Assembly (NCBI GenBank): GCA_001643675.2
Contig: LSRY02000022.1
Coordinates: 558,001-622,000 of the forward strand
Length of the DNA stretch: 64,000 nt
DNA from: Monocercomonoides exilis PA203
Taxonomy: Eukaryota > Protista > Preaxostyla
Direction of reading: 5' to 3'
The notes below the pieces were generated by a model, which had not been told where the DNA came from, did not search any database, and saw nothing but the letters and a program-made list of their open reading frames with translations. The position numbers were made by a program, and so were the translations under genes. Each line of letters starts with the position of its first letter. The first letter of the stretch is position 1. Shown here piece by piece: positions 1 to 64,000 of this stretch.

Positions 1-235
1 AAATCATCAAGGATGTTGTTCTTTTTTCTGTATCACTACAGATCCAAACATCCATAAAGTGAACTTTAATGAAAATCAAACTATGGAATAAATAAAGTTG
101 GGAATTACAAATTTCAATTGAACTTTTAATTGAATCATAATCTTTTTGTTTATAAATGTTATTTTGTGGAAATTCATTGTAAAAAAAACTGATGTGGTGT
201 AGTCTATGAATTAAAACTATGTTAAAATAGTATGG

Positions 236-307
236 TTTTTTTTTTTTTTTTGTTTGTTTGTTTTTGTTTTTGTTTTTGTTTTTGTTTTTGTTTTTGTTTT
301 TGTTTTT
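236..307 (+). repeat. Poly-T plus (TTTTTG)n tract
   Basis: Directly visible. Confidence 0.9.
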
Positions 308-571
308 CGTTTCAAACTTATAGTTTCATGCTTCATTTTTGCATGTAATTTATCATTAAACAATTTTTCAATATTATTTTGTATAGGGTCATCTTTTTAT
401 TAGTACTTTTTTCTTTATTGGCACCAAAATTTTTTGAAATGAAAAAAAATTAAAAACACATCAAAATAATACAAAACTCGAATCAATTACTCTTCTAACT
501 TTTCTTTTTCCATTTTCACGTTCAAAGGGGTCAAATTCATCACTTGTTTCATCGTCATTATTCTTAATTTT

Positions 572-2113
572 TCAGAATTTTCTATTCACTTTTTTCTCCA
601 AGGGCAATTCTTCTTCTTCAATTTCATTTTCATTTTCAACATTTTCTTCAATTTCCTTTTCTTTTTCTTCAATTTTCATCTTGTGCTTTTCATTATATTC
701 ATCCCATTCATCAATAAGCTTTTCTTTTGTTATTTCTTTTCCGAAGAAGTAGAAACAATGTGAATGAGAAGGAATGAAGTATTGAGAAGACTGAGGAAGC
801 TTCATAAGAACCGATCCAGATCCATTGCTGAAGACTCCGCTGTTAATGAAGGCTTTTTTGATCACCGATGGGGTGAATGCTGTGTGAAGGGCTTGTGGCA
901 ACACATCTGCAACAGCTGTTCTTTTTGAAGATGAGTATGTGGATGATGGAGAGCTGTAATTGTTTGATAGCTCTGACTTCAACACTGCAAATACGCCTCT
1001 GTCAAGCGGCTGCAAAATGTGTGCAGTGTGTGAAACGAAGGTAACAACGTCTATTTCGGCTTCCTTGAACTGTAACCATATTGTTGGATCTGCACGTAAT
1101 GAGTGCGAGTCCAGGAGAAGAAGGCAACGGTGAGATACCTTCAAGATACGTTTTCTTCTGTAAATGATAACTGGCAGTAGGACTGTTAAGGCGTATTTTT
1201 TGAATGACGTTCTGTCCATCCAGCCGTTTGTGTATGGCCAAATATCAAGCGAAGGTGTTAACAGTGTTGTCAGTTTTTTTGGAAGAGTTGCACTCGGCCA
1301 CAGCACGATAGAAGGAAGCGAGAAGCCATCAGCAGTGATTCCAGTAACGAGAGTAGCATTTGGTATCCTTTCGGCAGTCTTTTTGAACCCAGCTTGTTCA
1401 TATGCGGGATGAACAACAACACCACGTGAAGAAGTTGGAATTCGAAGCGAAGATTCGTTGACATTGAAGATTAATTCCTCTGGGTATTTGTTCTCATCGT
1501 GAAATATTTGTAATTTAGTAAACTTCAGCTTTGAGACTTTCTGGCAAGATGTTGCAAGTCTGTTGATATCAACTTACTTTGAAAATGATGACTTCAATTC
1601 AGGATGGCGCTTTATGAATGCGTGAACCGTCTTCAGAGTTACTGTCTTTTTCTTCTTTTCTTCATTTTCTCCTTCTTCTTTACTATCGTTAATTATATTT
1701 TCCATCTAAATACATATTAATATACAATTCAAATATCAATTACAAACCAGATCACGCACTTTTCGTAATGTGAGGCTTGTCCCAGATCGAGATTCTATTG
1801 TAACTTCTTCCAAGAATTGCTTTTCTTTTTCTCCGCTGATAATTGGTGGATGACCAACTTTTTCAATCGGCCTGCCGTTTTTTATTGCTTTAACAGCGTG
1901 CTCCAAAGATTTTTTGCTGATTCCTCCATATTTAACACCGCCGACCAGCCTGACAGCATTTTTATTCACAATGTGCGCAATCCTTTCTAATCTTGAACTA
2001 TATTTTCTGTAATGCAATGTAGACATTGCTTCCTTCAGCCGCTTCTCCACCGCTTCAGCTTTCTTCTTCACTAGTAATTTCATATGAATATTATGTGTAA
2101 TGATCATTAACAT
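572..2113 (-). pseudogene. Frameshifted pogo/CENP-B-type DDE_1 transposase
   Basis: Motifs LLLLDSH and HTAHILQPLDRGVF. Putative N-terminal DNA-binding exon at 1736-2113, probable intron at about 1706-1748, frameshifts and stops between 1300 and 1600. Confidence 0.85.
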
Positions 2114-2331
2114 ATTTTTTCATTTATTAATTCTCATTAATGAATTTTTAATTAATATTTAAATTTTTGAATGAATTAGAAATATTTCCAAACCTTTGTG
2201 CAGTCCAATTTCTCATGAAAGCTCAATGGAAGGAATTGAACCCCCCCCATTTCCCCCCCATGAGAAATTGGATTTCTTTCAAAATTCAAATATCAAAATA
2301 CTTGACATTTGAATATATACCAAAAATATAT

Positions 2332-2571
2332 GTCTAAATTTTTTTGAAAAGTTCCTTTAGTTTAATTTTCTTATAAAATTAAAATTTCATATTTCAATCA
2401 ATTTTTTGTTCCTACTCAAGAAACTTCACCAAAGTGGAAACAAATCCAAAAGAATGTTATCATTACCGTTTTTGTGAAGTTTCTTGAGTAGGAACAAAAA
2501 ATTGATGAAAATATGAAATTTTTGTTATATTAGAAAATTAAACAAAAGGAACTTTTCAAAAAAATATAGAC
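2332..2571. mobile_element. About 240-bp MITE nested in the pogo element, ATAT TSD
   Basis: About 100-bp imperfect inverted arms (GTCTAAATTTTTTTGAAAAGTTCC...CTCAAGAAACTTCAC / GTGAAGTTTCTTGAG...GGAACTTTTCAAAAAAATATAGAC) with ATAT on both sides (2328-2331, 2572-2575). Confidence 0.8.
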
Positions 2572-3214
2572 ATATTTAAAAATATCACTTGTGGATCAAA
2601 TTAATTTTTATTTAAAAAAAAGTGCCAATAAAGAAAAAAGTGCCAATAAAAAGATGACACTAATATTATGAGATTTTCGCAATATTATAATGAGGGAAAA
2701 AACCCGCTATATGGCATTTTCTTTCGAATTAATCAACAAATTTCATATGTGTGAAAGCTTATTGCATTGAAACTCCACAGTCAACTTCTACATGTCTAAT
2801 ATTAAGTTTTTCGAATGAAAAATTGAAAAAAACGTGAATTCAACATTCCATAAAAAACAAAATTGTGGTCAAATTTCTTCCTTTAATATGGGGCAAAATA
2901 TTCTTCTTCAGGCATTTTCATAGAAAATATTATGTGCTTTTCATTGACTTTTTGAGATCAAAAAACACATATAAATGTAACCATTTTTTGACATTCGTGA
3001 TATGACACAACACTTTATGTTTTGATTTCAATAATTCCTGTTTACGGATATGAAAATCGAATTTATTTAGAAATATGAGAAAGCGAAATAAAGTTTGAGT
3101 GAAGCATTTTTTTGTGCTTTGTGCAAAAAAAACTTTAAAGTGTGTATTTTTTCCCATTTCAATAAAAATTTATTTAAAAAAAATTAAAAGTTCATTTCTA
3201 ATATTTTTTTATGT

Positions 3215-4736
3215 ATGAGTGTTGTGTTTCAAAGAAAAGAAATTGGACTAACGAAATTGAGAGATTTGATGAAATCTTTCCAGTATCGTCAAATCAAAAA
3301 TCGATTAGTACGTATCGCCACAATCATTGCTGATGGGAAATGCCGTGTCACTGACGCTGTTAATCTGAATGAATTCTCTCGTTCATCGATAAACCAAGCC
3401 GTAAATGCTGTTGAAAAGTGTTGAATCGTGGGAAAAGTTGGTCGACCAGAGCTGTTCACCAAAGAAGACAAAGAGGTGATAACCGGAGTCATCAGAATCG
3501 AAAGAATGACAGGAGTGTGTTATTCTTTAACCAAAACAAAACAATTGGTTTGCTTTATTATTTTTTTTTATAAGTATTTATTATTAATAATAATGATAAA
3601 TGGAATCGGTGCAAACCGACAGAAAAATTCGAAGTGGAGAAGAAGAACAAGAAGTTAAAATTTCAAAATCAACTCCGTATTCGTTTGCTAAACGAAATCC
3701 AGACCTATAGACATCCATTCCTCATAACGTTGATATTCAACGATTATCGGTATCCAAAAAGCAGTCTCTTCAACCTTTCTTCTCTCTTCTTCAATCACTT
3801 TATGATTCCCACAAATACTCTCCTTCTCTCATCTTCAACACCGACGAATTCTCTTTTCGTCTCTTTGACAATACAAAACAGCTTGTCGTTCATCATTTAG
3901 ATGTTCCAGTCGGGTTTTTCAAAATACCAATCAACATGCCAAACTCCACCATTGTGGTTGCAGTTGCAGCTGATGGTTATTCTTTCCAAGCCTTGTTCTT
4001 TGGCCATCCAAAAAACTTCCACAAGAAATGAAGGCCCTGCTCAGCCCGCAGCTTCACGCCTGTGCAGATAATGAAGGATGGATGACTGATGCCTTGTTTG
4101 CTCGCTATGATGAAGCGATACTGCTGCTTGGAATTGTTCAAAGAAGAAAATTGCCAGATATGAATGAAGGCTGATGCTAACTTTTCTTGGATTCTCAAAC
4201 TTCAAGAGCACAGTCAGATCTGTGGCAAAAATTTGAAGATGAATCAATTGATGTAGTTTCATTAATTCCACACAGCACTCATCAAACACGGCCACTTGAC
4301 TGCGGAGTTTTTACTGTATTTAAAAGATGTTTCAATTCAAACTTTGTTGTTCCATCTTCTTCTTCGATCGCACTCAGACGAAAAGCAGTTACAAATGCCT
4401 TGCCACATGTTTTGCAAACTGCATTGCTTCCTTCAACAATTCATTCTGTATTTGAAAAGAGCGGTGTGTTGTCTGGGCAATCGAATTCTGTATTTGTGAA
4501 GTTACCTGACACTCCTTCTGTTCAACAGAAAAAAAAAACCTGTCGTTTCAATTTCCATGAGATAAATTTTTCCGACCAAGCATTTTTTTGATGAATGGAA
4601 AGCATACAAAAAGATAAAAGATGAAAAGAAAATTGATGATTCTGCCGAAGAAAAAATTGAAAAAGATTTGTTTTCAGAAGAGAAGTCGAAAAAAAGAAAA
4701 ATATCCAAATCCCAAATTTTAAAAGATGATGATTAA
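3215..4736 (+). pseudogene. Second degenerate pogo/DDE_1 transposase
   Basis: Motif HSTHQTRPLDCGVF and similarity to the 572-2113 copy (GKVGRP vs EKVGHP; ALPHVLQTA vs VLPQALHTA). Multiple stops and frameshifts. TIRs not identified. Confidence 0.8.
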
Positions 4737-5333
4737 GAAGTTGATAATGAACGAAGAAATCCAAGAAAAATAATTAAAAGAGAATTTATGGATTTTATTA
4801 ACGATTGATTGTCACAATTTTTGAAAATTCTGCAAGCAATTTTTTTTAAATATTTATTTTTTTATTAAAAAATAAATATTATGTCCTGATAATTAAATCA
4901 CCCAATGCTCCTTCCTATGTTTTTTTCAGTATAAATATTTGGGTTGATTTGAACAAATACGCTTCTTTTGATATTAACATATTTCATTTATGCTTAACCC
5001 ACTTTATTTTCATTTAACCAGGATGTTTGAATTGAAGAAGAGAATTCAAATTTCATCAAATTATTAAAGAATTTTTGAATATTTTTTGACTTTTAAGATA
5101 ACGTGATTTTCTGAAAAACATCACACTGCCAATACATTTGCATGAAAACTTGAAAAAGCAATCGTGTGATTAACAAATATAGTTGATAATTTTAAAAAAA
5201 GATCACAATGAACCGTTATACATATTTCTTATTTATTAAAGCATGTAAGCTTTATTTTTTCAAAGTTGAATAAATTCCTTTTTTTTTTAGAGATTTTTTT
5301 TTAAATATTTAAGCAAAAAGGTGCATAGTTTAA

Positions 5334-6195
5334 ATGCAACCTCCAAGCCCGTTGGTTTGAATTTCTTAATTTGATATCATATGAGGCAATCAGTTTATAT
5401 TCAAAAAACATTTTCCAGGATTATGTTTATTTAGCTGATGTTATTGATTGGTGCGTTTCTCAATCTTTGAAAGAAATTTTGTTGGAGAAAAACAGACCTT
5501 TTCAAGATTTTATTTTACCAAGACTTCCACAATTATTGCCAGAGGAATATTTCGCTTTTATAAAGTACTGGCTCCAATCTCGAAGCACTGAACATGAACA
5601 GCTTTTGTTTGACGATATTTTTTATATTTGATTTGAAACACAGTTTTAATTTGAATATTTTTGTATTATTTATGATGACGAACTTGTAATAGACAAAAAG
5701 AGGAACCATTTCACTTAACTACTGCTATAGTTTTGGATGCGCTTCATTTTTATCGAAAAATCAATCCTCTTTCTTTCCCCAACACACCTGTTTTGAACGA
5801 ACTTAAAGCAACCGAACAATCACAAATATCAAAAGGAAAGCAAAGTTTAGCCCATGTTAGTCTGCAAGCGGAACCACAACCCCAACCAAAGAAATTGTTA
5901 CCAAAGCCGAAAGTCGATAATGCACCACACGTTCCAATAGAGAACGTTGTTGATGAGAAACCTGAAGTCAAAGGGAAAAGGAGGCTACCGACGAAATCTC
6001 CTCGCCGTGGCTCTACAAGTGCCAATAGCAGCTCTGCTTCTTCCTCTTCCTCTTCCTCTTCCTCTTTCTCTTCTTCTTCTTCCTCCTCCTCTTCCTTGTC
6101 TTCGTCGCATGTATCATCTGCCAAGCGCTTTGTGAGTGTAGGGAAGCCGGCGAGTGTGAAAGTTGGAACACATTTGACATCAACTGCTTCTAATC

Positions 6196-6238
<43 letters not shown>

Positions 6239-8930
6239 TTCTTCTTCTTCCTCTTCCTCTTCCTCTTCCTCCTCCTCCTCCTCCTCCTCCTCTTCTTCTT
6301 TTGCTTCAAAGCAGGAACAGACAAACAGCACATCATCTGGATCTTCACAAACAACTTCAGGGGAAGGTACTCAAATTGCTTCTGGTTCAAATTCAGATAT
6401 TCATTCTTCTTCCTCTTCTTCCTCTTCATCTTCCTCCACCTCTTCTCTTTCCTCTTCCTCTTCCTCCTCTTCTTCTTCCTCTTCCAATTCTCTTTCCCAT
6501 CCTCAGAATGTCAATCAGCCAGTTCATTTTCCTTCTTCTGTCCCACCTCCTCCCCCGCCTCCCCCGCCTCCTCCACCTCCTCCAGCTCACAATCTCCCCC
6601 AAACAAAAGCACAAATGTTGGAAAATAAACAGAAAATAGAGGAAAAAATGAACAAAGGAGAAAAAGAAGTAAAAGAAGTGAAAGAAGAAGGAAAGAAAGA
6701 GGAAGAAAAAGAAGAAAAAGAAAAAGAAAAAGAAGGAGAAAAAGAAAAAGAAGAAGAAAAAGCGAAGATTGGAGCTGATAACAACAAAGCAGAATTAGAA
6801 ATGAATGAAATGAAAGAAAAGAAAGAAGGGAATGGAAGGGAGAAAGAAGAAAGCTCAGAAATTGCTAAGACACCTCCTCCACCGCCGTTGGATGAAGAGG
6901 AAGAAGAAGAGGAAGAAGAAGAGGAAGGAAAGGAAGGAGAAAAAGAGAAAGAAGAAGAAGAAGAAGAAGAAGAAAGAAAAGAAGAAGGAAGCGATAATAT
7001 AAAAGGAAATAAATCCAATGAACCAGAATCCAATACGAAAACAAGCAAAACAAGCAAAAAAACTCAAAATCAAACAAAAACAACAGAAAAACAACCAGAA
7101 AGACAGCCAGAAAATCCGTTTGCTTCGATTTCAGCGTCAGTTGAAGAAGACGAAGAGACGAAGAAGAAGAAGAAGAAAAAGGAAGAAGAAGAAAGAGAAA
7201 GAGAAATCGCAGCGAATTTCAAGTTTAGCATACCTCCACCGATTCCGCCGCCGCCGATAGCAGAAGGGGCGGGGAAGGAAGAGGAGAAAGAAGAAGAAGG
7301 AAAAGAGAAAGAAGAGAAAGAAGAAGAAGGAAAGGAAAAGGAAAAGGAAAAGGAAGAGGAAGAGGAAGAGAAAGAGAAAGAAAAACAACAGAAAAATGCA
7401 ACTTCTCATTCGATTCCACCACAACTGCCTTCAACCCCTCCAAACCTTTCTCGTTTCTTAGCTCTGCAAAACAACAAAAACACCCAAAATAGCCAAGTCA
7501 ATGAAAACAACAGCAAATTAAGTGAAAATGCAGAAGTTAACCAAAATAGCCAAATAAATCAAATAAATCAGAATATTCAAAGTAATCAAAACACTCCTCT
7601 TTCTCTCTCTTTGCCTGAAATGTCACCTCCTCCTCTGTCTGAATGCCAAACACCCGACTTACCCCCGCCACCACCTTTGGATGAAATTGACGAAGAAATT
7701 CTCGGAGAAACGGAGAAATACGGTTCTGTTGTTGGCTCTTCTTCTTCTTCTTCTGCTTCTTCTACGTTTGGTGTGTTGAAGGAGCATCCACTTGTTTTGG
7801 AGTCAGTTTCAATGAAAAGTTCTTCTTCATTGGGGAAAATGAATGAAAAACAAGAAGAAGAAGGAAAAGAAGAAGGAAAAGAAGAAGAAGAATTGTTGAC
7901 CTCCAATCTTCAGAAGAAGGAGAAGGAGGAGAAGAATGAGGGAGAAATGAATGGAAATTCATCAACTGATTCACCTGGTGAGTTGAGCATTGGCTTAGAT
8001 ACACCTCCTCCTCCGCCTCCGCCTGGAGAAGATGAAGAAGATGAAGGAGAGGAAGGAGAAAGAGAGGAAGGAAATGAAGAAGGAAAAGAAGAAATTTCAA
8101 ACAAACAAACTAACATTTCTTCAACTTCTTATTCTTCCTCCTCTTCCTCTTCTTCTTCCATCCAAAATGAAATTTCTTCATCTTCCTCCTCCTCCTCCTC
8201 TTCCTCCTCTTCAATAGATACCCCTTCCCGTGCTTCAGTGATGGCGCGCTTTGGAAGAGGGCAGCCAATGCTGTGTGTTGGAGGTATTATGCCAAAGCTA
8301 AGACACGTTAAAGAACCAAGTGAATTAAGCAATTCTTCTTCTACATTGAATTCTGCTTCTTCTTCCCCTTCTCCTTCCCCTTCTGCATCGCCTTCTCATT
8401 CTCCGGTTCATTCCAGAACTAATTCTCGTTCTTCTTCTTCTTCATTTAATTCTTCTTCTTCTTCCTCTTCTTCCTCTGATCTTTCATCTTCTCATGCTCC
8501 TTCTCCTTCTTCCTCCCCCAAACCCGAAGACGCAGGTGAAGCTGCACAACAAAACAAATCAAATGAAGGAGAAATAACAACACAGTCATCACAACCAGCC
8601 CAACCAATTCAGCCAATGCTTCCACGAGGCATCGGAGCAATTGGAGGCGTTGGAGGTTTGCCTGGTTTCAGTGGCAACCCCATCGCAGCTGCAGCCGCTC
8701 TTGCTGCTTCAAACCGACCCGCATTGCGTTCATCAGTGAATCGAATGAAGAAAGAAGAAGAAGAGAAAACGAAAAAACAGGTTGTGGCAAAAGAAGATCC
8801 GAGATTTGCGCAGTATTTCCAGAAGTTGGCGTCTGGAGTGCCGAAGAAGATGGTGCAGAAGATAATGACGAACAATGGGCTGGATCCAGAGGTGCTGAAC
8901 AAGCCGGATGAGGTGATACCGCCGGATTAA
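5334..8930 (+). CDS. Proline/Ser/Glu-rich protein with C-terminal CCDC53 (WASHC3)-like domain, probable actin-regulatory protein
   Basis: Exons 5334-5354, 5419-5606 and 5693-8930 join in frame through GTTTGA...AG introns. Several poly-Pro tracts. C-terminus KEDPRFAQYFQKLASGVPKKMVQKIMTNNGLDPEVLNKPD resembles the CCDC53 C-terminal motif. Confidence 0.75.
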
Positions 8931-9250
8931 GAGGAAGGAAGGAGAAGGAAGAGGGAGGAGGAGAAGAGGAGAAGAAGGAGGGAGGAGAAGAGAAGGGGAG
9001 AAGGGGAGAAGGGGAGAAGAGGAGAAGGGGAGAAGGGGAGAAGGGGAAGGAAGAGGAAGAGGAAGAGGATTAAGGAGGAGAAGATGTTAATGAAGAAGGA
9101 GAAGAAGAGGAGAAGGAATAAGAGAAGAGATTAGAAGAGATTTGAACAGAAGAGAAAACGAGAAAAGAAGAAAAGAAGAAAGAGAGAAAGAGAGAAAGAG
9201 AGAAAGAGAGAGAAAAGAAAGAAAGAAAGAAAGAAGAAGAAGAAAAAATA
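8931..9250 (+). repeat. Purine (GA)-rich low-complexity tract in the probable 3' UTR
   Basis: GGAGAAG/GAGAAA-type repeats directly after the stop codon, followed by a pyrimidine-rich tract at about 9380-9495. Confidence 0.7.
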
Positions 9251-10077
9251 ATGTCTTTCTTTTTGTTTTTTTTAAGCTTTTTCTTGTGAATAAATACTAA
9301 GTCTTCTGTGATTGTAATTGTTATGAGAATTCTGTCTTCTTTTTATTCCTGTCAAAATCTTTATTATTATTATTATCCTTTCTTTCTTTCTTTCTTCTTT
9401 TTTTCTTCTTTCTTTCTTTCTGTATTAATTTTCGTTTTATTTCTCTTTTTCTATTTATTTCTTTTTCTCTTTTCTTTTCTTTTCTTTCTTTTTTAAAAAT
9501 CAAATCAATTATTGTTTTATTTTTTTCAATATGGGAAGAAATTTTTTAATTCATTAAAAAAATCATGTTTTGTTCCAAACTTATTCGGCACACATATCAC
9601 AATGTGTATAACATTATTGCACAAAAAAATATTTGAAATGGAATCCATAATTATAATTTATTAAAATATTTGAAAACAAGCGTGATATTTAAAGAAGTAA
9701 CAGAAAAAGACATGTGAAAGGTGTGATTATGATTTTTACCTTTGTATTTAAATGCGTTGAATGTGAATAGAAGTTTCATAGTATTGTCAATGCTACGGGC
9801 ACTGATTTCAAATGAACGGTAAATATTAACGCATAATTATTGTATCTGCTTTCGGATAACTTATACATACAAACGGAAAACTCTACGAGGACATTAAAAC
9901 AAAAAGATTTACGAATACAAAAAATTTTCAGGAAGGATTTTTCAGAAGAAGATATATAATTATCTGTTTGGAAATAATCACCTTTATTCCTTCGTCTTAT
10001 TGTTTCTCTTCATCATCTTTAACATTTTCATCATCAAAGCCAACACATCACCCAATTCATTCCTCCACCCTCTCCAA

Positions 10078-11738
10078 CTACAACACTTTAGCCACTATCA
10101 TCGTCTGCGACTTCGCCTTTGTTTCTTCTCTTCTGGCACACTTCTGCGCCCCTGTCACTTCTCCTATTTCTTCCTGCCTTCCATCGCTCTCTGAGATATC
10201 TGCCTTTGCTGAGGGCTCTTGTTCTTCACATCCTTGTTCAGAACTTCCTGCAAATGAATTTGTGGAGTATGTCTCGCTCCATTTAACAGATGAGAAAAAT
10301 GATACGACAATAATACTGCTGCTGATTACACTTGATGTTCCATTGTGCTGAATGGACTTGTGCTGTTTGCAGTGGGGAAGATGGCATTTCGGAAGAAGAA
10401 AGAGGAGGAGAAGGAGAAGGAGAAGATGGAGGAAGAGAATTTGAAATATCATCCGGAAGAAGAATGGAAGAATGATCGGGTAAAGACTCAACTGAAGGAA
10501 GAATAGAGGAAGGATCAGGAAGAGGGAGAGAAGAAGAAGAAGAAGAAGAAGAAGAAGAAGAAGATGATGATGATGATGATTGCTGAGCCAAATCAGACGG
10601 ATGCTTCACAATTGGGAAGAATGAGTCAGCAATAATTCTCATTGCTGCTATTTCGTTTGAGGCTTTCAACTTGCCATCGCTCCAAAATAGCGCATCAAGC
10701 ACAGCAACAGCAACCTGAGGAAACGAAGACACAGAAATGCTGATGAAAGCGAGGACGAGCGACTGCGTTGGCACATTCTGCAGGTAGTCGAAGAAGAAGA
10801 TGAGGTTGTGCAAAAGCGGACAGAAAAGATTAGCTTCGTGCAATGCGCGAATGAAAAGAGGATAAGCTGAACTGCATTCATAAAACAGAAGAAGCGTCGA
10901 ATCGATGTTGCATTTTCTTGCAAAATACTCTTTTCTGTTTGGGAATTCTTCTGTGTGTGTTGATTTTACACAATGCTTGAAAGCGCTGAGAGGAATGGAA
11001 TAAGAAGAGGAGGAAGAAGAGGAGGAAGAAGAGGAGGAAGAAGAAGAGGAGGAGAAATAAGAAGAATAAGAAGATGAAAGAGTCGAATAAAGACTTCTTT
11101 TTAACTTGGTAGATAAATAGACAGCTATTTTCTTAGCAAACACTGGAGAAGAGTGGGACAACACACTCAATCCATCCATCAGGCCTTTCACTGCATCCAA
11201 AGAAGAAGAAGAAGAAGAAGAACAATTGTTAATTTCAAGCAACCGAACAAGGCTTGTTTCCAATGCATTGCAGAAACTATCAGAAACAAGAGGATTTGAA
11301 GAAGAAGAAGAGGAAGAAGAAGAAGAAGATGCAGACGAAGAGGATGGCGCACTAGAAAGAGCCAAAGAAGTGTCTGGCAAATTAGTCTGGTTGATTGCAA
11401 TGCAGTTGACAATCCAAACATGCAAATGAGCCATTCCTTCAAAGATAACGCTGTTCGCATTCTGTTTTGCCTTAAACTTTGCACTTTCATCCACAACACA
11501 CCCAGTAAACACCTTCAAAAACGCTTCCGCATAAAACTCGTTCAGAATCACGTTCTGCAGATTGTCTGAGGCGAGCGAGGCAAACAAATCAGAAGTGGCA
11601 GAGTTGGCTGTCGGAGGAAGGACTGTAGCAAGAGATATGCACGGCACCAGGTCATGAGGGAGCTGGAGAACAGACACGTGTTCTGAGTGGAATGTTGGAT
11701 ATGCAGCTGTTGATGATAATGATGAGGAGGAGGAAGAG

Positions 11739-11772
<34 letters not shown>

Positions 11773-14700
11773 GTAAGTCGTCGATGCTGAGAAGCTCACT
11801 CTGCCAGATGGGACTGGCTCCACCACACTGGGCAGACATATTGAATGAGAAGGATCTGATGTACTCGATCTCGATTGACTGCTGAGAGGAATGTGATTGT
11901 GCAGATGAAGCAGAAGCAGATGATGATGATGATGAATCAGCTGTCACAGCTGAATTCGGTGTCAACAATGCAAAGTTCGTGAAAGTGATGAGCGGTGCAC
12001 CCATCTCCAGCCCTTGGTCAGACGGATCACTCGACACAATCAGCAGAGGCGAGTGGGAAAACCGTGCATTGATAAACAAGACAGCCTCAGGAGATATTCG
12101 CGTGCCTGTGAACTCTGCAAACTTCGGATCCATCACCCGCTCCTCCCTCGTCTCCAGAAGAGCCAGCCGGAACACCCTCGCCACGGCACCGCGCACAAGA
12201 GCGTGTGGTGAGTGCATCAGCAGCTGCAGTTAAGGTTCAGTGATGTCTCTGTCGCAGCAGATGGCTTCGGCTAATTCGTCGCTTTTGCGCACGTGGTGCG
12301 ACAGGGCAAAGAGGAAGGCGACACAAGAAGAATAAACATGTGATGATGATGATGATGATGATGAAGCAGATGAAGCAGATGAAGGAGTCTGAGATAAACT
12401 GCTTGAGAGATAACTCAGAAAATGATCAAGTGATATCAGACAGCACGGTAGAAGTCTGCTTTTGACATTTTGTTCACGTGAAGAAGAAGAAGAAGATGAT
12501 GATGAAGATGATGATGAAGATGATGATGATGAAGAAGATGCTAATGTAACTGTGCATGTAACAACAGATAAATACGCCTCCATCCACTTTTCATTCATCT
12601 CTCTGTTTTGTGTGCACAGCAACTCTTCTGACTTGAGAAGCAGCCAGTTAATCCCAATCTATGTCAAATGCTTCTCCAAAAGCAAAAGATATGACTTATG
12701 CTCAGCAACATCTCTACGAATGGAATAAAAACAGGTCAAAGCGAGAGAACAAAGAGAAGAAACGTGGCTGGGTTCTTTTGTTGAAGAAAAAAGAACATCA
12801 CAAAATGACTGCGAAATGATCGAATAAAATGCATCTTCTGGTGAAACTGGAATAGATGGAAGCGAAATTGCGGAAAAGGATGAATCCGAAGCAAAAAGAG
12901 GAGTCGGTTTCGTTCCTTTCAAAATCATTAGAATAGAACGAGATGCAGACGCAGACGGAGAAGGGGAATTATGCAGACAAGAAATGAGAGAGATCAGCAA
13001 CGCCATTGCAGCTTCACGCTGAACCGGAGGCAGCTCATCTTGACAAGCACTGTTACCATCCAGAGGAGCAAGAGAATACAGCGACTTCACTGCATATGTC
13101 CACTTTCCTGACTGCTTTGACAGAGAAGGGGAAAGAAAGTCCTGGCAGCGCTGAGGGTAATTGGCAAGGAGGAGCAGCCAAGAGCAAACAGGAGACAGAA
13201 AGCAAGCATCTCGCATGAAGGCGAACAGAGGGACGAATTGGATGGCTTTCTTCTGCTTGGCAGGCAGAAGATCGAGCAGCGATGTGAAGAAGAAGAAGAG
13301 CTGCTGGAGCAGAATGGAGAGGTGCTGCTGTGACAGAGATGCGTCTGTTTTGGACAAATACGCTGAGACTGACTTCAGAACAGCCGAAAGTGCGCTGAGG
13401 AGCACGTGGAAAAAACACAGGCGCAGCTGAGTGTCTTCGCAGCGTCAAAGAAAGGCCTTTGCAATCGACGGAGCGCCCGCAATGTTTTAAGCTCCCAGAT
13501 TGTTCAGCTCCGCAGCAGTCATTGCATACACTGCTGTGGATGCAGTTGAACTCTTCTGATTTTGCTTCCGGGAAAGGCAAGCATCCCACTCTTTTGCTTC
13601 TCCGCTGAGCTACTCAGTTGTGATGTGCTTGATCAGTTTGAACGACAAGTCTGGTGAGCGGACAAGAATCTGCTCCAACTCCACGCTCCACTGCACAAAT
13701 AGTGCATGATGCACTGAATGGGAGAAGGTGTGAAGCAAAAAACACACAGAGAAAAACATAAAGTCGCGAGAAAAGGTCGGATCTGCCTTTGGCACATTCA
13801 GGACACGCATAGCCAGAGAAGCTGATGCAGATGAGGATAAAGATGATGAGCTTTTGCCAGCAAGATTCGTTTTAATCAAAGATGAGGTAGGTGTTGCAGA
13901 TGAAGCACCAGTTGATAATCTGGTGCTAGTTGCAGCTGTTGCTGCTTCCTCTTTTTCAGCGGATTGTTCGCATCCAAACTGCTCAAACAGCCTTCTCACA
14001 AACGCAAAGAATGTGTTTGAGAAGATCTGCCTGTCTCTCACGATGCCCAGCTGCCTCACCAACACACTCTCATCCACACTGCTCATCCCATCGAAAGACG
14101 ATTTCATTGGCGAATGCTCTGTCAATGCGGAGTCTGCGAACACATCGTCATTAAAAGGAGAACGCATCTTCAGCAACGACGTGTGGGGTGGTGGAGGATG
14201 CATTGCGATAAGAGGAAAAGAGCCGATTGCTTGTGATACAGTTGGAGGCAGATGGCTCCCTCATGTCATTTCTTTCAGCTTTGCCTGTGGAATCTGGCTG
14301 AGTAGCTGGCGTTAGAGGCTCCAGTCGTCCACAGGCTGCTTCCGCTCGTAGATGAGGATGCATGCCGAGTACGGCTTGACCGTGTCTGCCTCGCTCAGCA
14401 GGCTCAGGCGTTTTTTCTTGAGAATCTCGGGATCAATCAGCGCGGTGTCGTACAGGAAGCTTTCGCCAAAGGCCTCTGCTTTCAATGTCTCCACAGCAGG
14501 AGAAGGGAGCAGCCTAACTCTGTCGTAGTTGAATTCGTACCACTGGTGCGGAGCATCTCTTTCCCGCACAAATGAGATGTAGGGTCCAGCATTGGCTTTC
14601 CCCAAGTGGTTGATGATGCCCTGCAGACGGTATTTGCAGTTGCTCTCCGGACGCAGCTTGTCTTTGCTTTCGTCGTTATGCGGAACCTGCAGATTCTTCA

Positions 14701-16822
14701 GATTCTCTTTGCATCCAATCTTTTCCAACATGATTGCTGTGTCAGCTTTGGAAAACCGCTTCATACTGCTTAGTTTTTCCTCCCTCACTTGCATCGCCTC
14801 CCACGTCAATGGCTCGAGATCCAAGAACTCCTCAATGGGGAACTCAAACTTGTTGTTGATCTTCACTCTGTTCCCCGTTAGCGGCTGGTAGTCAAAACGC
14901 CTGAGGAGAATAATGAGTGTGTTAGGCAGGTCTCTCAGAACTGTCCGGTTGATCACATCAACCGTGTGATGCTTGACACACTCTACGCATTCGTAATCCT
15001 CAATCTTCGACCCAACCACCATCGACGCCAACGATTCCTCCAGACTCTTTTTCCCTTTCACTTCCACCTCGAGCGCATTAAAGCCATCGGAATTCCACCG
15101 CTCGTGCCCGTATCTGCAGACATGCAAGTTCATCGCGTGACCCTTCAGAAAGTGTCTGACAAAGTTTGGAGCAGCCACTGCGTCCAAATGCATCTCCAGC
15201 TTGTCCACAAGACACATGAAGAACTCGTGGATGTCACAATGCGCGCCATTCACAACTTGCTTTTTGTCCTGGTCGAGATACACCTCCAGAAACTGCTCAG
15301 CATCATTGAACTCCTTCCTATTCGAGTTGTGCTGCAGCTCCCAGAAGAGATAGCGTACAGCTCTCCACACAGCGCTGTTCTGCACTTTCTCCTCCTCTGT
15401 CACGCTGCGCAGCCTCATCTCTGCCATCTTCGTCTCCGGCTCGTCTGGTGGGTGTGTGCTTGTTTCTTTGCTCTTCTGCCACTCACTCAGCACATCTGCT
15501 TGTGATGGTCATGCCAGCTTCTCCAGGACGCTTCCTTGAAACTGCTCGCCTTCCCGCAGAAGAAGCGTGGAGCACAGCTGCGTGTGCATAAACAGCTGCA
15601 CAAACAGAGAGTTCATATAGCAAAGTGTGCCTGGATTCACAATGCCTCTGTATTTAACCTCTTCGCTTTTCTCAACCTTCTTCTCCTTCTTGTGCGACTT
15701 TGCAATCTGCTCGGCGGGTGTGAAGTGGAAAGACGTGTACGTGTTCTTGTCGTTCATCGTATGCGTCTCATTCAAAAGATGCAGCAGACGCTCTGTGTTT
15801 GCCTCATTCCCGCTGCACAGCGCAGCAATCAGACTCAAAATGGCATTTCTGCTATCTTTGTCCGACACAAAATGGCTCTGAATGAGTTCCACTTCTGAGT
15901 TGCTACGTGAATGCGACGAGGTCAGCTTCCTCTGCGAATCGCACCGTGCAATGTTTGAGGGCAAATATGAAGAAGAAGATGAAACAGAAGCAGAAGGACT
16001 GCGCAGCATCTTCTTCCCAGCCATTCCTGGAGGTGAAGCACCCGTGGAAGCAGCAACAGCATTGAATCCAGCAACCAGCTTGTCCATCCACAGATAATCA
16101 ATGAGCATCAGCCCAAAGGACTTCTCCGGCAGCTTCAAGCCAACTTCTGTTTTGATCCATCTTTCCAGTTTTCTCAGGTTATTTTCTGTTGTCGGATTGG
16201 ATGCGCAATGAAGCTGAGAAAGCTCGTTCAGAATAACTCTCAGCGCAACTGAGACAGGCAGAAGAGACAGCTGGCGCTTCTTTGTGAGATTGTTCGGAGA
16301 AGACAATGAAGAGGAAGAGGAAGGGGTAGAGGAAGAAGAAGGTGATGCTCCTGACAATTCATTGATGTACTTATCATCATCATCATCATCATCATCTTCT
16401 TCTTCTTCTTCTTCTTCTCAATCTTCTTCAGATGGAAAGAAAGGAGAAGAAGTTAATCTTCCTTCAAATGATATCGAATTTGATGACTTCGATGATTTTG
16501 AAGCTGCTCATTCTATTGCGTCATCTTCTTCCTCTTCTTCCTCTTCCTCTTCTTCTGATTCCTTCTTTGCTTCAAATCCTTCTCTTCCTTTAGCTTCTTC
16601 CCCTGAATCACAATCAGCACATCAACCTCTTTCATTTCCTTCTCCATTTGCTTTCCCTTCTTCCGCTTCTTCTTCTTCTTCCTCCTCCTCCTCCTCCTCC
16701 TCTTCTTCTTCTTCTTCTTCTTCTTCCTCCTCTTCTTCTTCTTCCTTCTCATCTTCTTCCTTGACTTCTGCACAACCTTCCTCCACCTTACATGATGTCC
16801 AATCCCTCAGTAGTTTACTCAA
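10078..16822 (-). pseudogene. Large ubiquitin-specific protease (peptidase C19) pseudogene, apparently 5'-truncated
   Basis: Cys box GIVNPGTLCYMNS, HCDIHEFF box, LRRFDY...KIN..FEFP, and His box YRLQGIINHLGKANAGPY with the catalytic His replaced by Pro. 11 in-frame stops in one frame; probable frameshift only near 10350. Confidence 0.85.
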
Positions 16823-17005
16823 AATTGAGGTGAATTAAATAACGTGTCCAATTGCTCATATTTGATGATATTCGAACATTATCGAAAAAAAAGGAAGAAA
16901 ATAAAAATGATTCACAAACCAAAAGTGTGTTTTTATTCATTATATTTATTTTGTGATTTTCATTGATTATTTTGTTTTCCATAATTTTTTTCCGTCAAGC
17001 TGTTG

Positions 17006-23414
<6,409 letters not shown>

Positions 23415-23471
23415 AATCCTTTTTTTAGCAAATTTTCATTGTATAATTTGAAAAAATAGGTATGAAGGTAT

Positions 23472-23517
<46 letters not shown>

Positions 23518-23700
23518 ACTATTGAAAGTGATTGACAAAAATTTTTGTAATAAACAAACTATTAAATTATTTAGTATTTAATTTCAATTTTATTCATTAT
23601 TTTTTCTTTTTTATTTATTTTTTTTATTTAACAAACTAATTAATAAATTAAAAATAAAAGTTTAATTAACTTAGAAATAATAAATATTTGTTTATGCTTA

Positions 23701-23816
23701 TCCAATGAAACCGAATTTTATTCGGTTGAGGACTAGACTGATTCGATCCTGTTGCTTTATAATTTCTTAATGATAGAGTAACTTGCAGGACTTGGGTCCA
23801 GAATCAGTTTCCCAGG
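23701..23816. ncRNA. Candidate structured RNA/DNA element of unknown class
   Basis: GC-elevated island with nested stems: AACCGAAT/ATTCGGTT, ACTGATTC/GAATCAGT, TCCTG/CAGGA and GTTGCTTTAT/ATAGAGTAAC (with G-U pairs). Confidence 0.3.
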
Positions 23817-25652
23817 TAAATAAATGTTTATTATTATTATTTTTGAAAAAAAAAGTTTTCAAAAATATTCAGTGAATTATTTAAATTTTTGATAAAATTT
23901 TTGTCTAAAATTACGGGTGGAACAAAATTTGGAAAAAGAAAATTTCGCCCCATATTGTATATATTACCCTTAATTATTATTTAAGAAAAAATAATTACAT
24001 TTTGCTTTTGTCTTATTATAATTAATAATCATCTGTTGAACAATTCATTTTTTGACATGCTTTTTCATCATCTTTGATCATCTTTGATCAACTTTTTTTC
24101 AATTTTTTCATCAACTTCACAATTAATTTTTAAAAATTAATATTCTTTTCTTTGTTTTGATTCCCATTTATAATAATGATAATGATTTTGTTATCATTAC
24201 AATTATAATTTATTAATTGTAATTATTTCTGATGATCATGTTTAAAAATTGCTTCTCAAACACATCCACTTTCACTTTTCAAAAATAAACAGGATGAATC
24301 AACGAGTTTGTTATAAATCTTTTTTTACTAATTTTTAAATCGTTGGTAATTTAAACATTCATTATTTTCTTTTCTCGAACTTTGTTCAACCTTCAGATTA
24401 TTTTTTTTATAATTTATTTTATTTTATTTGTTTTTAAAATTAACCTCTTTTAATTTCTCCATCTGAATAATTTATTGAAATCTGTGATTTGACTGCAAGA
24501 CAGCCCCATTCACAAATTTCTCTCAAGTCATATTGTAAAAACAGATTTAATGAGAGAAAGTGAGAAAGAAAGAAATAGAGAAAGAGAAAAAAAGAGAGAA
24601 ACAATTTTTGATTGCGCAAAGTTTTCAAACGTAAAAAAAAAAAAAAATCGGAGAAAAAAATCGAAAAATTAAAAGAGAATTATCAGAAAAAGATTTTTAT
24701 TTCCTTTTCCAATTATTTTCTTTAAATGAACACTCGTAAAGTACACAAAGGAAAAAAACATTCAAAAAAGCTTCAAAGAAAAGAAAAGAAAAGAAAAGAT
24801 TAAAAGAAACAGAAAACACGCGAAAATTCAATTGAAAAGTGAAAACAAACAAACAAACAAAAAAAATTACATAAAAAAAAGGAAACTTAAAAAATCGAAC
24901 AAACAAATAAATCTCCAAACAATCAAAAATGAATGGAGAATACAAAATTATTCAATATTCGAAGAGTGCATTTCGGATTCAATTGCGTTAATTGATCAGA
25001 AATAAAAACAAAAAAAGAATGAAAAATTTTTTATGAATTAACGAAACAAGTTTAACTAAAACATTGAATACAATACGCAAAAATGAACTTAAAAAATAAA
25101 TAAATAGATAACAAGAAATGAAAATTAAACATTTTCATCTTTTCACATAAAAATAACAGAACAATAACGCATTTTCAAATAACTCCCAAAAAATGCTAAA
25201 AGAGAAAGAAAAAAATTCTTAAAAAAAAAGATTTTTCTTTCTCAACTTAAAAAAAATCAAACGAAAAATTGAAAATTCGAAAATTAACACACAAACGACA
25301 ACTCTCAAAAAGTTGTGAAGAAGAAAAACTTAAAAAAAAATGTTTTAACATGAAAAAATTAACTTGAATACTAAAATTCCTTAACATTCACAAAAATATG
25401 TTCTTACAAAGCATCCGATGATTCCACTTTCATGTTACAAAAACCCACAAAAACAAGTCAAAAAAATCCTTTCTCTAATCCGAAAAGCAAATCCAACAAG
25501 ATTAATTGACAGATACAATATATTCCTTCTAATACATAATAGTCACAGTAATTGCAATAACAAAATAAATAACAATAATCATAATAACAATCTATTCTAA
25601 AAAATGATGAAGATTAGTTCCAATTCCTTTTCCCTCTGCTTCAATTATTCAT

Positions 25653-26687
25653 TCACAATTCAACTGTCATTTCCGAAGTGCTTGTCCTTCCATCACATCC
25701 AAAGCATTCTCCATTCTGCATCTCCATATAACTGTCAAACATTCCTTCTATTTCATTTGAATTTGAATCTGAACCTGAATCTGCATCTGAATTTGTATCT
25801 CCTTCCATTTTAACCTCTTTCTCAAGCTTTTCCTGCTTTTCCATGTTGCTTTCATCTTCTTCCATCCTCATTGCTCCTTCAAAATTGTGCAAATTTGTTG
25901 AATAAAATATATTGCTTTCTTGTTCTCCTCCTCTTTGTTTCAACTGAACTGCCACTTCATTTCCTATCCCTCTGAATGTGCTGGCATAAATACTGTATTC
26001 TGTCTCTTTTATTGACAAATCAAAATCAAGCATATCCAAAATTGTCCGCTCGTATTCCTTCACCGTTTGCTGATCAACCCCGCCAACTCTTCCAAATACT
26101 TCGTTTTTCAGCACATTGTCGCTGTTTAGCTTGTGAGAAATCATTACACAAATTGTAAACATCAAAATGAGATGACAACGCAGCAAAACAAATGAACCAC
26201 AATTCCAATGGCGAGCGCAGATTCGATCGAATAATACAACACCTTGAATAACTTCAGTTTCGCGGATGTGACAGATACGCTGCAAATTGCCAATAACATC
26301 AATAGTTTCTTTTAGAATCATAGATTCAATTGAATTAACATGCTTTTGTAAAAATATATCTTGTTGACACGGAAGCTGTGGGTTGAACCAAAATGGAGCA
26401 ACAAGATATTTTGATAAAGCTCTTTCCGCCATTCCGGAAGCACAATAAAAAGTGGAAACATCGCTGATGCCTGCTTTCAAACATATTTCGCATGAAGGCG
26501 CAATATTCCAATGATTATGTCTCTCAAATGATGCAACTCCAACACCAAACGCAGCGATCTTAGATATATACGCAGCAACACGAAGTCCGATATCATTGGA
26601 GATAATAGTATTTTCCACTACAGGAACTGTAAGATCGTCGATTTCATCAACAAAGAGATTCTTATAATACAATGATGTGCTATTCAT
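25653..26687 (-). CDS. Cyclin, Pho80/PCL/cyclin-Y-like
   Basis: Uninterrupted 344-aa ORF with cyclin box EVIQGVVLFDRI...CVMISHKLNSDNVLKNEVFGRVGG...KEYERTILDMLDFDL. Confidence 0.85.
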   Translation of the reverse strand: MNSTSLYYKNLFVDEIDDLTVPVVENTIISNDIGLRVAAYISKIAAFGVGVASFERHNHWNIAPSCEICLKAGISDVSTFYCASGMAERALSKYLVAPFWFNPQLPCQQDIFLQKHVNSIESMILKETIDVIGNLQRICHIRETEVIQGVVLFDRICARHWNCGSFVLLRCHLILMFTICVMISHKLNSDNVLKNEVFGRVGGVDQQTVKEYERTILDMLDFDLSIKETEYSIYASTFRGIGNEVAVQLKQRGGEQESNIFYSTNLHNFEGAMRMEEDESNMEKQEKLEKEVKMEGDTNSDADSGSDSNSNEIEGMFDSYMEMQNGECFGCDGRTSTSEMTVEL

Positions 26688-27027
26688 TTTATTTTCTTTA
26701 AGTAGTTTTGTAAAGAAGGAAAAGCATAACGGAAAAATAGTTTACAGACACAAAATTTCAAATACGAAAATAAATTTTACAAATCATCGAAAAACAAAAA
26801 AAAAATAGAATCAATACTTTTAAAATATGCTTTAAAATTATCTAGCTGAACCGATAATAAAAATTTGTAAAAATGTGAACAAGAGGATAAATATATTTTC
26901 AAATATGGGATAAATTGTGTTTGTTATTGAAAATACTGTTAATAATGATGATATTTGATGCGAAACGATTGAGCATATTCTTTATTTGAATTTAAATGAA
27001 GAATTAAAAAAATATGGTCTATTTTAA

Positions 27028-28807
27028 ATGAAAAAAGGAGCAAAGCAGACGATACAGGTCAGTAACGCTATATTTAATTCTATCTCAATATTAATGCTAC
27101 ATTTACTAAATATAAATTTAGGTGAGTTCAAGCGTTCATGCATATATTCGCGCTTGCCACTTGTGTCATCAAAATCCAAATGTAAATCTTGTATCTGCTT
27201 TGCAAGATCCATCGTGCACATGCTTTTGCTTAAGAGCAAATAATGAAAGCGTGGTATGTATTTTTTTCATTTTCATATGTGCTATTTTTCATGAATTTGA
27301 AAAAAATGGTAGACTGATGATTTTTGTGAAACTCTTGCTGTTGCTTTCGGCAACAACGAACAATTCGATACACTTTCATTTCTTGAGCTAAATGCATCAA
27401 CCAAGGGTCTTGAATTTTTGATCGAATCACTTCAACATAATCGAATGTTGAAAATCATATCTTTTGGTGGAACAATACTTAAAACAGAAGGAGCAACTCT
27501 AATTGCAGATCACCTTATTAACAAAAAAGCTGCTCTTTGCAACATATCAATTCTTATTTTGTCAGATTGCAAATTGGAGGATGAAGGAGTCACTGTGTTG
27601 TGCTCTTCTCTTTCAACGGAAGAATGCAAAGTGGAATCATTGGATTTAAGGCAAAACTCAATAACAGAAACTGGGTTTATATCTGTTGCTGGAATGCTTA
27701 CGGTATTTTTTCTTTTTTTCTTTTTTTTTTTTGATGTTTTTTTAATATACATTTTTATTCCATTTTAAACACAAAATTTAATCACGTTTTGTTAAATGAT
27801 TGATAACATCACAATAGTACAACAGATCGCTTCAAAAGATCAACATTGCAATGAACGAAGGAGGAGATGGCGGGGCAATTTGCCTGGCATCTTCACTGGA
27901 GATGAATGAAACACTGAAAATGTTGGATCTTTCGTCCAATGGCATAAGTGATGCTGGTTGCTCTGCACTTTGTCAATCACTGGTGAACTCACGAACAAGA
28001 CTTGTTCAATCTATTTTTCGAAACTTTGCAGAAGAATTGAATGGAGTTGAAGAAAGAAATGAAGAAAAAGAAGAAGAAATGGAAGAGGAGGAAGAGGAAG
28101 AAGAGGAAGAGGAAAAAGAAACAAGATCAACTTTAAATGAAAAAATGACTGAAACACCAAGGAAAGAAAAGAAAAAACGATCAAAATATTCTTCTGATGA
28201 TATTGCCAAAGACAAAGAAAGAGGGAAAAAAATGAGCAAATTGAAAGTTCTGAATTTGAGAGACAACAAAATCACAGATGCTTCTTCTGAGTCGATTGCA
28301 ATGTTACTTCGAAAGTATGAACGAAAAAAATATTTTTCTTTCTTTCTTTCTTTCTTTTTTTTTTAAATCCAAAAGTTTTTATTTTATTGAAGGAAAGATT
28401 TTTTGAATTTCTTCATATCTTTTTTGATTTTGTAAATTTCATTCATCCATTCATTCTTTTTAAAACATATTTATTTCCCTCTTTTTCCTATTCACTTTAT
28501 TAACAACCTTTCAGATTCCCTCTGAATGCCTTGTATCTCGGAATGAACCACTTCACTCACAATAGCATCGTTCCTATTGCTCGTTCTCTTATTCCTTTTA
28601 ATCCTTCTTCTTCTTCTCGTTTTCCCTCAAAATTTTCCGAAAAATCCGATTTTGCAGGTTCTACACTTCTTATTTTGGATCTGCAAAACATACGTCTTTC
28701 CTTAAAAGCAGCGGAAGAGGTGAAAATTATGCTTCAAAAAAACAACATTTTGAAGAAACTCTATTTGGACTTGAATGACATACCAACAGTGTGGAAGGAG
28801 AATATTG

Positions 28808-28874
<67 letters not shown>

Positions 28875-29419
28875 AAAAAGAGAGAGGATTAAATTATTTT
28901 ATTTAATTTTTATTTAATTTATTGTTTATATTTATGTTTATGCTTATTATTATTATTATTATTATATTTCGTATAGGCCTCTTCTATTTGTGAAGGACTC
29001 CAGTCAAACATTTCACTCATCTCTTTCGTTTGGAATGAATATCCACTCCAATTGACTCATTCACCCGCCTCTTTCATTTCATCTTCTCCAAAAAAATCTG
29101 CTTCTTCTTCTTCTTCTCTTTCTTCTTCTTCTTCTTCTTCTTGTCCATTAAATTCTTCTTCTTCTTCTTCTTCTTCAATTTCTCCTCTTCCTCTCTTCAC
29201 CCCTTCTTCTTCTTGGCCTTTTGATGCTCCTCTTCTTTCTCAGAAGGAAAAATGGATTGCTTACACATCACAAATGAATTCCTCTTCTTCCTCTTCAACT
29301 TCTCTTTCTTCTTCATCTCCACAACTAAAATCAAATTCTTCGTCTTCCTCTTCTTCATCCTCCTCCTCCTCTTCTTCTTCTCAGATCACAAAACCTTCTC
29401 CTCTTCGCCATTATTCCAC

Positions 29420-29452
<33 letters not shown>

Positions 29453-32400
29453 TTTTTCTTCTTCTTCTTCTCTCTCTTCTTCCTCTTCTTCATCTCCTCA
29501 TATTACTCTTTCTTCTCAAACCTTCGCTTCTTCCTCTTTTTCTCCTTTGCCCGCTGAACTCACAAGCAAAATCGAAACAACTTTGAAATTGAACAGATTT
29601 ATTCAGTCAATTGCTTCAAATCAAACATCAAAAAGAAATTATTTGACGAAAAATACAAAGTCAAATAATTCTTCTTCTCCTTCTCCTTCTTCTTCACCTT
29701 CTTCATTTAATTTGAATCAAAATCAAAAACATAGAGAAAGAGAAAGAGAAAGAGAAATAAACCCCCAAACCACTAAATCCAATGAAGAAGAAGTTGCAAT
29801 AGAAAAAAAAGATTTAGAAGATTTAGAAGAAGAAGAAGAAATTGAAGCAGAATCCGATCTTTTCGAGTGGATTGGCTGTGAAGACGTGTCATTTTTCATT
29901 CCCGGCGAAGACATTTTGATTCTTTCACACTCAAATTTTGTTGGTTTGAAGCAGATTTTGAATTCTTTTTCGCAAACAACCTCTTCTTCTCCTCAGAATT
30001 TGTTGTCTGATCTTTCACCTCCTGCTTTTTTAAGCAGCGTTGCTTCAAAAACTGCAAGTTCTTCTTCTTCTTCTTCCTCTTCCTCTTCCTCTTCCTCTTC
30101 TTCCTCTTCTCTTTCTCCTTTTCCTCTTCGAACCAAAAAAATTCATCCATTCAGTTCTCTTTCCACACAACAAAAGGACTTTTTATTCCGCTCTGCCATT
30201 CGAAAGCTCAAAACTATGTCACAAATCGCTGCTTTTTCAAATAAACCTCAAAATTCTTCTTCTTTTTCTCATTTTCCTTCTTCTTCCTCTTCTTCTTTCT
30301 CCTCTTTCTCTTCTTCTTCTCCTTCCTCTCTTTCTCCTTCCTCTCTTTCTCCTTCTTCTCTTTCTCCTCTTTTCTCTTCATTTGACCCAGTTTTGAACCG
30401 AACTCCGTTTGCAACTGCAGAAAAAATGGCAAAGTTGGAAGAGCGAATGAATATGATGCAAAATGGGATTGCTTTTTCGTTTGAGATTGTGGATTCACAT
30501 TTGGATTGGCTGGAGAGGAGGAGGAGGAGAGAGGGAGAAGAAGGAGAAAGAGAAGAAGAAGAAGAAGAAGAAGAAGAAGAAGAAGAAGAAGAAGAAGAAG
30601 AAGAAGAAGAAGAAGAAGAAGAAGAGAGAGGGAAAGAGAATGAAGAAAAAGAAGAAAAAGGAAATGAAGGAAAAGAAATAAAAGAAGAAAATCAAAAAAT
30701 CTCAACAATTTCAAATTTTTCCTCTTCTTTGCCAAAATCACAGAAATCTTTAATTCGAAGCGAAAAACCAAATTCTCAAATTTTCAGTCAATTTCATCCA
30801 CATTTATCTCCTGTTCTGATTTACATGCAGAAAAGATTGGATTTCATAGAAGATTCATTCAATCAGTTGTTTTCAGACGAGGAGGAGGAGGAGGAAGAAG
30901 AAGAAGAAGATGATGATGATGGAAAAGAAGGAGAAGAAGAAGAAGAAAATAAAATGGATCAAAATAACAAGTTATTTAAAAATTATATTCAAAAAGGCGA
31001 TTTGCAAAGCAACAAAATGAATTACTTTGCAAATGGAATCGAAAATGGAAAAGTGAAAACGATGAAAACTTTAAATTCCACAAACAATTTTGAGGATAAC
31101 AACAATATTTCAATTGCAGAAGCAATAAAAAGGGCAAAAATGAATGAAAAAAACGCAAATTTTCTCGAAAAAAGTGAAAAAAATGTGAAAGAATTGAAAA
31201 AAAAGAAGAGGAAGATGATGAAAAAATTGAGGATGGAGGTTTTGTTTCCCCTTCAGAACGAGGTTGTTGAGATGTGTTTGACTGAAATTGAGAACAGGAT
31301 TATTCAACAGAGAGAAGAAAGAGAAGAAGAAAGAGAAGAAGAAAGAGAAGAAGAAGAAGAAGAAGAAGGAAAGCAAAATAAACGAGGAAGAAGAAAGAGA
31401 GAGAGAAATGAAAAACAAAGAGAAATAAATAAGAAGGAAGAAAAAGATGAGAAAGATGAAAAAGAAAAAGAAATGAATATTACACCAGAAAATCAAATTT
31501 CTTCTTCTTCTTCTTCTTCTTTTCCTTCATCATCATCATCATCTTCTTCTTCTCTTCCTTCTTCATCTTCCATTTATGAGAATGAAGTTAATTCAAACAA
31601 ACCTCCATTTGATATGGAAGAAATGAAAGAAGAAATGAAAAAATGGATGAGAGAAGAATGGAAAAAGATGATTGAATTGGGAAATTTGAATGAAAACAAT
31701 GAAAAAATAGAGAAAGAGAAAGAGAAAGAGAAAGAGAAAGAGAAAGAGAAAGAGAAAGAGAAAGAGAAAGAGAAAGAGAAAGAGAAAGAGAAGGAGAAGG
31801 AGAAAGAAAATGAAGAAAATGAAGAAGAGAAAGAAGAGAAAGAGGAAAAGGAAGAAGAAAACGAGAAAGAGAAAGAGAAAGAGAAAGAAGAACAAAAAGA
31901 ATTATCAAATGAATTACAAGGCAAGCAAAATGAAAAAATAGAAAATATTGATGATGAAAAGATGAATAAAATGGCAGAAGAAATGAAAAGTTTGATTGAA
32001 GAAATGAAAAAACTGAAGAATGAAATTGTTCATCAAAAGGAAGGAAGGAAAGAAGAAGATGAAGAAGAAGAGAAAGAAGGAGAAGAGAAAGAAGGAGAGA
32101 AAGAAGAAGAAGAGAACAAAGGAGAAGAGAACAAAGGAGAAGAAAGAGAAGAAGAAGGTAATGAAAACGATAAAGAGGAGGAAGAAGAAAGAGAAAGAAA
32201 AGAAAAGAAAAATGAAACAGAAGGAGAAGAAATGAAAAAAGAAGAAAAAGATCAAGAAATCAATAGAATGAAAGAAGAAAAAGAAAAAGAAAAAGAAATA
32301 GAAAAAGAAAAAGAAGAAAAAGATGAAGAAAAAGAAGAAAAAGAAAAAGAAACAAAACTATTGTCAAATAAAAAGCAAATTGAAGAGAAGATTGAAGAGC

Positions 32401-35400
32401 AAAGCAAGAAAATCGAAGCAATCGAAGAAGAAGTTGAGAAGATGGAAGAATTTAAAGCAGAAATTTTGAAGGAAATTGAAAGAATGAAAGAGAAAATGGA
32501 AAGAAGTTTGTTGTTTGAGAAGGAAGAAAGAAAAGAAAGAAAAGAAAGAAAAGAAAGAGGAGAAAGAGGAGAAAGAGGAAGAGAAGAAGAAGGAAAAGAA
32601 GTGAAAGAAAAAGAAAACATAAAAGATGAAAGAGAGGAAGAAGAAGAAGAAGATGGTGATGATGAAGTTGATCCAACTGAATCACAAAGACAAAACAATG
32701 AAAAATTGAACAAAGCAAAAAGTTTGATGAAAAAGGAAGGAGAAAATGAAAATGATGAAAATGAAGAAGAAGAAAATAAAGAAAATGGAGAAAATAAAGA
32801 AAATAAAGAGGAAGAGGAAGAGGAAGAGGAAGATGAAAAGGAAGAAAAAGAAGAGAGAAATAAAGAAAAGAATGAAGAATTCAACCAGAAAAAAGAAATA
32901 AATGAATTAAAAGAAAGTGTTGAAGAAGCGATTAATAAAATATCTTCCTTTGAAGATTTGTTAGAAAAAACGAAAAATGAAATCAAAAACGAAACAAAAG
33001 AAGAAGTTGGAATGGAGTTGAGAAATGAAATAGAAGCGCAAATGAACGAAAGAATGATGATGTTTTGTGAAGATGGCGTTTTTCAAGCAATTTTAATGAA
33101 AGTTGTGGAGAAAAGAGAGAAAGAGAAGGAAGAGAAGGAGAAAGAAGAGAAAGAGAAAGGAAGAGAAAAAGAGGAAGAAGAGGAAGAAGAGGAAGAAGAA
33201 AAGAAAATTGAAGCTATTTTGAATCAATTGGAAGAAATGAAGAAGAATGAAGAAGAAAAAGAAATCGAAAATGAGAAAAAGAAAGAAGAAGAGGAAAGAA
33301 AAGTTGGAAAGGCAATGAAAGAAATACAAGAAATTTTGAATAAACACGAAACGCAAATTAACGAATTGATAACATTCAAAGAAAATAGAGAAGAAAAAGA
33401 AGAAGAAGAACAAAAGGAAAAGGAGAAAGAGAAAGAGAAAGAGAAAGAGAAGGAGAAAGAGAAGGAAGAAAAAGAAAAGAAAGAAGAAGAAGAAAAGGCA
33501 AAAGCTAATAAATCGAGAGAATGTGAAATGAATGAACTGAAAGAAGAAGTGGCAAATATAAACAGAGTTGTTGGAGAATTTGAGGAAAGGGTGAAGGAAT
33601 GTGAAGATAAATTGAACCAACAAATAGAATATCAGAAAGAAAGAGAGAAAGAAAGAGAAGAAAGAGAAGAGAAAGAGAAAGAGAAAGAGAAAGAAGAAAG
33701 AGAAAAAGAAGAGAGAGAAAAAGAAGAGAGAGAGAAAGAAAAGAGAGAAAAAGAAGAAAAAGAGAAAGCAGAGAAAGAAAAGGAAGAAAAAGCCAAAAAA
33801 GAAGAAGAATTCAAGGAGAAAATGGAAGAAATGACGAATCAATTGGATGAAATGAAGAAGAGAGGAGAAGAAATAGAGAGAATGATGAACAAACAAAGCA
33901 GCATTCAACAAGAATTGAAGGAAAATATCGAAGAAATGAAAAACAAAGAAGATGAATTCGAAACAAAAATTGAACAGAAAATGGAAGAAGAAAGTGAAAA
34001 AACGAGAAATGATGTGAAGAATTTGAGTAAATCAATAGAAATTATGCAAGAAAAGATGGAAGAATGTGAAAATGAGATGGAAGTTGTTGAAAGCAAAATG
34101 AATAGACAAACAGAGGAAATGAACAAGACTAAAGAAGAATTGCTCAATAAAATGGAAGATTTTGAAGTGAAATTCGAAGGTTTTGGGAAAGAAATGGAAG
34201 AAATGGAAGAGAAAGAGAGAGAAAGAGAAGAGTCTGAAAAGAGAAGGAAAGAAGAAGAAGAGAAGAGGGAAGAAGCGGAGAAGCAGAGAGGAGAAGTGGA
34301 AAAGGAAAGAGAAGAAAGAGAAAAGGAAAGAGAGGAAAAGGAAAAGGAAAGAAAGGAAATGGAAAGAGAGAGAGAAGAAAAAGAAAAAGAAAGAGAAGAA
34401 AAGGAAAGAGAAAGAGAAGAAAATGAAAATGAAAGAGAAGAAAATGAAAAGATATTTGAAGAAAGAATGAAAGAATTGGAGGAGAAAGAGAAGAAAGAAG
34501 AAGAAAGAGAAAGAGAAAGAGAGGAAAGAGAGGAAAGAGAAAGGAAAGAAAGAGAAGAGAAAGAGAAAGAAACAGAGAAACAGCCTATATCACCGGAATA
34601 TCATGAAACAAAAGAGGAAAAGAAAGAAAACGAATCAAAGTTAAATGAAGAAGAAAGAAGCCAAATGGAACGAAATAACTTGGCAGAAAATGAGAAAGAC
34701 AAAGAAAAGAGTAAATTTGAAGAGCAAATCGAAGACGAAATTCGAACTTTAAAGCAGACTTTGCAGCAATTGAATAACGAAATGAATGAGGAATTGAAAA
34801 AGATGAAGGAAAAACTAAAGCAGCAAGGAATCCATGAAAGAGGAGAAGGAGAAGGAGAAGGAGAAGGAGAAGGAGGAGAAAGAGGAAAAGGAAAGAAGAA
34901 GGGAAAAGAATTCGAGAATGAAAGGAGTGAAGATAAAGATAAAAAAGAAGAGGAGGAAGAAGGTGAAGAAGATTCAAGCGAAGGGAAAAATTACAGAACT
35001 CAAAAAATAGATGGAGAACAGAAAAGAGAAGATTTGGATGGTAACAAAGAAGAAGAAGAAGATGATGATGATGAGGAGGAGGATGAGGATGAGGATGAGA
35101 AAGGAATAAATAAAGAGAGAAAAGAAGATGAAGAAGACGACAAAGATAAAGATGACGAAGAAGAAGAGGAAGAAGAGGAAGAGGAAGAAGATGATGATGA
35201 AAGAAGAGGAGAATCAATTGATCGGACAAAAGAAGAGAGTAATGAAGAGAACGGAGACGAATGGGAAACATCAGACTTTTTCGATGTTAACAGCGACTCT
35301 AAGCAAAAACACCACAAAAGAAAACATCACAAAAATGGCAAACAAAACAAGAAAGACAGAAAAGATAAGAGAGAAAAGAGAGAAAGAGAAAGAGAAAGAG

Positions 35401-36574
35401 AACAGAATAGAAAGAAAAAATCAAGAAAAGAAGATTATGATGAAAGTGATGAAGAATTCAATGATAATGAAGAAAACAAAGAGAAAGAGAAAGAAAAAGA
35501 AAAAGAAAAAGAAAAAGAAAAAGAACGAGTGGAAGAGAAAGAAAGGCAAAGGGAAGCAGAGAAGCAAAAAATTGATTCATTGGAAAGGTGTGTTCATCTG
35601 CTGAATGGAGAAGTGAATGAGCTGAAGGTTGTGATGGCGCATCAAGTGGACATTTTGGAAGAGCTGATTAAAAAAGGCGGAGAGAAAGAAGAAATCAGTC
35701 TAACAAGATTGGATGAGCTGAGAAGAAGCGAAGAAGACATTGTGTTGAAGTGGAGGGCTTTGAAAGAAGATGCAAAGAGAAAACAGAAAGATGGAGAGAG
35801 AGAAGGAGAAGGAGAAGGAGAAGGAGAAGGAGAAGGAGAAGGAGAAGGAGAAGGAGGAGAAGGAAGAGGAGAAAGAGGAAATGAAGAGGAGGATTCCTTA
35901 ATTGTTGAAGCAGATAGTGAAGGAAAAGAAGAAACAAAAGAAGAATTGAAATTGCATAATCCATTAAAATCATCCAAATTATCAGATCCCACTAGAAACA
36001 AGGAGAAGGTATCACAGCTTATGCCAAAAGCGGAAGATGAAGCAAACTTGGACGGAAAAGACGAAGATAAAAAATTAGAAATGATGATTTTGGATCAGAA
36101 CGAAAAAATCCAGAAATTAATGGAGCTTTTAAGAAATACGATATCGAATGAGAAAGAAAAAAGAGAAAAAGGAGAAGGAAAAGAGAAAGAAGAAGTAGAT
36201 GAAGGAGAGGAAATAAATGATGAAAAAGTTAAAAAGCAAGAGAAGGAAGTGAAAACAGAACTCAAATTGAATGCTGAGTATAAACCTCATTTAAATTCAA
36301 AAGATAATGAAGAACTAAGAGGCAGAAGAGAAGAAAACTCAAATGGAATAAACGTAAACAAGTCGGACATTATACTGGCTCAAAAAATGAAAGTGGTTTG
36401 CTCATTTCTTTCAAATATTCTAATTTTGATGTTTTTTTTGAAATGTTTTTCATTTTATTTTATTTTATTTTATTTTTGAAGGTGTCAAATGCTCTTCTGG
36501 TCATCAGGAACGTTATCGCAAATGTGGAATCTCGTGTTAATGTTATTGAAGAAAAATACTTAAAATTCAAATGA
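27028..36574 (+). CDS. Very large RNI-like leucine-rich-repeat protein with Ser-rich linker and Glu/Lys coiled-coil tail
   Basis: In-frame introns 27058-27121, 27254-27312, 27703-27817, 28315-28514, 28789-28976 and 36396-36481. LRR units such as LDLRQNSITETG, LDLSSNGISDAG and LNLRDNKITDAS. One exon of about 7.4 kb. Confidence 0.85.
28810..28871 (+). repeat. (GA)n microsatellite in an intron
   Basis: About 30 GA units inside intron 28789-28976. Confidence 0.95.
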
Positions 36575-39089
36575 TCAGTCTTTTCAAAAAAATCATTTCA
36601 ACGAAAATCGTTGGAATTACAAACAAAATGTGTATCAATTATTTCTGCATGAGAAACACGATTGGAAGACCAAAGAAGTTCAAAAGATCATTAAAAAAAA
36701 AATAAAACATTATAGTCATTTTGTATTATCACTTCGCTCACGCTTCAAGAAGAATTTCTTGACCAATTAACAGAAAATTTATTTTGAGTTAATTCAATTT
36801 ATCCTCAATTACCTTTATGAATTCAAAACAAGAAAATGAAAGGATTTATTTGTTTTTGAATGATAAAACATGATAAACTCTTTTTCCAGTTTCCCTATTT
36901 TTTATTTTATCTTTTTTAACTTTTTCTTTGGTTATTGTTAATAAGTTTTCCAAAAACAAAGCAAATTCCTTTTGTGCATATTTTTTACTCAACAATTGAT
37001 ATGTACCTTTGTTCTCTTTTTCCAAGAATAACTTAAATTTTCTTGTGTGAATATTTAACGATAACAAGTTAATTGAATTAGATTCCAAAATCTTTTCGAT
37101 TCTTACAATTATTTTCTCATCCATCATTTTAAAAGTTAAAGAGAAATTTGTTTTTTGTCCGTTCTTTTTTTCAATTGACAAGAATTTTTATTCTATTTCC
37201 GAAAATGTTTTGGTAAGATGTTACATATTGGGTTCCAATTTTCACTGTGAAATAATATGAATAGGGCTATTATTTTATCTTGACCTTTTTTCTTTATCCA
37301 GACCTTTTTCTTTTTTGCCATGCTTTAAGCTTTACGCAAGCCTGCGATAAATAAAAAATAACCAGAAATGTTTGAAATGTTTTATTTTCCTTATTCTGTA
37401 TTTTTTGTTCAATATTTCATGTTTTTCAAAAAGATCGAGGATTATAATAATTTTATGTTTTGATCATTGACTTGCTGCTTTTCCAGCAAATATTTTTTAC
37501 AAGAAGTTTTCAGTTTTCATATCATAATACATTGTTTCTTTTTTATAAGTTAAACTTGTTTAAAACTTTCTCAACTTGTTTTTTTAACACTTTTTCTCAT
37601 TTCATACATTTTTTTAAAAAACACGGTTTCAGAGACATGCATCCATTTGTTTTAAAATTTATTGAAATGAAATAAAAACAAATTTGAAATGAAATGATAT
37701 CTCAAAGAAAAAACAACAAAACATTTGTATGTGACGAACAGTTTTCAGATCAAAATTTTCATATGTTCTTCCATTTTGATTTAAATTCTTGTTCAGTTCT
37801 TTTTCTTTTCAGAATTAAATAAAAATATACAATAAATAACACCTTGTTTTTATTTTTTATGTGCTTAAAAATTCAAACAAATTCATATTTGTTCCGAAAA
37901 TCGTGTTTTAAGCAAAAACAGTGAAATGAGAAAAAAAGGTTAAAAATTTTATTGAAAAAGTCAAAAATAAGTTAAAATAATAATATAGGAATGTGGAATT
38001 GTGATGCTGTGGCTTTAAACGTTCGGTACAAAATATTAGCTTCACGGCCAGCAAGTCTTTGATCTGGGTCCTAAAATTATAAAAATTTTTAATATTTTTT
38101 TGAACATAAAAAATTCAAAATTTTTTTCAACAGAATTCTGAAAAACATAAATATCAAGAAGTCTATTTATTTTGTTTTTGTTATTAGCCTTTTCACAAAT
38201 CAAAAAAGCAAAAATAAGTTTCAAAAAAATAGGGTTGAGATAAAATTTTGAGGTCAAGATAAAATATGCACCCTATTTCACCTAAATTTACACACTCGAA
38301 TGAAAACATTCTTTTAATGATGTTTTTTGTTTTGAAAATTTATGATTATTGTTGTATAATCCTATTTGAACAGCATTATTTAATCATTTTCACTCAAAAG
38401 AGAACACAAATTTATTTAAAATTTAGTGTGAATAATGAAAAGAAAACAATAAAGTTGAAAAAATATCTTTTGATCGAGTCAATAACAACAATTAATTAGA
38501 GGACTTAATGATTATTGTTAAACAAATCAGGAAATATTTAGGAGAATGAAGAAAAAACATGTTATTTCCATCAATTTTTGAAAAATTCCTGTTCTATTTT
38601 TGGTAATGAAACTGAAATTTATTACAAATTTGTTAATTGTTGAAATATAATTACACGTTTATAAATCGAATTATCAATCATGAAGTATTTTTTGTGATAA
38701 TTCAAGATGATTTCTATGATAATTATCGGACCCAATATCTTACGCTTTACCAATGTTTTTCGAAATTGATTTGATCAAAAAACATTTTTTTTGATCAAAT
38801 TGTTCAATCTTGGTGATTATTTTTGAATTCATATTATTTCATACATAATTTTCGGTTCGAAAATTAATATTGAATATTTACAAAAAAATTCTGAAGAGTG
38901 AAATAATTTTTTAGACATTTTTATCTTTTATTTTAATAAAACGTATGTGTTAAAAAACAATTATTGTGCTTATTCTTTTTTGAATAAAAAATAAATTTCA
39001 AAAAATCAACAATCTTTGTAGAATTAACACCCCGAAAAAATATCTGATTTCAAAAATAAACACTCAGCTTTAAAAAATTTCATCCAAAA

Positions 39090-40060
39090 AATGAGTTGCC
39101 AGTCATAAAAACGTTAATATTTAAGGAATCAACATTGAAATGAAACCAATAGTATTTATTGCATAAGTCTTTAGTTTTTCAAAACATCAAAAAAGTCAGA
39201 TATATTCTCAATATAAGAAACATTCGAGAACTTCAAAGTGTCAACAGTGCAAGAAATGTGTTTCCTGCCTTAAAAATACAACTCTAGAGTCTTCAAATTT
39301 GTATATTTCAATTGTGATAATGATTCTTTTGATGTTTTGGCTGGAAATCAAAGATTGGCAAATTGGAATGATGCTAAATGTATCTCAAATGACGATTGGA
39401 TACTGGACAAGCGTTGCAAGGTCAACTGCGTTAAATTACTTGAATTACAGAAATGAAAAAATTGGAGGGGAAGGCAAAAAAGAAGAAATTGATGAAGCAG
39501 CATGGAGGAGACGGAAATACAAAAAAGGTTTTAACATTTAATATCAATTTTGAAAACATTAATATAAATTTATTTGTTTTGAAAATAACTATTTTTTGAA
39601 TTAGGAAAGCTGAAAAAATATATGTGGATATTCGGAGCTGTCGAACGAAAAGGCGAAGAATAATTAGGTAAAAAATTTGTGGTCATTTTCCTAATCGAGA
39701 AAAAGAGACACTAATCCCAATAATAAAAAATCGAATCAAGGAAGGAACAACAATAATCAGCGACGAGTGGAAAGATAAAACTTGCTGAGGAGAAATTGGC
39801 TACACACTCCAAACCGTCTGCCACAAACGTTATTTCATTGACCCTGTTACGAAAGCCAATACGAACACTATCGAAGGAATGTGCGCACATCTGAGATCTT
39901 TTTCCTCGGATATGGAGTGAGAGAGCGATTCATTCCTGGAGATTTTTTAACTTTTATTGAAAAACGATCAAGAATTCAGTTCAATGGAGAATTCATTGAA
40001 AAAGAGAAAAATTTTCCATTTCAAGATGGATTTGAATTGTTAATTGTTGAGGATGAAGAT
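39090..40060 (+). pseudogene. Merlin/IS1595 (ISXO2-like) transposase remnant, 3' end interrupted by a hAT element
   Basis: Motifs IGGEGKKEEIDE..RRKYKKG, WIFGAVER, TLIPIIKNRIKEGTTIISDEW and TVCHKRYFIDPVTKANTNTIEG. Probable intron at about 39529-39604; stops and frameshifts. The acidic tail resumes after the TSD at 44343-44542. Confidence 0.85.
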
Positions 40061-43000
40061 TAGGCCTTTGCGACAAGGTATTTTTTCGTTATGCGTGTCG
40101 GTCGATAGAATGAACCTGTGTCGAGGATTTTTTTTTTTTTTTTTTTTTTTTGATGAGAGAAAAAAGGATTCTTTTTTTATCAAATTAATCTGTAATTTTC
40201 AACTTGTGTCTGAATTTCTTTCTGACTGAAAAATCCCATTTTTTCATGATCAAACAATAAAATTTGACTTTTTCGATAGTTATTTGTTGATTAAACGACA
40301 ACTTAGAGGGCAAATAATTAAAATTGCAAAATTTAGAAAATAAAACTGTTTATTAACAATGGAAGATGAAACAAAAACACAAAAATTTTTTATCAAACCA
40401 AAAATAAAAAAGAAATTGAAGTGTGATGGCAATTGTCAGATCTTAGAATATTTATAGTATAAGTTCAGACAATTGAGTTATATAAAGTGAAGAAAATTGA
40501 AGCTATGCTATTTATTTTTATTTCATTCTATCTGTTAATATATTTCTGCATCTTTCAATTATCTTCATTTAACGCTGTAAATAGACTATAGTCAGTTCAT
40601 AACAAAAAAATTGAATTAAAACATGACATATGCAATTGAAAGTTGATGAGTTGAAGCAAAAATTGAAAAAAAGTATTTCTGTTATTTAAAGAAGCAGTAG
40701 AAAAAGACGAGTTGTTAACGTCACAGAGCATCATCCTGTTGCTCTTCATTCACTCCTTCCCGTCCTCTTTGTCAGCGCTGTTGTATGTCTCAAAAGAAAG
40801 AGACTAGATGCCCTACACATTGCCGAACATGACTCACTCTTATTCAGACATCCACTTCCGCTAGCTTTAAACAGGCCATGCAGATCTTTCAGGAGAAAAA
40901 GAAGGCAGAGACGTAGAAGAAAAAGACTGGAACATTACTGTCTGTTGGAGTTGGTGTTATAATTGTTGGGGCAAAAGCTGAAATAATGGAAATGATATTG
41001 ATGATGTGCTTATTGAAAATGTTGCTCCTGAAAGAGCTTTGTCGAATGTTTGAAGAGAATTGTTGAAGAAGAAGAAGCAACTAGAGTGAGAAAAAAAGGT
41101 GGATACGATAATTGCTGATTATTTTGTGTTAAGACTGCAGAATTTAATGGAAGCAATTCCTTAGAAAACAATGAAATGGACACAGTACATTGAGAATGAA
41201 GACACCTTGAAAGAATTGATATAGATTGATAAAACGCAATTGCTGTTGATGAACAGATCGAACACTTTGACTGATTATTTTGTGCATATGTGTTTTTTGG
41301 GCGCTATCTGTGATGGGAGAAAGAATAGGAACATTGCAAGTTGCAGAAAGAACTTCAATCCTATGAAAAGTTAACTGAGAATCAAAAGTGGATTGAAGCA
41401 AAGCTGGAGTATCTAAAGATTCACTCCTAAAAGTTGCATCATTAACTTCCTCCTTATTTGATGCCAGTTCTCTTTCTCTCTCTTAAACTCTTCATCTTCA
41501 TCTTCATCTTCCTCTGTATTTCGTCCTCTTCTTTCTCCAGCGCATTTCCGGACACCAGAAAGCGCTGCACATCTGTAAACTGTATGCCACCTCAATCTCT
41601 GCCATCTTCGTTAGCAACGCAGCTGTTTGACCCAGCGCCTCAATCTGCTTCTCATTCAGCAGCTTCCACATCTTTCTTCGGCTTGTAGTGAATCTCTGTA
41701 AACTTCTCGTCCTGCAGCCTTAACACTTCTTCTTTTTGCTCAAATCGAAGAAGGCTCTGCTCGGCCTCCTCCTTCTTCCGCTTCTTTGCAAGTTTCTTCT
41801 CTTCCTTCCTCAACTTCTGCTTTTCATGATCAACAATTCTCTTCTGCTCTTCCCTCTGAATCTTCTCAATGGACTTGTTTTCTTTCCCTTCTCTTTGCAG
41901 TCTCCAATTACTTCTGCTTCGCTTCCATTGTTGCATCTCTCTGTTTTTCCTTCTCTTTCTCTCGCTGTTTCTGAATCTCTCTTTTTCACTCAGCCATTCG
42001 ATCTCCTTCGTTCACTCACCCTGCTGCGAGCTGCCACAATCTGTTGTTTTTTGCGTCTTATTCGTCTTTCGAGTCATCTGCTTTTTCTTCATTTGTTTCT
42101 GTTTTGCCTTTTTTGTTCTTTGTGTCATCTTCTTCAATCGGTCTTGTAAACAAAGCATCTTCTCTTACCCCTCCCTCTGACCATTTCTTCCGCTCAATCT
42201 TATCATTCCTCTTATTCCTTCAGAAGTACTTGTTCATTGCGATTCCCCAGATCTCCGCAAATGAATACTTCACATTGTCTCTCATGCACTCGTCATGTGT
42301 CTTCTGCTCTATCGTTTGCAGATTCCGCACATTCTCCTTCATGTCGCGCATCCTGCTGCTCCTCAGTCTCTGGCTGGTGTGCTGCCAGATCCAGCTCTCT
42401 CGCTTCCTTCTCACTCTTGCCAGCACATTCTGGATCGCACACTGCAACAATTAACGAAGCTGCTTCAACCCCACTTTCTGTCCGATGACAATTGTGTCCA
42501 GCATCCAAAGTCGAGTCGAATCGACGTTTGCAGATGCAGATGAGGGAGAAATTGAAGGTGATTGCAAAGAGATGTGTAAATCATGGATGAAAAAGATGCA
42601 ACAACGTTTGAAAAAGTTATAACGGGAGATGAAGATGGAAAAGGCAAAGAAGAAAAGGATGAATTTGATGATGAAGATGCACTGCTGTTTAGAGGGAAAG
42701 CCGTTTGAGGAAGAGTTTGTGTCTTTTATCGTGTCACTTCAGTTCTTGCCTTCAGTTGCTGATGCTACTGTTGTTAAATGAATAACTGATAACGCAGTTG
42801 AGTGCAGTAATAGATAGGTTTTGTTTTTCTATTTATGAATTTGCTTCGCTCAATGGAATAGACTTTTCGCAATTCGACAACAAACTGAAAAGAGGTCGGC
42901 TCACAATATATTGTGCACATTGTGAATGTGATGCAGATGATATTGATGGAGAAAGTGTTTACGTTGAAGAAATAGCAGAATGATGTGATGGTTGGTTTAT

Positions 43001-43066
43001 TGAGGGAGAAGTGGTTTGAAGGTGAAGCTTAAGAAATAAATTAAAAATTTTTGCTGGAAATGTTTC

Positions 43067-43106
<40 letters not shown>

Positions 43107-44233
43107 GAAGCAATTGGATGTTTTGCAGGTTGTTTTGAACCTGTAAAAGCACTTCCTGTCACTGCAGCTGCGATTTGGACCAAAAATTATAGCAAAATTA
43201 GATGATGTTCTGGGATGTGATTGATGTGATTGATGTGACAGAAGAAGATGAAGAAGAAGAAGTTGGATTGGAATGAGAAAAAGAGGAGATGTTGGAAAGA
43301 AACGAAGGAGAGGAGTTCATTGGAGGTGGAAGTGGAGGAAGAGAAGAAACAGAGGAAAGAACAAAAAAAGAAAATAAATGATCACCTTACAGATCGCTTA
43401 TCTTTTTTTTTCATAATGTTTTCAATGTTAATTCAGCTCTCTTTATCAAAATTGTGTGTTATTTCTTTCTCTTTTTTCCTGAATTACAATTGAATTCAAA
43501 ACATCTCAGAATTTATGCTTCTTCATTTTATTCCAATTTGTGTGAGATGTTTGCGTGTTGCAATTGAATTATGATGTGTAAATTATCGCAAATAATGTTA
43601 AATCTTCATCTTCAGTTTTGACAATTCAGTCAAACTTCATTACTTATCCATCTTATTTGACAATAAAATCAATTATTCCTACCAAACCTTAAGTGCATGT
43701 TCTCCCTTTTTTGACCACAAATTTGATGTTTGTTTGCAAAACAAAAAATATACTATTATTATGGAACGCAATCGAAAACTGTTTTTTTATTTATATCATT
43801 AATAACATTAACATTTGAAAGGAGATGAAATGTTTTGCAGAATGAGGTCTTGGACTGATTATAATATGTGTCAGACAGATAAACACTCCTTTTCTTTTGA
43901 ATTCTTTCAATTTTTCAAGTGAAAAAAGATATTTTTGTAATAATAGTGATGAAAGTCAATTTCTTAATAAAAAGAAATGTTTTCGAAAAAATCATATTTA
44001 TTCGACAGATAGATCTTTTCGAACGATTGATCTATGTAGTTCGACTGATCTCGAAAAAGATCTGTCGATAACCCATTGAAATTATTAAATATCAATAAAT
44101 TAAATATTTGTTTGTTGTTATCTTATAAAAAAAAAAATAAATTAAAAAATAAAAAATAATTGAATAAAAATGGAAAAACTTAATCTTGATTTGTTGTTTT
44201 TCCGGTTATCAAAAAAAAAAAAAAAAAAAAAAA

Positions 44234-44275
<42 letters not shown>

Positions 44276-44342
44276 TAGCTGACTGTTTTGTCGGTCGACT
44301 TGTCGAGCCATGAAGAAAATGTCGGTCTGTCGCAAAGGCCTA
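40061..44342. mobile_element. Non-autonomous 4.3-kb hAT element with gene-fragment cargo
   Basis: Perfect 15-bp TIR TAGGCCTTTGCGACA (40061-40075 / 44328-44342) and perfect 8-bp TSD ATGAAGAT (40053-40060, 44343-44350). No transposase motifs seen inside. Confidence 0.92.
41420..43183 (-). pseudogene. Decayed host-like coiled-coil gene fragment inside the hAT element
   Basis: GC-elevated coding-like sequence; ORF pieces 42220-42450 and 41652-41936 are K/E/R-rich and broken by stops and shifts. Confidence 0.55.
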
Positions 44343-44561
44343 ATGAAGATAATGAAAACAATGATATTTTATGTCAAAGTGTTTTTTTTGGAATTAAAAA
44401 TAAAGAAGAAACTGAAGAAGAATTCACTGTTTCAGAAAAAGAAAATACAGAATTATTTGATGTTTTTAAAGAAGAGTGTTTTTCTGAATTTTATTTGTTC
44501 ATTGCGATATGTAATCTATTTATTTATTTGGTTATTATTTGATGGGAGTTCTTTTGCATAT

Positions 44562-44802
44562 TGGTAAATTCTTTTTGAAAAGTCGCAAATGTTTAATTAT
44601 CAAAATAATAGAAATATTCATATTTTTATGAAAATTTTGTTAACATACACTGAACTTCTCCATTGTAAAATCTATTTCTGGATAATGCCATTTCACACAT
44701 TCTAAAGAAGATTCGTTAGTGGAAACAGAAATTTGAGCAAAATATGAAATTTTTGATTTATTTGAGAATTAAACATTTGCGACTTTTCAAAAAGAATAAC
44801 CC
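44562..44802. mobile_element. About 240-bp MITE, same family as 49576-49815
   Basis: Inverted arms ATTCTTTTTGAAAAGTCGCAAATGTTTAATT / AATTAAACATTTGCGACTTTTCAAAAAGAAT; flanks ATAT and AGAT. Confidence 0.8.
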
Positions 44803-44806
44803 AGAT

Positions 44807-45036
44807 CTCAAATTTTTTTTGAAAAGTTCCTTTTGTTTAATTTGCAGGTGAAAATGAAAACTGAATGTTTTAATAAAATTTTGATTCCAACTTACCAAGT
44901 TACTTTGGAATGTTAATAATTGCTGAACAAAGTTATTACATTGAAGCTGGTGAAATCTTGTGAGTTGGAATGAAAATATGATGAAAATATCATTTTTCAA
45001 TTTCTCATGAAAATTTAACAAAAGGAACTTTCAATA
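44807..45036. mobile_element. Degenerate MITE, same family as 2332-2571, directly abutting the previous MITE
   Basis: Starts CTCAAATTTTTTTTGAAAAGTTCCTTTTGTTTAATTT and ends AAATTTAACAAAAGGAACTTTCAA. Confidence 0.7.
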
Positions 45037-45375
45037 TATATTTTCAAAATTTTAAAAGATAATCATCGATAAAATAATAACAAATTGTTGCGTTTCATTT
45101 TTAAATAATAAAAAAACAGAACATATGTTATTCATTTTAATTGATCGAAAAAATGTTAATTAACTGAGCAAAATCATTCAAAAAAAGAAATAGCAAGAAA
45201 TGAGTAATTTCCCACATGTCACTATATGTCATCGATATTTATGTTTATCATGAATTGTTGAATCTATTGATTAATAAACCAAAAATATAGATTTAATTTC
45301 TAACATTGGCTTCACTCAGTATTTGAGTTTCAAATCTTCATTTACTTTTTCAGTTTATATTTTTGTTTTTAAATA

Positions 45376-46304
45376 CACCTAAAATAATTCGAATTCAAAA
45401 AATAACAATTCATTTTCGAAAAAAATAATTCGATTTTGTAATTTATTAATTCGATTTCAAAAAAGAATGAATCAATTTCGAAATAAGAAATTCTTTAATT
45501 TATTGAATGAATAACTTATGTTTTTGAGTAAAAATTCTCTTTGCTTTTAACTCATCAGTAAATTTTGTTTATCGACATTTGAAAAATGATGATTTTTCAC
45601 AAAAATAATTTATTCCTTTTCATTAAAAAAACAATATTGGAGTTTATTCATATAGAAAAGAAATTCTAATGCATTTTAAAAAACTGATGTTTTTCTCATT
45701 TTTTAACAAAGAAAACTTAAACAAATCTTTGGTGAAAAAATTCTTGTTTGATGTTATTCAATAAATGTGATTGAAATTTTCTATTTCCATAAGGTAATTC
45801 AAAAGTGTGAATTTTTTTTTATTGTATTTTTTTCATCAAAATGTTGATTTATGAAATTGTAAAAATCTTAAAATAATTTATTTGTCAAAAGTTGCAATTT
45901 AAAAAAACAGTTTTCTTTTTGTAATAACATTTGATTGGATAATGTATTTCAGAAATTTTCAAATTATTATTTCTCAAGATAAATTAAATATTATCAATAA
46001 AACATGAATTTCGAAATAGAAATATAATTTTTCGATAGTGATTTATTCTTTTTCTAAATCGAATTATTAATTTCCGAAATCGAATTTATAAATTGCGAAA
46101 TTGAATTAATAATTTGCGTATTCGAATTATAAATTTTCGATTTCGAATTATAAATTCCGAAATCGAATTATTTTTTTTCGATTTCGAATTATTAATTTCC
46201 GAAATCGAATTTATAAATTGCGAAATTGAATTAATAATTTGCGTATTCGAATTATAAATTTTCGATTTCGAATTATAAATTCCGAATTAGAATAATTTTT
46301 GGTG
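45376..46304. mobile_element. Non-autonomous TIR element with TA flanks and subterminal repeats
   Basis: TA|CACCTAAAATAATTCGAATTC ... GAATTAGAATAATTTTTGGTG|TA, with TTCGAATTAT-type arrays near both ends and a 125-bp-period duplication at about 46061-46290. Confidence 0.7.
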
Positions 46305-46559
46305 TAGCAATCCCAATTACAACGTTCATCAAAGAAATGATTATTATATTAGAAATGTGAAACAAGAATTAAATGAATAATGATTGTTTTTTAATTATGA
46401 ATAAAATATCAAACTCATTTAAAAGATATTGTTTTTTTCGAATTCCACTCCTGTGAGAAAAAACAAATATAATTTTTCATATATTTTTGTAAAAAAAGAA
46501 AAATTCAGTAATTAAAAAATTGTTTGTTAACATAAGAATTCATTCGACATTTTGATTTT

Positions 46560-46963
<404 letters not shown>

Positions 46964-47526
46964 AGTGAAACGAAGCAACATGACAAAATTTTTAAATTTG
47001 TTTGTTTGATTTAGCATTTCATTTAATTTGAACATCATTATTTGAAAGAAACTAATTATTTCGTTCCTTTAAAATTTTATATTGACAAAACATTTCCTGT
47101 AACAAAGTTCAGATTTAAAAATTTCATTTTTTTGTATTTTTTTTTAAAGGAAAGGTTGAAAAAACAGTTAAATCAAACGACATACTCTGACTATCTCTTT
47201 TTATTCAACAATAACTAAAGAACAGATGGAAAAATATATTCATTTGAAGAAACAGAAGGAGAACGAAAAGATTGAGCAGTTTATTTGGAAAAATCACAAA
47301 TAGATATCCATTTCATTCACAAGTGACTTGCTTTGGAGATGTTGCATTTTTAATCTGCATCATTTTCACTCCTTTTTTCCCCAAAGTTTGGATTATTTGT
47401 TCACTTCTTTGACACATAACTTCGCTGTTCGCTCTTTCTTTTTTTTCTTTGACATTTTCGTCTTCGCACTCTTAAAGATCATCATCAGAAACATCAGTAT
47501 AAAAAAGAATTATGGTGAAATTTTGT

Positions 47527-48641
47527 TTATAAAAATGAAAAAATAGAAAAGAAAATAAAAAATGATGGTAAAAATGTGAAAGATAAGCCTCCTGTTTCAT
47601 CCAAAATTGTAGTTATAGTGGGTGTCAGGGTATTTTCTGGATTAAGTTTATTTTTCATTTTGAAGAAATATCTGGCGTTGTCCACCTTCTTTGCATCAAC
47701 TTTTCTCAAGAAATTTGAATATAACTCCTCCAAAAACAATGAATTAGCTTCAAAATCCTTATTTGTGAGTGGATTGTGCAAGATATGAAAGTTTGTGAGG
47801 CAGCAAGCCACTGAAAAACAGTCCCCAATACGCTTCATTTCAAAAACCCACGGATGACAGAAGACAGAAAAAAGTGCTTTGAGTTTTCCAAAAAATCTTT
47901 CAACAATGACACGATGAGATGCGAACTCAGGAGTACCAACTGGCTTCGTAATAATCGCTCCAAGCTCTGGTTTCGCTCCAATGAGAGCAAAATCAGCTAA
48001 ATTCTTTGCTCCTCCCTACCTATGCTCGAATGTCGGGTAGTGCTTTCTGAAAATGGTAAATCGTGAGTTGACCCAGAGTAGATAGAACTGATTGTGCTTG
48101 CTGTCCCCACATTGTGGTTCACTCCCACCTCCGCCTTGACACAATAAATGTGATTTTTCCCTAATTAGTATTTTTTTCCAAACTCCAACCTCCCTCCAGG
48201 CCTGTTTGTAGGTATTACTGTGCAGTCAAGCACAATTCCCACCTCCTTCATTTGCTCTAAACGATCTGGACGAAATGAAAGAAAAAGATTTGCAAGTTGA
48301 GGTTTTTAATTTGATGCTGTTGAATGAAGAAGTCGAACAGTTGATGTTTGGGATTCGTGTTTTGATTGAGATATGACATGAGTTAAAGAAATAGAGCCAT
48401 GGTGAAGAAAAACAAACAAAAGAAAAAGTTGTTCATCCAAAGATTCGATTGATTTTGCCCTTCCGCGATGAGGTTGGGCTGATGATGAGAGAAGACGAAG
48501 AAGCAAGTCGAATTCATAACGAACAAACCCAGTCAGTCGGTGATAACCTAAAGATGGGTTAATGAATTTTTTGCGAATTTTTCCGATGATTGATTGTTGT
48601 TTATCAACAGTTTTTTTTCTCTGTGTGAGTTGGCATAACAT
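47527..48641 (-). pseudogene. PIF/Harbinger (DDE_Tnp_4/HARBI1-like) transposase remnant
   Basis: Motifs HRLTG..EF..L, EQLFLLFVFLHHG, GSTHD, AD...G, HRVIVERFFGKLK and LTNFH; frameshifted. Confidence 0.8.
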
Positions 48642-49239
48642 TTTTTTCCCAATTCTTCAAAATGTCAAACAAAATAAATTGAGATATTAATAATTTTGTT
48701 TCAAAAAAATCTTTAACAATTAAGCCCAAATAATTAATATTGCTGTTCATATTCGTTCTTTGAATAACTCAAATTAGCAACATCTTTTAATAATCAATTT
48801 GCCTCATTCAATTTTGGGTTATGCATTGATTATCTGCCATAAATAGGTATTTATACATGATTTTTCAAATATATGGTATTCTAATTTTCTTGCCTTTTCC
48901 AACACAAACATTTAAAAATGAATTCCAAAATACAGTTTATCAAAAAGAAGTTCTTATTTCTTTTAAGTGATGACACAAAAAGTATGAGAAGGTTCATTGA
49001 ACAAAACCATAGAACTGAAATACTAGTCCTTCGACCGAAATAAAGTCACAAATGCAGAAATTTATTTTAAATATTTACTCATAAAAGAGAATAATAATAA
49101 ATCTGTTCAAATGCAAAAATCTTTCTGGTATTTATCTCAAAAAATATATAAGGAAACGATTTTGTTTTTTGGAGGCTCTTGACAGTGCAGAAAAAAGAAA
49201 ATACAACCTTCGAATGCACCAATAACTCCTGTGTGAAAA

Positions 49240-50700
49240 ATCATTAATTGAAAAATTTTGTAAAAAAAAAATTGACAATTCTATTCACTAACTTTTCCAC
49301 ATTTCGTGTTATGCAAGATCGGAATCTTATATGTAACTTCTTCGTCTTCTTCTTGATTATGAAATACCTCATCGTCGTGGAAAAAATCAAGCTTATTGTT
49401 TTATTGATGAATATATTTCTGCATTTTTAATTTTCATTTATTTGTGTTCCACATCAATTGCATAACTTCTCTCTTTACCTTTTCAAAAATCACATAGCTC
49501 AGCAGTTCAATTATTCCACAGCATTATTTTAAACAAGAAAGATACACTTATTTATTCGCTTCTTATTTTTCATATGGGTGATTCTTTTTGAAAAGTCACA
49601 AATGTTTAATTTTCAAATTATTCAAAATTTTCATAGTTTACTCAAATTTCTGTTAACATGCACCAAACTTACCAAATATGGAATCCATTATTGGATATCG
49701 CAATTTTTTGAATTCAAGTGAAGTTTCGTGAATGTTTATAAAAATTTGAGCTAAACATGAAATTTTTGATTCATTTGAAAATTAAACATTTGTGATTTTT
49801 CAAAAAGAATCACCCATATAAATAGAATAAAAGAACTGCAACAGGTTTGACTTATTTTGAATTGTCCGTTTATTCCAATTTATTAATTCAGTAGAAATTT
49901 TGAAAATGGAATGAAATTTCAAAGTGGAATGCATCATTTTTTCTGTGATAATGTAAAAATTGGAGTCAATTTATAGAACAGATTAGAAAGCACAATCAGA
50001 GATTACATACCGGGAAGCATCCATGACAATGTAATTTTCAAAAATCACTATCCAACCTTCTCTCAACATCTTTTAGTTTCAAAAATCATGGCAAATTCAG
50101 CCTATATTGGAGCAAAAGCAGAACTGAGAGCAATAATCACAAAACTGCATTAAACATCATATCTATCGAAGAACAGAGTTTTCGTGAAATAGTTTTTAAG
50201 ATGAAAAAAAACTTAATTAACTGTATTCAGGAGAAATTGGTCCATAAATATAGAAACAATTGGAAACGGTTTATTGTTTCAGTTTGTTTAACCAATTTTC
50301 ACATTTTTCATAATCCTTTAACGAAATCAGATAGTTGAGCAAACAAGTTTATAATTTTCGAATTTCACACTCAATTAACACATTAAAAGGAAGCGAAAAA
50401 AAGTGAACTAGTTATTATTTGAAAGGCAAAGAAAAAAACTTCATCCAACAAATGAGAATTCAACGAATAAATATTCAAAATCAACATAAAGAATTCGTTT
50501 GTTTTTGTTTTTGCACCCATATTGTTCTTTTGGAAATGAGAAGAACATTTTTTCACATTTTCATTTCCATTATTTATCACTTTGGAAGACTTTACGGAAT
50601 AGGAAGTCCTTCTCCACAACCGATATAAAGATCATTCAAATCAAGAGAAAAAATGAAAACATTTATTATTTAGGTGAAAACAATGAGAAGAACTTGAAAT
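49240..50700 (+). pseudogene. Second, more decayed Harbinger transposase interrupted by a MITE
   Basis: Homologous peptides LLRLL..PHRRGK, PGSIHD..IFKNHYPTF, AYIGAKAELRAIITK and LTNFHIFHNPLT. Confidence 0.7.
49576..49815. mobile_element. 240-bp MITE with GGG..CCC termini and ATAT TSD (Sola2-like)
   Basis: ATAT|GGGTGATTCTTTTTGAAAAGTCACAAATGTTTAATTTTCAAAT ... ATTTGAAAATTAAACATTTGTGATTTTTCAAAAAGAATCACCC|ATAT. Confidence 0.9.
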
Positions 50701-51529
50701 AGACGATGATTCAATTTTTGAAGACAGAAAAAAGAAAAAAGAAAAAGCGTCCATATAAATGGCTTGGAAGGATTTGTTGTTTTGTCGAAAGAAACTGAAA
50801 GTGCAAACAAAGATTCAATAAGTTGATTTTTGACTTGGTTTCTTTCAGATCAATGCGAATCAACTAAGCCTTTGTGACTTATAATGAAATTTTGTTTTAA
50901 GTCAGTCAGTGACTTATAGATAATTAATCAAAAAAGATCAAAAAATTATGATCATTCCGGTACCATAATATAGAGAGAAAAAATATAAAGAAGATTTCTC
51001 TTCGCTAATACTGTGATATTAATTCAAAATTAGCATTACATCATATTCAATTTTAACATTTTTGTCTTTTTAACTTCTTAAAACTGTTGATTTCTAGCCA
51101 TTTTGTACAAACTGACAATTTGTTTTTATTTCATTGTTTTCATTTCATCCGTTTGATAATTCATTCTGATTTTTTAAATGCTTTCTTTCTTTTAAACAAA
51201 CTTCTTTGTTGTGTAACATTAGAAAAAACTGCTAATCTTGGAATACTTTTTTTTATGATATTTAAGATTGAGAAAAATTCAACATTTCATTGCTTATTGT
51301 TATTGGACAACAATCAAAATGAACAACATACAGAACAATAAAAGAATTTTTGATTTAAAAATTAAATGTTTAGTCCATTTCCCCGCAGAAATGCTCTTTT
51401 ATTATCAATTCAAAATAGCACTTATATCTCTTTTATGAGACGCAATCTTCTTTAATAAACTTTATTGTTTTCGCTAATTCATCTGTTTTTATTTTCATTT
51501 TTCATCTGCTTGTTTCAATTTATCGTTCA

Positions 51530-54500
51530 AAGAAATTCAGCTCCTTCTTGTTCCATAGCTCAAAAATGATCGGCTTTTTGAGCAAATCGAAATCTTTTTT
51601 CAAATGAAGATATTATCTTAGCATTTCAGAAGGAGCTGCCAACTTGTTATTCAACTTTTCTGAAAGAAGATTCATTTGGCTGCCTATGTGAAGCAGTAGT
51701 CTCTTTGCTCAGCATCTTTTGTATTCTTTATCAACTTTCCCATTCTGGAGGCGGAGAAGCAAAGATAAGAAGGCGGCAGAAGATGATAAAACATTTTCAT
51801 CTTCATCTGAGCCTGCAATTGGCACTTCGATTGCCTCAGCGGTGGCTGCATCATACACATAGGAAGCAGCAATGGAAGAGTTCGAGAGGCATCCCTCGAA
51901 GCGTCTGCAGTGCTAACACAAGAAGCTGTTTCTGAGAGCGCTGCAGACGCTTCGAGGGATATGCTGAGGCACAGCAAGCTGCGCTATATGGGGGCGTTGT
52001 GCATGCAAAAAATGTGGTACTTTCAGAGATGCTTTCCGTTCCACTGGTGAATCCACTTCTGTAACTTACAGCATTTTCGTGAACGAAATTGCTAGGCAAG
52101 TTCATTTTTAAGGAGGCAGACATGAATGCATTTTTGTCTATCAACAATCAATTTTTATCCTTCACCGGCGATAAGCAATCTCAGTTGTCGAGGCGTGAGG
52201 TTGTGAAATTGGACGAAGAAGTGAAGAGGCTAGGAGTTGCAGTGTGTGAAGTGGGGGAGATGGTAGAGAAGGGAATGGAGGAGGTTTGTCTGAGGATAGA
52301 GGATGTGGTTCTTTCTCCAGCAGAGATTGCGCTGTTGAAACCTGAGGAGCGAAAAGAAGCAGAGGAAGGAGAAAGTGGAGGCAAAGATGGAGAAGAAAAT
52401 GAAGGTGATGGGAATGAGTCCAAAGGCGTGTATCCAACAACATACAGAGAGTTTGCGGAGAGAATCAAAGAGAACCAGGGGAAGCTGTAATACGCGATGG
52501 AGCTGCTGGTTGTAAAGGCGCTTGGGTTGAGTGGGCTGAGGTTTGTGAAAGCGGAGACATGTCCAGTGATTTTTTCAGAGAGTCGCCTGCCGCAAATGCT
52601 GAACAATGCCCTCACTGTGCGTGTTTACTGTGTAACATAAAAATACGCGAGAAATAAGAATGTGATTACAGGCTAAGAATATGAGTGTTTGAATATTTAT
52701 TCAATGAAAAGTCAAATTGAAATAGCTAAAGATGTGGAGTAATTGCAAATATCTGTTGATCGTATGACAATAATTGAGGAAAAAGACAAATTCATTGAAA
52801 AGGTTGTGTGAGAAAGATGTTTTTGTTGTTCTGAGTTATAAGAATAAGAAGAATAAGAATAAGAAGAAAAGGAAGAAGAAGAAGAAGAAGAAGAAGGAGA
52901 AGAAAAAGAAAGAACAGATTTGACATCGATGAAGGTGAAGAAGCTGTTGCAGAGAGAAAGAGGATAGCTGACTTGAATCAACATGTTCATTTTTGCCGGC
53001 TCAGCAGACGGAGAAAAAGGAAGTTTTTTATTTTTGTGTGGCAAATTAGCTTCATCATCATCAGCATCAGTTAAAAACGCATTTTCTGAAACAGAATAAG
53101 GAAGGAATTTCAAGTTATTAACGATGTTGGTGGGGAAGAAAAGAAGCATAAGTCCATCGAAAACGTGAGAATATCATCCAAAGTGAAGAAAGGAGGAAGA
53201 AAACCCTGGAGAGTGTGGGAGATGTGGAGCTGGACGAGAGAAGAGAGAGGGAAGAGAGAGAGAGAGGAAGAGGCAGCGCAGATAGAAGGGAGCTGGGGGT
53301 GATGGGGCTTGGAGTTGTCAAGGGAAGATGAGGAAGAAGAGGAAGAGGAAAAGGAGGAAGAGAAAGAAGAAGAAGAAGAAGAAGAAGAATTAACTTGAGC
53401 TGCATCTTCCACCACCACATTGACCATTGTTTTGAGATATTCAAACACTTTGTAAATGACTAGACTCGCTGGCTGTTTTGAAGAAGATGAAATTTCATCA
53501 TTGAATGCTGCATCACAAGGGAAAAGTGAAGAGGCGACGAGGAAAGCTGCTAAAAGGTCAGAGGAGAGGGAGAAGAGGAACCAGCATACGAAGCTGAGAC
53601 ATGATTTCACAAAGGACTTAAAAGAGAGAGAGATAAATTTGGAGGACAAGTCTGTTGCTGCTTCGAAGAGATCGGTGCGAGTGGCTGGGAAGTTGCGGTG
53701 GAGGAGGTGATTGTTGGAGAAAGATGAAGAGGAAGAGGAAGAAGAGGAGAAAGAAGAAGAAGAGGAAGATGACAGTGTCAATGCTAACAAAGGAACATGC
53801 TTCGCAAGCAAAGGCGAATGGAGAATGCTACTCAGTCTAAGCAATTGCTTCACCTGTTTTGGGTGTGCTCTTATCGATTGATAATGTGAATACATCTCTA
53901 ACACGACACTCACTGGAGGCACAGGATGATGCAGAACTTTCATCACAGCAAAGAACAAGTGCACAAGAAGCTTAGAAAACTAGCCACACCCCATCGATGT
54001 TGGAGATGTGAAGGAAATTTCTTCTTTTTCAATTGCTTCCCAGAGCAGATTGAGCTGTGAGTTGCTCTCCACACTAAGTTCCTGTTTGTTGTATTCGATC
54101 TGCACATTCAGAGTGGACGTGCAGTTGCTTCCACACGAAATCTTCACATCCACTTTCTCTGGGACGATGTAGCAGAGCTGCTGAAGGAGAAGCATCACAC
54201 TCTCTGCGCTTTCGCGGCTGGCTTCTTTTGATGGCATTTCATTGAACGAGAAGTTGTTGAGCTGCTCCAAAATGAAGAAAAAAGCAGATTTAAGCTCTTG
54301 AAGACTGGAAGTGGAAGGAGGATCGCTTGGATGAAGGGGCTGGAGGGAGGGGAAAGGCAAAGGAGGAGGAAGAGTTGAATGGGATTGGGTGTAAAGAGGG
54401 AGAGAGTAGAAGAGAAGCGAATATGAGGAAGAAAATGAAGGAGATGAAGAAGGAGAAGAAGGAAGAAGAGAAGAGGGTTGTGAAGAAGGAGAGGGAAGGC

Positions 54501-55503
54501 TTTTTGGTGGATGTGAGAGGACAATTTTGAAGTTGTTATAGTTTTTGTTGTTGCTGTTGGATATTTGAGAGGATGAAGAGGAGGAACTGCTGGATGATGA
54601 ATGAGATAAAGAAGAAAACAGAGAAGAAGAATATTATGATGATGAATCAGTTAATGATTTAGAATCTAAAATGCTTTTGTTTGTATTATTGTTGTTATTT
54701 GCATTCACAATGTTATAAGCTTCACTTTCAGATCGATTGTTCCACATTTCTTCTGAACACATTTCAAACAACATTTCATTTTGTGCTTAAAATTTTGTTG
54801 TGTGATGGAGACGAGGAAGAATAAATGAAGAAGAAGAAGAATAAGACGAAGAGGAGGAAGATGACGATGACGGAGATAGAGAAGAGGAAAATGAGGATGA
54901 CAATGCTTTTGAAGAAGCAGTAGAGGAAGAAGAAGAAGAAGAGGAAACATTAGAAGAATCACCAAAAAACGAGCAGCACTTCTTCACATCCCAGAGGAAA
55001 CTATGCACATCTGAAGAGAATGTAAACACACGAGCCAAGCGAAGCGAAGAAGAAGGCAAATATTTTGTGAGCAAATAACTTTGCCTGCCAACAGTGAGGA
55101 TGTCAAAGAGAAGGGGATATTACGACAAGCAGCGCTTGAGAGAGAGGAAAAAAGAGGAAGCTGTTCTTTCTTTGCAGAAGGAGCGGAGGACGATGCTGAT
55201 TTGTGAGGTGCAGAAAATGAAGGAGAGAGCATCGCTAACAGCAATGGAGGCAGATGTGTGGAAGGGGTGGAAGGGGTGGGAGAGGGAAGAGGGTTTTAAT
55301 AGGGAAGAAGAAGAAGAGGAGGAGGAGGAGGAAGAAGAAAAAAGAGAAAGAGAAGAGTTATTGTTATTGCTACAACCACTCAAACACCACACGGTATAAT
55401 CTCTGGGAGTTTTGTGTGATTGATCAAACATTCGCACAAAGGATGAATACAAAACTTCATCATCTTCTGACAAATAAGCTATTGTCTTTATGAAAAAGAT
55501 CAT
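51530..55503 (-). pseudogene. Poly-Ser-rich host-like gene of unknown family, decayed, inside the hAT element
   Basis: ORFs 55120-55503, 54787-55074, 53980-54360 and 53110-53964 share one frame separated by TAA/TAG. Frameshifts at about 53150 and 51980. Confidence 0.7.
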
Positions 55504-55607
55504 GATTTTTTTCCTTATTTATTGAGATTTATTTGAAAGTTTCATAAAATGAAATGTGTCAAAAAAAACTTAGCTGAACAAAATTGCAAAAAATGAATAA
55601 AGAAAAA

Positions 55608-58448
55608 CTATATTAAAAGCAATGCGTTGAGAGTATTAAGTGAAAGAGAGTGTCTGTTGTCTCCAGTTATTCTTTTCATCCTCGAGAAAATTCGTTCACA
55701 GCTTGCTTTGCTGAACGGTGATGAAACAAAAGAAAAACAAATATTTGAATATATTGTGTGATTGATACTTTTCTTTGATAAGTTTATATAATAGATTTGA
55801 GCATAATCTTCCACAACAGAACTTGGCGATGCCCTCATCTCACTTTGGTATATCTTCAGACACAACTCTTTCAGCTTTTGATCTTCTTTAAATAAAACTG
55901 AGTTTATAAATATTTCAAACCTTCTTTCCATCCTATTGGACCAATTTGAGGTGATGCATGAAGATATATTGAGGCACATTTCGTCTTCTTTGTCAGTCGA
56001 AGATGGTGAGATGATATCGAAAACTTTGCTTGCAAAAAGCAATTCAACTTCATCATCTTCCGATTCAATTGCAACATATGAAGATTCATTCATGTCGGAA
56101 AATGAGTCAGATGATCTTGATGATGATGTTAAAAAATATGATGAACAAGACGAAGATAATGATGGAGATGAAGATGATGAAGATGATGAAGATGATGAAG
56201 ATGAAGATGGAGATCTCATCACTGAATCAAGAATATGAGCTGCTTGAAAATCAGGATCTTTCAAATCTCTTTCTGCCAACAAAATTCTTAGAGGGTCTTC
56301 TTCAAAATCATCCGATTCGTTTTCAAATTCCTCTATTGTTTTTGGTTCTTCTTGCTGTTGTGTTTCACTTTTTTCGACTGTATCTGCAATTCGAAGGAGT
56401 TTGATAATTTCTGCACATACGTCATCAAGTTTCTTATCTTCAAACATATCATCAAAGCAATTGAGGTACTGAGACATTGTGAAAAAGCTGACCTGTTCAT
56501 CTCTAACAGATGAATGAAACCTTTCCAAAGCAAGATCTAAACTATCATTTGATAAAAAGAAATTATACGTCAATGAAAAAGGAGAAGAAATATCACCAAG
56601 TTGATTTTTATCCAAACTGGAAGAAGAACAATTGAATATATTTGATTGCAATGAAGATGAATAAGAAGAATTTGTTGAGTTGAAAAAATCTGAGTGTGAT
56701 GAAATTTCCTTTTGTTGTGAAAACGAGGAATATCTCATTCGAACTAATCTATTGTCTTCATTAATATGACCTTGTTGAAGAATTGTTTTTTCCGTATTTG
56801 AATGCTCACTGATTGAATGGAGAAGATGTACTGTTTCTCCTTTTGAATCCAACTTTTCTATAACGTGTTTTGCTTCAATAAATGAATTTGTGAATTCATT
56901 TCTTATGAACTTTTGAATTCCAACTGGTGTTAAAGCGTGTGCCAGTGATATCATTTCACCTGTTTTTCCAAATAAAAAATGGTTATGCATCAGAACAAGA
57001 ATATTAGTAATTGCATTTTGCCAATTTGAAGATCTGAATCTTTGGAAGGATTTGATCCCATATAAAATTCCAATTGTTTGAAGGATCATGGGGAAAATTT
57101 CACCAAGTTTTGTGTGATCGTTTTCCAAAAAAAGTTGTAGCCTGTGAATAGGAAATAACAATAATTCCATTAATACTGAATTTAACACTTTATCTGTAGA
57201 AATCAACGAATGTTTTAAAATGTCCTGGCAGTTTTTCCTTATAAATGAGCAAATTGGGTACAAACAAAGCCATCTCGTTTGAACAAAAGAAGGACATTTT
57301 TGTTTTAGTAACTTTCTGATTGCCGAAGAATGGGCATATTTTGAAAAAAATGTTAGATCATTCAATATTTGTCTAAGAAAATCAATTTTAATGAAAGCTT
57401 TTGAAACAACTAAATTTAAAAGATGGTAAGAACAATAAATAAAAAATGAAGCAACTTTAATATTTGATAGCAAAGATTCTTCATATTCTACAAGTGATGT
57501 AGTGAAGTTTTCCAGTGCTTTTTTCTGAGGTTTTAAACCATCTGAACAGAAACACCTAACACTTGCATGTAATGATTCCAATTCTTTTTTTATGATCCAG
57601 GCTAATTTTCTATAGTGACTAGCATTGAAACAAGGAGGATAAACTTTCCAAAAAAAAGTCGTAGTTTCTAGTGACAGAGGAGCAATTGTAACAACGGTAC
57701 ATTTTAGTCCTCCAACTATTCCACCATCCATCATAACGCAAATGCATTTTCCGAATAATTCTTTCGCTTTCTTTTCTTTTGCGATTTCACTTTGAGAAAT
57801 AATCAAGCTGCTTAATTTTCTACATGTTAAATATGGGAATATTTTTGTGAGATGTTTGTCTGGATTTTCTTGAGAAATTTTTATTAAGGCAGTTATGAAA
57901 TTGTTAAATTCTTTCGACGATGCAGAAGCTATGGAAATGTTGCAATGACTCACAATTTACGCAAATAGAAATTCCAAATTTGTGCTTGTGTAGTTAATTG
58001 AATTATCAAATTTTTTGGTTGGATCATCACGATTTTTAATCACAGAAGAAAATTGTTTGAAACTTGTGATATTTTGTGTTAATAAAATTGAACAATGATG
58101 ATTTTTGATTCCAGCATAATTTTTTCTTCCACTGACACCGCAAACTGCATCTCCTCTTGCATTTGGACAAAAGAATTGTTTGTGATATTCCCTAACTGGC
58201 GCTCCGCATTCGTTTGATGGGATGTAAGATATCCATAATTTTTCGTTTACAACTTCCAACGTGACTTTTGTTAAAAACTCATTTTCTTTAACAGGATGTT
58301 TGTAAACTTTGAATGATTTTTAGCAAGAATCAAAATAAAAGATATTCACAAGCACATTTGCTGCTTTTTCATATTGTTCTACCAGAGTGAGGCTCAAATA
58401 ATCACATCCGTTTTGTTTTTATTCATCGAGTTTTCTCATATAGCTCAT
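55608..58448 (-). pseudogene. hAT-superfamily transposase with in-frame stops in its 5' part
   Basis: Motifs VMMDGG, CSDG, CSYHLLNL (CxxH), QTRW and ASCERIFS (hAT C-terminal dimerisation motif). ORFs 57957-58259 and 55608-57953 are in frame across one TAA. Confidence 0.92.
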
Positions 58449-59955
58449 TGACAAAAAATGAAAAATTAAATGTTTAATTAACGAATGCAAGGAAAAAACC
58501 AGTTAAACCATTTTCAAATCTGTTTGTATATTTTGAAACTCTTTCATTAGTGAATCTTTGTTTAAGATGATGGGTATTTACATGACTTTTTTGACTGAGA
58601 CACAAAAAGATCAACAAGTCACTGACTTGGAAATTCCCTAATTGTTGATCTGGTCATTTCCCATCATTAACAAAACATTCAAATAGATTTTTTTCTTTAA
58701 AGTTATGATTTGGATATTTGAAATTCATTCAAACGATATTAGTGAACAAATTTTCAAAATGAACGAAATATATTCCAAATTAAAAAAATATTGCTTTGAC
58801 TTAAAAAAATGAAAAAGTCAGTCAGAATCGTAATATTTATCATTCAAAGTCAGTAAGTCACAAAGGCTTAGAATCAACTTGTCTAGTGAAGTTGTCATTG
58901 AAAAACAAACATAATGCAAATTCTATTCCATTTTAAATATTTACAAAATGGGACATTATTTATGTTATCATTTTTTTCCAAAAAAATTATTCTGTTGTTG
59001 GAAATCACAAGATTTTTAATTATTTTTCCATCGTGCTCATGAATAAAAAATGAAATAAATTTATATGCGCGAAACACTTTGATTAATATCTTCTTTTTTG
59101 TTACAAAACCACAAAAGATCGAATTATTGTTTTGTATCACCATTTTTATTAAAAAAGGAGATTGAAACAATATTATTTGATTTATTGCTGTTCATTGTTA
59201 AGCTTATCTTAATACAATGATTTTCTAAAGAGAAATTACACATTTGGAACTATGTTTTGTTTTTGTATTCAAGCTAATTGTTGTAAGACAATAATCCAAT
59301 ATTTTTTTTTATTAAATCTCATACTTTGGAGTAATTGTTTTTGTTTAACAATAATCTTTCAAAACCAATGAAAATCTTTTTATATTTAAAAAAAAAGAAA
59401 ATGCAATATGCTTGATTTATTAAATAAGCTTGATTAATTGTTTTTCAAGTCTGTTTTTTGCCTGTCTTGAAATAAACGAGTGCAATTATGCATTCGTTGC
59501 ATGCCTATCGTAAATAACAAGACCAAATTTGTTGAACACCGTTTCACTATCGAAAAAAACACTCAGTAATTTTCAAAGTTAAGAGAAAAGTTTTTAAACA
59601 GATTACAATCAAATAAATTATGCAGTGATAAGTGAGCATGAAAGAAATACGAAGTATTTTCTATGGGATTCGATTGAATAAGATAATTTTATCGCTTTTA
59701 TTCATACGCATATAATTTGTTTTCCAAACGATCTGTTATAAACCATCTTTGTTAGAAATATAAATTCATTGTTGAAATTCACTTCAAATGTTTCATCACC
59801 TTCATTTTCCTGTTCCAAAATGCATTTAATCAAACTTTATTAAATAAGTTATAATATGATTAAGTTTATTTGAAAAAAAAAAAGAAAAATTGAAAGAAAT
59901 AGAGAAGGAGAAGAGGAATACTAAATTTGTCATAATTCGATTATAGTTCATTCAG

Positions 59956-61560
59956 AATGGAGATTTATGAAGCGATCGAGTGGACTAACGAAAAAGCTGA
60001 ACTTAATGAACAATATTATTTAGAAACACGAGAGGAAGATCCCAGAGCTGAGTGAGAAGATCAACGCAGATGCGCAATGACTGAAGAGGTCGCTGATGGA
60101 GATGAAGGAGAAAGCGGAGCTTATTGATGAGTGTATTGAGAATGAGAAGATGCACCGAATTCAGCATTGCACGGCGATCAGCAGAGAAATCGATAGATCC
60201 AAAGCAAAGTCAAAGGTTCTGCTTGCCATGTCTTCTTCACTGGCTTTTACTGAAATTGAAATGGATCCGTCCTTGATTAAGATGATTCCACCTATGGGGT
60301 TGCGTTAAAAGTGCCAGGAGAAGTAAACTGAAATCATCAACAATGAAAGAACTGTGATGCTTGGGCCAGACCTGAATGGGAAGGGGGTTGTTGCAAAAGT
60401 GTGGAGCAGGGTGAGTGTTGCGAGAAAAATAAACAGCTATGGTGGAGGAGGTGGTGGAAGGGCAGATGCAACGGTGCAGCAGAAGATGAACAAGATAGAG
60501 AAGGAAACGAAGAAGCTGATGTCGCAGTTGAAAGTGAAGGAGCAGATGATCTGAGAGCAGAAGGTGCTGTTCAAGGAGGCGATTGAGAATCAGAAGAAGA
60601 GCGATGTTGTCAAGAAGGTGATGATCCACGGTGGAGAAGCTATTCTAGGGAACATTGCAGAGATGTGGCTGTTTGGGGAATTTGGGAGGGAGGAGTTCAA
60701 TGAAGACAAGCTGTCCTTCTTCTTGTTCTCAGACACGGTGCTTGAAAGGGCAGAGGAGAAAAAGATCAAGATGTTTTTTGGTAGAGGTCGAGAAGATACA
60801 GTCAAAGATGGGAGTGGTAGAAGCGTCTGTGTTTCTGGTGTTTTTGAAGAACCGCTTTTTGGCAGAGACAGCGAAGCGTAAAGAAAAGATGATGAAGGTG
60901 CTGTATGATGAGATATGCAGTGGCGATCCATCGACTTCATCGACATCATCATCAACATCATCAACATCGTCATCGCCAGAGGTAGTGCGCAGAGGGATAA
61001 CGTACTCGGAGCTCGAGTCTCATCTGTGTGCATGCTATCCGCAGACGCCGCAGGCGCTGTCGCTGCGGATCTTCCGGGATGCGTACCGGCAGTCAGGCTG
61101 CTGTCTGCCGTCGTTTGCGTCTGTGCTGGAGGCGTGCCAGCGCAACGACTTCTTCACGCTGTGCCTGAGGCTGCCGGATGTGTGCGACACAACAGACCGG
61201 TGGGCTCCTCTGAAAGCGTCTGAGAACAGCGCAGTTGTGAAGACGGTGAGCCAGCACATTGCGCTATTTAAGCCTGAACTGGACGACTGTGTGCGGGTGC
61301 TATTGTGGGGTGTCGGAAGGTGTTTCGGCTGGGCTGAAGTGGAGGGTTGAGGCGGTGCAGCAAGCGGAGGGGAAGAAAGAAGGGCGGTGGGTGCTGTTCC
61401 GGACGGTGAGGCTGCTGGTGGAGCTGGTGGAGCTGCAGCTGTGGATGAATGAGGCGGAATGGGTAATATGAATTCGGCTTCTGCAGAACGACGGGAAGTG
61501 TGTGAAGCTGTTTCTCTTTACAGTCGCTTTACATATAAAAGGTAAATTAGGTGATACATT
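59956..61560 (+). pseudogene. Decayed host-like gene fragment (coiled-coil N-terminal part, unknown family)
   Basis: GC-rich coding-like stretch after a CAG acceptor, broken into ORFs 60096, 60354, 60564 and 60655 by stops and shifts. Confidence 0.6.
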
Positions 61561-62449
61561 TCTTTTATCTTATTCTTCATCTTCGTCTTCCTCTTCTTTA
61601 GCAAAGTTAGAGAAGGTTCCGAGCGAAAAAGAAATGGAGATCAACTATATGCTGTTATAATTTGAGTGTAATTTGGATGTGATTGACTTTTTAAGATTTT
61701 TTTGATGACATTTTCATTGAAGTTTTCATATCCATCTTATTATCTTTTTTTTCACTTATTATTATTTTATCTCCTGTCAAAGTCACATGGATCATCTATT
61801 GAAGAATTTTTGAAAGAAACAAACACATTATTGACATAAAAATTTTTTAAAAAAGGTTATGTATTTTAAAAAGAAATAAATGAAAAGAAGAAATACAGGT
61901 AGAAGAAGGAGGTGGAAAAGGAAAAATAATGATAATTATTATTATTTAAAGAAGCAGAAGAAAATAATGGAGATGAAGAATAACAAGAGGAAGAAGAAGA
62001 AGAAGAAGAAGGGGAAGAAGAATTAGAAGAAAAAATATTAAAGAAATGGAGGAAAATAAGGAGAAAGCCTGCCATTCACTTTGAAAGTGTGTATTTTTGG
62101 AAAGAATGAAAAAAACATAGAAAATCAGCAAGAATAAAAGAATGATGAAAAACAAAGATGTACGCCAAGAAAAATTAGAATTTTATACAGGCAAAAAGAG
62201 ATACATCAAATCTTGTGAGAGAATAGAAATTTAAAGAAAATGAACTTAGACATATTTGAATTCAAATGGCTAACAGCAACTTTAAAAAAAGATTGGACAA
62301 AAGCGCAGCACATTCATCTGCTGACGGAAATGATTTCATTATGGCCATGAAAGGAAAGCAATTACTATGATTGTTGCGATTCGGTTACAAATTTTGACAA
62401 ACTCTTGACACAAAAATCTTTAGCAAGACATTATAAAGATTGAATAATG

Positions 62450-64000
62450 TGCAGAGTGAAATTTGTTAGAAAAGAATGGATACCAAGCACACTGAGACAG
62501 AAAATGAAGAAGAATTTGTTGTTTCAAAATATGTTGTAAATACAACGTTCAAATCATTTTAGCCACCAATTGTGCTTGCATTGACAAGGCCATCGATTGC
62601 TTTTTTTAATCTATTTATCAAAATTCTTTGTAACCTTGAAAAATTTGTGATAAGCTGTTATTTAACAGTTGATTGAATTGTGAGAAAATCTTTTTTTTTC
62701 TGCTTTTCTCTGGGTTCTTCTAAACAAGTTTCTGCGAAGAATACTATCCACTTGAAATCCCTCCTTCAAATGGATTCGCACATAAATAATAGAGGCAATT
62801 TTTCATTGAACTTTAAAAAGATGAATGATTTCCTCGATAATCACTGTTCTCGAATGTTTCACATTTACAGTTTCTGAAGGTGAAGCTTCTAATCTGTTCA
62901 CTTTTGTTTTTTCTAAACAATAGAAAATCGTTTGTTGTTAAAACAGCAAAAACTGCCTTGATAAAATTCCTCAAAATCATACGAATTAAATCATCTGATT
63001 TAAATGAAAGATTATAAGAGGAAACATTGTTTTTGGAAATAAAACTCAAATTCACCATATAGGTTGACTCACCTTGGAAATAAAACGGAATTACAGAATT
63101 AATGTGAGAAATGAAAGAATCCATCTTTAGCGTTGTTGAATATGTTAAAGGCATCAAAGGCGAAGACAAATGTTAAATTGCAACATTTATAAGACCTGCT
63201 AAAGAGTTGAATTTCAAAAATTATGTTTATATTGTTGTTGATGCAATATTTTTGAAATTCTTTGGTTTCGCTAAAAGTATTGTGCATTTCAAAAATTTTG
63301 AAGTTACTCGTTTGCAGAAAATGTGCTTCATTTGAATAGCTCTGACCAGAATAAATACAATTTTTTTATACAAGTGAAAATGAACGAAAATATTTGTTTA
63401 GCAATGTGGCAGTTTCAGGGACATATTGTGCTTCGAGAGTCTTAGCAGTTAAATAAACAGATGAAAAACAAAAAATACAATTTCATCAGAAAAATCATTT
63501 TCAAATAGAAAAAATATCGAATAAAATAAATATGTGGACACCCATTGTTTGCTTCACTTCATTTTCTTACACTTTTCAAGGCAATTGTATCAAAAGACTG
63601 CAAACTTCAGTTTTTGGACCTATCATCATCCAGAAAAAGTTAAAAGTGTAAAGATGTTTGGAATTGCATGGAGAAAAAATCTACAAATGACACTGTGCAA
63701 TCGTTAGAATACATGTTTATGCACATAAACGCTGGCAAAAAGTATTTTTCGAAAATTCAACAAATATTCGAAGGTTTGAATAACAGTAGTTGGTTTTTCT
63801 GTTTTTATATATAAACATGTTTTGAATTTTTAGAAGAAAAAAATAAATACACCGTTATAAAAATGGCAAGTGTTTATAACTATGAAACAAATGTTCGCAG
63901 CAAAGTCGCTTTGTTAAAAGCTGTTTGCCATGAATACAATTTCCGGAAACGAAATGAATTCGGTTTTGATTAAAAAATTGGAAAATACCACCGTGTAAAG
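62450..64000 (-). pseudogene. Possible decayed transposon ORF with a SWIM-like Cys/His motif
   Basis: Minus-strand peptide SGNCIHGKQLLTKRLCCEHLF at about 63865-63950, AT-rich TE-like composition and ORF piece 62813-63169. Runs off the window. Confidence 0.3.

Follow-up and report, generated by a model that had tools for sequence, protein, structure and literature searches.

Positions 50857-58878 of the window (the whole 64,000-nucleotide stretch of DNA that was analyzed) are very probably a single copy of a DNA transposon of the hAT superfamily in Monocercomonoides exilis, one that acquired host DNA by a process known as transduplication. The passenger is a mosaic of two dead fragments of unrelated host genes, set in opposite orientations, and contains no working second gene. 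The original prediction had placed a second, 4-kb host-like gene in tandem with the transposase; its host origin was borne out by the discovery of an intact parent gene, but the single gene resolves into two fragments that are joined at a microsatellite. The features of the element are as follows, with coordinates of the window.

50857-50864, no strand: left target site duplication (TSD), GAATCAAC, with an identical 8-mer at 58871-58878.
50865-50881, plus strand: terminal inverted repeat (TIR) TAAGCCTTTGTGACTTA at the element end farther from the transposase start, 17/17 complementary to 58854-58870; the same 17-mer occurs in sister copies.
50882-51730, no strand: subterminal backbone, of which the outer ~570 bp are common to all full copies.
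~51731-52931 (may reach ~51590), plus strand, antisense to the transposase: predicted decayed IQCH-like ATP-grasp fragment (tblastn), fragment 2.
52840-52910, no strand: (AAG)n/(CTT)n microsatellite joining both captured fragments (Tandem Repeats Finder).
52840-55469, minus strand, as the transposase: pseudogenized fragment of a giant Ser-rich host ORF, matching C39:582891-585593, fragment 1.
55470-55607, minus strand: transposase 3' flank, element backbone, containing a chance ATG at 55503.
55608-58306, minus strand: predicted exon 2 of the hAT transposase, carrying a nonsense codon (TAA, 57957-57959) private to this copy.
58307-58448, minus strand: predicted 51-nt intron and 91-nt exon 1 (ATG at 58448), both damaged in this copy.
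58449-58853, no strand: 5' subterminal region with a conserved block at ~58535-58680 and AAGTCAG motifs.
58854-58870, minus strand: transposase-proximal TIR, the reverse complement of TAAGCCTTTGTGACTTA.
58871-58878, no strand: right TSD, GAATCAAC, a perfect 8-bp match to the left copy.

The perfect 17-bp TIR and 8-bp TSD that had been predicted to bracket 8 kb were both verified, as was the kinship of this TIR to that of a 4.3-kb element, where the related repeat lies at 40061/44342. The terminus TAAGC fits four of the five positions of YARNG, which we take to be the hAT TIR consensus, and the 17-bp length falls within the range of ~10-25 bp that we assume for such repeats. AAGTCA/TGACTT is enriched ~29-fold within the last 300 bp at either end of the element. 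The 14-mer TARGCCTTTGYGAC, of which the window contains 4 occurrences (0.02 expected), is found 138 times genome-wide, compared to once for a control pattern, and the wider family that it marks comprises ~70 elements. Alignment of window positions 50865-51433 with the sister copies L032, L033, and L036 gave 83-89% identity, and the block at ~58535-58680 was near-invariant in an alignment of 8 copies.

A genome-wide search for the exact TAAGCCTTTGTGAC form returned 21 ends, which could be paired into 9 elements 4.7-14.7 kb long. Seven of these 9 sister elements are flanked by perfect 8-bp TSDs that differ from element to element (one more matches at 7/8 positions), and the cargo-bearing copies L031, L032, and L034 are among those with perfect, differing TSDs. 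Four full copies thus carry the same capture between different perfect TSDs, and therefore the loaded element has transposed. A pattern search for the empty site gave no match, and tRNA and Rfam family searches found none within the element.

Both “genes” of the element lie on the minus strand. The transposase reading frame covers 55608-58319, and in L031, L033, and L034 an additional exon 1 and a GT-AG intron complete a predicted, open gene model of 934 aa. Exon 2 of the present copy is 91% identical to the intact L034 frame over 908 aa. The transposase gene is intact in these three sisters and broken here: exon 1 contains a stop, the GT donor is lost, and the TAA at 57957-57959 replaces a CAA codon that is found in all seven other copies of the alignment. 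With these three lesions the copy would now be non-autonomous and could be moved solely in trans by its intact sisters. Between intact transposase lineages dN/dS is 0.28-0.31.

Classification of the protein was based on searches with the single exon-2 frame or with sister frames. PF05699 scored 18.9 bits in this copy, under the cut-off of 21.4, and 20.0 bits at the same position in L031 and L034, while in L033 it reached 22.4 bits and exceeded the cut-off. The intact L034 frame matched Hermes (phmmer; E 8e-5, 24 bits), with the motifs CSxHLL, TRW, and ERxFS aligned as CSnHLLN/CSSHLLS, TRW/TRW, and SCERIFS/SERTFS, which takes in the CxxH and Trp motifs and the catalytic Glu of the RNase-H-like core; the same motifs are present in the translation of this copy. 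Protein-atlas neighbors of the transposase were all hAT/ZBED. An N-terminal BED-type zinc finger had no Pfam match in this copy or the sisters, and a Cys/His-rich stretch (CPNARGDAVC...HHC) is kept in all copies. PF05699, the Hermes motifs, the atlas neighbors, and the enriched subterminal motif together support the hAT identity. Like Hermes, Ac, and hobo, the element combines an 8-bp TSD, short TIRs, and subterminal short repeats with a transposase bearing CxxH, W, and ERxFS motifs and a C-terminal hAT dimerization domain. Compared to theirs, this transposase is longer (934 aa, with Ser/Asp/Glu-rich insertions) and very divergent (24 bits to Hermes), and these canonical elements encode nothing besides the transposase.

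The distal part of the passenger, fragment 2, is a predicted piece of an IQCH-like gene. An intact gene of 1539 aa (L051:1390-6009, minus strand), which carries PF24923 (1e-28, 100.8 bits) plus an IQ motif, matched it in tblastn with an E-value of 3e-58 across several stops; the fragment corresponds to about aa 638-1043 of this intact relative, and its longest open piece is 52089-52490. Pfam applied to the window's fragment alone gave no match. Its strand was fixed by the intact gene matching a plus-strand frame of the window, tblastx frame scores being indecisive on this point and codon periodicity strand-blind. The IQCH piece is present in six subfamily copies, and at least 96-180 IQCH-like fragments are dispersed across the genome, the lower figure being that of PF24923 hits, with five such loci looked at closely. 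The IQCH piece is the older of the two acquisitions and the more widespread one in the subfamily.

Fragment 1 derives from the middle of a giant Ser-rich ORF on contig C39 (C39:576844-594378), which is stop-free over 5845 codons (17.5 kb), intronless, and single-copy. Identity to this parent is 86.9% over 2725 bp, and the fragment is the 2.6-kb remnant of a 2.95-kb capture. Four private in-frame stops (55120-22, 54787-89, 54634-36, and 53980-82) stand where the parent has CAA, GAA, TCT, and TTG, respectively, and the frame changes near 53113-53160; the assembly is ONT-based, so that single-base frameshifts may be errors, while the stops are substitutions and are unaffected. The capture starts at parent position 11167 in L031, L032, and L034 and ends at 14110-14114 in this copy, L031, and L034, and this common start and these common ends point to a single event. 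The fragment is otherwise single-copy in the genome and is found in only 4-5 subfamily copies. The suggestion of repeated independent capture by one hAT clade is thus upheld insofar as copies of the clade carry different passengers, but the C39 fragment goes back to one capture, passed down to four copies or more, the IQCH piece is an older acquisition common to the whole TAAGCC subfamily, and some of the additional length seen in other copies is due to a nested repeat.

Because three-point branch counts at codon positions 1/2/3 were 11/7/46.5 for the parent, 24/19/31.5 for this copy, and 38/35/41.5 for L032, the parent gene is constrained and the cargo is drifting neutrally. Between element copies, third positions change slightly more (e.g., 62/54/73), which may reflect a little past constraint or mutation bias. 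A first dN/dS calculation had indicated that the cargo was once constrained; NG86 inflated dS in that calculation, and the branch counts resolved the matter. Neutrality and the accumulation of stops also bear on whether the fragments are active, that is, whether read-through from the transposase promoter would yield sense C39 and antisense IQCH RNA that regulates the parents or encodes chimeric proteins. The arrangement would suit such a role, with the C39 piece following the transposase on its strand and the IQCH piece lying antisense to it, and open stretches of 280-390 aa are retained in several copies; given the neutral decay of the cargo, we consider it improbable. Proposals for Pack-MULEs served as its model, and it is compatible with transduplication as the main explanation.

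Transduplication presupposes that the C39 ORF is the donor. We regard it as a probable host gene on the strength of its single-copy state, its open 17.5 kb, and its constraint, and not on orthology, as homologues outside the genome were not detectable in Pfam, word-based, or HMMER searches. Pfam gave no match for the giant parent; the word-based protein search returned nothing, a blank that is uninformative since poly-Ser words swamped it; and an exhaustive HMMER search with a 500-aa non-repetitive region returned just two weak TPR/HEAT-repeat look-alikes, with the protein atlas adding weak alpha-solenoid leads only. This lack of homologues elsewhere gives some room to the reverse direction, in which the C39 gene took the segment from the hAT by exonization or domestication. 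Such a transfer is very unlikely, however: the segment lies in frame within the uninterrupted ORF, next to which neither TIR nor backbone remnants are seen, and it is confined to few subfamily copies, the IQCH piece being the older and more widely distributed of the two. Furthermore, stops in the C39 fragment are private to each lineage, with none common to this copy, L034, and L032, which makes it probable that the ancestor of the three still had the parent's frame open.

The transduplicated fragments account for what had been taken as a second gene. The Ser-rich frame expected about 105 bp past the transposase stop, on the same strand and with higher GC, was indeed seen: an ATG at 55503, 104 bp past the transposase end, opens it, and G+C is 0.42-0.46 over 51500-55500 vs. 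0.28-0.35 in the transposase. The start itself was not sustained. Sister copies continue with shared backbone past the transposase, and the present copy has privately lost about 350-550 bp where backbone and cargo meet, so that its backbone now runs directly into parent codon ~2929; the apparent start is a chance in-frame ATG of the backbone, juxtaposed by this deletion. At 52840-52910 homology to the C39 parent stops and homology to the poly-Glu run of the IQCH gene begins. An apparent breakpoint common to all copies past the transposase stop was discarded as an artifact that arose because this copy had served as the query; the sisters share backbone further.

An element-specific accessory gene, present in every copy and having no host parent, could have produced the same long Ser-rich frame behind the transposase, and pooled comparisons do show a third-position excess in that frame. 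We find this reading scarcely credible: an intact parent ORF exists of which the element has just an internal 2.6-2.95 kb, each copy has its own stops, the third-position excess stems from the parent branch while the element branches are neutral, the fragment is missing in L033, L036, L039, and C43, and the final ~1.2 kb belong to a different gene on the opposite strand. A transposable element of its own, nested in the hAT, is just as implausible a source of the passenger. Copy C43 does contain such an insertion, a 4.4-kb repeat found at least 20 times in the genome, and the IQCH-like piece is itself highly repeated. In the window, however, both fragments are bordered by microsatellites and not by TIRs or a TSD, fragment 1 is not a repeat, and fragment 2 can be aligned with coding sequence from an intact gene of cellular type.

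We propose that transduplication proceeded in steps. The subfamily would first have gained the antisense IQCH-like piece, and one sublineage later the 2.95 kb of the mid-C39 ORF. Both junctions of the C39 capture sit within (TCT/TCC)n = (AAG)n microsatellites, a position consistent with template switching, or with microhomology-mediated repair, while the gap left by excision is being filled, and one that suggests coding microsatellites as entry points for capture. The loaded element would have kept moving, driven by a transposase under purifying selection, as its passengers decayed neutrally; the present copy would then have undergone its boundary deletion and further acquired the exon 1 stop, the donor loss, and the CAA-to-TAA change. 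Host genes of M. exilis abound in poly-Ser (TCN)n tracts. That hATs of this species systematically capture host DNA by template switching at such microsatellites and spread the pieces to hundreds of loci is a tentative and rather doubtful generalization; if true, a sizeable share of the 35% of “unclassified repeats” in M. exilis, as well as some of its apparently expanded gene families, would be transposon-carried gene fragments and not true paralogues.

Gene capture by transposons is already known from fungi and plants, and no new mechanism is involved here. The premise that a transposase is normally all that hATs encode holds true, yet transposase-bearing hATs with captured host genes have been described (PMC6710886): in the dothideomycetes Pseudocercospora fijiensis and Pyrenophora tritici-repentis, hATs transduplicated histone H3 (PMC6710886, PMC3538342). 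As here, these are full-length hATs that combine a transposase with captured host coding sequence (TIRs of 18-20 bp, TSD of 8 bp), the loaded element was amplified, and the passengers are mostly inactivated while the original gene is under purifying selection. In contrast to the whole small gene captured in fungi, the passengers here are internal fragments, two in number, from unrelated genes and in opposite orientations; their inactivation is due to ordinary drift and not RIP; and the parent is intronless, so that a check for retained introns, which had been proposed along with the search for the parent, leaves DNA- and RNA-level capture indistinguishable. The host also differs, being a metamonad protist; M. 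exilis lives in the gut. Plant Pack-TYPE elements (Pack-MULE, Pack-CACTA, and Pack-hAT) likewise hold host fragments, sometimes of several genes, inside TIRs, are mobilized with perfect TSDs, and have their parents elsewhere, but their definition requires that they be non-autonomous, without a transposase gene of their own (PMC8903248), whereas the gene is retained here and intact in L031, L033, and L034.

The element thus provides a clean, fully traceable transduplication in a metamonad, in which the parent, the exact junctions, and the age order of the captures can be seen, as can the later mobility and the neutral decay. It also carries a warning for annotation, as Ser-rich ORFs beside transposases and many of the dispersed IQCH-like ATP-grasp “genes” of M. 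exilis are transposon passengers.

All 5 in-frame stops of this copy are TAA or TAG, and an alternative code with these codons as sense, as occurs in another oxymonad, was considered for this reason. It was rejected because the stops arose by private substitutions from differing sense codons (CAA, GAA, TCT, TTG, and CAA) and because the sister copies carry TGA stops too.

The element at 50857-58878 carries the perfect 17-bp TIR and 8-bp TSD that the original prediction had described, and was compared with the M. exilis PA203 ONT assembly (101 contigs, about 82.3 Mb), in which repeats make up 46% of the genome, 35% of it unclassified, and whose paper leaves hAT unmentioned (PMC8767320). The window has 4 copies of the 14-mer TARGCCTTTGYGAC where 0.02 would be expected, and the genome has 138, compared with 1 for a control pattern. 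The exact TIR variant marks 21 ends, which resolve into 9 paired elements of 4.7-14.7 kb; 7 of the 9 have perfect 8-bp TSDs, each different, and one more has a 7/8 match. The paired elements represent independent transposition events, and the element was mobile after taking up its cargo. The motif AAGTCA/TGACTT is enriched ~29-fold within the terminal 300 bp at both ends, the pattern that would be expected of subterminal transposase-binding repeats. Upstream of the transposase start, a ~145-bp non-coding block (58535-58680) that includes AAGTCAGTGACTT is nearly invariant in all eight aligned copies and may be a promoter or transposase-binding region.

The interior had been read as a transposase followed on the same strand by a 4-kb host-like gene. 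That stretch proved to be a broken fragment of a giant Ser-rich ORF on contig C39 together with an antisense piece of an IQCH-like gene:

Features of the element and its two parent genes
50857-50864 and 58871-58878: TSD GAATCAAC (8 bp)
50865-50881 and 58854-58870: perfect 17-bp TIR
51731-52931 (about), plus strand: second passenger, match to the IQCH-like gene
52840-52910: downstream capture junction, (AAG)n array
52840-55469, minus strand: first passenger, match to the C39 parent
55120-55122, 54787-54789, 54634-54636, 53980-53982: in-frame stops of the first passenger
55608-58319, minus strand: transposase frame, open except for one TAA at 57957-57959
C39:576844-594378: parent ORF, 5845 codons (17.5 kb), uninterrupted, 26% Ser (loci L049, L043, L050, L052, L053)
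L051:1390-6009, minus strand (C25:2068389-2073008): intact IQCH-like gene, 1539 aa, IQ motif and PF24923 ATP-grasp_IQCH at 1e-28

Read in transposase orientation, the first passenger is a single 2.4-kb frame with four in-frame stops, followed by a frame shift. The genome search found one non-hAT locus for it, C39:582891-585593, at 87% identity. Homology begins at one and the same parent base (rc 11167) in the sister copies L031, L032 and L034 and ends at parent 14110-14114 in the window copy, L031 and L034; these common end points establish one capture of 2,948 bp. A fifth, rearranged remnant adjoins an IQCH-like piece at C32:386-387 kb. Both junctions lie within TCT/TCC runs found in parent and element alike, and capture would have come about while the gap left by excision was being repaired, through template switching or microhomology-mediated repair at trinucleotide repeats. 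In the window copy a private deletion has removed the capture's first 241 bp along with about 100 bp of backbone, bringing an ATG of the backbone (55503) into frame with the C39 fragment; this ATG is what had been taken for the start of the second gene. Of the proposed search for an intact parent and its introns, the first part succeeded with the 5845-codon ORF; because that ORF is intronless over the fragment, the intron test does not separate DNA-level from RNA-level capture.

The parent is a giant orphan gene. Pfam searches of the ORF returned no domain, and when a 500-aa non-repetitive part of it was searched against 1.84 billion representative proteins, no real homologue emerged; a word-based protein search was swamped by poly-Ser words, and its blank carries no information. 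Protein-atlas leads point weakly toward alpha-solenoid scaffolds, and the parent is possibly an alpha-solenoid.

In-frame stops in the captured fragment are private by lineage: the four in the window copy arose from CAA, GAA, TCT and TTG, L032 has four others, and L034 has further different ones, one of them common to L031. Across 491-499 non-repetitive codons, differences at codon positions 1/2/3 were 35/26/78 for parent and window copy, 49/42/88 for parent and L032, and 62/54/73 for window copy and L032. Three-point branch lengths were 11/7/46.5 for the parent, 24/19/31.5 for the window copy and 38/35/41.5 for L032, so the third-position excess of the pooled comparisons stems from the parent branch. 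The parent gene is thus strongly constrained by purifying selection, and the element-borne fragments drift in neutral decay. Third-position branches of 6-9% on each of the three lineages agree with a single capture and clock-like divergence thereafter. With the transposase stop included, the window copy has five in-frame stops, always TAA or TAG and never TGA, which is consistent with AT-biased mutation; recoding was rejected, the stops being private substitutions from different sense codons.

No overall periodicity is seen in the second-passenger stretch; its genomic relatives number in the hundreds (1038 first-look candidates), with protein searches of either strand matching more than 180 loci each. 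Only its window plus-strand frame falls within a long gene that is intact, with an open frame of 1553 aa at C25:2070375, and the IQCH-like gene there matches the element at E 3e-58 (aa 724-1043) and 5e-12 (aa 638-739), through several stops. The fragment is carried by the window copy, L031, L034, L036, L039 and C43, and was not found in the 20 TAGGCC-family ends sampled. Its protein identity to the intact gene is 54-73%, which makes it an earlier acquisition than the C39 capture, passed on to the TAAGCC subfamily as a whole. PF24923 fragments are present at no fewer than 96 loci, most with stops or short frames, and the middle part of the gene is scattered genome-wide as at least 96-180 fragments, mostly broken. 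Some such loci have the subfamily's hAT backbone (L045, L046, L048) or its 'module X', and dispersal was therefore at least partly hAT-borne; fragments beside hAT backbone may be tallied as unclassified repeats or a spurious gene family.

The transposase is constrained, with dN/dS of 0.28-0.31 between intact lineages (changes by codon position, for example, 41/39/94), so the family was active, and its transposase function under selection, during the divergence of its copies. The Pfam hAT dimerisation domain scores 18.9 bits in the window copy, under the 21.4 cut-off, 20.0 in L031 and L034, and 22.4, over it, in L033. Hermes transposase aligns with an intact sister frame at E 8e-5 through paired motifs (CSnHLLN/CSSHLLS, TRW/TRW, SCERIFS/SERTFS), and protein-atlas neighbours, as leads only, are without exception hAT/ZBED clusters (0.86-0.88). 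From conservation and reading frame we infer a two-exon gene, in which an upstream 91-nt exon with ATG and a 51-nt GT-AG intron would yield an open 934 aa in L031, L033 and L034. Exon 1 of the window copy has a stop codon and has lost its GT donor, and codon 57957-57959, TAA here, is CAA in all seven other copies; with at least three lesions, the gene is damaged and the copy would today move only in trans. Elements with TAGGCC or TAAGCCTTTGCGAC termini, whose transposases are just 35-42% identical to this type over the first 310 aa, are a separate though related family. The 4.3-kb neighbour (40061-44342) has, as predicted, a related TIR and other contents, the TIR being all that it has in common with the element.

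Gene capture by hAT is already known in kind: transposase-bearing hATs of Dothideomycete fungi likewise captured and amplified host sequence, histone H3 (PMC6710886), and the well-known plant Pack-type elements carry fragments of several genes (PMC8903248), as this one carries two unrelated gene pieces. The metamonad case is new and well resolved, and none of the DNA examined was from a human contig, a virus or a toxin gene.

Other copies vary further. L033, a 4.7-kb element whose transposase is intact, agrees with L032 at 98% beyond the cargo and is most simply a deletion derivative, L034 has a small inversion, and 4.4 kb of the C43 element is a nested repeat found 20 or more times elsewhere; old captures, deletions, this inversion and nested insertions thus make the family's variable middle a mosaic. 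The nested repeat (L040:5635-10000, that is C43:451191-455556; also C58:891535-895903) spans 3.7-4.4 kb at 79-98% identity. Module X (~1.4 kb, L036:3936-5358) lies in either orientation in several hAT copies without the C39 fragment, frequently close to IQCH-like pieces, with further sites in L032, L039 and C43 and at C7:1583222, C21:139168, C9:1438360 and C69:1683594. Just outside the element, 60000-61500 is G+C-rich (0.45-0.60) with strong positive GC skew, and its minus strand probably carries another Ser-rich gene or a fragment of one.
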